A DNA stretch of 64,000 bases, from assembly GCA_963737905.1 (NCBI GenBank), contig CAVTUQ010000026.1, positions 96,001 through 160,000 of the forward strand. The letters run 5' to 3'. Below are positions 1 through 64,000 of this stretch, piece by piece. Below the pieces are notes generated by a model, which did no database searches, was not told the DNA's origin, and worked only from the letters and a program-made list of their open reading frames with translations. Position 1 is the first letter of the stretch. Every line of letters begins with the position of its first letter. The stretch is from an uncultured delta proteobacterium (GTDB lineage: Bacteria; Desulfobacterota; Binatia; UBA9968). The translations under genes and the position numbers were made by a program.

Positions 1-1
1 T

Positions 2-715
2 CTCTTCGCCTTTGCGTGAAGCGCGCGCCGGTTTAGCGCCGCTGTAACCATAGTTGGGAATAAAGTAACCGGCGATGTGTCCGGCGCACTCGTGCATCGA
101 GACAACGATGTGCTGGCCTCTGCCGCTTTCTAAACGATGGTAAAGCGCCACCGCAATTCCGAAGGCGCCGTAGGTGGATGCCATACCATAGGCGATCTCG
201 CCGGGAGGTTGCAGCGGCGGTTCTCCGGGTTCACCGGCGAGATAGAGAAGATTCCCGAGAGCGATACCCGCCATGTCGTTGGCTTTGTAATCCCGCCACG
301 GGCCGGTCTCGCCGAAGGGAGTGATTGACGCATGAACGAGTCCGGGATTACCGGCGCTCAGTTCTCGATAACCAAGGCCCAGCTCTTCTCTTCGCGCTGG
401 ACGGTACGTTTCGATGACCACGTCGGCTTTTTGGGCGAGCTCCAGCAATATCGCTCGACCGTCCGGCTTTTCGAGATCGAGGGTGATGCTTCGTTTGTTG
501 GTGTTGAAGTGGAGAAAGTAGAGGCTCTTCTCCGGATGCGGCGAATCGTCTTTGAATGGCGGAACTCGCCGCGCTTCGTCGCCGTCCGGCGGCTCGACTT
601 TGATTACGTCCGCGCCCATATCGGCGAGGAGCTTGGTGCAATGAAAACCCAAAGGGCCAGCGAGATCCAAGACCCGATATCCGGCGAGCGGGGGGTGCTG
701 ATTGTCTTCTGTCAC
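2..715 (-). CDS. CoA-transferase family III (CaiB/BaiF), partial, runs off the window start
   Basis: Not in the ORF track. Manual translation from GTG at 715: MTEDNQHPPLAGYRVLDLAGPLGFHCTKLLADMGADVIKVEPP...NTNKRSITLDL...ASITPFGETGPW, the typical family III motifs. Confidence 0.92.
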   Translation of the reverse strand, partial: MTEDNQHPPLAGYRVLDLAGPLGFHCTKLLADMGADVIKVEPPDGDEARRVPPFKDDSPHPEKSLYFLHFNTNKRSITLDLEKPDGRAILLELAQKADVVIETYRPARREELGLGYRELSAGNPGLVHASITPFGETGPWRDYKANDMAGIALGNLLYLAGEPGEPPLQPPGEIAYGMASTYGAFGIAVALYHRLESGRGQHIVVSMHECAGHIAGYFIPNYGYSGAKPARASRKGEE

Positions 716-887
716 GATGCCTTCTACTAGAAAAAACCCATTGCCGATTTCTCAGTACAGTTACTTCGGATTGGGGAATCCTGTCAAGACGCGCTGGAAC
801 TTTATTCTGGCTTGACTAAACTTTGCTGGAAGTGGTACGGGCATCTATGCGGAAGAAAATTGCAACAACGGCCGGAGGAGGCCGCCT

Positions 888-1883
888 ATGAAGCGTTTGA
901 TAAATTGGTGGTTGATTTGTGGATGGGTCGCGCTTGCGCCCACCGTATTTGCGGCATCGCAAACGGAGAGCGTCACTATCGGCTACTCGTCGTTCTCCGG
1001 CGCCTATGGGCCGCTCTGGATCGCGGTGGAAGACCAATTGGGGAAAAAATATGGTCTCGATCTGAAGGCAATTTATGCGGGCAGAATCCGGCCGCAGCAG
1101 CTACTCGCCAGCGGCGAGGTGCCCTTCGTCGTGGCGACGGGGACCGGCGCGCTGACATCACATATTCTCGGTGTCAAGGATCAAGTGATCGTGTTGACCT
1201 TTGTCAATAAGGTAAACAGCTCCCTTTTCACCAAAGCCGATATAAAGAGCCCCGAGGGATTGCGCGGTAAAACTATTGCCACCGGCCGCCCGGGCGCTTT
1301 CGCCGACGTAATGGTACGCTATGTTTTGAGCGCCAAGCTCGGGCTCGCGCCGGACCGTGACGTAAAGCTCTTGCCCATGGGGGAAGCGGCGTTGACCTTA
1401 CCGGCACTGGAAAAAGGTATCGTCGATGCGGCGTCGCTGACTATTCCCAACACCTTGATCGCAAAGAAAATGGGTTTTCGCGAGTTGGTCGATTACAGCA
1501 AAGCCGGAGTGGTATATCCGTACAATACCGTTACGACTTTGAGACAAACTCCGGGGAGAAATATTGAGTTAACAGAAAAGCTTTTGAAGATCATGATCGA
1601 GGGAATCCATATCTTCAAAACAAGCAAGCAAAGGAGTTTGGCCGTCCTGAAGAAATACATGCGGGGTGCGGGAGGTGATATTCTCGACGAGACCTATGAG
1701 GACACGAAGGCGAGCCTCGAGGCCGTGCCGACCCCGTCTTTAGAGGTCATCAAGACCGCATTGGATATACTCTCGTACCAGTACCCACAAGCAAAACAAA
1801 CCGATCCAAACCCGATCATCGATCCATCCTACGTCAAAAAGATTGAGCAGAGCGGATTCATCACGGCGTTGTACAAGAAGTGA
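888..1883 (+). CDS. ABC substrate-binding protein, NMT1/SsuA/TauA-like
   Basis: Signal peptide, GGAGG RBS, IKSPEGLRGKTIA and ALEKGIVDAA motifs. Confidence 0.88.
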   Translation: MKRLINWWLICGWVALAPTVFAASQTESVTIGYSSFSGAYGPLWIAVEDQLGKKYGLDLKAIYAGRIRPQQLLASGEVPFVVATGTGALTSHILGVKDQVIVLTFVNKVNSSLFTKADIKSPEGLRGKTIATGRPGAFADVMVRYVLSAKLGLAPDRDVKLLPMGEAALTLPALEKGIVDAASLTIPNTLIAKKMGFRELVDYSKAGVVYPYNTVTTLRQTPGRNIELTEKLLKIMIEGIHIFKTSKQRSLAVLKKYMRGAGGDILDETYEDTKASLEAVPTPSLEVIKTALDILSYQYPQAKQTDPNPIIDPSYVKKIEQSGFITALYKK

Positions 1884-1940
1884 GAGCCGAGAAGAAAATA
1901 TCCTGAATTTAGAAACTATTTCGGAAAGTGAGGCTTGCTT

Positions 1941-2987
1941 ATGCTAGAGGGTAAACTGCGAATCGCTCCCACCTGTTATCACGTGCTTCATCAAGTGCCG
2001 GTGATGACGGCCCACGAGATGAACTTTCTTTACGATGAGGGTCTCAAGGCTGCCGATGGTTCGCCGGCCTATACGATCTTGCATGATTCCATGGTGCCCT
2101 TTGGGCTGGAGAAGCTGGGGATCTCGCAAGCCATGAAAGAGAAATCGGTGGACATCGCGCTGGATGTTCAATCGCGGACGGTTTTCTTTCAGCGCGCCCG
2201 GGGCGCTGATCTTTACATCATCGCGGGTTGGAGAAATCAGCATACGAATGTCTGGGTCGCGCCGCCGCATATCAAGTCCCTGGGGGATCTAAAGGGCAAG
2301 CGTGTGGGAATCAGCGATTTCAATAGTATTCGCCATTGGGCGATACAGATTCAGTTGAAAAAGGCGGGTCTGGACTTGGACCGCGATGTGGAGTGGGTGA
2401 GAATAGGAGTCGCCTCTCACCTCCACAAACAGGCAATCAGGAGCGGCAGAGTCGAGTGCGGGCCGGTGCCAACCTGGGATGCGGAGGATCTTAAGAAGGA
2501 GGGGTGCAACGTACTGGTCAGTCCCGCGGATCAGTATCCTGATGGACGACCGGAGAGAATCATAGCCGCTACCGGACGGATACTCGAGGAAAAGCCCGAT
2601 TTAGTCAAAAGCTTTCTCAAGGCATTGATTCGTTCCTATTGGTTTGTGCGTGATATGCCGAAGAATTACGAATACATCACCAATCTCGAAAAAAGACTCC
2701 GGTTCCTGAGTCCCGACCCCGAAGAACGCGTGGTCAAAAATCATCCGTCTCGAACGGCGCGCGACTTGGAGGCGATGCCGTTTCCCATCGATGGGCTGGC
2801 CACTGGTTTTGAAGATATGCTCAAGGAAGAAGAGCGGCTCGGGGAGCTCAATTACAAGGTCCCCGCGATCAAAGAAGTCAGTGCACAGGATCTGGTCACC
2901 GAGGCGTACCAGGAATTGATTCAGCGAAAAGAGCTGCAGCCGGAATATCAGCGGGTAAGCGCCGTTGCGGAGCGGTGGGGGTACTGA
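1941..2987 (+). CDS. NMT1/THI5-like SBP-fold protein with no evident signal peptide
   Basis: IKSLGDLKGKRVGIS motif; no hydrophobic N-terminus. Start may be 1935 or 1941. Confidence 0.8.
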   Translation: MLEGKLRIAPTCYHVLHQVPVMTAHEMNFLYDEGLKAADGSPAYTILHDSMVPFGLEKLGISQAMKEKSVDIALDVQSRTVFFQRARGADLYIIAGWRNQHTNVWVAPPHIKSLGDLKGKRVGISDFNSIRHWAIQIQLKKAGLDLDRDVEWVRIGVASHLHKQAIRSGRVECGPVPTWDAEDLKKEGCNVLVSPADQYPDGRPERIIAATGRILEEKPDLVKSFLKALIRSYWFVRDMPKNYEYITNLEKRLRFLSPDPEERVVKNHPSRTARDLEAMPFPIDGLATGFEDMLKEEERLGELNYKVPAIKEVSAQDLVTEAYQELIQRKELQPEYQRVSAVAERWGY

Positions 2988-3044
2988 AAGTTTCCAAATA
3001 GCAGCCAGAGGTCAGTGTTCAGTATTCGGGTCGGGAGACGAGGT

Positions 3045-4091
3045 ATGAAAAGTAATAGGAACAAATTTTCAATGGCGGTTGCTCTAGGCCTGCTCCTTTT
3101 TTGTTTACTGTGGGTCGTATCAGTCCATGCTCAATCGCCGGGGAATTTTTTCGAAGGCAAAACGATCACACTTTTTGCCGGTTCGTCGGCGGGAGGCGGA
3201 ACAGATATCGCGACGCGGCTCATCGCGCGACATATGGAGCGGCATATGGCGGGGACGAGATTCCTGGTGGTCAACAAGCCGGGCGCGGGGGGCATGATTG
3301 CCGCAAACGAGCTCTATAACCGGAGCAAGCCGGACGGACTGGCCATGAGCACCATGAACACCGGCGCTCTTTTTGGCATCGCCACGGGCAACGACGCCTT
3401 GAAGTTTGACTTGCGGAAATTTATTTTTGTCGGCCAAGCTTTTGATGAAGCGCAGACGGTCTATATGCGCTCCACGACGCCTTATACAAGCTTCGATGCC
3501 ATTAGAAAGGCCAACAAGGAGGGCAAACTACCGAAGATGGGGGCGCAATCCCTCGACCACACCAGCAATGTTGTGGTGAAGATCGTCGGAGAAATTTTGG
3601 GCTTGGACTTTCAAGTCATCCCCGGTTATCCAGGTACCCCGGAGATATTGCTCGATATCGAACGGGGCGCACTCGACGGCCGCTCTCAGGGAACCGGCTC
3701 CCTCTTGAGCACCCGAAGGGCGTGGATCGAGAAGCGATTTATCCGGCTGCTCGCTACTTCAAAGAACAAGCGCGACCCCCGCATACCCGAGGTGCCGACG
3801 ATCGAAGAGCTGTCGCCTCCAGGGAAGAAGAATTTGCTGAGCGCGTTATATGCCGCCGAAAATATTGGTCGATCCATTGTCTTACCGCCGGGGGTTCCAC
3901 CGGAACGAGTCAAAGTTCTTCGCGATGCCTTTGCGGCGATGACTCAAGACCCGCAATTTTTGAAAGAAGCCGAAAAAATCGGACTGGAAATCGGCTTGAC
4001 CCGCGGTGAGGAGATGAACCGCGATATCGACAGCACGGTTGGCGACAAGGAGCTGATGGGTATATATCGCAAGATTATGACCGCGCAATGA
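3045..4091 (+). CDS. Tripartite tricarboxylate transporter substrate-binding protein (Bug/TctC)
   Basis: GSSAGGGTD, VVNKPGAGG, KPDGL and PPGVPPERVKVLRDAF motifs; signal peptide; GAGG RBS. Confidence 0.9.
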   Translation: MKSNRNKFSMAVALGLLLFCLLWVVSVHAQSPGNFFEGKTITLFAGSSAGGGTDIATRLIARHMERHMAGTRFLVVNKPGAGGMIAANELYNRSKPDGLAMSTMNTGALFGIATGNDALKFDLRKFIFVGQAFDEAQTVYMRSTTPYTSFDAIRKANKEGKLPKMGAQSLDHTSNVVVKIVGEILGLDFQVIPGYPGTPEILLDIERGALDGRSQGTGSLLSTRRAWIEKRFIRLLATSKNKRDPRIPEVPTIEELSPPGKKNLLSALYAAENIGRSIVLPPGVPPERVKVLRDAFAAMTQDPQFLKEAEKIGLEIGLTRGEEMNRDIDSTVGDKELMGIYRKIMTAQ

Positions 4092-4125
4092 ATGCTGACA
4101 ACTTGATTCTGACGGCTATATTCTT

Positions 4126-5562
4126 TTGAATTCTCTCGCCCTCCTCATCGATTTCGGCAGCACGTACACCAAAGTCGTTGCCGTGGATCTTCGTACCTCC
4201 GAGGTAATCGGTCGCAGCCAGGCCGCGTCAACGGTCAACACCGACGTGCGAGAAGGCCTCCTTCGGGCGCTGGCGGCGCTGCACGAAAGACACGCTTTGT
4301 TCGATCACCCGCCCACCGATCTGGGCGCGTTGGGAGACAATCTCGTGCTCGCCTCGAGCAGCGCTGCGGGCGGGTTGAGGATGGCTGTGATCGGCTTGGT
4401 TCCCGGTCTCACCGTCGAGGCGGCAAATACGGCGGCGTTGGGTGCCGGGGCCAAAGTGGTCGGCTCGTGGTCGTTCAAGCTCGCAGAGAAAGCTATGGGT
4501 GAGATCGAAGCGCAACGTCCCGACATGATCTTGCTCACGGGCGGCACCGATGGCGGCGATTCGGCGACCATCCTTCATAACGCGCGCTTGCTTGCGCGTT
4601 CCGCGCTGTCGGTTCCGATCGTCATGGCAGGCAATCAGGCTGTCATCGGGGAAGTTCGAGACCTCTTGACCCGTACCGGCAAGGAAGTCCGCTCGGCAAC
4701 CAACGTCATGCCGCGATCGGGCCAGCTTGCGGTGGACGCCGCGCGCGAAGAGATTCGCAAGCTTTTCATGGAGCGCATTACGCAGGCGAAGGGGCTCGAC
4801 GGCCTCGCCGGACTCGTGCCGGTGATTCTACCGACACCGATGGCAGCGCTTCAGGGCGCGCTTCTGGGCGCCCAAGGGACCCGGGAAGAGGAGGGTTGGG
4901 GCGATTTGCTAGTGGTGGACGTCGGTGGAGCAACGACCGATGTCCATTCGATCGGTTACGGACAAGCTACCGGCCCGCAGATCGTTGAGCAGGGTCTGCC
5001 GGAGGCCTTTGCCAAGCGAACCGTCGAGGGGGATCTAGGGATTCGTTTCAATGCAGGCACGCTGTTGGATCGAGTCGGTCTCGATGGGTTTGAAGAAGAG
5101 TTTCGCGCCGGCTTCCCGGGACTTCAAGTGTCGCGGGAGAAGATCGCGCAGTATATCGAGCAAATCAGTCAGGAGACCTCCCGTGTTCCGCAAGAAGATT
5201 GGCAGAGCGCAGTGGACGCGCAACTGGCGCGGATTGCCGTGGATCTTGCCGTGGAGCGCCACGTCGGAAAAAGAGAGAGAATTATAACTCGCGAAGGCGA
5301 AACCTGGGTCTACTACGGCAAGGACTTGAGCGAGACGCGAACACTGATCGGAACCGGCGGAGTGTTCATTTACAATTCACACGTCGCTCACATTCTCTCA
5401 CCGGCAGGCAGCGTCGATCGTCGCTATGATGTGCTCAGGCCTAAGAGCCCAAACCTTTTTGTCGATTCTTCGTATCTCCTGTACGCCGTCGGACTGCTTT
5501 CCCAGAGTCAACCCGATGTAGCGGTGCGGCTATTCAAGAAGAACATGAGCCCCTTAATCTAA
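4126..5562 (+). CDS. glmL: GlmL/MutL-type glutamate (methylaspartate) mutase accessory ATPase
   Basis: IDFGSTYTK, SSSAAGGL, ALGAGA, LLTGGTDGG, DVGGATTDVHS and KRTVEGDLG motifs. Confidence 0.88.
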   Translation: MNSLALLIDFGSTYTKVVAVDLRTSEVIGRSQAASTVNTDVREGLLRALAALHERHALFDHPPTDLGALGDNLVLASSSAAGGLRMAVIGLVPGLTVEAANTAALGAGAKVVGSWSFKLAEKAMGEIEAQRPDMILLTGGTDGGDSATILHNARLLARSALSVPIVMAGNQAVIGEVRDLLTRTGKEVRSATNVMPRSGQLAVDAAREEIRKLFMERITQAKGLDGLAGLVPVILPTPMAALQGALLGAQGTREEEGWGDLLVVDVGGATTDVHSIGYGQATGPQIVEQGLPEAFAKRTVEGDLGIRFNAGTLLDRVGLDGFEEEFRAGFPGLQVSREKIAQYIEQISQETSRVPQEDWQSAVDAQLARIAVDLAVERHVGKRERIITREGETWVYYGKDLSETRTLIGTGGVFIYNSHVAHILSPAGSVDRRYDVLRPKSPNLFVDSSYLLYAVGLLSQSQPDVAVRLFKKNMSPLI

Positions 5563-5571
5563 GTGAGTTGA

Positions 5572-5722
5572 ATTCCCCGCAGCTTGCCTCGTAGAATTGC
5601 GCCTTCCCGAAGTCCGTCATTCCCGCATGCCTTTAGCGGGAATCCAGGGAGGATGTTCGGACTGGACCCCCGATAAGAACATTCGGGGGTGACGATCTTG
5701 GAATAAATCGCAATTTTTTTGA
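5572..5722. repeat. Dispersed palindromic repeat family A, copy 1
   Basis: About 120 bp nearly identical to 47054-47172, with hairpins GTCATTCCCGC..GCGGGAATC and ACCCCCGA..TCGGGGGT. Confidence 0.85.
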
Positions 5723-5727
5723 TTCGC

Positions 5728-6812
5728 CTAGAGGTTATAAAGCCTGGCGGCGTTTTGTCCCATGATTTTGGTCTTGAGATCGTCGGAAAGATCCTTCCGC
5801 TCCATCACTTCTTCGACCGTGTGCGGAAATTTCGAGTCGCTATGATTATAGTCGGTGGCAAAGATCAACCGATCTGCCCCGACGAATTCGGCGACGTAGG
5901 GCAATGTCCGCTCTTCCATTTCGAAAGCATAAAACATTTGCCCGCTGCGCATATATTCGCTGGGCGGTTTCTTTAGCCAGGGCACCGTCGGCTGGAGAAA
6001 CTCAAAGTGCTCGTCTAGGCGCTCCATCCAGTAGGGAACCCAACCGGCGCCCGCCTCCATGAAGGCGACTTTGAGACGTGGAAAACGCTCAAAAAGCCCG
6101 CCGACAACCACACACAGCACGGCGATCATTTGTTCGAACGGGTGCGCCATGGCGTGGGTGTAAAACGGATGGTCGAAACGTTCCGTTGCTGCGGGGACGC
6201 CGTCGCCGGCGCCGACGTGAATGCATACGGGTACGTCGAGGCGCTCCGCCTCGGCGAAGAAAGGATAGAGGTCGGGATCGTCGAGGTTTTTTTTCGAGGC
6301 GGAAATCGGCGGCGCGGCCACAGCAACAAATTTGAGCTCTTCCACCGCGCGACGCAGTTCCTTGACGGCTTCCACCGGGTCTTGAATCGCTGTCAGCGCG
6401 ACTCCTTTGAGCCGGCGCGGATCGGCCTTGCAGTAACCGGCCAACCAGTTGTTGTAAACTCGCGCCATGGCCGAGGCGAAATCTTTGTCTTCGACGAACG
6501 GCAGGCTTAAAAAAGGCGAAGTGCCGAATAGGACTGCCGCTTCGATGCCTTCGAGGTCCATATCTTTCAGACGTTGGACAGGATCGATCATGCCGGTCGT
6601 CGGCTGCGGGTTGCGGTTGCGCGGCGCGCCGACAAAACTGCAACCTTTGCCCACCGGTTTGGGAGTCAAGCTTGCCGTCGATCATGACAAAGTTAAATCC
6701 GCGATTGTCCTTGACCGTTTTCGGCGCGCGTGAACGATAGGGTTCGCTCAAGCAAATCCGCCCACTTGATATCTCTTTCCAGCACATGGCCGTCGGCATC
6801 GATAATACGCAT
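5728..6812 (-). CDS. Amidohydrolase_2 family protein, two frameshifts near the 5' end
   Basis: GAGGAG RBS, then MRIIDADGHVLE. Continues in other frames as EPYRSRAPK and ...VCIH...FMEAGAGW...FATDYNHSD. Confidence 0.88.
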
Positions 6813-6941
6813 GATAATGACTCCTCGCTCGCTAACCGAAAATCACCGTAAATCACAATTATCAGAAACGACCGAGGTTTCTCAAGGGATTCTCAATTGC
6901 CAAATCAGAGCGGTATCAATCACAGTGAACCTTGACAATCG

Positions 6942-7140
<199 letters not shown>

Positions 7141-7844
7141 GCGTGTGAGTGAGGAGGACGGAAGACGTGCTCTCACGCGGGCTACGGCTGGACCTCTGGC
7201 GCAGATTGATCAAAAAGGATCGTGAGCCACGGACCTTCTACGGCCCGGGGCGGATTATCGGCGACTGATCACTATCACGCGAGCATGAGGACGCAGGCGG
7301 AAGCCGATCTTGACGGGTCTAGACGACGCGGTGGCGGGCTGCTGCCACTGGTGTATAAAAGGATATCTGTCAGACGGACGGAGCGCACGATCGTAACAGA
7401 TCGATGTCACGCTCTGCTACGCGGGGCAGAGGAGACTAAGAGCGTGAGATGCGCGTCGCGCAGAAAAGGCGGGGGCAACCCGGTGTACGAGATCGCGGCG
7501 TTAGCCCGATGCGGGCCGTCGCGCGCGATATCCAGATGATCTCAGCGGTCGACGCCTGACGACGCGGAATGGGTGAGAAGGTGCGCGCCGCACGATGTCG
7601 GAGCAGACTGGCGGGAGGATAACGATGGCCGATCAAGGCGCGTGCGGAGTCGCTGTCTGGGGGTCTTACCCAGTCTTACGTAGCCGCGGGGGGTGACTGG
7701 AAGGCGAGGGGGCGGAGCGCGCGGCTCGATGGACACATGGAGCGCCGACAGCGCGGCGTGTTATTGATATGAACGGCGACGGCGTCGCGACAGCGAGAGA
7801 CCGGGAGTCTGCCTGGCAAGGTGGAGCTTGAAGCCGGGCTAACT

Positions 7845-9080
7845 AACCCATCCGACATAATTTTACTGATTCAGGCAGCGATTTAGTTTTGTGATCTTTG
7901 AATGAGTTCTTGGACGGTGGAGCCACGAGAAACGCAGAGAATCCCTTGAGGTTTGAGGACGAGCGGTTGATGAATGAGCTTGAAGCGAGGTTTTAGACTT
8001 GCAAAGAACGACGTCTTTTGCGCGACTGGCTTTGGATAGCACGGTCTGAGCTGAAGTTTCAGATTGTGCCCAACGCAGATTGCTGCCAGGCCGAGTTGGC
8101 CCATAGTGATGAGTGGGACGACATCAAGCCCCTCCTTTGAGCTCAGCGAGTTTCGGCTCCTCGTCCGGCCATGAATCCCAAGGGCGGAGCGGCAGGGCCA
8201 GGTGGTGTACGCGAGTACTCAAAGTAGCCGTCTCGGGATCAAGAGATCGAGCTGATAGCTTTTGCGTTTCGTGATGCACGGCTTTCGTAGAACCACGCGG
8301 AGAGTTTTGCCAGCGGCTGGGGAGGAGACTCAAAGACCCATGCCTTCTCGAGCGCTGCCAGCGCTGGCGTCCGATCAGGGCCGCCCACCACTTAAAGAAG
8401 GCTTTGATGGCTAGCCGCCCTTTTTCAAATCGATGATTCGCTCTGGAAAGCCCGTCCATGCGAACTCCAAGGGAGCTCTTCCCAGTCGCCTCTGAATCCT
8501 CGATCAGATCGCGCAGGAAATACGCCCGGGATCATGACATTGCCGGCGATTCTCACCTCAAATGTGTCCGGTCTGAGCCAGATGGCAGAGGTATAGAGAT
8601 CTTTACGATGTGGGGTTGAACCCCCGAAGGCCCACGACGTGGGCCCGTGTATACGCTGCCGTCGAATCTATAGTCATCGGCCCGCCTCTCCCGCTCATGG
8701 CTCACACGATTACTGTTGATCTCCCCAGGCCTGAGGGCTGGTGCGTGACCGTAGCCACGGGCCCCTTCTTCCCGAGGCAGACGCAGCAGGCCGCAACCGC
8801 TTGACGGTCTTCCGAATGCCTGCCAGCGCCGGCCCCGACCAACGACTGACGATCACCAGATCTGTCGATGGCCGGTAGTCTCCTCCCACATCATACGGGA
8901 AACACCCCTGACTCTGCGTGAGGTCGATGATCCGAAGTATCGCCGATCAACTCCACCTCCGTAGGCGGTGATGTCCTGGAACTAAATTCGATCTTCAAAA
9001 AACTCTTGCATGGAAGAAAATCGGCTCTACTAATCTCACTTGGAGTGCCTCCTTGCAGGGTGTGTGTGGCAACGCTTATC
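7845..9080 (-). mobile_element. IS1380-family-like transposase remnant, heavily frameshifted
   Basis: Fragments across frames: LKIEFSS / QDITAYGG (N-terminal), KLAELKGG / DVVPTHHYG / ANSAWQQ / HNL (C-terminal DDE region), RFKLIHQP. Confidence 0.65.
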
Positions 9081-9162
9081 CCGCAACGTGCAGCATCAAG
9101 TATCCATCATGTGAAACTAACAAGCGAGAAGGAAAGCGAAGGAAAGAAGAAAAGCTCAGCGG

Positions 9163-10176
9163 TTACTTAACCTCGCCCGGAAACAGCTTCGATCCGTAGT
9201 CGCGGTTCACCTCACGGATGAGCGTGTTGTCGTAGAACCTTTTCGGGTCGAGCTCGGCAGCCTTTGATACCGAGGACTGTTCAAGGACAAGCTTGATCGC
9301 CGTCGGATCGACGGTCATGTCCTTGTTCCAAACCTTGACGCCTTGCTGGTAACTTTCTTCCAGCAGTTTGGGGTCCGTGAGTTTGGTGTATTGAGACTCG
9401 ACCTTCTTGGCGAATGCCGGATCGTCGATAGCGCGTTTCACGCCATCGAGATAACCCATGAGAAATATTTTCAAGGTGTTGGGGTTTTTCTGCACGAACA
9501 CTCGGGCGAGGCCCGTGCCCGGTCCGATGATTTTCAACCCGCGTTCGTAGTAGTCAACGATCACGGGGAAACCTTTATTGCGGGCCATCTCGCTTTGCGG
9601 CGGCGTTATGATCAGCCCGTCCGCATTGCCAATCAAAAATGTGGCCAACGCTTCGGGCGGGCCTTTGTGGTACAAGAGCTTGATGTCCTTTCCGATCTCC
9701 ATGCCATGCTCCTTGGCGGTTTTTCTCATGGCAATTTCACCGAACGCGCCTACGGAGGTCGTGGCGACGGACTTGCCGCGCAGACTTTCGAACGTGGTCA
9801 ATCCTTTCTGGCCAAACAAGACTAAAGTGCTGCGATCGACAGCCGCGCCGATATAGATGAGATCCGAGCCCGCCACATTGGCATGAATGGTGGCGGTGCC
9901 GCCCTGGTAGATGTCCACCGTGCCCGACAAGAGCGCCTGTGCCGAAGCCGTGGCGCTCAACTGGCTGATATTGAGGTTAACCCCGCGCTTTGCAAAATAG
10001 CCGGCCTCATGGGCCACGAGCAGCGGCAAATACAGCGGCCCGTAGGCGGCGATCGCCACTTCCAGTTGATTTTTTTCCGGCTTTAGCTCCTGGATTTGCG
10101 CGGCGAATGCTGGCACAGCATCGCGCGAAAGAGTGAACAAGACGCAGAGCACGAGAAATAGATAGACGAGTTGCAT
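9163..10176 (-). CDS. ABC substrate-binding protein, NMT1/SsuA-like
   Basis: Signal peptide, GGAGG RBS, EAGYFAKRGV and SLRGKSVA motifs. Confidence 0.88.
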   Translation of the reverse strand: MQLVYLFLVLCVLFTLSRDAVPAFAAQIQELKPEKNQLEVAIAAYGPLYLPLLVAHEAGYFAKRGVNLNISQLSATASAQALLSGTVDIYQGGTATIHANVAGSDLIYIGAAVDRSTLVLFGQKGLTTFESLRGKSVATTSVGAFGEIAMRKTAKEHGMEIGKDIKLLYHKGPPEALATFLIGNADGLIITPPQSEMARNKGFPVIVDYYERGLKIIGPGTGLARVFVQKNPNTLKIFLMGYLDGVKRAIDDPAFAKKVESQYTKLTDPKLLEESYQQGVKVWNKDMTVDPTAIKLVLEQSSVSKAAELDPKRFYDNTLIREVNRDYGSKLFPGEVK

Positions 10177-10242
10177 ACCTTCAACCTCCAGGGGTCAAAT
10201 ACAGGGAACTCCGGCTAGTTGTCAATGTTTATAGCCATGACG

Positions 10243-10272
10243 TTGACGGCGGGAAGCCTTTTCGCATAGTCT
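10243..10272 (+). promoter_or_regulatory. Putative sigma70 promoter TTGACG-N18-TAGTCT
   Basis: Upstream of the TctC gene; same architecture as 29044-29073. Confidence 0.5.
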
Positions 10273-10317
10273 CTCCTGTCACTTATCCCATGTCCGTGAA
10301 GAAAGGAAGGTCACGCT

Positions 10318-11348
10318 ATGCGCAAGATATTCTTTTTCTCTGCAGTGTTGTATGGTAATGGCTTCCGCGCTGAGACGCCCTGTTTCGGCAGCGGGCGAGG
10401 AATTCTATGGCGGCAAGGTGATTCGAATCGTCGTCGGGTTTTCCGCGGGCGGGGGGTTCGACACCTACGCCCGCGTCTGTCAGCCGATACATGGGGAAGT
10501 ATATCCCTGGGAACCCGACCATAGTCGTGGAAAACATGACGGGCGCCGGCAGCTTGATCGCCGCCAATCACATTTACAAAGTGGCCAAACCGGACGGTTT
10601 AACCATCGGGGCCTTCAATGGCAATCAGGTTTTAAATCAACTGGTGGGAGCGCCGGGCATTGAGTTCGATGCGCGGAAGCTGGGTTGGATTGGAGCCCCG
10701 GGTTATAACCATGATCTTTGCCTTCTCAACCAAAAAACCGGGGTCACCAGCGCTGAACAGTGGCTTTCTTCCAAAACCCCCTCAAACTCGGCGGGAAGCG
10801 CTCCCGGTACGCCCACGGACGACGGACCCAAGATTCTCAAGGAAGCTATCAGTTTACCTATGCGCTTGGTCAGCGGCTACAAAGGAACTGCGGATATTCG
10901 GGTTGCCGTGGAGTCCGGTGAGGTCGATGGTCTATGCGGTTTTTCCTGGGCCTCGATACGCGCGACATGGCGGAAGGCGATGGAGTTAGGGCAGGTTATC
11001 GTCATACTCCAAAACACGCCGAAGTCGGCCCCCGAACTGCAGAAAGTCCCGCTGGCCATTAGTTTCGCCAAAACCGCAGAAGCGCGCCAACTCATAGAGG
11101 CGGGGATTCACCAGCCCAGCGCTCTCACGTATAGTTACTCGCTGCCACCGGGCACGCCTAAGGATCGCGTGCAGATTCTCCGCCGTGCGCTTCTAGAGAC
11201 CGTAAAGGATCCGGAGTTTTTGAGCGATGCCGGAAAAGCGAATCTGGAGATCGCACCGGCTTCAGGGGAAGAAATCGAGCAGAGCATTCGGGAGTTGTTC
11301 AAGACCGATCCCAAAGTTGTCGCCAAGCTAAAGGAGATTCTGAAATAA
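10318..11348 (+). CDS. Bug/TctC substrate-binding protein, frameshifts in the first ~170 nt
   Basis: EEFYGGKVIRIVVGFSAGGGFDTYAR (frame of 10352) joins MGKYIPGNPTIVVENMTGAGS (frame of 10491). Confidence 0.88.
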
Positions 11349-11367
11349 GCGTAGGCGGACGGTCAGA

Positions 11368-11440
11368 GGTTCAAGGTTCAACGTTCAAGGTGGATGAGAC
11401 CGTGCTTTTCTTTGAACTTTGAACCTGGAACTTTGAACTG
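11368..11440. repeat. Heptamer-periodic hairpin (GTTCAAG)n...(TTGAAC)n, family C
   Basis: Tandem 7-mers followed by their inverted counterparts; related copy at 45178-45250. Confidence 0.75.
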
Positions 11441-11472
11441 CCATGCAACAGCATGGCATTGATCCGAATCGG

Positions 11473-12078
11473 TTACAGAAGCGCTTTCACCGACGGCCGT
11501 TCCTTTATTCTCTGGAGCCATGTCGTAAGCCGCGGTAAGGAGGGTGTTGGAATGGCGCCGTAAGATTCCATCCGGAGAAATCGCGGCAACAGGTCGATAT
11601 CCGTCAAGCTCATCTCGCCCAGAAAATACGGTTTGTCGCCCAACGCTTCTTCGAGATACTGAAGCAGATGGCGAAGGGCTTGACGTTTCGCCTCGACAAT
11701 AGTGTCACTACGCTCCGATTCTTTCTTGAGCATTTCCCCCCGCAGAGCCCAGTACGGCTCATGGATGTAGTTCAGTCCGTAGTCGACCAGAACCCTTCCG
11801 CGTCCACGCAGGTAGGGATCTTTCGGCATCAGAGGAGGGTTGGGATATTTTTCGTCCAGATACTCGTTGATGATGCAAGACTCGAAAAGAATCTTCCCGG
11901 CATCGTCGAGCACCGGTACCTTTCCGTAGGGGTTTAGTTTTAAGAATTCGGGCCGCTTCTGGTCCTTTTTTCCGAGATCGAGCGTTACTCGGTCGTAGGC
12001 GAGCCCTTTTTCATGTAAGGCGATTTTTGTTCGATCGCTGTTCGACGAAGGTACCGCGTCGTATAACGTCATGGCCAT
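11473..12078 (-). CDS. Glutathione S-transferase family protein
   Basis: LNPYGKVPVL and FESCIINEYLDEKYP motifs. Confidence 0.95.
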   Translation of the reverse strand: MAMTLYDAVPSSNSDRTKIALHEKGLAYDRVTLDLGKKDQKRPEFLKLNPYGKVPVLDDAGKILFESCIINEYLDEKYPNPPLMPKDPYLRGRGRVLVDYGLNYIHEPYWALRGEMLKKESERSDTIVEAKRQALRHLLQYLEEALGDKPYFLGEMSLTDIDLLPRFLRMESYGAIPTPSLPRLTTWLQRIKERPSVKALL

Positions 12079-12170
12079 GACTTTTCCCTCGCTCTATGAA
12101 ATTTTCTATCTTCTAGCACCGGTAGATGGGGGCGACAAGGGCGCTTGGACAAGGCAGGTCGCGTCACGGA

Positions 12171-13118
12171 TCATTCTCTTCGCGGGGTGCTTACCAGCAC
12201 AACCGATCCGATGATGAGCGCGGCGGCGAGCACTGTACGTATTGTCATCGGCTCCTGTGCCAGGAAGTAACCGAGCAAAACCGCAACCAGCGGATTGACA
12301 TAGGCGTAGGTGGCCACCAGTGGCGTGGGCGCCACGCGTAAGAGCCAAACATAGGCAACGAAGGCGATGGAGCCGATTACGGTGAGATAGACGAGCGCCA
12401 GTGCCGACCGTCGAGAAACAGCCGCAAGCTCGAAGCCGCTCCATTCTCCGAAAACGGTCGCGACAAGCATCAGGGCCAGGCCTCCGGCAAGCATTTCCAT
12501 CCCGGTGCCGAGTAAGGGTGACGCAGGAAGCCGGGCGGTCCTTCCGTAGAGTGATCCCATCGTCCACGCGATCGACGCGAGAACCAACGCCGCCGCGCCG
12601 AAAAGATTCGCGGTGTCGGCGTCGCGGGCCGCTGAGCCGATCAACAAGACGACACCGCCGAAGCCAATGAGTATGCCGGTAACCGCGATGAGGCCCGGCC
12701 GGTGACCGGTGGGAAGAAAAGCATCGATGAGCACCATCCAGAGCGGCACCGTCGCCACCAACAGCGCAGCGAGGCTTGATGCAACAAATTGTTCCGCCCA
12801 GACCACGCCGCCGTTGCCGCCTACCAAAAGGAAAATACCGATGATCGCTGCACTACGCCATTCCACCGCTTCGGGGCGAGGATCGCCGCTAAGACGGCGC
12901 ACAGCGTAAAGAAAGCCACCGGAGAAGATGAAGCGGGCAGCGGCCATCAAAAAGGGTGGGAGGGTCTCGACGGCGTAGCGAATGGCGAGATAGGTCGAAC
13001 CCCAGATCAAGTAAACAGCGACCAGCGCCGACCAGATGGCCGGCAAGGAAGCACGATACTCCGAAGCCGCCGGAGCAGGTTGCGGCACTACAAAGCTCCT
13101 TCGAGTCGAAGGAGCCAT
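12171..13118 (-). CDS. EamA/DMT family transporter (YedA-like)
   Basis: VYLIWGSTYLAIR and TYAYVNPLVAVLLG motifs; about ten hydrophobic segments. Confidence 0.92.
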   Translation of the reverse strand: MAPSTRRSFVVPQPAPAASEYRASLPAIWSALVAVYLIWGSTYLAIRYAVETLPPFLMAAARFIFSGGFLYAVRRLSGDPRPEAVEWRSAAIIGIFLLVGGNGGVVWAEQFVASSLAALLVATVPLWMVLIDAFLPTGHRPGLIAVTGILIGFGGVVLLIGSAARDADTANLFGAAALVLASIAWTMGSLYGRTARLPASPLLGTGMEMLAGGLALMLVATVFGEWSGFELAAVSRRSALALVYLTVIGSIAFVAYVWLLRVAPTPLVATYAYVNPLVAVLLGYFLAQEPMTIRTVLAAALIIGSVVLVSTPRRE

Positions 13119-13714
13119 CGTTTTGCCTTGAGGCCTGATCCGCCGCTGTAGCCGCCCAAACTTCCGTCGCTGGCGACGACGCGGTGGCAAGGAATGACGA
13201 TAGGTATCGGATTGTGTGCCAGCGCCCCGCCGACGGGCCGGCTGGAGCGAGGACGCCCCAATTCTTTTGCGACCCGATGATAAGTCCAGACCTGGCCTGG
13301 CGCGATGCGGCAGGCAACATCGAGAACGCTCCGCTGAAACGGCGTCAGTTGTGAGATATCGACGGGGAGATTGAATCTGGACCGGTCACCGGCGAAGTAC
13401 TCGCGCAGCTGCGCCAGGACGCGCTGAACGGCTTTAGGACTTTTCTCCAGTCGCGCGCGGGGATCGAAGCGTTCAATAAATTCGTTCTCCTGCCGCCCGA
13501 AGTCCAGCGCGCAGAGCCCACGCTGATTGACCGCGGCAAAAAGCGGCCCCAAAGGCGAGCTCATTTCACCCCACTGGATCAACGGCGCTTCCTCTGCAAA
13601 CCACTTCCTGACGCGGGCTCGCGAACGGGAAAGAGTGGTCGCGGTCGGTCCGCTCAGCGACTTGCGCAAGCTCTTTACAACAGCAATTTCATTTTTTAGT
13701 GTTGGTGTTCTCAT
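13088..13714 (-). CDS. ogt: Methylated-DNA-protein-cysteine S-methyltransferase with N-terminal extension
   Basis: NPIPIVIPCHRVV active site, LGGYSGG, KRWLLRLEG; ATGA coupling to the upstream sigma gene. Confidence 0.93.
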   Translation of the reverse strand: MRTPTLKNEIAVVKSLRKSLSGPTATTLSRSRARVRKWFAEEAPLIQWGEMSSPLGPLFAAVNQRGLCALDFGRQENEFIERFDPRARLEKSPKAVQRVLAQLREYFAGDRSRFNLPVDISQLTPFQRSVLDVACRIAPGQVWTYHRVAKELGRPRSSRPVGGALAHNPIPIVIPCHRVVASDGSLGGYSGGSGLKAKRWLLRLEGAL

Positions 13715-14226
13715 CTTTCCTCCTCCAGGGCGAGGCGCAGGTGACGAACTGCCTGGTAAACATTGGCGCGTGCGCTCTCCCGTGAGCAATTTAGGATCTG
13801 CGCGATCTGGGGATAGTCCAGGTCTTGGAGATAGCGCAAGGTAACGCAAGCCTTTTGTTTTGCCGGTAACCCGTTCACCAAGTTCCGCACTTTTTGTTCC
13901 ATATATTTACGCGAGATCGAATCTTCGCTCGTCGTTTCCGGCCCCGTTGCCGAATGCTTCAATGATGAAAGCTTCTCGCGCCGATGTTTCATTCGGCGAA
14001 ATTGGGTGTACGCGCAATGGGTCGCAATCTTGTAGAGCCACGCTCTATGGTTGCTATCCGGCCGTAGGCCCGGAAAACTCTCATAGGCGCGTAAGAATAC
14101 GTCCTGGGTGAGGTCCTCGACATCTTTGCCACCATCGCGGCGCCCGTATTTTCCCATGAGCCGCCAAATATAGGCGAAGATTTCGTCGTGATGCCGCTCG
14201 ATCAGATCCTCAAAGCGAAGCGCCAT
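13711..14226 (-). CDS. ECF sigma-70 factor
   Basis: DVEDLTQDVFLRAY and AWLYKIA (region 2); LP..QK..VTLRY..LDY.QIAQIL (region 4). Confidence 0.93.
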   Translation of the reverse strand: MALRFEDLIERHHDEIFAYIWRLMGKYGRRDGGKDVEDLTQDVFLRAYESFPGLRPDSNHRAWLYKIATHCAYTQFRRMKHRREKLSSLKHSATGPETTSEDSISRKYMEQKVRNLVNGLPAKQKACVTLRYLQDLDYPQIAQILNCSRESARANVYQAVRHLRLALEEER

Positions 14227-14251
14227 TTCGGTTACCTAACTCTCCGAATGG

Positions 14252-14279
14252 TATAACCACGAAGCCGTGGTTTTGTGAA
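14252..14279 (-). promoter_or_regulatory. Candidate autoregulated ECF promoter TTCACA-N16-GTTATA
   Basis: Directly upstream of the ECF gene; spacing typical of ECF promoters. Confidence 0.4.
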
Positions 14280-14377
14280 ATCTGGGCGGAATTTAATTGC
14301 TCGCTGCGATGTCAGATTGCTAGGACTTTCAGCGCACGATGGGCAAATTGAAACCGTGCTTCGGGCAAGGTTGAGAT

Positions 14378-14449
14378 CGTCACTCCCGCGGAAGCGGGAG
14401 TCTAGGCACGAAAAAACACACTAGATTCCCGTTTTCACGGGAATGACGT
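14378..14449. repeat. REP-like double hairpin related to family A
   Basis: CGTCACTCCCGCGGAAGCGGGAGTCTAG...CTAGATTCCCGTTTTCACGGGAATGACG. Confidence 0.75.
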
Positions 14450-14486
14450 GCACAGGAAAAAGCGTTAAGCAGGGGAATAGCGCAGC

Positions 14487-14936
14487 TTACGCTTCCGGGG
14501 ACATGCCCTTTTTCTTGAGCTCCTCGATCGCGTTGGGAGTTTTTTTGAGGCCGCCGGCGCCCATCCCTTTGAGCACGTGGGATGCCTTGGTGAACTGGAT
14601 GTCGTCATAGGAAACGACTTCGATCCGATTCCCCCAGGGGTCGCGGAAATTGAGCCGCTCGTTGATGCTCTTGAGGCCAAGTTTTTCCAGGGCTCCGCGC
14701 ACCGGTTCGCGGTCATCGACGACGAAACCGAAATGACGCTTGTCGTCCGGCCCCTGGGCCTTGCCGAGGCTCAATTGAATGAACTGGTCCCCCATATCGA
14801 TGAAAGCATTGTGGTCGCTCTTGCCGCGCAGTTTGAAGTCAAAAATCGCGCCATAAAATTCCAGCGCCTTGTCCAAATCGCCGACTTCGAGCACCACGTG
14901 GTTAATTCCCAACGCCCGGGCTTTTTTTTCACTCAT
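14487..14936 (-). CDS. VOC/glyoxalase family protein
   Basis: INHVVLEVGDLDKALEFY, HFGFVV and FRDPWGNRIE motifs. Confidence 0.92.
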   Translation of the reverse strand: MSEKKARALGINHVVLEVGDLDKALEFYGAIFDFKLRGKSDHNAFIDMGDQFIQLSLGKAQGPDDKRHFGFVVDDREPVRGALEKLGLKSINERLNFRDPWGNRIEVVSYDDIQFTKASHVLKGMGAGGLKKTPNAIEELKKKGMSPEA

Positions 14937-14964
14937 CAATCTTCTCCTTTCCTTTGACGCAACT

Positions 14965-15543
14965 CTACGTTCCGGTCCGGAAGCCAGGCTTGTCAACAAT
15001 CCGAAGGGAGCTCGCCTGCGGCCCTTTTTCCCCTTGTTCTTCCGCCCAACGCACGCCGGTTCCGATCTCTAAGCGGTCAAATTCTCCTGCCGGGAGGCTG
15101 TTCTTATGAAAGTAGATTTCACGACCGTCCAGGCTTTGGATAAATCCATAGGCTTCTCTGCGCAATAATAGGCTAACAAATCCGCCGACTTCCTGCTCGG
15201 GATGAGTTTTCACCTGTCGACGTTTTTTTTCAGTCAGCTTTTTGACCTGGCGGCGCATGACGCCGAATGCTCCGCGTAAAACCGCAGGCAACCGTTCGTG
15301 AGGGTCACCTTCGCTAGCCTCGCGGATCACCACCAACTCGTGTTGTGGGGGAACTGTAACATCGATCCGCACGCGAAAGGGATTTCCTGTTCGTTGGTGT
15401 TCCTGCGGCTTCTCTACGGCCATGCGACAGCTGACGATCTGATTACAGACGCGTTCGAGCTTTGTGGCTTGCTTACCGATGAGCGCTTCGATGTCCGGGG
15501 TTTTGCGAACGTTGCGAAAAGTGATCTTCAAGGGAACCCGCAT
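14965..15543 (-). CDS. HPF/RaiA-like ribosome-associated domain fused to a cold-shock domain
   Basis: N-terminal LKITFRN..VSCRMAVEKP..VRIDVTVP; C-terminal YGFI..DGREIYFHKNS..KGPQAS. Confidence 0.88.
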   Translation of the reverse strand: MRVPLKITFRNVRKTPDIEALIGKQATKLERVCNQIVSCRMAVEKPQEHQRTGNPFRVRIDVTVPPQHELVVIREASEGDPHERLPAVLRGAFGVMRRQVKKLTEKKRRQVKTHPEQEVGGFVSLLLRREAYGFIQSLDGREIYFHKNSLPAGEFDRLEIGTGVRWAEEQGEKGPQASSLRIVDKPGFRTGT

Positions 15544-15815
15544 AAGTCAACCTCCAATCTTAATCTTTTCTCCGGTTGGGCAACGAGGACGTCCCTTCTG
15601 ATATTTATTTCATGCAATATTTTTCAGCGCTGTCAAGACATTTAGATAAGATAAATGACCGGGAAATTTTTTGGAGTTATACGGCCCGGAAAAGCTTCGA
15701 CCGGGGGAGTTTTTAACGCGGTGGATTCGCACTTTTGAACTTCAGTTGCTTTGCCGCTCTTCTGGGTTTAAGTATGCGAATCCGGTTGTTGTGGCCCCTC
15801 TAAATTTGTTGTCCG

Positions 15816-17088
15816 TCACTCATCACTGTTGAAATCAAGCAACCCCTGGAATTCCAGCCCTTCGATTTCTTGAAGCGTTTTGCCGGCGATGCCTTGAAGA
15901 TCGCCGTACATGCCGACGGTGGCCTGCATGACGCGATCGATTTGTTCTTCTCGCTTGGACCACTGCTTGGTGATGGCTTTTCTCTCGCGGTCGAGGTCTT
16001 CGCGCATGGAGGAGAAAGCCTCGACGATTGCTTGTATTCGGTGGCGGAAGCGCGGCCCGGTAAGGTATTGGTAAACCATTTCCATCTTGGTCTGTTGCCC
16101 CTCGGATGCTTGCCCGCGCGCCCGCGATCTCGATCAAAGTCTGGCGCAGGGCGACGGCGACGGGCAAAGCCACTTTGGGGTGAGCCACCCACACTTGGTC
16201 TACTAGGCCGAATGTTTCCACGTCTTTGGGGAGGACCTGGCTGACAATCACTGCGATCTCGGCCTTGGCGGCTCGTTGGTCTTCGCGCAACTTGGGTAGC
16301 CAACCGTCGCTCCAATTCTTGGTTCGCTTCGATTCCCAGAGAATTGTGCCGCACGGCTGGCCGACCGGGCCCATGACCCGATGGAGGATATCGCCGCCGA
16401 ATTCTCCCTTGGGGACGGGGTGGATTGTGTCCCGCGGGAAGCGAGCGCTCAGTAGACTTTCGATCTCTAGTTCCTGAACCTCTCCTTGAAGTTGCTGTGA
16501 CCCTTGTTCGGCGCGCCGTTTCAGGTCTTCGATCTGTTTCTGCATGGAGGCGATGGTCTGCTCGGCCTCCATGACCTTCAGTTTCATTTCATCCTCAGCC
16601 TCTCTTTTTGCCTTCTCTCGCGCGGCCGCCAAATCCGATTGCACTCTCTTCTCGACGGTTAGTTCCAGCTCGCGCTTGGCGTCGTCGAGCTCGCGTTGCT
16701 TTCGAATCAAATCGGCTTGGGCCTTCTGTGCATCGGCAAGCTTTATATCTTTTTGTTTAAGAATATCCTGAAGGTCATTGATTTCTATTACTTTTTGATT
16801 AAGTTCGTTTCCAACCGCGAGCTTGGCCTTCTTGGCCTCCTCGGCCGTAATTCTGACTTGCTCCTGTTGCATTTTCTGCGCGACCTGCTCGTCCATCGAT
16901 TGTTTTTGCTTTTGAAGAACTGCCTCGCGTTCATGGAGTGTCTTCTCGCGCTTCGCTATGTCGGCGTCCTTTTGCGTTAGGCGCTGCTCATAGTCGCGCC
17001 GGATCGACTCGAGTAAGGGCGCGGCCAGGGATTCGGTGAGCTTGATTTCGGTCTTACATTGGGGGCAAACAACCGTGGGTTCTGCCAT
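15816..17088 (-). CDS. DUF2130 domain protein, frameshift near 16100
   Basis: CPQC..IKLTESLAAP, coiled coil, QGSQQLQGEVQE, ILWESKRTKNWS. C-terminus (MEMVYQYLTG...MYGDLQGIAG) is in another frame. Confidence 0.88.
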
Positions 17089-17111
17089 TAGTTTCTCCTA
17101 TTCGCACGTTC

Positions 17112-17215
17112 TTAACCACAAACAACCTGGCGCGGCCGAGCCACAAGCAAACTCGGAATATCTCGCGCAAAGGCGCAAAGCATGCCCTGAGCAAGGTCGA
17201 AGGGGGCGCAAGACA
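17112..17215. repeat. Composite intergenic palindromic element
   Basis: CTCGCGCAAAGGCGCAAAG units plus a GCCCTGAGC-N-GTCGAAGGG REP-like motif. Confidence 0.45.
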
Positions 17216-17220
17216 AAAAC

Positions 17221-18408
17221 TTAAATCTGCTCCAGATGGAAGAACTCGATGGCGTTGCCGCAAACCATCTTGTATTTTTCCTGTTCCGGCACGCCGGCGA
17301 AGTTTCTTTCAATAATGGCCATGGACTCGGGCCAGTCGGATTCCTGATGCGGAAAATCCGAGCCCCAGATGAGACCATCGACATTGATCTTGTGGCGCAG
17401 CTCAACGCCGATCCGATCGAACTGAAAGCCCCACAAGCAATGCTCGCGAATATACTCGCTCGGCAAACGGCACAGAGGTTTGAAGCCGAGCAATCGCTCG
17501 GCCCATCGGACATGGCGGTCATAGCGGACGTCCGCGGCCTGCAGGAAAAAGGGAATCCAGCCGATCTGATTTTCGGCGAAAAAAATCCGCAATTTGGAAA
17601 AGCGATCGAACAGTCCCGACAAAACCCACTGAACCGCGGCCACCGAGCCGTTGCCACGGACGGGGCCGAAGCGCCCCACCTGGTATACCAGGTCCTGACC
17701 GAGTTTCTTCATCAATTCATCCGGTTCCCGTGGATACTTGAAAAGCGGGCGAGCGCGTTCGCCGGTGCGATCGAGATCGACGTGAACGCTCACCGGCATT
17801 TTCAAATCCAATGCCGCCGCCCAAAATGGATCGTCTTCTTTCGAAGGGTAGGGTTTGCCGCTGGGAAATCCCTGAAGGAGAACGGTCTTGAGCCCGCCTG
17901 TGGCACATCGTTCCATCTCTTCGATGGTGTCTGCCACATCATGTGTCAGCGGCAAGATGCCGACTCCGATGAGCCGGCTCGGATCAACCGCACAGTACTC
18001 CTCCGCTAGCCAGCTGTTGTACGCGCGCACGACCGCTTTGTAAGCAGCATCGTCTTCAATGCGGCGCCAAAACTTCGGTCCCCCTTGCTGCGAAGGGAAC
18101 AGGACTTCGGCGTCGATGCCGTCTTGATCTTGCTCCCGGATCCGCTGCTCGGGACTGCCAGTTCCCGGAGTGCCTTCATATTTACCGCCGAAAGGAACGT
18201 ATGCATCCCGACCTTTGCCGCCATATAAGTCTGCGGCGGCGGCCGGACGAACTATTTTGTTCCCGATGGTCCACGCGTCGCTCCCGTCCGGCTGGCGCAC
18301 GAGACGCGGAGCCTGATCGCGATGCTTTGCGGGAACGCGGTCTATCCAATACTTCGAATCAATTTCCAGGTGCGAATCACCCGAGATATAACGATACTTT
18401 TTGGCCAA
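17221..18408 (-). CDS. Amidohydrolase_2 family protein
   Basis: ISGDSHLE, EQDQDGIDAEVLFP and WGSDFPHQES motifs; TTG start after GAGG. Confidence 0.9.
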   Translation of the reverse strand: MAKKYRYISGDSHLEIDSKYWIDRVPAKHRDQAPRLVRQPDGSDAWTIGNKIVRPAAAADLYGGKGRDAYVPFGGKYEGTPGTGSPEQRIREQDQDGIDAEVLFPSQQGGPKFWRRIEDDAAYKAVVRAYNSWLAEEYCAVDPSRLIGVGILPLTHDVADTIEEMERCATGGLKTVLLQGFPSGKPYPSKEDDPFWAAALDLKMPVSVHVDLDRTGERARPLFKYPREPDELMKKLGQDLVYQVGRFGPVRGNGSVAAVQWVLSGLFDRFSKLRIFFAENQIGWIPFFLQAADVRYDRHVRWAERLLGFKPLCRLPSEYIREHCLWGFQFDRIGVELRHKINVDGLIWGSDFPHQESDWPESMAIIERNFAGVPEQEKYKMVCGNAIEFFHLEQI

Positions 18409-18628
18409 TAGTCTTTCCTCGCTTTGTAACGAATGCTCGTGAACGGGTTGCGTGGTCGTATCGATCGGGAACACGATCACGGACACGCCGATCTTAGCCA
18501 AATCGGCTCTTCCTGCCAAGCGGAACCTCAATTGCTCAAGCACTGGACAATGCGCCGGGTTCCGGTTTACAAGGGATACACGTTACGGCGCAGCCATCGA
18601 ATGATCCAGCTTCTTGGGAGGTAGCCAA

Positions 18629-20848
18629 ATGATGCAGGTTGTCGGAAGATCAACACCGAGGGTTGAGGGCGAATTAAAGGTCACGGGAAAGGCGCTTTAC
18701 AGTGCGGATTTGAATTTGCCGGGTACGCTGTGGGGGAAGGTTCTGCGTAGCCCGATCCCGTACGGGCGTATCAAAAGCATCGACATCAGTAAGGCTCGGC
18801 GGGTGCCCGGAGTGAAGGCTGTGATCACCGGGCAGGACGTAACCGGGCTCAGGATTGGCCGGTGTATATATGATACGCCGGTTTTGGCGGACGGTGTGGT
18901 GCGGTTCATCGGCGAAAAGGTCGCTGCGGTTGCGGCTGAGACCGAGGAGGCGGCGGAGCGGGCGTTGGATTTGATCGAAGTTGAATATGACGAGATGGAG
19001 CCTTTGCTCGATCCGGTGGGAGCGGCCAAGCCCGACGCGCCGGTATTGCACCCCGATCTGCTTTCGTACAAGGGACTGCCGGTTCCGTTAGAAAAACTCA
19101 GCAACGTGTTTGCCTATCTCAAGTGGGGCAAGGGAGACATCGTAGCCGGTTTTAAACAGGCTGATCTGATCGTCGAAAACACATTTACCACTCAAGTAAC
19201 CCATCAGTCCTATTTAGAACCTCATGCTTGCGTGGTGAAGGCTGACTCGTCCGGCGGCGCGGAAGTCTGGGCCTGCAGCAAGACGCCCTTCGCGGTCCGC
19301 ACACAGCTTTCCAATTGTATTGGGGTGGCGAAGGAGAAGCTTGTTTTTCATCCCGTGCACATCGGCGGGGACTTCGGCGGCAAAGGGGGATTCATGGATG
19401 TCCCTGCTTGCTACTTCCTGTCGCTGAAGAGCGGCCAGCCGGTGAAGATGGTCATGGATTATTCGGAAGAGTTGGTAGCCGGCAATCCGCGCCATCCCTC
19501 AATTATCAAAGTTAAAACCGGCGTTAAAAAAAATGGCCTCATCGTAGCGCACCACATGGACTTTCTGTTCGACAGCGGCGCTTACGGATCGATGAAGCCG
19601 GCGGGATATCTGATCGGCGCCCAGACCTGCGCTGGACCCTACAAAATATTTAATTGCCTCATTGAAGAGAGAATGGTCTACACGAACAAGATACCCTGCG
19701 GGCATATGCGGGCGCCTGGCGATCCCCAGGGATTCTTTGCCAACGAAAGCCAGATGGACATGGTGGCGCGCAAGCTCGACATGGACCCGGCGGAGTTCAA
19801 AGGCAAGAACATGCTGCACGATGGCGATGAGACACCCATCGGCGGCCACATCTCTCATATCAGAGGCGTGGAAGCGCTGGAAAAGGCGATCCAGTTATCC
19901 GGCTATCTTAAGCCGAAGGCGAAGAACGTTGGACGGGGTCTTTCTTTCTCGGAATGGAGCCCCAGCGGCGGCGAAGGCAATGTCTTTGTGAACATCGATG
20001 AAGAGGGCACGGTGAAAGTATCAACGCCGGTGGTGGATCAGGGTGGAGGAGTGCTCACGGTCATCGTCGAGGTTGTGGGTGAGGAGCTCCAGGTTCCCGC
20101 GAACAAGATCGAGCTAACCCAGCTCGACAGCTCCGTAGTGCCGAGCGACGGCGGCGTCGGCGGCAGCCGTGCAACGCGAGTTTACGGAAATGCGGCCTAT
20201 GAGGCCGGCACCAAAGCAAAGACGGAAATTTTGACAATCGCCGCGGAGAAATTCGCCGCAAAGCCGGAAGAGCTTGAACTTAACAATAGTCGTGTCGTAC
20301 ACCGGGAATCGAAACGAAAAATGAGCTTTGCCGAGATTGTCAAAGCCAAGGGATCACCGATCACCGTGAAGGGTTATTACAAGAGCGCGGAAAAAGCCCA
20401 CGATGCTTCAATCTCGGCGCAAATAGCCGAAGTCCATGTGGATCCAGAGACCGGCCAGGTCACCTTGCAGCAGATGACTTCGGCCCACACCACCGGGAAG
20501 GTGATCAATCCTCTCATGCATCAAGGGCAGATAGACGGCGGCGTTGTGTTCGGTCTGGGTTACGCTCTGACTGAAGAGGTGATGTTCGATGGCGGCCGAG
20601 TCACGACAACCAACTTCGGCGAGTTTAAGATTCCCACCATCCAGGATATACCACCGCTGAAGACGGCCGTTATGGAGACGGTGCCGCACGGACCGGGCCC
20701 TTACAATAGCTTGGCCATCGGCGAGGTGGCTAACACACCGACGGCAGCGGCGGTGGCCAATGCAGTAGCCGATGCCTGCGGCGTGCGTATCACGGACTTG
20801 CCGGTGACGGCGGAAAAGGTTTATGAGGGGTTGAAGAAGAGGCATTAA
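18629..20848 (+). CDS. Xanthine dehydrogenase family molybdopterin-binding subunit, stand-alone
   Basis: KVTGKALY, QSYLEPH, IGGDFGGKG, GHMRAPG, GQIDGG and IGE motifs. Confidence 0.93.
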   Translation: MMQVVGRSTPRVEGELKVTGKALYSADLNLPGTLWGKVLRSPIPYGRIKSIDISKARRVPGVKAVITGQDVTGLRIGRCIYDTPVLADGVVRFIGEKVAAVAAETEEAAERALDLIEVEYDEMEPLLDPVGAAKPDAPVLHPDLLSYKGLPVPLEKLSNVFAYLKWGKGDIVAGFKQADLIVENTFTTQVTHQSYLEPHACVVKADSSGGAEVWACSKTPFAVRTQLSNCIGVAKEKLVFHPVHIGGDFGGKGGFMDVPACYFLSLKSGQPVKMVMDYSEELVAGNPRHPSIIKVKTGVKKNGLIVAHHMDFLFDSGAYGSMKPAGYLIGAQTCAGPYKIFNCLIEERMVYTNKIPCGHMRAPGDPQGFFANESQMDMVARKLDMDPAEFKGKNMLHDGDETPIGGHISHIRGVEALEKAIQLSGYLKPKAKNVGRGLSFSEWSPSGGEGNVFVNIDEEGTVKVSTPVVDQGGGVLTVIVEVVGEELQVPANKIELTQLDSSVVPSDGGVGGSRATRVYGNAAYEAGTKAKTEILTIAAEKFAAKPEELELNNSRVVHRESKRKMSFAEIVKAKGSPITVKGYYKSAEKAHDASISAQIAEVHVDPETGQVTLQQMTSAHTTGKVINPLMHQGQIDGGVVFGLGYALTEEVMFDGGRVTTTNFGEFKIPTIQDIPPLKTAVMETVPHGPGPYNSLAIGEVANTPTAAAVANAVADACGVRITDLPVTAEKVYEGLKKRH

Positions 20849-20973
20849 GTTTCGAGTTCAGGGTCTCGCGTCTCGGGTTAGGTTCGATCCTAGGGTAAAC
20901 TCAGGACCGACTTCGAGGAAGACCGAACGGGTCGAAACGCAAACTCGGAGCTCAACCGGAATAGGAGGCGATT

Positions 20974-22050
20974 ATGGCTGACGCATTACGCTATTACATC
21001 GCGCACAACGGGGGTCTGAAGATTATGCAGCCTCAAGGCGGGTCGATGAACACCTTCGGCGAGTTCTTCGAGGGCAAAACGCTGGAGCACTTGATCGGCT
21101 GCCACAACAAACCGGAAGTAGTGTTTGCGGCGGTGGCCTTCGACGGCGGTTATCGAACGCAGGACGGCGGCAAGACATGGGAAAAGATCATGGAAGGAGA
21201 TGTCCGCACCTTCACGGTGGACCCCCATGACGAAAGGATCGTGTACATGGGCATCGGTCCGATTCGGCTGTTTCGCAGCGAGGACGGCGGCACGAAGTGG
21301 GAGCCGCTGGACGGCATGCTCGACTTCTCCGACGAGGTAAAGAAGAAATGGGATGTGCCGCCGAGGCTGCGCGGCATTGAAAAGCCCCACGTGCGACATA
21401 TCTTCATCCACCCCGATGATCAGAATCTATTGTTCGTCTTGCTCGAACACGGCGGAGTATTGCTGAGCCGCGACTGCGGCAAAACCTGGGAAGATCGAAG
21501 CACGGGCATCGACTACGTGGACATGCATTACATCGGGAACTATCCGGGCAGCAAAGAGCGCTACTACGTTTCTTCGGCGCGGGGTTTTTTCCGTAGCGAT
21601 GATGCCGGAAGGCAATGGCACCGTGTGGAAAACGGCATGCCGTGGGCCTATACAGAGCTGCATAGTTACTCTCACGAGTGGCACTTCCTGCCGGGGGATA
21701 CGCCTCGAATGGTGGTGTGCGGCGGTAAAGGTTCGCCGGGCGTGTGGGCGCGTGAAAAGATGAATCCCAAAGGTCACATTTTGCTCAGCGACGACGCCGG
21801 AGAAAATTGGCGCATCGCGACCGGGGGGTTGGAAAAGGAAAATCCGTGGATGCCTTGGGTGTTGTTGCATCATCCCAGCGACGCTCATACGCTTTTTTGC
21901 GGCATGGGCGATGGCTCACGCGGGTATGGATTCGACGCGCGAGTAAAAGGGAAGGGCGCGTTCTATGTGAGCCGCGACCGTGGCGATTCGTGGGAGCCGG
22001 TGTTGAGTGAAACGCCGTCGATTCTAACCGCCTGGGTGGCGGCGAATTGA
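20974..22050 (+). CDS. BNR/Asp-box beta-propeller protein
   Basis: Six S/T-x-D-x-G-x-x-W boxes (TQDGGKTW, SEDGGTKW, SRDCGKTW, SDDAGRQW, SDDAGENW, SRDRGDSW); no signal peptide. Confidence 0.88.
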   Translation: MADALRYYIAHNGGLKIMQPQGGSMNTFGEFFEGKTLEHLIGCHNKPEVVFAAVAFDGGYRTQDGGKTWEKIMEGDVRTFTVDPHDERIVYMGIGPIRLFRSEDGGTKWEPLDGMLDFSDEVKKKWDVPPRLRGIEKPHVRHIFIHPDDQNLLFVLLEHGGVLLSRDCGKTWEDRSTGIDYVDMHYIGNYPGSKERYYVSSARGFFRSDDAGRQWHRVENGMPWAYTELHSYSHEWHFLPGDTPRMVVCGGKGSPGVWAREKMNPKGHILLSDDAGENWRIATGGLEKENPWMPWVLLHHPSDAHTLFCGMGDGSRGYGFDARVKGKGAFYVSRDRGDSWEPVLSETPSILTAWVAAN

Positions 22051-22091
22051 CGTGCCTGCGTTCGCAAGGACACACCTCGACAAAAGGGTGC

Positions 22092-22243
22092 TTCCGGGTT
22101 TTCTGTGAAGAAGTATTCACCACAGAGGCGCCGAGTTCGCAGAGGTCGGAGAATTTTTTTTAATCAATAACTCTTTACTCCGCGTCCTCCGCGCCTTCGC
22201 GGTGCAATCTCCGAGTCTTACTTCGCACGAATGCTGAAGTCCC
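22092..22243. repeat. Dispersed repeat family B, copy 1 (MITE-like)
   Basis: About 150 bp closely matching 59937-60088. Confidence 0.88.
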
Positions 22244-22459
22244 GAAAAAAGAAGGGATTCGAATGAGAGTCGATGGAATAAAGAGTAAAGTTGGAGTCTG
22301 AACACGTCTTTTTCTGAACCCGATCACACTCTTCTATGATTTTGCTTTTTCTCCTTCGCAGTTACTCCTTGTCTCCGCGTCCCCTTGTCACCTGGACCGA
22401 TTTCTACCCCTAACCTTTCACCCCTTACACCGTAAGCAGTCAGGACAGGAGAGAGAACC

Positions 22460-23434
22460 ATGACTATAAGGATTGTTTTCAGCTTACTGCTTACTGTCCT
22501 TCTGCCGGCTGTTTTTCTCGCCGAGGCACAGCAGGCTAAGGTCTATCGTGTCGGGGTTATCCACCAGGGCGGACCGTATAGAGCGGTAGTGGACGGATTA
22601 CGGGACGGGCTCGGGCAGTTGGGATACGAAGAGGGGAAACACATCGTCTTGGAAATCCGAGATACAAAGAGTGATCTGAAGCTCGTCGAGGAGGCAGCAA
22701 GGACTTTCGAACGCGAAAGAATCAACTTGATATACGCGGTTACCACTTCTGTAGTTACACCGGTCAAGAATGTTACCTCGAAGATCCCAATTGTTTTCGT
22801 CGTCGGCAGCGACCCGGTCGCCAGCGGACTGGTGCAGAGCTTTGGGAAACCTGGAGGGAGACTCACAGGTGTTCAGTACTCGACCACGGATCTCACAGGG
22901 AAACGGCTAGAGATCCTAAAGGAAATTCTTCCAAAACTAAGTCGGGTGGTAACCTTCTATAATCCTAGCAACCGCATGGCCATGGAGGCCGCCGCATTGG
23001 CCCGCGAGGCAGCCCGGCAGTTTCGTGTCCAGATAGTCGAGCGACACGCCACCTCTGTCGAAGAGTTGCGCCAGCGCCTCGGAGCGTTCAAAGCCGGAGA
23101 AGCGGATGCCTATTTCTACATCACCGATGGAATGGTAACGAGCCAGGCTCAACTAGTCATTGATATGGCAACGTCAAAAAGGCTGCCGACCATGTTCTCT
23201 GAACAAAATCTCGTTGCTATGGGTGGCCTGGCTAGCTATGGTCAGAATTTTCACGAGACTGGCCGCCTCTCGGCCAAGTATGTTCAGAAAATCATGACAG
23301 GCGCCCCTCCGGGGGACCTACGGGTGGAAATAGTCGATAAGTTCGAGCTGGTGATCAACTTCAAGACGGCTAAGCAAATCGGATTAGCGATACCGCCAAA
23401 CGTGCTGGCGCGGGCGGACAAGGTGATCAAATGA
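22460..23434 (+). CDS. ABC substrate-binding protein (ABC_sub_bind type)
   Basis: DPVASGLVQSFGKPGG, GKRLEILKE and KTAKQIGLAIPPNVLARADKVI motifs. Confidence 0.92.
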   Translation: MTIRIVFSLLLTVLLPAVFLAEAQQAKVYRVGVIHQGGPYRAVVDGLRDGLGQLGYEEGKHIVLEIRDTKSDLKLVEEAARTFERERINLIYAVTTSVVTPVKNVTSKIPIVFVVGSDPVASGLVQSFGKPGGRLTGVQYSTTDLTGKRLEILKEILPKLSRVVTFYNPSNRMAMEAAALAREAARQFRVQIVERHATSVEELRQRLGAFKAGEADAYFYITDGMVTSQAQLVIDMATSKRLPTMFSEQNLVAMGGLASYGQNFHETGRLSAKYVQKIMTGAPPGDLRVEIVDKFELVINFKTAKQIGLAIPPNVLARADKVIK

Positions 23435-23504
23435 TTTTCGATTGCCGATTTTACATCGGGGGAATAACTAATCTAAGATCCTAAATCCAAAAGAGGAGGT
23501 AACC

Positions 23505-24494
23505 ATGGAACAGAGAGCTTTAACGCGGCGTGAGTTTCTAGTTCTTTCCGGCAGCGGTCTGGTGGTGGCGGGTATGCTCGGGCCCCAGGCGGTCCTGGCT
23601 CAGAGCACAACTATTCGCCAGGGATATCAGACCAATATCTGGGGAATGCCGACTTACTATTTGCTCCGCTCTGGCGCGCTCGAGAAGCGGGGGCTCAAGT
23701 TTGAAGAGTTCGCCGTTCCGTCGGGGAACCTGACGATGCAGCAAATGGTGGCGCGGCAGGTGGACCTTGGAACTTATGCCGGCCAATCCTTCGTGACCGG
23801 TTACGACAAGGGCGGCCTTGTCGTAATCGCGCAGATCGAGCACGTGGGAAAGACCGCTCGGGTGATGGCGCGGAAAGAATTGAAGGTCACCAAGGTCGCC
23901 GAGCTCAAGGGGATGAAGATCGGAAACCAGGTGGGCTCCTCGATCGGCAACACGTTCGTGGACATCATCGCGCCGCGTGCTGGGTTGAAGAAGGCGGACT
24001 ATCAGGAAGTCAAGATGAACGTGAACGAAATGGTGGCCGCAGCAGCAGCTAAGTCGATCGATGCGTTCGTCAGCGTGGATCCTTATTGTTCCATCGCTGA
24101 GGCCGAAGGGATCGCCACCACCGTGGTGAGCTTATACGACTACGATCCGATGCCGGTCTTCATGGCGGCAACGCCGGAGTTCGTCGATAAGAACCCGGGA
24201 GCAGTGGTGGAGTACCTCAAAGCCTGGCTCGAAGTCGGTAAAGACTTCAAGCAGAATCCCGGCAAGGTGGGAGAAGTCATTTATACTTTTTTCACGTCCA
24301 AGGGTTACACGATGAGTCGGGAGACTTTCAACAAGGCGATGGGGAACGTCGAAGTGGAACCCGGCTTCCCGGCGAGCGTGTGGCCCTATCTGCAACAAAT
24401 CGCGGAAGGTTTACTCAAGGAAAAGAAGATCAGCACGATTCCGGACTGGAACAAGGCGCTTCGTCCGCAGTTCATGGAGAAAGCCCGCGGCTGA
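23505..24494 (+). CDS. NMT1/SsuA-like ABC substrate-binding protein with Tat signal
   Basis: TRREFL twin-arginine motif; ELKGMKIG. Confidence 0.88.
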   Translation: MEQRALTRREFLVLSGSGLVVAGMLGPQAVLAQSTTIRQGYQTNIWGMPTYYLLRSGALEKRGLKFEEFAVPSGNLTMQQMVARQVDLGTYAGQSFVTGYDKGGLVVIAQIEHVGKTARVMARKELKVTKVAELKGMKIGNQVGSSIGNTFVDIIAPRAGLKKADYQEVKMNVNEMVAAAAAKSIDAFVSVDPYCSIAEAEGIATTVVSLYDYDPMPVFMAATPEFVDKNPGAVVEYLKAWLEVGKDFKQNPGKVGEVIYTFFTSKGYTMSRETFNKAMGNVEVEPGFPASVWPYLQQIAEGLLKEKKISTIPDWNKALRPQFMEKARG

Positions 24495-24538
24495 TGAATC
24501 CACTTCTTGAGCACTTTACCAGCAACTGCCAGAGAGAC

Positions 24539-24946
24539 TCAGGAATTTCTTACCTTGGCTTCCGCGAACAGTTGCTCGGCTGCTTCGGCGCCGTCGGCTC
24601 GGTTATAGTCCTGGTCTAAGTCGCCGTCTCCGGCCGGGCTCTTCACTGTGAAGAAAACGGCGGGACCGCCGATGGCGCGGCTTCGATGGTTGGTAAAGCG
24701 CGGAATGTGGATCAGGTCGCCGCGCTCGCAGATGCGCTCTTCGTCGCCGAGAACGAAGTGGAGCTTGCCGTCAAGGACGAGAGTGAACTGCTCCTCGTTA
24801 GGGTGCATATGAAGCGGGGGGCCTTCGTCTTCCGGCTTGGTGACTATTCCCGCTTTCATAAATTCACCGACAGCGCTCTGCACGAACTGCTGTGGGTTTG
24901 CCGTGCTGGGGTTCTGTTGCATCTCCGCGATTTTGTAGAAAGGCAT
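24539..24946 (-). CDS. Cupin domain protein
   Basis: PLHMHPNEEQ and GDLIHIPRFTNH cupin motifs. Confidence 0.9.
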   Translation of the reverse strand: MPFYKIAEMQQNPSTANPQQFVQSAVGEFMKAGIVTKPEDEGPPLHMHPNEEQFTLVLDGKLHFVLGDEERICERGDLIHIPRFTNHRSRAIGGPAVFFTVKSPAGDGDLDQDYNRADGAEAAEQLFAEAKVRNS

Positions 24947-25099
24947 TGTCTATCCCTCCATCTCTGCCGGCCAGTCTGGATCTCCCCTTACTCCAAGGCA
25001 GAATGAATGTCCAGCCTGTTCCGGTCGTGGACTGGGGCGCGCAAGTTGGCATTCCGAGGCGAAGCCGAGAATCTGGAATTCAATTGAAGGAGGCATCCC

Positions 25100-25340
25100 A
25101 TGGTAACTCGTAGCACGTCGAATTTCGGCCTGGTCGGCACCGACTGGCGGCAACGCATCTGGTACCGGCTCAAGCCCGGCCTGCGCTACGCGCTCCCATG
25201 CGAAGGCGCCGAGCCCAGAGACTCAGCATGGCAAACCGCTTCAGTGGGGTGTGCGACTTGAAGAGATGATGGTGGTGACCGAGAAAGGACCCGAAATCAC
25301 AACTCAATTTCCCATCGAGGAGATCACGACTATTGATTAG
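25100..25340 (+). pseudogene. Internally deleted M24 (Xaa-Pro peptidase) family gene relic
   Basis: AGGAGG RBS, then MVTRSTSNFGLVGTDWRQRI / WYRLKPGLRYALPC / ETQHGKPLQWGVRLEEMMVVTEKGPEITTQFP*. The last block is an M24 C-terminal GVRLEE motif. Confidence 0.7.
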
Positions 25341-25383
25341 GTCGGAGAAGAACGCAGAGCATGCCCAGTAAAAACTGATGGTG

Positions 25384-26030
25384 CTACATCGGTGGCATGA
25401 TGCCGCCGACACCAACGGTGATGCGAGTAGCCGTAAGCGTTCCATCCTCGCCCCGCACGGCTGGAATAAAGACGCCGGTTCCCGGCTTCAGGAGCGATCG
25501 GTCCGCGGACACATTTTTCACAATGGGGGTTCCGGGGGGAACAAAGACTTTTTGCTCTCCGTTTTTGTACTTGAGAGTCAGTAACTCTCCCTGAACCTTC
25601 TCAACCGCGACCTGCTCTACTTTCTCGACGCTGGCGTTGGTCATCGTTGAGCCAGGCTGCAGATCCCACGGTCGGTGTCCTTCACCGGTGCCCCGACCGC
25701 TCTCCGGGAAGATATGGACCTCAAGAGCCTTCAGATTGCCGTCGGCTTGTTTAACGAGGTCGCGCCGACATAGTTTCCCGCTGTGATATCGGAAAGTTTG
25801 GCCGCTTCTACGCCACCGACCCTGACATTGTCCGGCAACTTGACTAACACCTCGCCTGCCGATGTCGTTACTTTGAGCGAGTCTTTTTCTATCGCGGAAA
25901 TCTTTCCGCGAATCGTAACGGGCTTTCCTTGTGGCGCTTGCGCCTGAGTCGTCTCGAGTTGAACGACACAGATCAGCGCAGTGACAGTGATAAACCGGAG
26001 GGCATGAATAGCTATGCGATGAATTTTCAT
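25384..26030 (-). CDS. Exported beta-rich conserved protein (DUF5666-like), frameshift near 25745
   Basis: Signal peptide, IRGKISAIE; other frame gives ALEVHIFPESGRGTGEGHRPWDLQPGSTMTNA...GGIMPPM. Confidence 0.75.
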
Positions 26031-26186
26031 CTGTCTTCCTTTCTTATGGGCACAATGCGATTGCGGTGGCTCGAAGATAGCCCGCCACTGTTTGTAATCA
26101 TTCTCAAGCTTGGGTTGGGAGAGTGAAACGAACTAGATGAGGTTTTGGCGGTTAGATTTCGGGTTGTTTCAATCAATCCGACCGTG

Positions 26187-26414
26187 TCAGCTATCTTTCG
26201 TAAAGGGATTCGGCTCCTCCAGTAATTCCTTTTTTAGCTCGGCACGGACGTGGGCAAGCCTATGTTGAAACCACGAATTCGCTCTTGGCCGGAAAACTCT
26301 CGGAACAAGCTCGTCGCCGGTGTAAACTCCTCCGTTTACCGGGCTCTGCTCAAAAATAAGCCGCCAATCCACGATCCTTTCGTCTTTTTTGACTTGGTTA
26401 CGCCGAAAGACCAT
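26187..26414 (-). CDS. Hypothetical protein, possibly a gene fragment
   Basis: 75-aa ORF with protein-like composition; no family recognised. Confidence 0.3.
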   Translation of the reverse strand: MVFRRNQVKKDERIVDWRLIFEQSPVNGGVYTGDELVPRVFRPRANSWFQHRLAHVRAELKKELLEEPNPFTKDS

Positions 26415-26895
26415 AAACTTCCCCTCTGGATGATAAGGTGCTCGGTCAAATACCTCCCATCAAGCTCACCAAAGCAGGCTCAGAAGCATAATCTATTGGT
26501 AGCGTTATAGACTGTCTGAGCCCAAGGAGTCCCATAACAAAGCATCCTCATCCATGTCAATAGGGGCGAAAAGAACGGACAATGTCCGGCGCGATATGCC
26601 CGGTCCGCTCGAAGGAAACGTCAGGGAACTCACCTTCTCTGCGACTCGCCACCGCCGCGCCGCTGGCGTAAATTCGGCTGACGTCATCATTCCGACCGTT
26701 GGCGCAGCTCAGCCTCAGGTTATCTTTCGCTGTCCGAATCTTTTGCGAATTGGCCCTGTACCGCGCTCCCATATACATGCTCGATCCTTAAAGAGCCGAA
26801 ATCCGAACCGTTGGCCTCCAACCGTTGGCCATCAAACCAGCCACGAATTTTTTCTTAGTTATTGGCGGAACGCGGTTGTTGAGCTTGTCTGCTGC

Positions 26896-26925
26896 CATGA
26901 TACAATGGATTTACATTGTATCATG
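26896..26925. promoter_or_regulatory. Perfect inverted repeat, probable TA autoregulatory operator
   Basis: CATGATACAATG-N6-CATTGTATCATG immediately before the AAGGAG RBS of the antitoxin. Confidence 0.8.
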
Positions 26926-26940
26926 CTAAAGGAGATTTCC

Positions 26941-27168
26941 ATGGTGAAACGGTTAACCCAACATGGCAACAGCGCGGCGCTGATTATCGATAAGCCCGTA
27001 CTCGACCTCCTGAATATCACGATGGATACCCCTCTGGAAATCGCCACTGACGGGCGAAACTTGATTATCTCTCCGGTTCAAAGCGCACGGCGAGAGCAGC
27101 GATTTCGCTCCGCCCTCGAAGCCGTAAACCGCCGGCACAGCAAAACTCTGAAGGCTTTGGCAGAGTAA
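26941..27168 (+). CDS. AbrB/MazE-family antitoxin
   Basis: MVKRLTQHGNSAALIIDKPVLDLLNI; directly upstream of doc. Confidence 0.9.
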   Translation: MVKRLTQHGNSAALIIDKPVLDLLNITMDTPLEIATDGRNLIISPVQSARREQRFRSALEAVNRRHSKTLKALAE

Positions 27169-27176
27169 TCTCTTCC

Positions 27177-27569
27177 GTGGCCGATACCCTTTTTCTGACC
27201 CTTGCCGAAATGGTAGAAATCCATGCCGATCAAATTCATCGCTACGGCGGTCAGGCAGGCGTTCGAGATTTGGGGCTGTTAGAATCTGCGCTGGCCCAAC
27301 CGGAAGCCTCCTTTGCGGGAGCGTGGCTGCATAAGGATCATTATGAAATGGCTGCCGCCTACGCCTATCACCAGTGTCAAAATCACCCCTTCATCGATGG
27401 CAATAAACGAGCCGCGCTGGCCGCAGCGCTGGTGTTTCTTGAGCTTAACGGCATCAGCATTTTGGATCCAAGAGGACGGCTGAAAAATGCCATGTTTCGT
27501 ATCGCCTCCGGCAAGATGAACAAAGCGGACTTCGTCAAGCTCTTGAGGAAATTGCCTCGCGCAATCTGA
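27177..27569 (+). CDS. doc: Doc (death-on-curing) family toxin, Fic fold
   Basis: GVRDLGLLESALAQP and NHPFIDGNKR motifs. Confidence 0.93.
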   Translation: MADTLFLTLAEMVEIHADQIHRYGGQAGVRDLGLLESALAQPEASFAGAWLHKDHYEMAAAYAYHQCQNHPFIDGNKRAALAAALVFLELNGISILDPRGRLKNAMFRIASGKMNKADFVKLLRKLPRAI

Positions 27570-27744
27570 CCTTTGGCGTGCCGATCAGTGCCGCAAAAAA
27601 CGCGGTACAGCGCATCTCATCAAACCAGTAGGTTAGAAACTTGACGTCATATTTATCTTGAAGCGCCAGATCCTTCTGGTGTGCATCTGCCACGGCATGT
27701 CGAGTTGCCCCTTCGATGTAGTGGCGATCCATGTAAACGGGCAT
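27535..27744 (-). pseudogene. Truncated DUF4242-domain gene
   Basis: MPVYMDRH..AVADAHQKDL..QDKYDVKFLTYWFDE..TAF; similarity stops near 27600 where it meets the doc 3' end. Confidence 0.75.
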
Positions 27745-27784
27745 ATTTCATCTTCTCTCGCTAAAGATCACGCCGCTATTGGTG

Positions 27785-28546
27785 TTACAAGTCGCCGAGG
27801 TTCGCTTCCGTGATCAGTTTCCATAGACGCGGAGGATTTCCAGTGTCGAGTTCAATCATATAAAGTTCGTCATTGGCCTGCCGGATCGACGTGGTTTGCT
27901 CGAGGGTTAGACCAAAAACCGCCCGGAGAATCATTTGATTGGTAATGGCATGGGCAACGATAAGAATCGCTCCCGAGCGGTGCTGTCTGCGGATCTCTTC
28001 GAAAGTAGTGCGAACACGGTCATAGAATTGGTTCAACGACTCCCCTCCATCGAGCTCGTCATCGGGATCGCGACTTCGTCTCGGGTATTCTTGTGCGGTC
28101 TCCGGATCTATCCTTTTATCCAAATATTTCCCCTCAAACTTCCCGATCCTTCGTTCCCTCAATCCGGCCAGGCTATTCAGGGGGACTTCACCGCGCACGA
28201 TCTCAGCAGTGTCTCGACTGCGACTAAGAGTACTGGAGTAAACGGCGTCTAAGTGAACTCCCTTTAGGCGCTCTGCAAGTTTGGCTGCCTGTTGCCGCCC
28301 CGTCGAGTTCAAAGGGATATCGGTATCTCCTTGAAGGCGGTGGTCGCGGTTCCAGTCTGTTTCTCCATGGCGGGCGAGATAAATTCTAAGCGTCGTGACG
28401 GGCTGGTCTGCGACGGCTTGCCCTGCTCCTAATGTCAAGGGAAACGAAAGGAGGAGAAGACACAACGCTAACCCGGCCAACGTCCAAGATATCGTACGGC
28501 GACGTGCTCGGTCGAACCTGTTCGCATAATATCCTGTCTTCTGCAC
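27785..28546 (-). CDS. Histidine phosphatase (phosphoglycerate mutase) family, probably exported
   Basis: YLARHGETDWN, SSTLSRSRDTA and LIVAH motifs; N-terminal hydrophobic helix. Confidence 0.9.
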   Translation of the reverse strand: MQKTGYYANRFDRARRRTISWTLAGLALCLLLLSFPLTLGAGQAVADQPVTTLRIYLARHGETDWNRDHRLQGDTDIPLNSTGRQQAAKLAERLKGVHLDAVYSSTLSRSRDTAEIVRGEVPLNSLAGLRERRIGKFEGKYLDKRIDPETAQEYPRRSRDPDDELDGGESLNQFYDRVRTTFEEIRRQHRSGAILIVAHAITNQMILRAVFGLTLEQTTSIRQANDELYMIELDTGNPPRLWKLITEANLGDL

Positions 28547-29043
28547 AAGATCTCCTTTCGAAATTCGGACAAACCGATAATCTACGTCCGGCCGTAACCC
28601 CGGATGCCGAACGCTCCGACTTTAACATCAACGGACAACTACTAAGGAGTTCATTGGTTAGTAGACATAAGACGCCCAGGGGGCGAGTCATGGAGAGCGC
28701 GGGCACCCAAACGCAAAGGAAGCGTTCAGGCCCGGGCGGCTGGAATAACCACTCCTGGAGTGGATCGGGTGGTGGCCGACAAGGCACAGGCTTATTGCCC
28801 GCGCGCGGAAGGACTCGTCCCTTGGGCTTTTCCGAACCCTTGTTGTCTACATACTTATGAACTCCTTAAATAAGTGAGCGGGCCTAATCTTCGGCATTTG
28901 TGAAGAATATGTCAATCTGATCGCGATCACCTTTGACAGCGGGTGAGGGCTATTACAAAAGACATTATAGCTCGGTCTCCGAGCTTACGGGTCCGAGCTC
29001 GTTTCAACAGCCCGAGCTCTGGCGATAAAGGGCCTCCTTAGGT

Positions 29044-29073
29044 TTGACAGAAAAGTTCCTTATCGCGTAGTCT
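29044..29073 (+). promoter_or_regulatory. Putative sigma70 promoter TTGACA-N18-TAGTCT
   Basis: About 95 nt upstream of the Tat/GMC gene pair. Confidence 0.5.
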
Positions 29074-29166
29074 CTGTCTCAGAATAGGGTAGCCCATTGT
29101 CATCCGCTGAACTCAAGTGTTAATTCACTGCTCGCTGCTGACTGAAGCGAACGAACTCGTCACGTC

Positions 29167-29757
29167 ATGTTTCAAGTTAAGCATCTATCACGACGCCGTT
29201 TTTTAACAGTTGTAAGTTTAGTTGCAGGGGTGTCCGCGGCAGCCGCTGTTCAACGTTGGGGCGTTGGCCAATTCGCTTCAATTTGGTCGCGCATCTACAA
29301 CGGGCTCATAGATCCAGGTCTTAAAGATGCAGCTGAAGGTCCACTGGGCGAAGGGGCGGTCCGAGCGCTTCTGGCGACGACGGAAGCGTTCGTTGGTACC
29401 GAGATCGAGAGAAGTCATTATGAAGCCTTTTTTCGCTGGCGGTCCGAGAATCTCAGTGGATACCGAAGTCTTTATGAGCGATTCGCAGTAGTGGTTGATC
29501 GCGCGGCAAAGGAGTCGCGCAAACCTGATTTTGCCAGATGTGATATGGAGGTGCGACGGGAAATACTTCAAAGGTTCAAGCCTAACACATACGCGCTAGT
29601 TTTTGAACGCGACGGTTTGCGCTTTGAGAAGTATATCTTCCAGCAGATCCTCGATTTGTTTTCACACACCGACGCATGGATTTTGCTAGGCTATAAATCT
29701 TGGCCTGGTACTCCCAGGGGGCTGGATGCGTATACCAAAGCACCCAGCAAAGCATGA
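29167..29757 (+). CDS. Tat-exported partner subunit (gluconate 2-dehydrogenase subunit 3-like)
   Basis: SRRRFL motif; C-terminal AWILLGYKSWPG; adjacent to a GMC gene. Confidence 0.7.
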   Translation: MFQVKHLSRRRFLTVVSLVAGVSAAAAVQRWGVGQFASIWSRIYNGLIDPGLKDAAEGPLGEGAVRALLATTEAFVGTEIERSHYEAFFRWRSENLSGYRSLYERFAVVVDRAAKESRKPDFARCDMEVRREILQRFKPNTYALVFERDGLRFEKYIFQQILDLFSHTDAWILLGYKSWPGTPRGLDAYTKAPSKA

Positions 29758-29879
29758 CGCGAGAGATTCCGCCCGTACCACGGAAGGGTTCCCAGGAGAG
29801 TCGGGGTTGTTGCCTCGCGGCGGTTTTTTCTTTGCCCCGTCGTGCTGGCTTTAACAATAGCCTGTTAGTTTAGCTTGCA

Positions 29880-31451
29880 ATGAACAAAAGCACAGTCGCC
29901 ATTGTTGGCTCAGGAATTGTTGGAGCGGCTATGGCGTACGTCTTGACTAAGAAAGGATATCGTGTCGATATCTTCGAAAAAGGTCCCGAGTATCCCTACC
30001 CGCACACCAAGCAATTTACCGAGCGAATACGTTTCCGGTACAAAAACCCCATTTACACTCTTGCCGAAGAGCTAAATCAAGTGATGGTTTCCGGTGACTA
30101 CCGATGGAAACCTGAGGACGAACGTCACCTGGTAGTTGGAGGCTCCGCGACTCAATGGAACGCTATCACCCTTCGAATGGGTCCCAATGACTTCAAGACG
30201 AAAAGTCTATACGGTTACGGTGCGGACTGGCCGCTGGGGTACGCGGACTTGGAACCGTACTATTGTCAGGCTGAAGCATACCTGGGAGTCTCAGGCACCG
30301 ACCTTGATAATCCGTTTGCTCCGCCGCGATCCAAACCCTTTCCCTTACCACCGTTTGATCTCAGCTATGACGATAAAATCATGGCTGAAAGACTCCACAA
30401 GCATGGCCTGGTTCTCCATACGACACCACAGGCAAGGACACGCCTTGCTTACGAAGAGCGACCGGGATGTCAGAATTTTGGGGTTTGTAATGTCTGTCCG
30501 ATCGGTGTTCGCTATTCCCCTAACTATCATCTCCTTCGTGCGATTGGGACGGGTCTCTGTCAAGTACATGAAAACACGTCGGTGCGAAGAATCATGATGG
30601 ACAAGTCCGGACGAGCCAAAACCTTGGTCTACCAAAGCCATGACGCGGCGAAGGAAAGAGAACACGCGGCGGATGTGATTGTAGTGGCCGCCGGCACTAT
30701 CGAGTCTGTCCGTTTGCTGCTTCTTTCGGCAGACAGCGGTCATCCTGGCGGATTGGGGAATGATGGAGGCCAGGTCGGAAAACATTTCACGTTCCACCAT
30801 ATTTGGTCCGGCGCGTATCACTACCCGTCGCCGTTGCGTCCAGAAGTAATTGGCGGCCCTACCGGGCAGAGTCATCAGTTTTTCAACCATTCAAGCCGTG
30901 GCAAGCAGGGTGCAGTCAAGATCGAATTTGGTTCACGTAGCGGATCTGATCTCGTCAATCAGGGGGAGGTGACGAAGTGGGGTACTGTCTCCGAAATTAT
31001 CGAACAATTGAAACCAAGACTTCATTGGCGTCTCATTCTATTTCATAACGAGTCCGTTCCGAGCCCGGAAAAATATATCGGATTATCTGAAGAGCGGGAC
31101 CGGTTCGGAGACCGCTATGCGAACGTTCACTACAGCGCCTCTGAGTTTGACCATGAGACCCATCTTTTCGCGCTCAAATTATTCGATTCCTTTGCAGAAG
31201 CAACGGGCAGTGACGACAAGGTCATATCCCCCGTTTTTTGGTCCGGGGGTCACCACATGGGCGGCTGTCGTATGGGGCAGATGATTGGGGAGAGTGTTGT
31301 AGACTCATTTGGCAAGCTCCACGGAAGTCCCAACCTGTTCGTTGTTGGGGGTAGCAACTTTGTCGGTACTTCGGGGGCCGTCAATCCTACGCTAACCATG
31401 GTAGCACTGGCACTTCGGACGGCAGACTTTATCGGCGATCAGTTCTCCTAG
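29880..31451 (+). CDS. GMC family oxidoreductase
   Basis: IVGSGIVG, VGGSATQW, CQNFGVCNVCP, HHMGGCRMG and NPTLTMVALALR motifs. Confidence 0.93.
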   Translation: MNKSTVAIVGSGIVGAAMAYVLTKKGYRVDIFEKGPEYPYPHTKQFTERIRFRYKNPIYTLAEELNQVMVSGDYRWKPEDERHLVVGGSATQWNAITLRMGPNDFKTKSLYGYGADWPLGYADLEPYYCQAEAYLGVSGTDLDNPFAPPRSKPFPLPPFDLSYDDKIMAERLHKHGLVLHTTPQARTRLAYEERPGCQNFGVCNVCPIGVRYSPNYHLLRAIGTGLCQVHENTSVRRIMMDKSGRAKTLVYQSHDAAKEREHAADVIVVAAGTIESVRLLLLSADSGHPGGLGNDGGQVGKHFTFHHIWSGAYHYPSPLRPEVIGGPTGQSHQFFNHSSRGKQGAVKIEFGSRSGSDLVNQGEVTKWGTVSEIIEQLKPRLHWRLILFHNESVPSPEKYIGLSEERDRFGDRYANVHYSASEFDHETHLFALKLFDSFAEATGSDDKVISPVFWSGGHHMGGCRMGQMIGESVVDSFGKLHGSPNLFVVGGSNFVGTSGAVNPTLTMVALALRTADFIGDQFS

Positions 31452-31526
31452 CCTTTTACGTCCGATTCCCAACGCGATTGGTGGAGGAATTGATGGCGTG
31501 ATTCTCCAGCATCAAAGGAGCGAAAA

Positions 31527-32567
31527 ATGAAAACGATTTTCTTCGTGGGGCTTGTCTATATTGGACTTGGCGCTGAGGTCGTGTTGTCCCAGGTCCCCTT
31601 TTATCAAGACAAAACGATTTCCGTTGTTTTGGGCGGCCCTCCTGGAGGGTCCGCGGACATGCGGACAAGAGCGGTCACCACACTCTTGCGTAAACATATT
31701 CCCGGAAATCCCACCATCATCGTCCAATATATGGCAGCCGGGGGAGGGCGGCAGGCTGCCAACCATGTTTATCGAGGAGCGCGGCCGGATGGCCTTACGA
31801 TTGGCAGCATGGGAGCGGCCCTGGTCGCCAACGCGGTGCTCGGTGTAACCGGTGTTCAATACGACATCGACAAGTTTCTCTATCTTGGTACGCCGGACAG
31901 CGCGCAGCACTATATTTTTATAACCAATCGGAAGGCCGGCCTGACCAGTTTGGAGAAGTTACGCTCAACGCCCGGCGTACGGATCGGATCTCAATCCGTA
32001 GGGCATCCGGTTTACATCGTCGGCCGGCTATTCGCGTATTACCTGGGTCTCAAAGAGACAAGATTCGTTACCGGATACACCGGTCCGGAAATCGATGTCG
32101 CTCTGATGGCAGGAGAAATAGACGCAAGAGCGGGCACCGGAGAAACGATCATCCTCCGATCGCCCGAGTGGCTTGAAAAAGGACTCGTGGACGTTCACGC
32201 CGGCATCGAAATTCCCATCGGACAGAAACATCCGCGCTTTGCCCAATTACCGGAGCTGGAGAGCTTTGCCGGATCGACAAGAGAAAAAAGATTGCTCGGC
32301 ATGTTCCGCGCCTTCAGGCTCTCCGGCCAGAGCTTTTTTTTGCCCCCGGAAACTCCGAGAGAACGGGTGCAGATTCTGCGCGAAGCGATGCGGAAGACTC
32401 TCGCCGATCCTGAATTCTCCAAGGAGTTTCACAAACTCACGGGAGACGATCCGACCCCTTTAATGCCGGAAGCCCTCGAAAAAGCCATCAGAGAAATGCC
32501 CCGCGACCCAGATGTCGTTGAGCTGTTTAATAAGCTGGCCGGCCCCGAGCCTCTGCCGCCGCGGTAA
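31527..32567 (+). CDS. Bug/TctC substrate-binding protein
   Basis: GGPPGGSAD, HIPGNPTIIVQYM and RPDGLTIG motifs. Confidence 0.9.
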   Translation: MKTIFFVGLVYIGLGAEVVLSQVPFYQDKTISVVLGGPPGGSADMRTRAVTTLLRKHIPGNPTIIVQYMAAGGGRQAANHVYRGARPDGLTIGSMGAALVANAVLGVTGVQYDIDKFLYLGTPDSAQHYIFITNRKAGLTSLEKLRSTPGVRIGSQSVGHPVYIVGRLFAYYLGLKETRFVTGYTGPEIDVALMAGEIDARAGTGETIILRSPEWLEKGLVDVHAGIEIPIGQKHPRFAQLPELESFAGSTREKRLLGMFRAFRLSGQSFFLPPETPRERVQILREAMRKTLADPEFSKEFHKLTGDDPTPLMPEALEKAIREMPRDPDVVELFNKLAGPEPLPPR

Positions 32568-32596
32568 CGTTCGGAGGGATGCTGCAGACTCCGCAA

Positions 32597-32929
32597 TTAT
32601 AGGCCTTCGATAGCCTCGTCGCGTGATCCGTAAATGGAAAGAATAGAGGAAAAGCCGGCCAGGTCGAACACCTGCCGAACGTGTTCTTGCAGGCCACACA
32701 AGACAATCTTTCCGTCCGCGGCCTGTAGTCGCTTGGCGGCGAGAAGAAAGACGCGAAGGCCCGAGCTGCTGACATACTCCAACTGGGCAAGATCGACAAC
32801 GAGCCGCTGGCCTCCTGAGTTGATCAGTCCGAGAATTTTATCCTCAAACGTTTTTGCTGTCGTAGCATCGAGTTTCCCCGACAACGCCAATACCACAGCG
32901 TCAGCTTTTCTATCTTCGCTAATGTCCAT
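32597..32929 (-). CDS. STAS anti-sigma factor antagonist (RsbV/SpoIIAA-like)
   Basis: LSGKLDATTA and VDLAQLEYVSSSGLRVFL, with the phospho-acceptor Ser. Confidence 0.95.
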   Translation of the reverse strand: MDISEDRKADAVVLALSGKLDATTAKTFEDKILGLINSGGQRLVVDLAQLEYVSSSGLRVFLLAAKRLQAADGKIVLCGLQEHVRQVFDLAGFSSILSIYGSRDEAIEGL

Positions 32930-33001
32930 GATCTGATGACTCCTACGGCGGAAAATCATTTATCTCCACGATCAGCACCATGGCTTTATGCTCACGCATT
33001 T

Positions 33002-34742
33002 TCATACTGCCTGAAGCGCCGCCAGTCTTATGAGGAATTCAGCGTTGCCGTCTGGTTGGCGGCACTCGAAACCGCCGCCGAGCCACCCGAGGGTTCTGTT
33101 ATAGAGATCGAGCCGGCGCTTGCCAAAAGCAGCCGGATCCATCCGCTCCCGGCTTGAAAGGCGGATGTCCACGTGGCCCGATGACACTCGGTGGCAATTC
33201 TGATGTGCTTCACGCCAATACCGGCCATTCCTTCGATCAAGTTGGTCAGGATATCGTCGAGTCGTTCCGCTCCGACGTTTGCGTTGGTCTGTTGTGCGGT
33301 CGGGCGCAAATTCAAACTCGATATCGCGTAGCGGCGAATGCGCTGCCAACCGGCGCGTGAGGGCCTCGCAAAAAAGATTGGTCATCCTCCACCGCTTCCA
33401 TCAGATCAATTGGATTCCATCACCGTAGTTTCCTTGGTCCGTTTCAGGAGCTCCGCAATCAATTCGTTTACGGCTCCCGGTTGTCTCTGCCTGGAGAAAT
33501 TGAAGACCGCGCACCACGCTCAAGAAGTCCGCCAGTCGTCGCTGGGCCCGATCCAACCAGCGAGAAATCCAGAAGTTGCTGAACATGCTCTGCGGAGAGG
33601 AAGTTGTTGCAGTGACCTGGCGACCTGAACGCCCTTTGAGCACCACGGTCAGTTCGGGTATGGCGCTGGATATTGAACGATTCCACGATGCGGCGAAAGT
33701 CCGAGAGGATGCGGTCGATCTGGTCGATATCCAGGGTCGTGAGAACCCGACTTGCCGCGCTGTCCTTCCTCCAGCAGGGACAGATAGTACGACACCGTGT
33801 ACAGGCGCCCGGAAAAGATCGTAAACAGCGCCGCGGTTTCTTCCAGCAGTTCATCAACGTAGATCTTGAGACGCGCCAATGCGCTCGGCGTCCATGAGTG
33901 GTACGTCGGTCAGATTGGAAGCTTCGGCCTCCATCAACCGGAGCTTCTCCCGCATGCTTTGCGCCGAAACGCAGTAACCGTGCCCGGGGCAACACACGGT
34001 AATGACGGGCGTTTCCAGGAGCCAATCCACATTGTGTGAGCGTTTGCAGAAGATCTGCGTGGTTCCAGCCGTCAAGGCCACACAGCCCAGGGTTCGCCGC
34101 AAAGGGCAAATCACCAAGTATAAGAAACGATCCGACTCGTAACGATATGCTGCAAGGGGAATGGCCGGGAGTGTGATAGATCTCGAGCCGATTGCCGGCA
34201 CCGAGAGGAAGCCATTGGCGTTGCAGCGTTGCGCCATCGGGCATCGCGATCGGCTCAGTGTACAGTTCGATCCGTCCGCCGTCGGCCAATTCGAGTGCGA
34301 GCGGTTCAGACGCCGGGCTTGAGGCGAATAGGATTCCCTCGAATCGCGCAGTGCATATTTCGGGGTTCCATGGGTAGAGATAAGCAACCGTCAGGTTGCG
34401 GTCACGGTGTTTCAGCGCCTCAACTCCCGCCTGGTGTGCGAAACGCTTGATTTCCATACCTGCCGGAAGTTCAAGACTACCCGCCTCCTGTGAGTGGTCT
34501 TGATGGCAATGAGTGAGAAACACGAGGATAGGGCGCCGCGACACCGCCAGGGCGTCGGTTAAAATTCGGCTTATCTGCCGCGTCTGCTCGGCGCTGGCAC
34601 CCGGGTCGACGACTACAAGCGCGTCGGGCGCGGAAAAAATGTAACAATTCGAGGAAACGCAGTTGGCCTTAGGTATGATCGGGAAGATTTCGACGGACGG
34701 GGTGCCAGGAACTTTCTGCCAGACGTTGGCTTCGATCTTCAT
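33002..34742 (-). CDS. MBL-fold metallo-hydrolase with helical region and degenerate HATPase-like C-terminus, several frameshifts
   Basis: THCHQDHS, HTPGHS, LGD and CPGHG motifs. ORF pieces 33854, 33649, 33401, 33028 and 33002 tile into one protein ending ...WLGGGFECRQPDGNAEFLIRL. Confidence 0.78.
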
Positions 34743-34789
34743 ACTGTCTCACGCGCACCCGCAGGCGCTCCTCCGCCGGGGATGCGCCA

Positions 34790-35104
34790 TCAAGTCTTGA
34801 TATCAATGAATGATGTAAAGCCGGCAAGATTCAATACGTTATAGATATGAAGTGGGACGTTTACAAGTCTCAGGCGCTCGCCGCGTTTTTGCAGCGCCTT
34901 CGCAGCCAGCAGTAAAACACGCAGGCCGGCGCTGCTCATATACGAAACTTCCGCCAGATCGAGCTCTACAGCTCCGGTGGGAGATTCAGCCGCGAGCAAC
35001 AAAGGTTCCTGGAGCTGCAGAGCCGTATCGCTGTCCACTGGCCCCGCGGCATGCAGAACGACCGCCGATTCCAAACGCCGCACCGTGATTTCCAGTTCCT
35101 TCAT
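34790..35104 (-). CDS. STAS anti-sigma factor antagonist
   Basis: GPVDSDTA and LDLAEVSYMSSAGLRVLL motifs. Confidence 0.95.
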   Translation of the reverse strand: MKELEITVRRLESAVVLHAAGPVDSDTALQLQEPLLLAAESPTGAVELDLAEVSYMSSAGLRVLLLAAKALQKRGERLRLVNVPLHIYNVLNLAGFTSFIDIKT

Positions 35105-35331
35105 ATCGTGACTCTTTTGATTATAAAACTTCGCTTCTTGAAGGATAGACTTAAGAAGATCCAGAAACTCCTTTTAGTCGCATTCGATAGCCCGCGATTC
35201 GAATTGCTCAGAGATCGAACCTAAAATAGCCTCTCCTTTGCGGCGGAAAGTACGCCGGCAAAACGGTGTCTGTCAAGTTGAAGACTCCGTTTTCGCACAC
35301 GCTCCGTTGGGGGCTAATTAAGCCGCTTGAG

Positions 35332-36659
35332 TTATGCAAGCTTATTATGAGCTTGATCTCCAGTCCTTCTCTCATCTTTTGTCGTCCCAAAATAAAGCAA
35401 CGCCAGAACCGTGATATCATCCGACTGCGGTGCTGCGCCAGCAAAGTGCCTCACGTCGCTGACCAGGTCGCCGATGATTTGGCGCGGAGAAGAGCTGCGA
35501 TTGCTCGCCAGGAACTGCTCGAGCCGCTGATCGGAGTACAGCGTCTCCCTCGAATCCATCGCCTCGGTGACCCCGTCGGTGTAAAGCAGCAGAGCTTCGC
35601 CAGGGCTCGAGAACCATCCGTCCGGATATGTAGAGCACTCTGTTCCACCAGCCCCAAGAGCTCTTCCGCCGGCGTTTTCCAACGGACTAACGCCGTCGCG
35701 GTGAAGGTAATAGGGCAGATTGTGGCCGCCGTTACTATAATCGACCTGACCCGTGCGGATATTCAAGATGCCGCAAAAAAAGGTCACGAACATACAGGAC
35801 TCGTTATCGCGACAGATCTCGGTATTCAAGCGCGCGAGGATTTCACCCGGAGTGCCGCCGTTCCCGGCGGTGGCTTTGAACAGGGTCTTGGTGACGGCCA
35901 TAAAGAGCGACGCGGGGACTCCCTTGCCGGAGACATCGCCGACGGCAAAGCATAGGTGATCGTCATCGATAAAGAAGAAATCGTAAAAATCCCCTCCCAC
36001 TTCTTTCGCCGGCGCGATCGTGGCGAAAATCTCGAATTCGTGGCGCTTCGGGAAAGGGAGGAAAAATCTTCGGCAGCATGCTCATCTGAATGTCGTGCGC
36101 GAGCTTTAGCGCCTCCTCCATTCTCTCCTTCTCGACATAGGCTTCGATTAAACGGGCCCGCTCGAGCGCCACTGTTATATGAGCACTCAACCCGCCCAAA
36201 AGCGACTCATCAGCTTCATCAAACACTTCTTGGTCTTTCTTGTTCAGCACCTGAATGACGCCGATCAGCCTATCCCCATTGCCGATCAGGGGCAAACAGA
36301 GAATGGAACGCGTGCGGTAGCCGGTCTCCTTGTCGAAATCTGGATCAAACCTGGCATCGGCGTAGGTGTCAGGAATGTTGATCAGTGTACGGGTCTTGGC
36401 CACGGTGTCCGGCAATGCCGACCCCGAGCGGAAGCCGAATTTCCTTTATCTCAAGTCTTTGTGTAGTCTTGCTCCATAGCTCGTCACGAGATTCGTCATA
36501 AAGGAAGAGTGTGGCGCGATCCGCGTCCATGACCTCGGCGGCAACCTTCACGATCACCTGCAACAGGTCATCCAGTCTAATTTCGCTAGCCAGCGCTTTC
36601 GAAACCCTCAAAAGGGCGTTGAGATTTCGCGTCTGACGTTCGCTATCGCTGAATGCCAT
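35332..36659 (-). CDS. GAF + SpoIIE/PP2C phosphatase (RsbU/RsbP-like), frameshifted
   Basis: GAF: ADRATLFLYD and NIPDTYADARFDPDFDKETGYRTRSILCLP. PP2C: GGDFYD, GDVSGKG, YTDGVTEA, QSDDIT. Confidence 0.88.
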
Positions 36660-36841
36660 TGTGCTCCAATTCCAAGATTCTATGGGAGGTCAGATCTGCG
36701 CTATACGCAGCAAGTTTTTACGCAGGGCAAAGCCGCGATAAGAAATCAAGGAAACGTCCGTACCAAATGGTGATTGAAACGAACCCATCGAGAATGAGTC
36801 ATCCACAGAGCCAGGCTTGCTTTGCCTTTACTTCAAATTTT

Positions 36842-36898
36842 CTATTGCTCGTCTCTCGTTATATCAGCGTCAGCTTTTCTATCTTCACTAATGTCCAT
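36842..36898 (-). pseudogene. STAS gene stub, duplicate of the 5' end of 32597-32929
   Basis: MDISEDRKADA followed by unrelated sequence and a stop. The first 34 nt match the full STAS gene except for one base. Confidence 0.8.
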
Positions 36899-36901
36899 GA
36901 T

Positions 36902-39237
36902 CTAAGACTCCTCCGTCTTCTTTTTCATGGTCAGGAGATTTCTCTCTCCATGTCTCTGGTACTCCAAGCTATCCATGAGTTTGCGCACGAGATGGATGCC
37001 CAGTCCACCTATGGTCCTTTCCTCCAGGGGTTTTGTCGTGTCAGGCTCCGGCGCCTCCAGCGGATTGAAGGGTTGGCCGTCGTCTTCGCACTTCGACCCT
37101 AATCTCTGTCGGTTGCACGCTAAGGCTCACCTTAATTTCGTGTTCTCGGTTGTCCGTGTAACCATACGAGATGACGTTGGTGAGAATCTCTTCCAGGGCG
37201 AGATTGAGATCGTGCACAACCTTGGGGGACAGACCATGCCGCTGGCCGAATTCCGTCAATGCCCGATTAACAGTCTCGATCTCTGAAATTTTGTTATTGA
37301 GCTTGATCTCCAGTTCTTCCCTCATTTGCTCTGTCGTCCCAAAATACAGCATCCCAAGAGCCGTAATATCGTCCGACTGCGGCGCTGCGCCGGCAAAATG
37401 CCTTACGTCGCTGACTAGATCGCCGATGATTTGGCGCGGGGAAGAGCTGCGGTTGTTCGCCACGAACTGCGCGAGCCGCTGATCGGAATAAAGCGTCTCG
37501 CTTGAGTCCATCGCCTCGGTGACCCCATCGGTGTAAAGCAGCAGGGCTTCGCCAGGACCCGAGAACCATCCGCCCCGACGCGTAGGGACTTTGCTCCACC
37601 AGTCCCAGAGCTCTTCCGCCGAGGTTTTCCAGTGGTCTGACGCCGTCGTGCTGAAGATAATAAGGCAGATTGTGCCCACCGTTACTATAATCGACCTGAC
37701 CGGTGCGGATATTCAAGATGCCGCAAAAAAAGGTCACGAACATACAGGACTCGTTATCGCGACAGATGTCGGTGTTCAAGCGCGCGAGGATTTCACCCGG
37801 AGTGCGGCCGTTCCCGGCGGTCGCCCGGAACAGGGTCTTAGTGACGGCCATAAAGAGCGATGCCGGTACGCCCTTGCCGGAGACGTCGCCGATGGCAAAA
37901 CATAGATGATCGTCATCGATGAAGAAAAAATCGTAGAGATCCCCTCCCACTTCTTTAGCCGGCACCAAGGTGGCGAAAATATCAAACTCGCTCCGGTCCG
38001 GAAACGGCGGAAAGATCTTCGGCACCATGCTCATCTGGATTTCGTGGGCGATCTTCAACTCGCTTTCGATCCTTTCCTTCGCCGCGGTGGTTTCTTTGAG
38101 ATGTTCGATGGATTCGTTCAATCGCCGTGTCATCTCGTTGAACGAGCCGGCGAGGACGCCAATTTCATTCTTTGCTGGGATATCGATCCTTTGAGTGAAG
38201 TCACCACCCGCGATCCGGCGGGTCATCTCGGTCAAATCAGCAATCGGCCTGGAAATGGTCTTGGCGCCAAAAATGGCAATCACCGACCCGAGCAAAAGCA
38301 CGAGGCCGCTGACGGCCATCGCCAGCCGAGTCTGGTTGCGAATAGCGGCCTGCACGTGATCGGTAGGCAGAGTCACCAGGATCGCCCCGCCTTTTAGTTC
38401 GCCGCCTTCGTCGCCGATGGGAGCCACGACCTTCAGAAAAGATCTTTCCAAAAAACTTTCCGCCCGTCCTGTTTTGGCGAGGCGGATGATGTCTGCCAGC
38501 TCGCTCTCCGTAGGCTCGGGTAGCTTATCGTCTCGGACCCTCTCCGCATAATCCACGGTGATCATGCTCTTGTCGAGGACGCGGATCGCAATGACGCTTC
38601 CTTCGGACACCAGCTGGTTGACCAGACGCGTCAGCCCCATGCGCTGCCGCAGCTGTTGCAGCAGGGTGGCGTGATAGCCCACCTGGACAATGCGCGGCTT
38701 ATCCACCCCTGCCACCCCCACGTACTTGAAAACTTGTGTGTCTATTTCGCGCTGGCGCGCTTCCTGAACGACGCGTTTCGTTTTTCCCGTAAGCAGGGAC
38801 CAGAAAGCATGGGCTTGGGGTTGCTGTTTCGGGTCCGGGCTAAACGTGAAGTCGATTTCGGCGATGTTTCTCAGGTAAGCATGACCTTTCTCGTCGGTAA
38901 TCCAGATTTCGTCCATCACGGTATCGTCGGCGATTTGCTTGAGTCTCCGGTTGATCTCCTTCGGGCTGACTCCCGCCGCTTCCCCCATGGCCACGAGATG
39001 TGCAGCCATCGTCGCCTCCACCACCATCTGTTCGCCGATGGCCGCTTCCACATCGTTCATAACGCCGGCGCCGAAGGCCGCGCTACGGCTCAGTAACCGC
39101 GCGATAACGAGACCCTGGGCCTCGGTTTCAGCCAGCACCGCCTGTCGCGAGCTCCAGCCGAGAACGCCCGCCGTAGCGAGCACCGCAGCGACCAGCAGCA
39201 ACGTCACCATCAAGAGCGTTTGTGTTCTTATCGTCAC
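36902..39237 (-). CDS. Membrane sensor-HAMP-PP2C phosphatase fused to RsbW-type Ser/Thr kinase, frameshifts near 37570 and 37090
   Basis: Two TM helices around a Cache-like domain; HAMP (NEIGVLAGSFNEM); PP2C motifs; then LALEEILTNVISYG, EDDGQPFNP and GGLGIHLVRKLMD. Confidence 0.88.
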
Positions 39238-39343
39238 CTGTTTCTCCGTTCATTTTTTCCTGGACACGGGCGCACTCTTCACTGACCGATGAGGGTCTCA
39301 AAAACGCGCCGCGAGTCGTCGAGAACAAAGGTTCGAGATGTTT

Positions 39344-41053
39344 TCAATGATCGAAATGCATTTGGATCCGACACCGGCCATTGATTTTTTCACCTTTGAC
39401 TTTGTCGGCGTATTGGCGCATCAGAAAACCCGAGAGACTAGCGACGGCGTTTTCGTCGGCGAGAAGCGCGTCGTCGGTCGGACGCCTACTGGGAAATTCC
39501 ATCAACTCGCCATCGTAGCGAATATCCATATCGAGATTGAATTCGTCGAAACTGACTTCGGCTTGCACCTTTCCTTTCATGAGATCCAGGGTGGCGGCGG
39601 ACTCGACAAATTCATTGAGGGCCGCCGTCGCTCGCATAATCACATCCCGGCGCGCTCCCCAAAGGGCCCCCTGGGTCTCCATAAATTCAAAAATTTTCTG
39701 AGAACCACCGACACCGGGCGTCAACTCCAGTAGCTGGCGTTTAGTAATGCCGATCCGAAAAATCAGGTTTAAAAGCACGACAAGGACCGTCGAGATAGAC
39801 AGCGACGAAGAAAAGAGAGGCTGGATCAAGTTCGGCACGTCGCGGTACAGTCCGGGGACCATGTCGACGCTCAGGCCGAAGATCAGAGCGATGCCGACGA
39901 CGAAAATCCTGCGCGCGTCGAGCATGCGCGACGTGATCACCTGAATGCCGGCAAGAATCATGTAGCAGGCGACGTAAACGAGAATCGCACCCATCACCGG
40001 ATCGGGCATCACGGCAAAGAAGGCCCCGAGCTTGGGGAGAAAAGCCAGGACGATCATCAAGATGCCGCAGGGAAGGGCGATGGACCGGCTGGTGGCCCCG
40101 GTGGCGAGCGAGAGACCGACGTTGCTGGAGAAGGTGGATTGGCCGATCCCGCCCAGCAGGCCCGCTAGGCCAGTTCCGATGGCGCCGGCGAAAATTCCGC
40201 CGCTGACCGATTGCATGTCGGTGCGCTTCCAATCGGCGTCATTGATTTTCTGGCACAGGGTCAAGTCGCCCACGCTTTTCAAGGTCGAAGCCAGGCTGGC
40301 GATAAGGAATGCGGGCAGAAGAGCGAGATCAAATGACCAGCCCGTTTGAGCCTTTCGCGGCAGGCTAATCATGGGCGCGGCGAGCATCTTTTGCAGCCGT
40401 TCGGTCTCAAAGAGCCCAAAAAAATAAGCGAGCAAATAACCGATCACAAGACCGATCAGCACGGGATATAACTTGAGAGCCCCTTTACCCCAAACGGTCG
40501 GTACGATCATTGCCGCCAACGTCACTGTTGCAACCGTGGCGGCGGTTCCTTGCGGACCCGCGCCACCGGCTTGAAAGCCCAAAAACCTGGGAGAGCCCAG
40601 GGCCACAAGTTCTATTCCGACCATCGTCACCACCAGTCCGGTGACTTCGGGGGGAAAGAGCGGACGTAATCGTGGCAGGACCCGAGCGAGCAGTCCCTCG
40701 AAGAGGCCCGAAATCACCGTCGTGGCAAAGACCGACCGCAGGCCGCCAACCTTGCCAGCCAGAATCGATGCGGAGATGTATGCGGGGCCGCCGCTGATGG
40801 GGCAAAAATATCCGGACCCCACCGCGCTGTTGGGTAAGGATTGCAGAATGGTTGCGATTCCGGACGCAATCATCGACATCCGCAGCACGTTGGTGACTTC
40901 TTCCTGGGTACCGCCGATGGTGGTGACGATCACCACCACCATCACCCAGCCGGCTGTCATGACAAAGACATGCTGGAGCCCCAGTAGAGCCGATGCGGTC
41001 AACGGAGGCTTATCATCGACGCCATAAGTAAGGTTGGCGGGCTTCTTGGCCAT
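39344..41053 (-). CDS. NCS2 (xanthine/uracil) permease with ~130-aa soluble C-terminal RsbW-like domain
   Basis: YGVDDKPP, LGLQHVFVM, FPPEVTG and STFSSNVGL..ATGATSR motifs; hydrophilic tail ending MHFDH. Confidence 0.9.
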   Translation of the reverse strand: MAKKPANLTYGVDDKPPLTASALLGLQHVFVMTAGWVMVVVIVTTIGGTQEEVTNVLRMSMIASGIATILQSLPNSAVGSGYFCPISGGPAYISASILAGKVGGLRSVFATTVISGLFEGLLARVLPRLRPLFPPEVTGLVVTMVGIELVALGSPRFLGFQAGGAGPQGTAATVATVTLAAMIVPTVWGKGALKLYPVLIGLVIGYLLAYFFGLFETERLQKMLAAPMISLPRKAQTGWSFDLALLPAFLIASLASTLKSVGDLTLCQKINDADWKRTDMQSVSGGIFAGAIGTGLAGLLGGIGQSTFSSNVGLSLATGATSRSIALPCGILMIVLAFLPKLGAFFAVMPDPVMGAILVYVACYMILAGIQVITSRMLDARRIFVVGIALIFGLSVDMVPGLYRDVPNLIQPLFSSSLSISTVLVVLLNLIFRIGITKRQLLELTPGVGGSQKIFEFMETQGALWGARRDVIMRATAALNEFVESAATLDLMKGKVQAEVSFDEFNLDMDIRYDGELMEFPSRRPTDDALLADENAVASLSGFLMRQYADKVKGEKINGRCRIQMHFDH

Positions 41054-41443
41054 GCACGCCTCAGCTAAATTTCACCTCGCACGATCGCGTTTCGCGTGCC
41101 GAAAGGAATTCATTAGATGCAGGCAAAAGGAACCGTCCAAGGTCGACCGAATCAATGGTCGTTTAGCGAATTCAATTCAATCTCGAGCACTAGATCGCGT
41201 AGCACTCTGTCTATTCATGGAGCCGGTCACGTAATTCCCTATCAGAAAACCCGATAGTTTTCGCGACCCTCTCTCATTTCCCAGCAAGTCGGCGTCCGTA
41301 GACCGTTTGGCGGTGAACTTCGTAGTGTTCCCGGCCGGTCGTAGCGGTTATCGATATCGAGACTGAACTCAACAAAAAGGATCGGTTTACGTCTTGCTGT
41401 GCGGGATGTCTTAAAGCAGAATACCCGCGATGATGGACAGCTA

Positions 41444-42712
41444 ATGCAGAGAAATTTTCTTAAGGCGCTTGGACCGGGGCTTCTCTGGGCGGGCGCGGCC
41501 GTGGGCGTGTCTCACTTGGTGCAGTCCACTCGTGCCGGCGCAAGCTTCGGCTTGGAACTAGTTGGCCTCGTGATCATCGCCAACGTCTTCAAGTATCCGG
41601 CTTTTTCCTTCGGCCCGCGCTATGCAGCGGCGACCGGCACGAGCCTGCTCGAAGGCTACCGCCGCCAGGGATTGTGGGCGTTGTTGCTCTACGCGATTCT
41701 GACATTGGGCACCATGTTCACCGTTCAGGCTGTCGTCACGCTCGTGACTGCGGCCATCGGGGCGGCGTTGCTGGGATGGAGCGGCTCCGCCGCAGTGGTT
41801 CAACTCACAATTTTTCTCACTGTATTCTGTGCGATACTTCTTTTTGTCGGCCACTACCGATGGCTGGACCGGGTTATCAAACTCGTGGTCCCGCTTTTTA
41901 CCTTCTCCACCTTGGCTGCGACGGCGTTGGTTCTTCCCCGGGTGGATTGGGCGACGATTCGTCTTCTTCCCAGCGCCGGGCTGTTTTCAGATCCCGCGTC
42001 CGTCCTGTTCCTGGTGGCGCTCGTGGGCTGGATGCCCTCCGCCTTCGACATATCGATCTGGCACTCGCTTTGGACCCTCGCGCGTAGGCAGGAAACGCAA
42101 TACGCCGCCACCGTGGACGAAGCGCTCTTGGACTTCAACATCGGCTATCTTGGAACCGCAATCCTGGCGCTTTGTTTCGTCGCGCTGGGGGCAGGCGTCA
42201 TGTATAATTCGGGGGCGCAGTTCCCCGAATCCGCCTCTGGCTTCGCCAATCAAGTTATCGATCTTTACACGAAAACCCTCGGCGCCTGGGCCAAGCCGCT
42301 GATCGGCCTTTCGGCGTTCACCGTGATGTTCTCAACGACCTTGACCGTCATCGACGGTTTCCCCAGGGCGCTGGCGACTCTGGTCTCCCGCTTCAACGAG
42401 CCGGAATTGCCCGACACGGTCTCAGCAATCAACAAGTCTGTGTACTGGATGTCTCTGGTTGTACTCAGTCTGGGCTCGATTGGGATTGTCGGGTTCCTGC
42501 TGAGATCGCTGCTTGCGCTGGTTGATTTGGCGACCGTCCTTTCTTTCCTGACCGCGCCACTCCTGGCCTGGCTCAATCATCAGGTCATTCTAGCCGGAGA
42601 GATGCCCGAAGAGCACCGGCCGGGGCTAGCCATGGTCGTGTATAGCTGGACGGGGATTATTTTTTCAACGGCCTTTGCGTTGTATTTTCTATGGGTGAGA
42701 TGGGGAGGATAA
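41444..42712 (+). CDS. NRAMP-related divalent cation/solute transporter
   Basis: LGPGLLWAGAAVGVSHLVQSTRAGA, LVGWMP and MFSTTLTVIDGFPR motifs. Confidence 0.85.
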   Translation: MQRNFLKALGPGLLWAGAAVGVSHLVQSTRAGASFGLELVGLVIIANVFKYPAFSFGPRYAAATGTSLLEGYRRQGLWALLLYAILTLGTMFTVQAVVTLVTAAIGAALLGWSGSAAVVQLTIFLTVFCAILLFVGHYRWLDRVIKLVVPLFTFSTLAATALVLPRVDWATIRLLPSAGLFSDPASVLFLVALVGWMPSAFDISIWHSLWTLARRQETQYAATVDEALLDFNIGYLGTAILALCFVALGAGVMYNSGAQFPESASGFANQVIDLYTKTLGAWAKPLIGLSAFTVMFSTTLTVIDGFPRALATLVSRFNEPELPDTVSAINKSVYWMSLVVLSLGSIGIVGFLLRSLLALVDLATVLSFLTAPLLAWLNHQVILAGEMPEEHRPGLAMVVYSWTGIIFSTAFALYFLWVRWGG

Positions 42713-42842
42713 CACCCGTGGGTTACGCCGCTTGCGCACCCACCCGACGTTGCTATGATACTTGCATATATTAGATGCGTGATGCCGCACTGTGACTGAT
42801 TCAGCCAGTCACGCAAAAATCGATTTTATTGGAGGAACAAAG

Positions 42843-44030
42843 ATGTCGTTAATTGCCAAGCTGGTCGGATTCCTGGTATTGACCGTGGCTTTAAACTTTT
42901 CCGCTCCAGCGCGGGCGCAGAAGGGCACAATCAAGATCGCCGTGCAGGCGCCGCTCTCCGGCGAGCAGGCGGCGATCGGCGAAAGTATCAAGCTCGGCGC
43001 GCAACTGGGGGTCGAGGAGTCGGTCAAAGCCTTCAAGGCTTTGGGCTATGATCTGGTCCTCGTCCCATACGACGATCAGGCCAAGCCGGAAGTTGGAGTC
43101 GCCAACGCGCGCAACATTATTGCCGATACCAATGTCCTGGTCGTGGTCGGCCACTTCAACTCCGGCGTCGCGCTTCCCGCATCCGAAGTTTACAAAGACG
43201 CCATGCTGGCGATGATCTCGCCGGCAAACACCGCGACGGAAATCACTGACCGCCACTATGCCAATATCAATCGGGTTTGCGGCCGCGACGACGTTCAGGG
43301 TCCCGTCGGCGCGCACTTCGCCGCTCAAGACTTGAAACTGAAATCGGTCTATATCATTCAAGACAAGACGCTCTACGGCCAGGGAGTGGCGGACAACTTT
43401 CGCGCCGAAGCGCAGAAACTCGGCATGAAGATTCTCGGTTACGAAGGCACCGAGGAGCGGGCGAATTTTTCGCCTTTGATTATTCCACTCAAGGCCCGCA
43501 ATCCCGATCTGGTTTATTTCGGCGGCATCTACCATCAGGGCGGGCTGCTCTTAAGGCAGCTCCGCGACCGCGGCGTGAAGGCCAAATACATGGGACCGGA
43601 TGGTTTGGATTCGCCGGAGATGGTCAAGATCGGCGGCGGGGCGGTGACCGGCAGCTATTATACGACCGTCGCCGGCCCGCCGGACGCCTATCCTGAAACC
43701 GCGGCCTTCACCAAGAAATTCAAGCAGCGCTTCGGCCGGGAAGTCGAGTCCTTTGGCATGTACGGCTACGACGCCACGTTGGTGGGCATCAAGGCGATGG
43801 AAGAGTGGATCAAAGCGAACGGCGGCAAGCGGCCGAGCCGCGCCGAGGTCTCCGCCGCCGTGAGGAGCATCAAAAACTTCAAAGGGGTCACCGGGGCGAT
43901 CCAGTTCGACAACAAGGGCGATCCGCTCCAGGCCAAGTACTTTGTGCTCCAATACGAGAAGCCGGTTTATCCGGGAAAAGTCGTCAAAGTCATCGAGCAG
44001 CAACCGCCGTCGGCGCCAAAGAAATCGTAG
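42843..44030 (+). CDS. Branched-chain amino acid ABC substrate-binding protein (LivK-like)
   Basis: IKIAVQAPLSG, VVGHFNSGV, RVCGRDDVQG and GVTGAIQFDNKGD motifs. Confidence 0.92.
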   Translation: MSLIAKLVGFLVLTVALNFSAPARAQKGTIKIAVQAPLSGEQAAIGESIKLGAQLGVEESVKAFKALGYDLVLVPYDDQAKPEVGVANARNIIADTNVLVVVGHFNSGVALPASEVYKDAMLAMISPANTATEITDRHYANINRVCGRDDVQGPVGAHFAAQDLKLKSVYIIQDKTLYGQGVADNFRAEAQKLGMKILGYEGTEERANFSPLIIPLKARNPDLVYFGGIYHQGGLLLRQLRDRGVKAKYMGPDGLDSPEMVKIGGGAVTGSYYTTVAGPPDAYPETAAFTKKFKQRFGREVESFGMYGYDATLVGIKAMEEWIKANGGKRPSRAEVSAAVRSIKNFKGVTGAIQFDNKGDPLQAKYFVLQYEKPVYPGKVVKVIEQQPPSAPKKS

Positions 44031-44100
44031 GCTGGCGCAAGCCCGTCTGGGATAGAATAGATCGAAGAGATGGCCAGCAGAGCCGACGTGATTGCCAAAG

Positions 44101-44598
44101 CTATTTGAGGGCGTTAGCCCCAGCCTGTGACACCGGGTCGTCCGCCCCGCCCGACGTTCCGATCGCACCGATGACCTTGCCGTCGACGACGATCGGAATC
44201 CCGCCTGCGGACGCCACCGCTCCGCGCAACGCGAAGGGGGACATGTCTCCTTTAGCGGCCCGGTCGAAGAAGTCCTTACTCGAACGACGGAACAGAGCCG
44301 CCGATTTCGCCTTGTCTTGGGCGATTTGAATGGAAGCATATTGAGTGCCGTCCATTCTCTGGAAATAGACGAGATCGCCGGACGGTTCGACAATGGCGAT
44401 TGCCATTTTCATGCTGCGCTTGCTCGCTTCTGCCATCGCGGCGTCAGCGACTTTTTTTGCCTGCTCGAGCGTGATGGGTGGACCGTAGGGTGTCGTTGGA
44501 GGCGAGGGCGGTGTGGGCGCGACTTGTTGCGCGTTCGCGGCGGCGCCGAGCAGCAGCGCGCTGCAAACCACGAGTGACTTCAAAGTGAGATTCTTCAT
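44101..44598 (-). CDS. GlcG/HbpS family heme-binding protein, exported
   Basis: ITLEQAKK, RMDG..ASIQIA.DKA and GGIPIVVDGKVIGAIGTSG motifs. Confidence 0.9.
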   Translation of the reverse strand: MKNLTLKSLVVCSALLLGAAANAQQVAPTPPSPPTTPYGPPITLEQAKKVADAAMAEASKRSMKMAIAIVEPSGDLVYFQRMDGTQYASIQIAQDKAKSAALFRRSSKDFFDRAAKGDMSPFALRGAVASAGGIPIVVDGKVIGAIGTSGGADDPVSQAGANALK

Positions 44599-44695
44599 GA
44601 GAAATTCCTCCCAAAAAAATTTCCGGCAGAGCGTATCGAATAGCGGGTCACATCATAGTGGGATATCGATACTCCGCAGCTTGCTGCGGGGTGAT

Positions 44696-45088
44696 TCAAT
44701 CGGTTCCTACCCAGCCCGCGTTGGAAACGTCGATAACCTGGTTGTCCGGACCCAGACATTTGATTTCGTAATACGACTGGGGCTGAGACGGATCGCTTCG
44801 ATGGACTTCCGTTCTGTCGGTCAGGGGTTTGCCCCCGAGCTGGTTAATCCGGCTAATGGTCGCCTCAACATCGTCCACCTGGAAACCGACGTGGTCGATG
44901 CCCAGCCGAAGGGGTTCGCCGTCCTCTCCGGGCTGGAATTTTAGGACGGCAATGTTGAGATGACCGTCAGTGAGATAGATTCCGTTCTGCCCCAAGCCGA
45001 CTTGCTTCAGGCCGAAGGCGTCTTTATAGAATGCCGCGGTTTTTTCGACGTCTCCGGTTCTAATCGCAATGTGTTTGATCCTGGCCAT
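44696..45088 (-). CDS. VOC family protein
   Basis: IKHIAIRT..TAAFY..FGL and GIDHVGFQVDD motifs. Confidence 0.9.
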   Translation of the reverse strand: MARIKHIAIRTGDVEKTAAFYKDAFGLKQVGLGQNGIYLTDGHLNIAVLKFQPGEDGEPLRLGIDHVGFQVDDVEATISRINQLGGKPLTDRTEVHRSDPSQPQSYYEIKCLGPDNQVIDVSNAGWVGTD

Positions 45089-45177
45089 AATCTTGTCCTC
45101 CCTGGAACATAGCCGCGACTATTAGCTGGAGGTAACGATCAGGGACGAGCCCTCCGAAGTGGTGAAAACGGACAAGG

Positions 45178-45250
45178 GTTCAAGGTTCAAAGTTCAGTGT
45201 TCAAGGTGCGATACGAATTGAAACGTTGAACCTGGAACATTGAACCTTGA
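45178..45250. repeat. Heptamer-periodic hairpin, family C copy 2
   Basis: GGTTCAAGGTTCAAAGTTCAG...TTGAACCTGGAACATTGAACC. Confidence 0.75.
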
Positions 45251-45267
45251 GACGTGCTTCGCCGCTC

Positions 45268-45906
45268 TCATTTCTTGTTCCAGAGCGCGGTGATATCGCC
45301 GGCGGTGGCGATATCGAAGAAAGTTTGCTCCATCAATTTCAAAGCCATGTCGTGAAGCTCGCGGTTTCGCGAGCCGACGCAATCTTTCAGAATGACGACA
45401 TCGTATCCCAGATTGCGCGCGCTCCGCGCCGTGCCTTCGACCCCGCCTTCGGTAGCGACGCCGCTAATGAGAATCGTTTTTACCCCTTTGCTCCGCAACA
45501 CGAGATCGAAATCGGTTCCAACGAAGGCATCCGGCCGTCGCTTCTGGAAGACGACATCTTGGGGCTGCGGCTTTAACTCGGCGATGATTTCCTGATCGTG
45601 GGGATTTTCCTTGTCTTGGACCAGTTGATTGGGATCGGTGGCCTTGGCGCGTTTCATGCGGATGCGCACCCAGACCCCGGCCTCTTCTTTCACCACGTCA
45701 AAAGCCGTCTGCACGGAGTAAAAAACCGGTACTCTCACCTTGCGCGCCAACGCGGACAATTCCTGCAGCTTCGGCAGCATCTCTTTGTAGTTGAAGGCGT
45801 TGGGCCCAATCGCGTACTCCATATCCCATATGAGCAACGCGGCCCGCGTTGGATCCACCATTTCCGCCAAATTACTTGGTATCTTCTTTCCTCCGATCTC
45901 AAACAT
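45268..45906 (-). CDS. Isochorismatase/cysteine hydrolase family, Gly at the catalytic Cys position
   Basis: ALLIWDM, FQKRRPDAFVGTD and GVATEGGVEGTAR motifs. Confidence 0.88.
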   Translation of the reverse strand: MFEIGGKKIPSNLAEMVDPTRAALLIWDMEYAIGPNAFNYKEMLPKLQELSALARKVRVPVFYSVQTAFDVVKEEAGVWVRIRMKRAKATDPNQLVQDKENPHDQEIIAELKPQPQDVVFQKRRPDAFVGTDFDLVLRSKGVKTILISGVATEGGVEGTARSARNLGYDVVILKDCVGSRNRELHDMALKLMEQTFFDIATAGDITALWNKK

Positions 45907-45953
45907 GAGTCACCTCCTATTTGTTCTAATTACACCTTAACTAGATCCCACCT

Positions 45954-46041
45954 CGTCATTCCGGCCAAGCTGGCGACAGCTAGCGCGAGCCGGAATCCAG
46001 GAATTTAAGGACTCCTTGTTTCCCGCTTTCGCGGGAAAGAC
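45954..46041. repeat. REP-like palindromic element related to family A
   Basis: CGTCATTCCGGC...GCCGGAATCCAGG...TTCCCGCTTTCGCGGGAAAGACG. Confidence 0.7.
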
Positions 46042-46115
46042 GGATGGGGGCATTTCGGCCAAAAAGAGTTTGCATGCTGAAAAAAGCCAGTGGCGTGACC
46101 CAATGGGCATAGCCA

Positions 46116-47042
46116 TTACTTGTCTAAGCTCGCCACCGCCTTTTTGTAGAAGCGCTCGTCAACGTATTTCTCGGGTTTCGGCACCGGCGGTTTCATCAAG
46201 CCGGCGGTCTCGCGCAACTGGATCACCGAGCGGATACCCTCCATGTCGATCTGGCTGCGCGGCGTAAAGCCAAATCGTGGGCTCAAGCCTTCGACATACA
46301 TGGCTTCGGCTCTGGCCTTGTTGTTCCGATTTTCGGGGAGAAGAATGGCGATCACTTCTTCCTTATTTTTGGGATTCGTGACCCAATCGGTGGCGCGGAT
46401 CATGGCCCGGGTGAAACGCACGAGCAGATCTTCGTTCTTGTTGGCCCACTCCCGCCGCGTGGCACCGAGTCCTCTTGCGTAGTGCTGGACGTAGTCTTCG
46501 GATTTGGCGAGGACTTTGAAGCCGCGCTTTTCAATCTCGTCGTCGGCGAGGCTCATCATCGCGCCCGACGCGTCGCCGCGGCTCAAAGCGTCCGCTCGGG
46601 CTGCGGTGTTGCCGAAGGCTTTAAAGTTGTAGTCCCTGTTCAACTCTAGACCGTGCTTTTTGAGAATGTAGACGCCGACGATGGCGTAGCCGGTGGTGGG
46701 CGCATCCACGGCAAAGATCTTTCCTTTGAGATCGCTGTAGTCGTTGATGCCGGGCGCCACGATCAGCTTTTGGTTGACGCCACGGCTCCCTCCCAAAAAA
46801 ATGATAAAATCATTCTTCTGGGGATCTTCTCCCTGCCCCTCGGCCCAGGCGATGACGTTGTCGGCGTTGTTGAGGATCAGATCGTATTTCCCGCTGATGA
46901 GATTGCGCAGTAAAGTCGGGGAGTCGGTGACGATGTTGATCTGCACGCGGATATTTTCTTTGTTGAGAAAACCTTTTGCTTGCGCCGCGATGATCACGGC
47001 GTCCTTGTTGAACGAACCAATCTGGATAATATCTTCAGCCAT
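46116..47042 (-). CDS. NMT1/SsuA-like SBP-fold protein with no signal peptide
   Basis: SDLKGKIFAVDAPTTGYA; ATG at 47042 preceded by GGAG. Confidence 0.85.
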   Translation of the reverse strand: MAEDIIQIGSFNKDAVIIAAQAKGFLNKENIRVQINIVTDSPTLLRNLISGKYDLILNNADNVIAWAEGQGEDPQKNDFIIFLGGSRGVNQKLIVAPGINDYSDLKGKIFAVDAPTTGYAIVGVYILKKHGLELNRDYNFKAFGNTAARADALSRGDASGAMMSLADDEIEKRGFKVLAKSEDYVQHYARGLGATRREWANKNEDLLVRFTRAMIRATDWVTNPKNKEEVIAILLPENRNNKARAEAMYVEGLSPRFGFTPRSQIDMEGIRSVIQLRETAGLMKPPVPKPEKYVDERFYKKAVASLDK

Positions 47043-47053
47043 AACACACTCCA

Positions 47054-47200
47054 CTTCCCGAAGTCCGTCATTCCCGCATAGTCTTAGCGGGAATCCAGGG
47101 GGATGTTCGGACTGGACCCCCGATAGGAACATTCGGGGGTGACGACCTCGCAATAAATTCAATTTTTCTGATACCCCGCAGCTTGCTGCGGGGTAATTCA
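47054..47200. repeat. Dispersed repeat family A, copy 2, plus ACCCCGCAGCTTGCTGCGGGGT palindrome
   Basis: Matches 5603-5722; the palindrome also occurs near 44670-44698 and partially at 5572-5590. Confidence 0.85.
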
Positions 47201-47293
47201 TCACTGTGCAGTTCCGCTCCTTTGACCGGTTAATACAGTTCGCTGATTGTTGTCAATGAGTGAGTACCGCGGCGCAAGTTAAAAACTAGGTGA

Positions 47294-48664
47294 TCACTTG
47301 GCCAGCTTCGGCAGAAAATCTTCCAAACGAATACGTCTCATCACGTCGTCTGGAACCCTAAGCTCGGGTGGAAAATCCGCCATCGGCTTGGTGGCGTCGA
47401 GGCCCATCTTTGCGTTGACGCCGCCGGGACCGGCGGAAGGATCCAGCTCGCTGCCTTGCGCATTGGGGATGACGACGAGGCCGCGATCGGCTTGAAAACG
47501 ATTGGAAACCGCCCAAAGGACTCGCTCTTCGTCGAAGACGTCGATGTCGTCGTCGACGATAACCACGTGTTTCAGTAGCATGTCGGCGGCGAAGGCGGCG
47601 CAGATGGCGTTTTTCGCTTGGCCGGGGGTCCGTTTGGCGATGGAAATATAAGCGTGGAATCGGCAATTGCCGGAGACCGGCATGCAGACGTTCTTCACCG
47701 TAGGAACGCTTTGCCGCACGGCTTTGAGCAGCGCGGCTTCGCGAGGCACGGCGCCCATCAGTTTATGCTCCGTATAGCCGGCGTGAATGTCCTGGAAGAT
47801 ATAATTCTTGCGGTGGGTGACGGCAGTGACTTCGATGACTTGGCGATCGTCGGAATTCACGGCATGACCGGTGAATTCACCGAAGGGTCCCTCCACGCCG
47901 CGCACGTGGGGCAGGATTTTGCCTTCGATAATCATTTCCGCGTCTGCGGGCACCAGAACGGGCACGCTTTTGGCTTTGACCAAGCGCAACGGTTCGTTCA
48001 TCATGCCGCCGATAACGGCGTACTCGTCCTCGTCCGCCGGCGTCAACGCCTGCGCTCCAAGAGAGAAGAGTGGATGTACTCCGATGACGATGGCGATCGG
48101 AAGGGGTTCATTGCGGCCTTCCAGCTTATTGTGCAGGGTCCAAAGGTGCCTGCCGATGGCCATGAAAATTCTAAGCTCGCGCTTGCCTGCCATCATCAAC
48201 CGGTTGTAGCTGGTGTTTCTCACCCCGGTGTCGGGATCGGCCGCGACGACGATGCCGGCAGTAATATAGGGAGCGGCATTGACGTCATAGTGGGTCAAGA
48301 GCGGGATTCCTCTCAGGTCAACTTCATCCCCAAGTTGGATCACCTCGTGAACCGGCCCCTGGCTGACTTCCACCGGCGCAATCGGTTCTGCCTGGCGCTC
48401 GCTGAATCGTCTCGCGAGCTCGTGGGGCTCACATTCAAGGGCCATCGCCATCAACCGCCGGCTGGCCTGGGCATTGATGACCACGGGAGCCCGGCCGCCT
48501 TCGACGGTCTCGAAGTAGAGCAGGGGAAAACGCTTTTTCTTTTCCAGGTGGGTGAGGAGCGCGGAGATTTCATACCGCGCAGAAATGCGTTTCGTGACAC
48601 GGGCGAGATCCTCGGGTGATTTGGTCCCGAGTTCTGCAATAAAGCCGCGTAGTTCTTTCGGCAT
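47294..48664 (-). CDS. UbiD family (prFMN-dependent) decarboxylase
   Basis: YITAG, SYNR, EGPFGEFTG, VIVDDDIDV and KMGLDATKP motifs. Confidence 0.93.
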   Translation of the reverse strand: MPKELRGFIAELGTKSPEDLARVTKRISARYEISALLTHLEKKKRFPLLYFETVEGGRAPVVINAQASRRLMAMALECEPHELARRFSERQAEPIAPVEVSQGPVHEVIQLGDEVDLRGIPLLTHYDVNAAPYITAGIVVAADPDTGVRNTSYNRLMMAGKRELRIFMAIGRHLWTLHNKLEGRNEPLPIAIVIGVHPLFSLGAQALTPADEDEYAVIGGMMNEPLRLVKAKSVPVLVPADAEMIIEGKILPHVRGVEGPFGEFTGHAVNSDDRQVIEVTAVTHRKNYIFQDIHAGYTEHKLMGAVPREAALLKAVRQSVPTVKNVCMPVSGNCRFHAYISIAKRTPGQAKNAICAAFAADMLLKHVVIVDDDIDVFDEERVLWAVSNRFQADRGLVVIPNAQGSELDPSAGPGGVNAKMGLDATKPMADFPPELRVPDDVMRRIRLEDFLPKLAK

Positions 48665-48679
48665 ATAGCGCAATCTTTC

Positions 48680-49747
48680 CTAGAGCCCGTAGGCTGTCCG
48701 CGGGTTGTCATCGAGGATTTTTTTCTTCACTGTATCGCTGACGCCGCCGTTGCTGCGGAAGACTTCGATGGCGTCCACCTCGCTCGAGGCGTCGGTGTGG
48801 CCGTAGTCCGTGCCGATGACGATATTGTCCTCGCCGGCGTACTTTAGCACATAGGGGAAGTCGTCATCGGTCTGCGCAGTAATGTAGATCCTAAACTCTT
48901 TGCAAGGGTTCTTCGGGAATCCTTTGGCGCCGGAACGCCGAACGGCTTCATTGACTACCCAAGGTATCCACTGTGCGGAGGCTTCGACGAACGCCCACCG
49001 CAGTTTGGGAAAGAGCGCGGGCACGTCGCTCATCATCAGCGACAGGCACGTGATCACGGTGGGGATGCGGAACTGGGCGAAGCCGCCCATTTTGTCGTAG
49101 CGCGGTTTGAATTGATCCATGAGTTGAGGACTGCCGTTGGCGATGTGCACGGCGACGGTCATGCCGAGGCGGGTCGCTTCTTCATAGATCGGATAAAAAT
49201 AGGGTTCGACGAGATGCTTGTCATTTTCAAAAGGCCGGAGACTGACGGCGACGGCGCCGTTTTCTCGGGCGAAGCGGATTTGTTGCAGCGCTTCGCTGAT
49301 TGTCATGGCGGGTACGACGCAAGACCAGCGGAGACGATTCTTTCCCTGTTTCCAGACATCCGCCATCCAGCGGTTCCACGACCCGCACAGGGCGATTTCC
49401 GCCTCGGCTTTGTCGGCTACGCGCGCGATCCACATCGTATTGAAGAGAATTTGCACGTCGATGCCGAGTTTGTCCATATGCCGCAAACGCAGCTCCACGT
49501 CGCGGAGCTCGCGGGCATCCGCCGCAGTTTGCAAGGTGCGTCCGGTCGCCTTCGATAGCGCGATAAGCTCTTGCTCGCTCAACGTCGCATTGCGGAAACC
49601 GATGTTTCTGCCGTCTAGAAACCAGTACTGGGCGTTCGGGTTGTCGGCGGATTGAAAAAGTTGGGGACGATATTTTTTTTCGGCAACGTCCAAATAATCC
49701 CAGGTGTGCGCTGTTTCAACTACGTGAGCGTCTGCGTCGATAATCAT
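48680..49747 (-). CDS. Amidohydrolase_2 family protein
   Basis: MIIDADAHVVE, HMDKLGIDVQ and IGTDYGHTD motifs. Confidence 0.92.
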   Translation of the reverse strand: MIIDADAHVVETAHTWDYLDVAEKKYRPQLFQSADNPNAQYWFLDGRNIGFRNATLSEQELIALSKATGRTLQTAADARELRDVELRLRHMDKLGIDVQILFNTMWIARVADKAEAEIALCGSWNRWMADVWKQGKNRLRWSCVVPAMTISEALQQIRFARENGAVAVSLRPFENDKHLVEPYFYPIYEEATRLGMTVAVHIANGSPQLMDQFKPRYDKMGGFAQFRIPTVITCLSLMMSDVPALFPKLRWAFVEASAQWIPWVVNEAVRRSGAKGFPKNPCKEFRIYITAQTDDDFPYVLKYAGEDNIVIGTDYGHTDASSEVDAIEVFRSNGGVSDTVKKKILDDNPRTAYGL

Positions 49748-49864
49748 GGATTGTTGCTCCTTCCTCCGCTCGGAGATTACCTGATTTTTGAGCCGCACAG
49801 CAATAGCCAAAAGGATTGTCCTTGTGATAGTTTAAAGAGCGAAAGATTTTATCTAGGAGCGATT

Positions 49865-51328
49865 ATGAACGATCTGCAACTGGAACCTCAATGGCGTTAC
49901 GGCGATCTCCGCGAATGGCTGCGCGAAACCGACAAATTGGGTGAGTTGAAGACCGTCCTCGGTGCCTCCTGGCAGGAGGAAATCGGTTTAGCTTCCGACG
50001 TGGTGATTCCGAGTGACGAAGGGCCGGCGGTCCTCTTTGATGAAGTGCCCGGGTCCCCTAAGGGCTTTCGTCTTCTGATCAATGTTTTCGCGGGCAAGCG
50101 GCGCGCGATGACCCTCGGTTTCCCGCAGGGGCTCACCAAGCAGGAACTCAGTCAAGCCTATTTCGATCATTATCAGAAAAAACAGCAGCACATTCCGCCC
50201 GTCATCGTGGAGGACGGGCCGGTTTTTGAAAACGTCCTGACCGGAGACGCCGTAGACATCAGCCGATTTCCAACACCCACCTGGCATGCCAACGATGGTG
50301 GGCGATACATCGGCACCGGCTGCTACTCCGTGACCATGGATCCGGATGAGCGGTGGATTAACGTCGGTTGCTACCGAGCGATGATTCAGGACCAGAGGAG
50401 CGTGAGCCTGCTGATCGTGCCCGGAAAGCATGGCTACATGCATCGGGAAAAATATTTTCGTCGCGGCGAGAAAATGCCGCTGGTGATCGTCGTGGGCGGC
50501 GATCCGTTGTTTTTTTTCATGGCGGGGACAGAGCACCCTTACGGCCTCTGTGAATATGACATCGTTGGCGGGATGCGCCGAAAGCCCGTGGAGCTGGTTC
50601 GCGGCAAGATAACTGGCTTGCCCTTTCCGGCGAGCGCCGAGATCGTTCTCGAAGGGTTCTTGAACAACGACAATCGCAAGAACGAAGGCCCCTTCGGCGA
50701 ATGGACCGGTTACTATGCGTCCGATGAGAGCGCCCAGCCTGTGCTGGAAATCGAAGCCGTTTACCATCGCAACGACCCGATTATCCTTGGTGTGCCGCCG
50801 CTCGGCGGAGGCTCCGACGAGATGGCGCGCTATCGCGCCATCATGCGCTCCGCCATGCTCAAGCATGAATTGCAAAACGCGGGAGTGCCAGATGTCACGC
50901 AGGTTTGGTGTCATGAGGTCGGCGCGTCGCGCATGCTCCACGGTATCGCCATCAAGCAGCGCTATCCCGGCCACGCCAAACAAGCCGGCGTGCTCTCCGC
51001 GAGTTGCGGGTCCACGGTGTACGGATGCAAAATGGTGGTTGTCGTGGACGACGACATCGATGTGTCGAATTTCGAGCAGCTCATGTGGGCGATGGTGACG
51101 CGCTGCGACCCCGCCACGTCCATCGATATTTTGCGGCGTATGCGCACCAGCCCGGCGGACCCGCGTCTCCTGCCCGAGCAGCGGAAGATGAGAGATCTCA
51201 CCAATTCCCGCATGGTGGTGGACGCAACGCGACCCTATGATTGGATGGACAAATTTCCCCGCGTCAATGCGCCCAGCCTGGAGAGCGCCCGCAAAGGACG
51301 AGAGAAATTCGGCTATCTCTTAAAGTGA
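49865..51328 (+). CDS. UbiD family decarboxylase
   Basis: DGGRYIGTG, NVGCYR, EGPFGEWTGYY, VVVDDDID and DATRP motifs. Confidence 0.93.
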   Translation: MNDLQLEPQWRYGDLREWLRETDKLGELKTVLGASWQEEIGLASDVVIPSDEGPAVLFDEVPGSPKGFRLLINVFAGKRRAMTLGFPQGLTKQELSQAYFDHYQKKQQHIPPVIVEDGPVFENVLTGDAVDISRFPTPTWHANDGGRYIGTGCYSVTMDPDERWINVGCYRAMIQDQRSVSLLIVPGKHGYMHREKYFRRGEKMPLVIVVGGDPLFFFMAGTEHPYGLCEYDIVGGMRRKPVELVRGKITGLPFPASAEIVLEGFLNNDNRKNEGPFGEWTGYYASDESAQPVLEIEAVYHRNDPIILGVPPLGGGSDEMARYRAIMRSAMLKHELQNAGVPDVTQVWCHEVGASRMLHGIAIKQRYPGHAKQAGVLSASCGSTVYGCKMVVVVDDDIDVSNFEQLMWAMVTRCDPATSIDILRRMRTSPADPRLLPEQRKMRDLTNSRMVVDATRPYDWMDKFPRVNAPSLESARKGREKFGYLLK

Positions 51329-51343
51329 CTCTATTGAAGCTCA

Positions 51344-53647
51344 TCAAACAGCGCGTTTCTTGTGCATCAACTCCAACAAATAGTCCGGCCTCAGTGGCAG
51401 CTTTGTAACTTCCACACCGAGTGCATTGGAAACCGCGTTGGCCAAGGCTGCGCCGGCCGCGGTGATGCCGCCTTCGCCGGCGCCTTTGACGCCCAGCGGA
51501 TTGTGCGGTGACGGAAAATCCTCGGTGGAGATAAGCTGCGCCTTGGACATTTCCATGGCGGTAGGAATCAGATAGTCCATGAAGCTTGTCGCCAGGGGTT
51601 GTCCGTTGCTGTCGTAAACAAATTCTTCCAGCAGCGCGCCGCCGATTCCCTGGGCCAGACCGCCGGCCATTTGCCCTTCGATGATCATCGGATTGATCTT
51701 GCGGCCCACGTCTTCGGTAACCAGATAATCGAGAATTTTTAGGATGCCCGTCTCCCGGTCCACTTCCACCACTGCGACGTGGACGCCATAGGGAAAGGGT
51801 CTTTTGTCGGTGGCGAAAAAGTCTTCCTCTGAAATCCCGGGCGTCATGCCGTTCTTCAACGCCGTGCCTGGAAGCGCCAGCCGGGCGATATCCGTGTAGC
51901 TGAGGGAGCGCTCCGGCGCGCCGCGGACACTGACTCTGCCGTCGCCCAAAATAAGATCGCCGGAGTCGATCTCTAATTGAGTGGAAGCGATGCGCAGTAT
52001 TTTTTGTTTCACTTTGCGCGACGCGCCCAAGGCGGCGCTTCCCGCCATCACCGTCGAGCGGCTGGCGTTGCTGCCGTTGCCGTAGGGAACCTGAGCGGTG
52101 TCACCGTGGACGACCCGCACATTGTCGATGGAGACTTGCAGCTCGTCGGCGACGATCTGACTCAAGGCAGTGGCAATGCCTTGGCCCACGGAGTTGCAAC
52201 CTGAGTACAGCACCGCTTGACCCGCGTTGTCGATTTCTACCCGAGCGTATTCCCATGGCCCGATGCCGCTGGTCTCCACAAAGCAACCGATGCCGACGCC
52301 CATGGCCCGGCCGGCTCGCTTCGCTTCCGCGCACGTTGACTTCAGTTTCTCATAGCCGATGCGCTCCAGCGCGCGTTCCAACTGTCCGGAAAAGTCGCCT
52401 GTGTCATAAACCATATAATGAAAAGGATGCTTGCCGAGATCATAGGGCATCTCTTCATGGCGAATCAGATTGCGTCTTCTAACATCCGCCGGATCCAGGC
52501 TAAGCCGATGCGCGACCATATCGATCAGCCGCTCGCGCACAAAATTTGCTTCGAAACGGCCAGGGCTGCGGTAGGTTCCCACTGGCGTCTTGTTGGTCAG
52601 CACGCAGAAAACATTGCAGCGATAATTTTTGATCCGCAGCGGACCGCGCAACATCGCGGACGCCGCGATAGCAGGAACCCCGCCATGAGTCCTTGTATAT
52701 CCGCCCATGTCGAACAGAATCTCGGCCTCCATCGCCATAATCGTGCCGTCTTTCTTGACGCCGATCTTGACGCGATGCTGCTGCTGCCGCGACTGGTTCA
52801 TCGCCTTGAGATTCTCCGAGCGGTCTTCGATCCAACAGATGGGCTGGCGGAAATGCATCGCCGCGAAAGGAATCAAGAAATCTTCCGGATAGAATTCACC
52901 CCGGGCACCGAAACCACCACCGACTTCCGGTTCGATGAAATGAATGCAGCTCTGCGGCAGGCCGATGAGATCGGAGAGAATACGCCAGTTGGTATGCGTC
53001 ATCTTGGTCGGCCCCCACACCGTGAGGAGCCCGCGGCCTTCGTCGAACTCAGCGACCAGGCCGCGCGTTTCCAACGGCACAGCGGAATGCCGCTGGGTCG
53101 AAAATTCCTCTTCCAAGATCAAGTCACAGCCGGCGAACGCGGCCTCGACATCGCCGACATTGACCTGGAAGTTGGCCGCAATGTTGTTTGGCACTGCGTC
53201 GTGGAGTTGTGGCGCCCCTGCGTGCATGCTCTGGCGCGCGTCGGTCACCGGACCCAGCGCAGCATATTCGACATCGATAAGTTCGAGGGCATCTTCGGCG
53301 ACGTAACGGCTCTCCGCCACCACGACGGCGACGGGGTCGCCCACGTAACGCACTTTGGTCGTCGCAATGGGAGTTTGTTGTGATCGTTCCAAACCTGGAA
53401 TAACACCCGTGCGCATCGGTATCGTCTTCACTCCCGGCATGTCCGCCGCCGTGAGTACTCCGATGACGCCCGGAAGTTTAACCGCCTCGGCACTGTCGAT
53501 TTTCACAATTCGCGCGTGCGCGTGAGAGCTGCGCAAAATCGTGGCGTGCACCATCCCGGCCCGATGAATATCGCCAACGTATTTCCCGATCCCACGGAGA
53601 AGTCTCAGATCTTCTTTGCGTTTTATCCTTGAACCGATGTACGGCAT
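51344..53647 (-). CDS. CoxL-like molybdenum hydroxylase large subunit, not a form I CO dehydrogenase
   Basis: RKEDLRLLRG, VGGGFG, active-site loop GTYRSPGR, GVKGAGEGG. Confidence 0.92.
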   Translation of the reverse strand: MPYIGSRIKRKEDLRLLRGIGKYVGDIHRAGMVHATILRSSHAHARIVKIDSAEAVKLPGVIGVLTAADMPGVKTIPMRTGVIPGLERSQQTPIATTKVRYVGDPVAVVVAESRYVAEDALELIDVEYAALGPVTDARQSMHAGAPQLHDAVPNNIAANFQVNVGDVEAAFAGCDLILEEEFSTQRHSAVPLETRGLVAEFDEGRGLLTVWGPTKMTHTNWRILSDLIGLPQSCIHFIEPEVGGGFGARGEFYPEDFLIPFAAMHFRQPICWIEDRSENLKAMNQSRQQQHRVKIGVKKDGTIMAMEAEILFDMGGYTRTHGGVPAIAASAMLRGPLRIKNYRCNVFCVLTNKTPVGTYRSPGRFEANFVRERLIDMVAHRLSLDPADVRRRNLIRHEEMPYDLGKHPFHYMVYDTGDFSGQLERALERIGYEKLKSTCAEAKRAGRAMGVGIGCFVETSGIGPWEYARVEIDNAGQAVLYSGCNSVGQGIATALSQIVADELQVSIDNVRVVHGDTAQVPYGNGSNASRSTVMAGSAALGASRKVKQKILRIASTQLEIDSGDLILGDGRVSVRGAPERSLSYTDIARLALPGTALKNGMTPGISEEDFFATDKRPFPYGVHVAVVEVDRETGILKILDYLVTEDVGRKINPMIIEGQMAGGLAQGIGGALLEEFVYDSNGQPLATSFMDYLIPTAMEMSKAQLISTEDFPSPHNPLGVKGAGEGGITAAGAALANAVSNALGVEVTKLPLRPDYLLELMHKKRAV

Positions 53648-53706
53648 GAGTCCCTTATCTCTTACTTCACGTGTTCCAACCGATCAGAGCGCGTCGACGT
53701 GGCATA

Positions 53707-53743
53707 AAAATCCCCCTTGATCCCCCTTTATCAAAAGGGGGAA
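53707..53743. repeat. Short palindromic element AAATCCCCC..TCCCCCTTT-N-AAAGGGGGA
   Basis: Hairpin between the coxS-like and coxL-like genes. Confidence 0.55.
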
Positions 53744-53855
53744 GTTCTTCCCCAAAGTCACATTTACTTCCCCCGGCCAGGGGAGATTTGTGTGGGTCGA
53801 GAGCCGAACAGCGCATTGAGACACAGCCCTCAAACGCGAGATTCGCTGATACACC

Positions 53856-54347
53856 TCATGATTTATTCTGAACCAAACTCAACTTCTTCGCGGCGTCTTG
53901 AATCGCCGCGACGATGTTCTGATAGCCGGTGCAACGGCACAGGTTGCCGCTGATCCAGTCGCGGATTTCTTCATCAGTCGGGTCCGGGTTCTCTTTCAAC
54001 AAGGCCTCGGCGGTCAGCAAGATGCCGGGCGTACAAAAGCCACATTGCAAACCATGAAGTTCCCAAAACGACTCTTGAAGAGGGTGTAGCTCCGTGGCGC
54101 TTGGAGCCATCCCTTCCACTGTCTTCAGCTGGACACCGTCGGCCTGCACTGCAAAGAACAGGCACGAACGTACGGGTTCCTCGTCCAACAAGACGGTGCA
54201 TGCACCGCAGACGCCGTGCTCACAGCCGACGTGGGTTCCCGTGAGTCCCAGATCGTCACGAATGAAATCCACCAAAAGTTTGCGCGGTTCCGCCTCCCCT
54301 CGGTACGCCCGTCCATTGATTGTCATGGAAATGTTTCGTTTGCCCAC
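53856..54347 (-). CDS. CoxS-like (2Fe-2S) subunit
   Basis: [19 protein letters not shown] and NLCRCTGY motifs. Confidence 0.96.
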
Positions 54348-54365
54348 CTTAGCTTCTCGATCTCT

Positions 54366-55235
54366 CTATGTTGCAACCAAAGCGCGCGCAGCCGCTTGTT
54401 CCAACACTCGCCGTGCCAGTACCCTGGCGACTTCCTTGCGGTATTGGGCGGTGGCGTGAATATCCGAATCGGGTTCCAGATCTGCTGCCGCCAGATTGGC
54501 CGCGTCGCGAAACAACGCAGATTCAGGCCGCTGCCCCACCAACTGCTGTTCGATTTTCGATGCACGATGCGGCGTCGCACCGAAAAAAACCAGCCGGGCT
54601 CGCTCGATGATTCCATCACTGCGGAGGGTGAGAAGACCGGCCGTCCCCATGAGCGCAAAGTCTCCATGGCGCCGGCTGACTTCCTGAAAGGACCATCCGG
54701 TATGCAGTGGTACTTCCGGCACCCGGATCTCAACAAGCAATTCCCCGGGTTGCAACGTCGTGGTCATGATATCAACAAAAAAATCTTCCGCCCGCACCAC
54801 CCGCTCACCCTTCTCGCTCCGTAGCATCAGGGTCGCCTCCAATGCCGTCATGACCACCGGTAATTCAGCCGAAGGGAACGCGTGGGCCAGGCTGCCGCCG
54901 ACGGTGCCGCGGTTCCTGATCTGCACGTGGCCGATGTAGTGCGTCGCCTCTTGTAGAAGCGGCCAGCCCTCCGCGACGATCTTAGATCGCTCCAGAGCGC
55001 GCTGTCGCGTCATCGCCCCGATGCGCAGCTCACCCCGGTCGACATCGAGATAACTTAGTTCGCCTAAACGATTGAGGTCGACTAATTGCGCCGGCCGCGC
55101 CAGCCGCATGTTCATCATCGGCACGAGGCTCTGTCCCCCGGCCAAAGGTTTCGCCGTATCGCCAAATTGCCCCAACAGGCTCAATGCCTCGGCGAGAGTT
55201 GTCGGATCGTAGTAATCGAATACAGCAGGCTTCAT
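54366..55235 (-). CDS. CoxM-like FAD-binding subunit
   Basis: LAGGQSLVPMMNMR, IRNRGTVGGS and RRHGDFA motifs. Confidence 0.95.
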   Translation of the reverse strand: MKPAVFDYYDPTTLAEALSLLGQFGDTAKPLAGGQSLVPMMNMRLARPAQLVDLNRLGELSYLDVDRGELRIGAMTRQRALERSKIVAEGWPLLQEATHYIGHVQIRNRGTVGGSLAHAFPSAELPVVMTALEATLMLRSEKGERVVRAEDFFVDIMTTTLQPGELLVEIRVPEVPLHTGWSFQEVSRRHGDFALMGTAGLLTLRSDGIIERARLVFFGATPHRASKIEQQLVGQRPESALFRDAANLAAADLEPDSDIHATAQYRKEVARVLARRVLEQAAARALVAT

Positions 55236-55262
55236 GGGTCCCTAGAGGATCATTTTTCGCTG

Positions 55263-56108
55263 TTACGCCGATGCCAGCGAATGGCTAATGCTTATCCGTT
55301 CGGCACGGTAGAACTCGCCGAGAAAATCTTCCGAATCTTTGTAAGTGCGGTTTGTTACGAGTCGCGCAGAAAATGAAAACACTAGGGGATCCACGTCGAA
55401 CGGGTAAGGGGTCATGACCGCCCGGTGTTCCGACACGGCATCGATGTTGATTTTGACGGCCGGCTTGCCGTGTTGGGTCGGCACATCCACGTCGTTCAAG
55501 GTGTTCGACGGCCCGAGCTTGCGCCATTTGCTGTTGAGCGGATAACGATTGCAGACAAACTGAGCGAGCTGATCGAATACCTCCATGTATTCATAGTTGG
55601 TCCAAATCTGTTCATCCGATGCAAAGTTTTTGAACGCTTCCGATTGGCGAAGTTGCTCTAACAGCTTGAACCGAAGCTGTTCCTGGTGATCGATGTAAGC
55701 CTTCACCCTTGGGTCGCTGGAGCGATCCGGTGGATAGGCGTACTTACCGTACCCGGCGTTCATGAGAGCAACCCCATGCATCGCCATTAAAAGCGCCGCG
55801 TAAGGATCCCGCTGCCGCACGTGGTCCACAGCGTTTTTGTAAAAATCCAGCCGGAGCTGGCCGAGGTATTTGAGACTGCCGTCGTGATAGTCCAGCGGGT
55901 ACCCTTTGTCGTTCAAGGTCGACGGCTTCATCTCCCACTCCCACCAACCGATATCGTGCTCATGGGCAGCCAGTACGACAGATGCATAGGGCTCCGGCTT
56001 GGCGAAGTCTTTGTTGCCCCAATGAGCGGCAAAAAAACCCGCCACACGCGAATGGTCGATCTGCAGCGCCAGCATCAATCTCGAATCATCGTAGGGATTG
56101 ACCATCAT
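55263..56108 (-). CDS. DUF3891 family protein
   Basis: QIDHSRVAG..AAHWGN, HEHDIGW, DPYAALLMAMH and PYPF motifs. Confidence 0.8.
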   Translation of the reverse strand: MMVNPYDDSRLMLALQIDHSRVAGFFAAHWGNKDFAKPEPYASVVLAAHEHDIGWWEWEMKPSTLNDKGYPLDYHDGSLKYLGQLRLDFYKNAVDHVRQRDPYAALLMAMHGVALMNAGYGKYAYPPDRSSDPRVKAYIDHQEQLRFKLLEQLRQSEAFKNFASDEQIWTNYEYMEVFDQLAQFVCNRYPLNSKWRKLGPSNTLNDVDVPTQHGKPAVKINIDAVSEHRAVMTPYPFDVDPLVFSFSARLVTNRTYKDSEDFLGEFYRAERISISHSLASA

Positions 56109-56175
56109 AGTCGAGTGCTCCTATCGTCGTTCAACGCCGCTTTGTGGCCCAGCCTGTATGTTCTCCTAGCCGCAT

Positions 56176-57192
56176 TTAAGAATCCGCTCGGAAACCGTAG
56201 AACGTTTGCGGGTTGTTCCATGCGATCTGCCGCTTGTCCGTGTCTGAAATATCGTTTCTGTCTTTAAACATTCTCACCGTCTTCGGCCACGAGGTGTCCC
56301 AATGCGGGTAATCGGAAGAGTAGAGAAGCTTATTTGCTCCGACGCGATCAATCACGTAGGGGACCGTAGATTCCTCCAACTCGAAAGCGTAGAAAAACTG
56401 GTCGCTGGCCATGTATTCGCTCGGCTTTCGCTTCAGGAGGGGGGCTTCTCTGGACCCGCGCTTCTCGAACTCTTCGTCCAGGCGGTCCATTAGAAACGGG
56501 ACCCAGCCGCAACAAGCTTCGAGGGCGGCGATGCGGAGTTTGGGAAATTTTTCAGGCACACCGGCGAAGATGAGTCCGGTTAGCGCAGCCATGCATTCAA
56601 ACGGAAAAGAGAGGCTATGGACGGCGATGAAGCTATCGAATCTGCCGTGCATCCGCTCTGCCGCCCGGATTCCTCCATGCAGAGCCAAGCCAACTCCCAA
56701 TCGTTGGACCTCTTCGTAGAACGGCCAAAACTCACGCCTGCCGATATCCTGGTCGCGCACATTGGTCGGCATCATCACGCCGACGAAACCGAGTTTCTCA
56801 ACGGCGCGCCGCGCTTCGCGGATTGCGGCGTCGATATCCTGAAGGGCCACCATCGCCACACCCTTGAGCCGTCTTGGGTCCGTGGCGCAAAACTCGGCGA
56901 GCCAGTCGTTGTAAGCTCGGGCAATGTCCGTCGCCAGATCCGTCTCCTTCTCGGCGTTGAGTGATAGGTGGCTGGGGAAGATCACTTGAATATCGATTCC
57001 GTCGATGTTCATGTCCGCCAACTGGGTCTTGGGCTCTTCATTGCGCTTCCCCAACGTGCCCCCGAAGGAACGGTCCCAGGCCTCTGAGTGCATGAGCGGC
57101 CGGTTGCGATACTCCTTCTTCAAGTGTTTCCTAAGACTCTCATTGGATTCAGTCACATGACCGTCCGCATCAATGATCGGAAACTTTTCCAT
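56176..57192 (-). CDS. Amidohydrolase_2 family protein
   Basis: IIDADGHVTE, LEACCGW and YSSDYPHWD motifs. Confidence 0.92.
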   Translation of the reverse strand: MEKFPIIDADGHVTESNESLRKHLKKEYRNRPLMHSEAWDRSFGGTLGKRNEEPKTQLADMNIDGIDIQVIFPSHLSLNAEKETDLATDIARAYNDWLAEFCATDPRRLKGVAMVALQDIDAAIREARRAVEKLGFVGVMMPTNVRDQDIGRREFWPFYEEVQRLGVGLALHGGIRAAERMHGRFDSFIAVHSLSFPFECMAALTGLIFAGVPEKFPKLRIAALEACCGWVPFLMDRLDEEFEKRGSREAPLLKRKPSEYMASDQFFYAFELEESTVPYVIDRVGANKLLYSSDYPHWDTSWPKTVRMFKDRNDISDTDKRQIAWNNPQTFYGFRADS

Positions 57193-57565
57193 GTTGACAT
57201 CTCCTCTCGGTTATTTTTCGGCGCGTTCGTTATCGACTTCCAGACGTACCATAGAGAATGGATAAAGCCACTGTCACAGAGCAGAGTCAAACCATGCGTC
57301 TATGATAAGAATGATTCCGAGCACGCTGGTCCGCAAAAACCGGTTATATGCCATGCCGTCTCCTTTAAGCCCCGAAGAAAACAATGTAGATTAGAAATTC
57401 AACATCATCGGCGAGAGAATCATGTTTGCGTTTTAAAGAGCTTGTCATAGTCTTTATCTTCGAGCGACCAGAGTATAGACCAGCGAATCGCCAAATTTCC
57501 AGCGGAATTTGCCATACAGGGTGCTGGATAGATTGCTTCATTGTCCAGCGGGAGAGAAAGTTTAG

Positions 57566-58555
57566 ATGAACTATCGCTATCTCGGAAAACAGCGCCTCAA
57601 AGTCTCTGCTGTCGGCTACGGCTGTCCGACCTTTGTCGGTAGGCTTAACGATGGCGACGAAAAACGCGCCATTGACGTTCTTCATCGCGCCATCGATCTG
57701 GGCGTCAACTTTATCGACACCGCGGACCACAATAACGGAAACAATGAAGAGCTGTTGGCCAAGGCGCTCAAGGGAAAGCGGGATCACGTCGTGCTGGCAA
57801 GCAAGTTCGGCAATCTTCGGGGCCAACCTTGGGCCAAAGGCCGTGAGGTCGATGGCCGGCCGGAATACGTGCCTGTCGCTTGCGAGGCGTCGTTGCACCG
57901 GCTGCAAACCGAAACCATCGATCTTTATTATCTGCACCGCGTCGATCCGCAGGTGCCGATCGAAGAGACGGTGGGCGCGATGGTGCGACTCATCGAGCAG
58001 GGAAAGATTCGTTATATCGGTCTTAGCGAGGCCGGGTCGCAGACGCTTCGCCGCGCCAATGCGGTTCATCCCATCACCGCCGTGCAAAGTGAGTACTCTT
58101 TGTGGACCCGAGATTACGAGGACAACACCATCCCCACGGCGCGCGACCTTGGGATCGGCTTCGTTTCGTATTACGCGCTCGGACGGGGCTTTTTTGCCGG
58201 GGCGGTGAAAGATCTCTCGGATTTAGGTCCCAATGATGGTCGACGCAAAGCCCCGCGTTTTTACCTGGAGAATTTCGAGCACAACCGATGGCTCCTCAAT
58301 CAACTGGAGAAGATCGCCGAGGCGAAAAGATGCACGCTGGCGCAACTGTCGCTCGCCTGGATCCTTCATCAGGGCGATTTTTTTGTTCCGATTCCTGGAA
58401 CCCTTCGGATTGCTCACTTGGAAGAAAATGCCCGCGCGGCTGACGTCCTCTTATCCCCGGAGGATCTATCGACACTTGGACGTTTATTTCCACGAAGCGG
58501 CGCGGCCGCCGGCGCGCGTCATGACAAAGACCGCTCCAAGGAATTGAATATTTGA
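57566..58555 (+). CDS. Aldo/keto reductase
   Basis: FIDTAD, LASKFG, IDLYYLHRVDP, IGLSE and PIPGT motifs. Confidence 0.93.
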   Translation: MNYRYLGKQRLKVSAVGYGCPTFVGRLNDGDEKRAIDVLHRAIDLGVNFIDTADHNNGNNEELLAKALKGKRDHVVLASKFGNLRGQPWAKGREVDGRPEYVPVACEASLHRLQTETIDLYYLHRVDPQVPIEETVGAMVRLIEQGKIRYIGLSEAGSQTLRRANAVHPITAVQSEYSLWTRDYEDNTIPTARDLGIGFVSYYALGRGFFAGAVKDLSDLGPNDGRRKAPRFYLENFEHNRWLLNQLEKIAEAKRCTLAQLSLAWILHQGDFFVPIPGTLRIAHLEENARAADVLLSPEDLSTLGRLFPRSGAAAGARHDKDRSKELNI

Positions 58556-58653
58556 TGACAATCAGATCGGTCGATGAGTCGGGGGCCTCGTTGGCAAGTC
58601 GTCGTTCGGCTCTAACCTTTGCAATCGGAGGACATTTATCGCTACACTGATAA

Positions 58654-59925
58654 GTGACACCTCAGTGGCGGCGGCAACGCGTGCGAAAACTTTGGGAATT
58701 TAGACCTCTTCGGACAATCCGACATCGAAATTTTCGCCTTCTCTTGGAGGGCGCGCTCATTTCGAGTTCCGGCGACTTCATGCAGAACATCGCCCAGAGC
58801 TGGTTGGTGTGGGAGCTGACGCGGTCCCCTGTTGCGATTGGCGTCGTTGCCTTTTTTGACAGCATGCCTCGACTATTGGTCGGGGCCGTGGGCGGCGCAA
58901 TCGCCGATCGCTCTGATCGACGGCGAGTGCTGTTAATCACACAGACTCTGGCCATGTTTCAAGCGATTATTTATTGGCTAGCGGTATGGTTCCATGTGAT
59001 CGCTTTTTGGCACATCGTCGTCTTGTCCTTTTGCTTGGGGATCGTCAATACGATTAATCAGACAGCCCGGCAGTCGCTGGTTAACAGTCTGGTTCCCAAA
59101 GAGGAATTGCTCAACGCTATCGGGCTGCAATCGTCGGTGTTCAACCTGTCAAAGATTTTGGGGCCTTCTACAGGCGGCATCATGATCGCGTTTATCGGGA
59201 TCGCGGGTTGCTTCTTTGTAAACGCGTTAAGCTTCTTGGCGCTCATCTACAATCTTTACCTCATGGAATTGCCACAATGGGAAGCCCGCGCTGAAAAGCA
59301 GAGCATTTGGCAAGATATCAAAGAAGGTTACACTTATGTGCGGGGGAGCAGGCGCATCTTTCATATTATCGGGCTGTCCTACGTCGTGGCCTTGTTTGGC
59401 GCGCCGTATAACAGGTTTGTCCCTATCTTTGCCACTAATATCTTGCGAGTTGGCCCGACGGGGTTCGGTGTTTTGATGTCGGCTCCCGGACTCGGCGCGA
59501 CGATCGCTGCTTTGGTTCTAGCGACGGTTAAAAAAACCCGGGTGCAGACTCGTTGGGTTTGCGCTTTCGTAATCGGTTTCGCGCTCTCTCTTAGCCTTTT
59601 CGCTTTTTCTCATATTTTCGTCTTGTCTTTCACATTTCTGGCCATGGTCGGTTTTTGTCAAATCGCTGTGCGCGCGTTATGCAACACGGCCATCCAAATC
59701 GAAACCCCGTCGAATTTGTTAGGACGCGTTCTAAGTCTTTTTTTCATGGACCGAGGATTGTGGTCCGCGGGAAGCGTTTTTATGGGAACCGCAGCCTCCG
59801 CCATCGGCATAAACTGGACCTTCGCGGTGTGCTCCGTCGTGTGTACGATTGCGGCGATCAGCTTGCTCACCACGAACGCGCGGAGACGGGCACAACTAGC
59901 CGCGCAACGAGCTGCGCCGTCCTAG
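58654..59925 (+). CDS. MFS transporter (MFS_3-like)
   Basis: GGAIADRSDRRR motif A; about twelve TM segments. Confidence 0.9.
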   Translation: MTPQWRRQRVRKLWEFRPLRTIRHRNFRLLLEGALISSSGDFMQNIAQSWLVWELTRSPVAIGVVAFFDSMPRLLVGAVGGAIADRSDRRRVLLITQTLAMFQAIIYWLAVWFHVIAFWHIVVLSFCLGIVNTINQTARQSLVNSLVPKEELLNAIGLQSSVFNLSKILGPSTGGIMIAFIGIAGCFFVNALSFLALIYNLYLMELPQWEARAEKQSIWQDIKEGYTYVRGSRRIFHIIGLSYVVALFGAPYNRFVPIFATNILRVGPTGFGVLMSAPGLGATIAALVLATVKKTRVQTRWVCAFVIGFALSLSLFAFSHIFVLSFTFLAMVGFCQIAVRALCNTAIQIETPSNLLGRVLSLFFMDRGLWSAGSVFMGTAASAIGINWTFAVCSVVCTIAAISLLTTNARRRAQLAAQRAAPS

Positions 59926-59936
59926 TATAGAGGTTA

Positions 59937-60088
59937 TTCCGGGTTTTCTGTGAAGAAGTATTCACCGCAGAGGCGCCCGAGTTCGCAGAGATTGGAGAAT
60001 TTTTCAATCAAGAACTCTTTACTCCGCGTCCTCCGCGCCTTCGCGGTGAAATCTCCGAGTCCTGCTTCACAGGAATGCCTGAAGTCCC
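59937..60088. repeat. Dispersed repeat family B, copy 2
   Basis: Matches 22092-22243; imperfect terminal IR TTCTGTGAAG...CTTCACAGGA. Confidence 0.88.
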
Positions 60089-60149
60089 AATAAGAGAAGC
60101 TCGCTGCCAGTGAAAACCACAGATTGCCTCTGACCGGAGTCATGCCCGT

Positions 60150-60659
60150 TTAAGCCGTGGGCATGACGTCGCCGCACTCTTTGCAGGTACGGAATTCTTC
60201 GCTCCCGAAGAAGCGCTGGTAGGCCTTCGAAACGGGATCTTCCGCATAATCCCTTACAATGAAGGTCTCTTCGTGCAAAAGAGCGTCACACTTGCGGCAG
60301 TACCAGTGAAAGCGATCGACTTCGCCTTCGCGCCGTTTTCGCTCCGAGATCAGCGCAAAAGCGTCGGGTGGAAAGCGGGGCGAGTGAGGCGTGCCGGCCG
60401 GAGTATAGATTAGGGATCCTTCGGAAATGACTGCGACTTCTTCGTTCCCCTCGGGAGTCCGGTAATGGAGATGCATCTCCCCCTTTATCATATACATCGT
60501 CTCGTCGCTGGGGTTGATGTGAAATTCGCTCCGGTATTCCCGGCCGCGGGCGACGAAGACCAATGAATCGGCTTGCTGCCACAAGACACTGACCCGTTGC
60601 CCTTTCTCGACAAGCCGGCGCGCTTCATCGAGCAGACTCACGATGGGCATGGTAAACAT
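60150..60659 (-). CDS. 3-hydroxyanthranilate 3,4-dioxygenase-like cupin
   Basis: RSEFHINPSDE, PHSPR and ERKR motifs, plus rubredoxin-like WYCRKC...TCKECG. Confidence 0.85.
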   Translation of the reverse strand: MFTMPIVSLLDEARRLVEKGQRVSVLWQQADSLVFVARGREYRSEFHINPSDETMYMIKGEMHLHYRTPEGNEEVAVISEGSLIYTPAGTPHSPRFPPDAFALISERKRREGEVDRFHWYCRKCDALLHEETFIVRDYAEDPVSKAYQRFFGSEEFRTCKECGDVMPTA

Positions 60660-60899
60660 GGCGGGCTCCTTTCGATAGTGCGTGGAACAATGAAGTGTTG
60701 GAGTATTGAATTTAGTCACATACGGCGCGCGGTTATGGCTTTCTGATGACTCATAAATAATAATCCCTGATCGCACCTAGCTGACGATTCATGCTCATGG
60801 TCTTAAAGAACTCTGTAAAGCCGTCAGTTTCGGCTGGATAGAAGAACGCTTTGGGTGAGAGGCGCGGTCTGCCCGTCCTTCTAAACCCTACGTTAACCT

Positions 60900-61151
60900 T
60901 CAGTTTTGACCCGAAAGCTCTTCACGCACGATCTTGCGCACCATTTCTTCCGTAAGCGGCTTCGTCGTCAGACCGAGATAGGAGTTCAGTGCATCGTTGA
61001 TTAGGGTCTGATACCCCTTTCCGGTTCTCTGGGATTGAGCCTTGAAGCGCTCCAGAATTCCATCATCAAGATATATCGTGATGCGCGTTTTCCCAACCTG
61101 GGGAACTACCGCTCCGCGTTTGCCCTTGGAAAAGTTATACTCCTTCTTCAT
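60900..61151 (-). CDS. BrnA-family antitoxin
   Basis: MKKEYNFSKGKRG, KTRITIYLD and GYQTLINDAL motifs. Confidence 0.9.
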   Translation of the reverse strand: MKKEYNFSKGKRGAVVPQVGKTRITIYLDDGILERFKAQSQRTGKGYQTLINDALNSYLGLTTKPLTEEMVRKIVREELSGQN

Positions 61152-61232
61152 AACTCCTTCTTTCCTTCGGTTTCGGTTTCCGAGCCGAGATGATGCGAAC
61201 ATCGTCGTCCCGAGGTGTCCAGACCACAACGA
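61135..61232 (-). pseudogene. BrnT toxin C-terminal fragment
   Basis: VVVWTPRDDDVRIISARK..KERRSYEEGV*, overlapping the brnA start; N-terminal half is missing. Confidence 0.82.
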
Positions 61233-61696
61233 TCGGGTGCCCTCTTCAAGAGGTTCCAGATGAAGGGGCCACCAATGCAGAAACCCAGCACCATGAACTT
61301 GTCGATGCCCAGGTGATCCATCAGACTGAGCTGGTCATCGGCAAATGAATCCCACGGCCGGTCGATTTCGAGCGGGCCGGAGGACTGGCCGGTATTTGCG
61401 TTGCGCAGGTCCGACGCGATGCAACGGTACTCTCCCTTGAATTCCTCGACCGGGTTAAAAGGAGCGGTGGTCAAGCCGGAGATAGCCGAGTTTAGTCCCC
61501 CACCGGCGATGAGCAACAACGGGAAGCCGGAACCGGCCTCCTGATAGCGGATGCGAACGGGGCCCTTTTCGTAGAAGGACATGGCAGCGCCTCCCTGCCC
61601 AGTCTGCTGAACAAACGCGCGCGGCGCTGCGGCCATCACCGTCGCTGCGACGCCCGCTTTCAGTATTTTGCGTCTGATCGGATCGATCATCGGCAT
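61230..61696 (-). pseudogene. Alpha/beta hydrolase, 3'-truncated (second cassette position)
   Basis: RR leader, LLLIAGGG, DLRNA..GQSSG, LGFCIGG nucleophile elbow; ends at KRAPDR where brnT sequence begins. Confidence 0.82.
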
Positions 61697-61713
61697 CCTC
61701 CTGACTTTCGGCC

Positions 61714-61779
61714 GTCTAACGTTTTAGCGTTCAGCAGCCGCCGCGTTGGGCGTGGGTCTGCTGCGACGCCGCGTTAAAC
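61714..61779 (-). mobile_element. Integron attC site
   Basis: Minus strand GTTTAAC-GCGGCGTCGCAGCAG...CTGCTGAACGC-TAAAAC-GTTAGAC: RYYYAAC and GTTRRRY ends with paired L boxes, 66 bp. Confidence 0.85.
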
Positions 61780-62873
61780 GCTGCCTCATGGGACTCTAGT
61801 GATCCCGAGTCAGTAGAGGGATCATATTGTCGTACAGTAACCCCTTTCTCGTGGAGCTTGGCATAACGTTCCGGTCCTCCCCACCAATTGTACGCCGCGA
61901 AGGGATGTTTGTGCAGGTAATGTTCTCCCATTCCTGCCATCAGCATATACTCGAATCTGGTGAGTTGCCCCTGTCGACCACCGGCCACTGCGCGACTGAC
62001 TACATCATCGTCGAATCCTTGAATGCACGTATCAACTTGCTCCAGTGTTTTAAACCCAAGTCTTCGCAAGAGCCTCGCCGTCCAGTCGTATGAGGAGTCT
62101 GACATCCGACCGTCAGAACCAAGTCTTTGGTCGAGAAATGCTTTAACAGCGTCAGGCGTAATTTCAACTCGTTCTAATTCACCGCGTTCAACACGACTGC
62201 GAGCCTCGACGGTGAGGCGACGATCATCATCTTGGATCGCCTGAAACTCGCGGTCAGCGATTTCCAACATTCCGGCAAGGGCCATGAATCGTCGTCTTAT
62301 CGCCGTCGGGATTACGGAAGATGACTTGTACTGAATGTCATGCTCTATTTCGGCCCAGGCATGCTGTAATATCGTTCGCACCTGGATCTCTGTTATGGCA
62401 TCCGCGAAAGGCTCGTATTCGGGAAGCTCGGAGCGTCGAGGATCAAGCCTTATGAGATAGTGAATACTCTGATAACCGAATCGCTCTTCTTCTATCAAAT
62501 CAGCTCCCTTGTTCGAGCGCTCGACTATCATGAATTCGTCTTCAATGATGTCATTGATTTCAGACAGGGTCCCCGGAAAAAATGCAATTACTCGAACACC
62601 TGCGAGGTCGGTAATCTCCTGGAGAGGATTTGCGTACTTTGGTCGAGTCGGGTCTTCGTCAGAGGGAAGCGCGGCTTTCTTCGCTAGGCTCGTTGGATCC
62701 TTCGAGCGACCTTGTACGGAATGGACTTTGATTCCACGCCGTTTGAAAGCTTCTTCCAGAATTCGTCTCACGACTTGAGCAAGATCTTCGAAGAAGGTCC
62801 GTCTCTCAAGATAAGTCGTAACAGCAGCTTGGGCGTGGTGCTTCAAATCCAGCGATGTTTCAAATTCAGCCAT
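61731..62873 (-). CDS. RelA/SpoT-domain small alarmone synthetase-like protein with C-terminal extension (integron cassette)
   Basis: GRSKDPTSLAKK, ITDLAGVRVI, GYQSIHY and EIQVRTILQHAWAEIEHDIQYK motifs; no HD domain. Confidence 0.92.
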   Translation of the reverse strand: MAEFETSLDLKHHAQAAVTTYLERRTFFEDLAQVVRRILEEAFKRRGIKVHSVQGRSKDPTSLAKKAALPSDEDPTRPKYANPLQEITDLAGVRVIAFFPGTLSEINDIIEDEFMIVERSNKGADLIEEERFGYQSIHYLIRLDPRRSELPEYEPFADAITEIQVRTILQHAWAEIEHDIQYKSSSVIPTAIRRRFMALAGMLEIADREFQAIQDDDRRLTVEARSRVERGELERVEITPDAVKAFLDQRLGSDGRMSDSSYDWTARLLRRLGFKTLEQVDTCIQGFDDDVVSRAVAGGRQGQLTRFEYMLMAGMGEHYLHKHPFAAYNWWGGPERYAKLHEKGVTVRQYDPSTDSGSLESHEAAFNAASQQTHAQRGGC

Positions 62874-62905
62874 TTTTCACTCTAGATTACCGCTTTGATG
62901 CATGG

Positions 62906-62912
62906 GTCTAAC
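62906..62912 (-). mobile_element. Candidate attI core site GTTAGAC
   Basis: GTTRRRY about 33 nt upstream of the cassette ATG, between the intI 3' end and the cassette. Confidence 0.6.
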
Positions 62913-62968
62913 TATTGAGTCTGTTGTTCAACCTAGTACGATCCTCAAAATTTCGATAAGCCATCGGG

Positions 62969-62997
62969 ATTCTCCTGCTCCGACAAGTAGATGTCAA
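62969..62997 (-). promoter_or_regulatory. Candidate cassette promoter TTGACA-N17-GAGAAT
   Basis: Perfect -35 box and 17-bp spacer, pointing into the cassette array. Confidence 0.55.
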
Positions 62998-63071
62998 GAA
63001 TTCTTTGAAGCGTAGTCGGACGACAAAAGCTGGGCTGCATATTATCAATAGGGCTGACAATAGACGATCCT

Positions 63072-63520
63072 CTATCCCATCCACGAATCCGCCGGGCTAC
63101 GTACACCTCTTCCCCCTCGGTTTAGTACGTGGGTAATAAATCGTAGTGGTTACGTCGGAGTGCCCGAGCAACTCTTGAACCGTCCTGATATCATAACCAT
63201 CCTCCAACAAGTGGGTCGCAAACGAATGGCGAAACGTGTGCGGAGTTGCGGGCTTTGGCAGCCCGGCCTCGCGAACGGCTTGTTTCACGACCTTCTGTAA
63301 AACCGATTCGTGTAGGTAATGTCTGCGCTGCTCTCCGGTTTCCTGATCTGTGTAGTGGCTTGTTGCGGGGAATACCCATTGCTATTCCCACTCCTTTTCA
63401 GCGTTTATTTGTGCTCCAGGGCATTCGGCAGTGCGACCCGGCCCAAGCCGCGTTCGAGATCGCGCCGGTGTTCGCAAACACGTACTGCCTTAAGCGCCAG
63501 GAACACGACCAAGAATAAGG
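63072..63520 (-). pseudogene. intI: Integron integrase, C-terminal remnant
   Basis: RDLERGLGRVALPNAL, QWVFPA and [12 protein letters not shown] (IntI-specific insertion); [30 protein letters not shown]; SPAD. Contains stops and frameshifts; N-terminus absent. Confidence 0.9.
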
Positions 63521-63671
63521 TCAGTGATCGGATCGAATGCGGTATTAAAGGCACATGGGCAGGATCAAGATTTCTCGACGTTTGAGAAAAAACGCGGGCA
63601 CGCGTTTACGTTTCGGGTCTCCGAGTTTCATCTTCGACCCAAGACCCGAAACGCAACGCTTCTTGCAATCT

Positions 63672-64000
63672 TCAGGCGACAACCGGCTCGGTTACCGGAA
63701 TGTGGCTAGGAATCTTCGGCACCCGAGTTCGTGGCTGGCCGTTCACGCCGGCGTTGCCGGCTCCAAGGAGAAGCATTCTTCCTTCGCCGGTATTGCAGAG
63801 CTGATAGGGCTCGCCTGATTTTAGTAATACCGTGTCGAATTGTTTCAGCACGAACTCCCTATGCGGCGTGCGGACCGTGCACTCACCTTCAATGACCATA
63901 AAAATATGGTCATCGTTCTCGTGGTAGTGCATGTCGTCCTGAATTTTCGGCTCGCAATTGATCACCCAGAAATAGGCCAGATCGGTGCGCCAGAGACCGA
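63672..64000 (-). CDS. Cupin domain protein, start beyond the window end
   Basis: MHYHENDDHIFMVIEGE and PYQLCNTG; the frame stays open to the window edge. Confidence 0.8.
   Translation of the reverse strand, partial: GLWRTDLAYFWVINCEPKIQDDMHYHENDDHIFMVIEGECTVRTPHREFVLKQFDTVLLKSGEPYQLCNTGEGRMLLLGAGNAGVNGQPRTRVPKIPSHIPVTEPVVA

Follow-up and report, generated by a model that had tools for sequence, protein, structure and literature searches.

A family of NCS2-type permeases carrying a C-terminal RsbW-like pseudo-kinase domain, a candidate STAS docking partner at partner-switching loci

Results

The window (the whole 64,000-nucleotide stretch of DNA analysed here) contains, at 39344..41053 (−), an intact 569-aa open reading frame (ORF) whose product is an NCS2-type permease ending in an RsbW-like pseudo-kinase domain. 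The gene shows no insertions or deletions relative to contigs from other public runs, and a whole-genome profile search found it to be the only Pfam PF00860 match in its genome. Residues 1–433 (39755..41053, −) form a 14-transmembrane (TM) transporter domain of the UraA/UapA type, and residues ~434–569 (39347..39754, −) form a tail domain with the Bergerat/GHKL fold of the RsbW/SpoIIAB type from which the ATP-site motifs are absent. The full-length model has a pLDDT of 86.3. Taken with the family matches and profile comparisons given below, the intact ORF bears out the original prediction of an NCS2 permease fused to a degenerate RsbW-like domain.

The next gene downstream of the permease, at 36902..39237 (−), is broken into three frames here; Pfam matches on the pieces and the orthologues of the gene identify it as encoding a HAMP module, a PP2C (SpoIIE) phosphatase domain, and a true RsbW-type kinase domain (HATPase_c_2) in which the N, G1, and G2 boxes are present, and SpoIIE and HATPase_c_2 are also found in its orthologues at two other loci (L031 and L039). 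Two frameshifts were located by tblastn with the intact 775-aa L031 orthologue and by three-frame reading. Contigs from other public runs have one base fewer exactly at the break sites, 37087 and 37554, so that the frameshifts look like assembly errors and the one in the kinase domain is probably a sequencing error. The domain type that had been predicted for this neighbour holds, but its description as intact does not, because the string VEVEDDG attributed to it spans a frameshift and the ORF as assembled reads VEVRRRR.

A second phosphatase gene (GAF + PP2C; 35332..36659, −), recognized from Pfam GAF and SpoIIE matches on three ORF pieces, is likewise frameshifted, with one-base differences from contigs of other runs at 36053 and 36407; it is missing at this position in L031 and some related populations (contig joints 35135>36936/36949). 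Two STAS proteins are encoded beyond it. STAS protein 1 (34790..35104, −; 104 aa; Pfam STAS, E = 5.8e-16; phospho-acceptor motif YMSSAG) is of a divergent type that, by tree and alignment and among the loci examined, is common to L031 only. STAS protein 2 (32597..32959, −; ~110 aa from a probable start at 32929; Pfam STAS, E = 5e-22; YVSSSG) belongs to a conserved type that in relatives directly adjoins the permease or the kinase, and it groups in the tree with the proteins of L031, L032, L033, L039, L107, and L110. Ser64 and Ser65 are invariant across 30 aligned STAS proteins. Of the elements of a partner switch, the cluster contains STAS with a phosphorylatable serine, a PP2C of the SpoIIE/RsbU type, and an RsbW-type kinase, and it accounts for two of the six STAS matches, two of the three PP2C genes, and one of the three HATPase_c_2 genes in its 6.7-Mb genome.

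The transporter domain matches Xan_ur_permease (PF00860; residues 22–400, E = 9.8e-60; 202.7 bits, cut-off 27) and NF037981 (60.8 bits, cut-off 40), and in a PDB profile search residues 11–446 matched UapA and UraA with all TM segments alignable. The match to TIGR03173 (xanthine permease PbuX/XanP; residues 24–432, 253.1 bits) falls below its cut-off of 414.15, which makes the label "xanthine permease XanP" in source annotations a probable over-call. The NAT signature in TM10 reads [Q/E/P]-N-x-G-x-x-x-x-T-[R/K/G]; the window has S310-N-V-G-L-S-L-A-T-G, with serine in the first place (in 102 of 128 family members) and a fit in the remaining places. In TM8, where we take the substrate-binding glutamate to be E356 in UapA and E241 in UraA, profile alignment places a family "LK" opposite the "CE" of UapA, and K259 is found in 108 of the 128 members. 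The two replacements point to an altered binding site and suggest, at the level of sequence, that the substrate is neither the xanthine nor the uracil of the annotations; the neighbouring genes of the scanned loci offered no consistent hint as to which. The cytoplasmic loops hold conserved family-specific motifs (QKINDADWKRPDM at residues 268–280). Canonical NCS2/NAT members (UraA, UapA, XanQ, SVCT) thus share with this permease a PF00860 score above cut-off and, for UraA and UapA, alignable TM segments, and differ from it in the TM8 glutamate (here lysine), in the first NAT-motif residue (here serine), and in the tail: as had been noted for UraA and XanQ, they are not known to have such a domain, and the solved UraA chains, 429–437 aa long, lack it.

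Pfam and NCBIfam searches with the window's tail (~135 C-terminal residues) gave no family matches, with none to HATPase_c_2 at E values up to 1, and 15% of the members of its best protein-atlas cluster are HATPase_c_2 proteins. A sequence-profile search against PDB chains returned helical coronavirus spike heptad constructs and designed repeat proteins, which we dismissed as composition matches, and no kinase; the structural relatives of the tail surfaced by fold comparison only. The AF2 model of the tail (pLDDT 94.5) has the element order β1-α1-α2-β2-β3-lid-α3-β4-β5, which is that of RsbW. In the fold search that had been proposed as a check on the original prediction, SpoIIAB came top in Foldseek (1til/1tid/1l0o/1th8; E = 2.2e-7, TM 0.70), with RsbW (6m37) also among the best matches, and RsbW-type proteins scored best in VIA-align: Z = 14.3 for UsfX (rmsd 2.0, 116 aligned), 13.5 for SpoIIAB, 13.3 for the RsbW domain of Rv1364c, and 13.1 for RsbW. 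SiaB scores Z = 10.7, and the ATP domains of histidine kinases reach at most 8.5, a gap below the anti-sigma serine kinases.

Remote homology is also evident from profile comparison, and for the window's own tail only when profile is set against profile. An hhalign run of 33 family tails against 14 stand-alone RsbW-like kinases of related loci gave a probability of 96.1 and E = 2.9e-9 over 130 columns, and it pairs the same residues as three alignments of the tail with the kinase domain that had been made by eye; the tail strings used in these lie at residues 474–486 (RATAALNEFVESA; 39596..39634), 509–515 (MDIRYDG; 39509..39529), and 538–552 (ASLSGFLMRQYADKV; 39398..39442). By these profiles, the colinearity of tail and kinase exceeds chance. 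Pfam HATPase_c_2 weakly matches 6 of the 33 tails (best E = 4.3e-4), and an HMM of the neighbouring kinases, run on 5,756 ORFs, picked out three permease tails, each along its entire length (E = 2.7e-4 to 3.5e-3). A stand-alone protein matched weakly by the tail profile (G378:C25; E = 1.4e-6) turned out to be a true 142-aa RsbW-like kinase from locus L029 and was included in alignment A3. Two candidates for further fusions with HATPase_c_2 matches (G296:C21, 593 aa, and G240:C8, 603 aa) proved to be histidine kinases of the ordinary PAS/HisKA kind.

We counted residues at the ATP-site positions in 128 family members. The N-box asparagine is replaced by S485 in the window and is absent from the five commonest residues at that place in the family (S39, A38, L16, T13, V8). 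In the G1 box (D-x-G-x-G), Y513 stands in place of the adenine-binding aspartate (124 of 128 members have Tyr here), which leaves G515 as the one residue retained; at the G2 box (G-G-x-G), the window reads A-S-L-S, and no glycine is found at the G2 places in the 128 members. These counts uphold the predicted loss of the N-box asparagine and of a GGLG G2 box. Because the N-box asparagine, the G1 aspartate, and the G2 glycines are lost throughout the family, the tail is, as judged from its motifs, a pseudo-kinase across the whole family. It has a signature of its own, made up of W465-G-A-R468, F502-D-E504, Y513, G515, D550, and the terminal H569.

The tail-bearing permeases form 587 clusters at 50% identity and are spread over many bacterial phyla and Methanothrix. 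Among 91 loci, which include close kin (~14 from Methanothrix and ~20 from Acidoferrales), so that the counts represent non-independent events, the fetched flanks contain a STAS gene in 42, a PP2C gene in 37, a true kinase in 19, and any of these in 43; a same-strand STAS or PP2C gene lies within 3 kb in 40. The assignments were confirmed by Pfam on sampled loci. Linkage is seen in Methanotrichaceae, Smithella, Armatimonadota, Cloacimonadota, Ignavibacteriales, Elusimicrobia, Sumerlaeota, Burkholderiales, and others. The gene order is PP2C-STAS-permease in L017, L018, and L045, and in the first two of these the end of the STAS gene and the beginning of the permease gene share 4 bases. In the window's own phylum, 2 of 12 loci are linked.

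The remaining 48 of the 91 loci, including the whole 599-aa Acidoferrales-type clade, have no STAS, PP2C, or kinase gene within the fetched flanks, as would be expected if the tail were a kinase relic that only stabilizes the permease dimer or its folding, the nearby switch genes serving other targets. Cytoplasmic domains of other 7+7 transporters stabilize the dimer or folding, and dimers are both the state of SpoIIAB-type domains and the working form of NCS2 permeases, all of which would suit such a role. The linkage to STAS and PP2C genes nevertheless recurs over many phyla, and the genes frequently abut or overlap, when only ~0.016 STAS genes would be expected by chance per 17.7-kb stretch (estimated from 6 matches in 6.7 Mb), and together with the complex model described below this makes a purely structural role rather improbable.

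In 18 loci, STAS and PP2C genes occur without a separate kinase in the fetched flanks. A tail that binds nucleotide in an unusual manner and phosphorylates STAS itself would explain these operons, and the conservation of E481 (the general-base position) and of G515 in the family would fit. Given the family-wide motif losses at the N, G1, and G2 boxes, and given that stand-alone RsbW kinases are encoded elsewhere in all five genomes checked, three of which harbour kinase-less loci, we consider such a non-canonical active kinase extremely unlikely.

The PP2Cs associated with the permeases carry sensor modules (HAMP, GAF, 5TMR-LYT, dCache, receiver). No sigma-factor family was found among 162 neighbour proteins (101 + 61, from 22 loci, each scanned in part). 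At some loci STAS is part of a larger protein: in L036, L037, and L038 a 710-aa fusion of an NHase_alpha-like domain, STAS, a PLP enzyme (PALP), and ACT lies directly upstream of the permease; L098 has STAS joined to a PLP decarboxylase; and in L032, L040, and L076 STAS is joined to an unassigned domain of ~280 aa. The tail could on this basis be imagined as a docking platform that recruits STAS-bearing proteins, enzyme fusions among them, so that imported substrate passes straight to a metabolic enzyme, with the single-domain STAS proteins competing for the site or regulating it. Such fusions occur in 7 of the 91 loci and the window has none, and we regard this role of the tail as very unlikely.

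To what extent a STAS protein can be accommodated on the tail was assessed by modelling the tail together with STAS protein 2. The model reached an ipSAE of 0.83, the best control scoring 0.00; contacts agreed between runs to at least 94%, and the partner pLDDT was at least 90. Among solved complexes 116 of 157 attain this ipSAE mark, and among mismatched pairs 2 of 215, calibration counts that are approximate here because our own alignments were fed to the model. In the complex, STAS S64 and S65 contact tail residues 481, 484, 540, and 541, i.e., the dead active site. It should be noted that the model may have passed through likeness to the solved SpoIIAB-SpoIIAA and RsbW-RsbV structures. The most invariant tail residues (WGAR, FDE, Y513, and H569) lie outside the modelled interface, in accordance with a structural role; against this, E481 and L540 of the interface show conservation at linked and unlinked loci alike, and the complex model passes its controls. 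The model supports STAS docking on the tail, and, together with the family-wide motif loss and the 43 linked loci, it lends support to the predicted catalytically dead STAS-docking domain.

Discussion

We think it probable that the kinase-dead RsbW/SpoIIAB-like domain behind TM14 acts as a membrane-anchored docking partner for STAS in the adjoining partner-switching module, with the permease as the output of the switch. The conserved STAS serine would be phosphorylated by the true RsbW-type kinase, which in this cluster shares a chain with the HAMP-PP2C protein next to the permease, and upon a signal the sensor-bearing PP2C phosphatases would strip the phosphate from STAS. Unphosphorylated STAS would then bind the tail, its serine loop resting on helix α2 (E481, E484, S485) and helix α3 (L540, S541) in the place that ATP occupies in a real kinase, and binding would alter transport through the conserved pole of the tail, which by chain topology should face the membrane domain. 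Binding of STAS to the tail in cells is what the modelled interface would predict; that phosphorylation blocks this binding and that binding alters transport are steps we infer.

The signal could also run the other way: the permease may act as a transceptor, a possibility raised in the original prediction, its transport cycle shifting the affinity of the tail for STAS, so that the supply of substrate would govern the amount of free STAS for the true kinase or other targets. Fold, synteny, and docking serve this reading as well as they serve a docking output, the tail is joined straight to TM14, and the conserved cytoplasmic-loop motifs could relay the conformational state. However, the PP2Cs of these loci already bear sensor domains, so that the permease fits the output of the switch better than its sensor, and the minimal PP2C-STAS-permease operons encode no output besides the permease. 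A transceptor is accordingly an unlikely reading to us, and we favour control of transport by the switch over sensing of transport. The absence of sigma-factor families among the scanned neighbours, together with the occurrence of the family in archaea, for which we know of no sigma factors, also counts for the permease as output.

The tail resembles RsbW, SpoIIAB, and UsfX (HATPase_c_2) in fold, element order, VIA-align Z values of 13–14, profile homology, and the way the STAS serine loop docks in the model. Those are free 140-aa proteins, whereas the tail belongs to the chain of a 14-TM permease, lacks the N-box Asn, the G1 Asp, and the G2 glycines, has its own WGAR/FDE/terminal-His signature, and has no sigma-factor gene in the scanned neighbourhoods. 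SiaABCD (SiaB kinase/SiaC), in which the unphosphorylated small protein acts on a diguanylate cyclase, is a partner switch with a non-sigma output, and SiaB is among the structural matches of the tail; the target there has no kinase fold, whereas here the target would itself be homologous to a kinase and form part of a transporter chain. The mycobacterial SigF switch offers a precedent for kinase-dead binding: in the available passages of PMC7693655, RsbW1 (the UsfX homologue) and RsbW3 of M. smegmatis only bind the STAS antagonist and do not phosphorylate RsfB, which is the task of RsbW2, with its N, G1, and G2 motifs intact, and a PP2C-type phosphatase is proposed as the reset. According to the same passages, the kinase-dead protein there keeps a sigma factor bound; in the present family, archaea included, the kinase-dead component is the tail of a transporter.

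SLC26/SulP and NCS2 transporters have a common 7+7 inverted-repeat architecture. In the former, a regulatory cytoplasmic domain likewise follows the last TM helix and links transport to STAS, an association noted in the available passages of PMC8256260. STAS is there in cis, whereas here the chain itself would bear the STAS-binding kinase fold, with STAS acting in trans under control by phosphorylation. In the literature searched, which lay outside subscription journals, no NCS2 permease was described whose tail is kinase-like or binds STAS, and the words "C-terminal", "STAS", and "fused" are absent from the available passages of the NAT/NCS2-hound paper (PMC6308229).

It is possible, and we offer it tentatively, that the dead-kinase tail represents a widespread, undescribed wiring of partner switches to transporters in Bacteria and Archaea (Methanothrix), in which STAS would dock on the permease, as would STAS-tagged PLP enzymes in some lineages, and either gate its transport or assemble a transport-metabolism complex: a trans-acting counterpart of the SLC26/SulP STAS domain and a sigma-independent archaeal output. 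To our knowledge, partner-switching modules (STAS, PP2C, RsbW) are common outside the Firmicutes and their outputs are mostly unknown. Archaeal switches, without sigma factors, have no obvious target, for which the tail-bearing permease is a concrete and purifiable candidate. NCS2-type carriers would at the same time gain a regulatory cytoplasmic domain that is missing in canonical members, a mirror image of SLC26/SulP transporters with their long-puzzling STAS domain. Members of the family occur in environmentally important groups, among them soil Binatia-like bacteria, Acidobacteriota, syntrophs, and Methanothrix.

The permease carries an extra domain with an RsbW-like fold

The permease is encoded by an intact open reading frame on the minus strand (39344..41053, 569 aa), with the tail (last ~135 residues, 39347..39754) at its 3′ end. 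Residues 22–400 match Pfam Xan_ur_permease (E = 9.8e-60), and the NCBIfam NCS2-superfamily models reach residue 432 at most; the generic NCS2_1 model is passed (60.8, cut-off 40), and the score for the xanthine-permease model is well under its cut-off (253 vs. 414). The tail has no Pfam or NCBIfam match even at E = 1. Because solved UraA chains are 429–437 aa long and their alignment with the permease stops near residue 400–446, the tail is, judging from sequence, a real extra domain; the original prediction of a permease with an additional C-terminal domain is borne out by the intact reading frame and by family matches that end before the tail. In the organism's own genome the tail occurs once, in the sole Xan_ur_permease gene.

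AlphaFold2, run with an alignment of 33 tails, gave a model of the tail with pLDDT 94.5 and pTM 0.87 and the element order β1-α1-α2-β2-β3-loop-α3-β4-β5. Foldseek against the PDB returned SpoIIAB first (1til, 1tid, 1l0o, 1th8; E = 2e-7 to 8e-7, TM 0.67–0.70), with RsbW (6m37, 6m36) also among the first matches. With VIA-align, the closest structures are UsfX (8ih8_C; Z = 14.3, rmsd 2.0, 116 residues aligned), SpoIIAB (1th8_A; 13.5), the RsbW domain of Rv1364c (3ke6_B; 13.3), RsbW (6m37_C; 13.1), and SiaB (6kko_B; 10.7), followed by a clear drop to the ATP domains of histidine kinases (Z ≤ 8.5). The SpoIIAB/HATPase_c_2 fold anticipated for the tail is thus what both comparisons return, SpoIIAB heading the Foldseek matches and UsfX, SpoIIAB, and RsbW reaching Z of 13–14.

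Weak matches to Pfam HATPase_c_2 occur in 6 of the 33 tails (best E = 4.3e-4), but not in that of the window. When the tails were aligned by hhalign with 14 stand-alone RsbW-like kinases encoded beside family members, the match had a probability of 96.1 and E = 2.9e-9 over 130 columns, pairing RATAALNEFVESA with DLNLALEEI.TN., MDIRYDG with VEV.DDG, and ASLSGFLMRQYAD with GGLGIHLVRK..D. These tail peptides (residues 474–486, 509–515, and 538–552) are exactly those that had been judged by eye to be colinear with a kinase domain. An HMM built from the neighbouring kinases alone, searched against 5,756 ORFs, aligned with the whole length of three permease tails (E = 2.7e-4 to 3.5e-3), and the first-ranked cluster for the tail in a language-model atlas has 15% HATPase_c_2 members.

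ATP-site motifs are lost throughout the family

Invariant in the 14 kinases are E46, N50, D81, F86, G106, G107, G109, D118, and N129. We counted the corresponding residues in 128 full-length proteins of the family, made up of the window's permease, 90 ORFs of 540 aa or more from the loci, and 37 representatives. The five commonest residues at the N-box Asn position are Ser (39), Ala (38), Leu (16), Thr (13), and Val (8), Asn not being among them; the G1 Asp is Tyr in 124 of 128, and the G2 glycines are replaced by Ala/Ser/Leu/Ser. Retained are the residue at the general-base position (E481, 110/128), the first G1 glycine (G515, 126/128), and the equivalent of D118 (D550, 115/128). The predicted loss of the N-box Asn and the GGLG G2 box therefore holds across the family, and with N-box, G1 Asp, and G2 glycines all replaced, ATP binding by the tail seems very unlikely. 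The residue counts mark the tail as a pseudo-kinase family-wide rather than a product of decay in this genome. The family also has near-invariant residues of its own (W465, G466, R468, F502, D503, E504, Y513, P525, and the last residue, H569), and strong selection acts on the tail for some role other than ATP binding. Fold, hhalign homology, and motif loss together confirm the proposed fusion of a permease with a degenerate RsbW-like domain, and we regard the fold and pseudo-kinase reading as close to certain.

A word-indexed search with residues 425–569 gave 337 clusters at 90% identity, of which the 120 listed are 77–99% identical to the tail and mostly 567–573 aa long. With the tail alone as query, an exhaustive HMMER search yielded 587 representatives at 50% identity (E ≤ 1e-3), 292 of them with E ≤ 1e-10. 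Among the 150 representatives listed, the match forms the C-terminal end of every full-length protein (37, each 540 aa or longer), and the shorter matches are metagenomic fragments. At least nine representatives are exactly 112 aa long, match from query residue 29, and begin with a Met inside the tail (METQG...); they probably reflect gene calling on fragmentary contigs, or may be a free-standing version of the tail.

Partner switches with non-sigma outputs and kinase-dead RsbW proteins are both known already; what is new is the fusion of such a kinase-dead domain to a transporter, conserved across Bacteria and Archaea. Full-text searches outside the subscription journals gave no description of an NCS2 permease with a kinase-like or STAS-binding tail, and the accessible part of the NCS2 classification paper gives no account of a permease with a dead-kinase tail.

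Partner-switch genes adjoin the permease

Downstream of the permease on the same (minus) strand lie, in order, a HAMP-PP2C-HATPase_c_2 gene (36902..39237), a GAF-PP2C gene (35332..36659), STAS1 (34790..35104), a metallo-β-lactamase-fold gene (33468..34742), a 127-aa ORF, and STAS2 (32597..32959). The cluster holds one third to two thirds each of the STAS, PP2C, and HATPase_c_2 complement of the 6.7 Mb genome (six STAS matches, three PP2C genes, and three genes above the HATPase_c_2 cut-off). The neighbour's kinase domain, originally taken to be intact, is not so in this assembly, its gene being split into three frames (the orthologues at loci L031 and L039 in other genomes are intact, 775–776 aa), and the GAF-PP2C gene is likewise broken. 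Contigs of four other public runs have one base fewer at 37087 (two runs) and 37554 (four of four) and, in the GAF gene, at 36053 (three runs) and 36407 (two runs), exactly the frameshift positions, which points to erroneous single-base insertions in this assembly as the most likely cause of the breaks in both PP2C genes. The permease gene shows no indel against these contigs; other genes of the contig may carry similar errors.

Contigs of two runs connect 35135 directly to 36936/36949, and the gene order in L031 is equally short, so related populations lack the GAF-PP2C gene at this place (35135..36950). Over its C-terminal half, the encoded protein is ~72% identical to the neighbouring PP2C; the gene may have arisen by duplication or insertion, or a mis-join may have placed it here. 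Directly past the kinase-gene stop (36866..36901, minus strand), the frame reads MDISEDRKADA and then breaks off. STAS2, whose gene starts 4 kb further on (32929 downward), begins with the same 11 residues, and the stretch resembles a residual piece of a STAS gene formerly placed behind the kinase, as in L039. Permease/partner-switch clusters of a bacterium-like MAG group and of a Methanosarcinales archaeon also contain a metallo-β-lactamase-fold gene (L031:12567-13985, L043:3643-5352, L093:12575-13516). Another contig of the same genome carries a second, canonical module of PP2C, HATPase_c_2 kinase, and STAS that lacks a permease (G000:C33:33999-37960).

The neighbourhoods of 91 loci with a full permease ORF were scanned with local HMMs seeded from the window, L017, and L018, with Pfam confirmation on 162 neighbour proteins. 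Twelve loci came from a search of the window's own phylum, where only 14 of 401 genomes have the tail, and 79 from the best 80 of a scan of species-representative genomes (L068, whose ORF runs off its contig, was left out). STAS lies near the permease in 42 loci, PP2C in 37, a true RsbW-like kinase in 19, and any of the three in 43; in 40, STAS or PP2C is on the same strand within 3 kb. Many of the loci are close kin, so these counts overstate independent events. Four orders recur: STAS, 5TMR-LYT-PP2C, permease (Methanothrix, 14 loci); 5TMR-LYT-PP2C, STAS, permease, where the STAS stop codon runs into the start of the permease gene (L017, L018, L045); permease, STAS, kinase, ..., PP2C (L040, L105, L093, L096); and permease, sensor-PP2C-kinase fusion, STAS (L031, L039, L074, L075, L082). 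By record title, the hosts are Binatia-like and Thermodesulfobacteriota MAGs, Smithella, Acidobacteriota, Armatimonadota, Cloacimonadota, Ignavibacteriales, Elusimicrobia, Sumerlaeota, Burkholderiales, and Alkalilimnicola, and among archaea Methanotrichaceae and Methanosarcinales. The local HMMs found none of the three in the fetched flanks of 48 loci, among them every locus of a 599-aa clade of Acidoferrales type and 10 of the 12 from the window's own phylum. The tail residues predicted to contact STAS (E481, L540, S/A541, F/Y543) show the same degree of conservation whether or not partner-switch genes lie nearby.

A STAS protein is predicted to dock on the dead nucleotide pocket

In a tree of 57 STAS domains, STAS2 falls in a well-supported group with genes of L031, L032, L033, L039, L107, and L110 that adjoin the permease or kinase in their loci; STAS1 has a close relative in L031 only. 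The motif D..L.Y(I/V/M)SS.G.R is kept in 30 of 30 aligned STAS proteins, with S64, S65, and R69 invariant, which by sequence makes them the phosphorylatable antagonist type. We modeled the tail, with its 33-sequence alignment, together with STAS2 residues 11–120, with a STAS alignment. Three runs gave ipSAE values of 0.84, 0.82, and 0.83, and all three controls 0.00. Of 157 solved complexes, 116 attain this ipSAE mark, as do 2 of 215 mismatched pairs, counts that hold only roughly here as our own alignments were used. The runs share at least 94% of contacts, with partner pLDDT of at least 90. The model supports binding, though it is not proof of it, and its pass may reflect likeness to the solved SpoIIAB-SpoIIAA and RsbW-RsbV complexes. 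In the modeled interface, S64 and S65 lie against residues 477, 480, 481, and 484 (helix α2) and 537, 540, 541, and 544 (helix α3), so that STAS is predicted to sit at the dead nucleotide pocket, an arrangement shared with the kinase complexes. Phosphorylation of the STAS serine would bring the phosphate up against E481 and E484, both acidic and conserved, and this would account for release on phosphorylation. On balance, we consider STAS docking on the tail probable.

Large STAS fusion proteins adjoin the permease in several loci: a 710-aa protein with NHase_alpha-like, STAS, PLP-enzyme (PALP), and ACT domains (L036:2027-4159, L037:722-2857, L038:235-2364), a STAS-PLP decarboxylase fusion (L098:1195-3189), and solute-binding domains fused to STAS (L096:4591-7824). 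Such STAS-tagged enzymes may use the docking site too.

The permease as the proposed output of the switch

The associated phosphatases carry input modules of their own (HAMP, GAF, 5TMR-LYT, dCache/Cache, receiver), no sigma-factor family occurs among the 162 neighbour proteins scanned, minimal operons consist of PP2C, STAS, and permease and nothing else, and the archaea, to our knowledge, are without sigma factors. Because of these four points, the favoured direction, read from gene content, is that the switch controls transport, which suggests the permease as output: a signal would act through PP2C to yield unphosphorylated STAS, which would engage the tail and alter transport. The reverse direction, with the permease as sensor for the switch, as the term transceptor in the original prediction implied, is possible but less likely.

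In 18 loci, STAS and PP2C are present with no kinase nearby; stand-alone RsbW kinases occur elsewhere in five of five genomes checked, for example in a complete PAS-PP2C/STAS/kinase module on a Methanothrix chromosome. According to PMC7693655, RsfB of M. smegmatis is phosphorylated only by RsbW2, whose N, G1, and G2 motifs are intact, and not by RsbW3 or the UsfX homologue RsbW1, an experimental precedent for a kinase-dead RsbW working with a separate kinase. UsfX is also the best structural match of the tail.

Possible contact with the carrier, and the substrate positions

From the order of secondary structure elements, the link from TM14, the α1-α2 loop (WGAR), the β2-β3 hairpin (FDE), and the C-terminal His would share one pole of the tail, which should point away from the modeled STAS site. 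Two cytoplasmic motifs conserved in the family and absent from UapA follow TM8 (C267-Q-K-I-N-D-A-D-W-K-R-x-D-M280) and TM12 (R376..D379..R381); were the pole to touch them, it would bridge both halves of the carrier.

In alignment with UapA, K259 of TM8 (40276..40278) is Lys in 108 of 128 members, at a position that we take to be the substrate-binding Glu of NAT transporters. The first place of the NAT motif, canonically Gln, Glu, or Pro, is Ser in 102 of 128 (S310, 40123..40125). With Lys and Ser at both classical substrate positions, the annotation 'xanthine permease XanP' often given to database members is doubtful and, on these residues, likely wrong.
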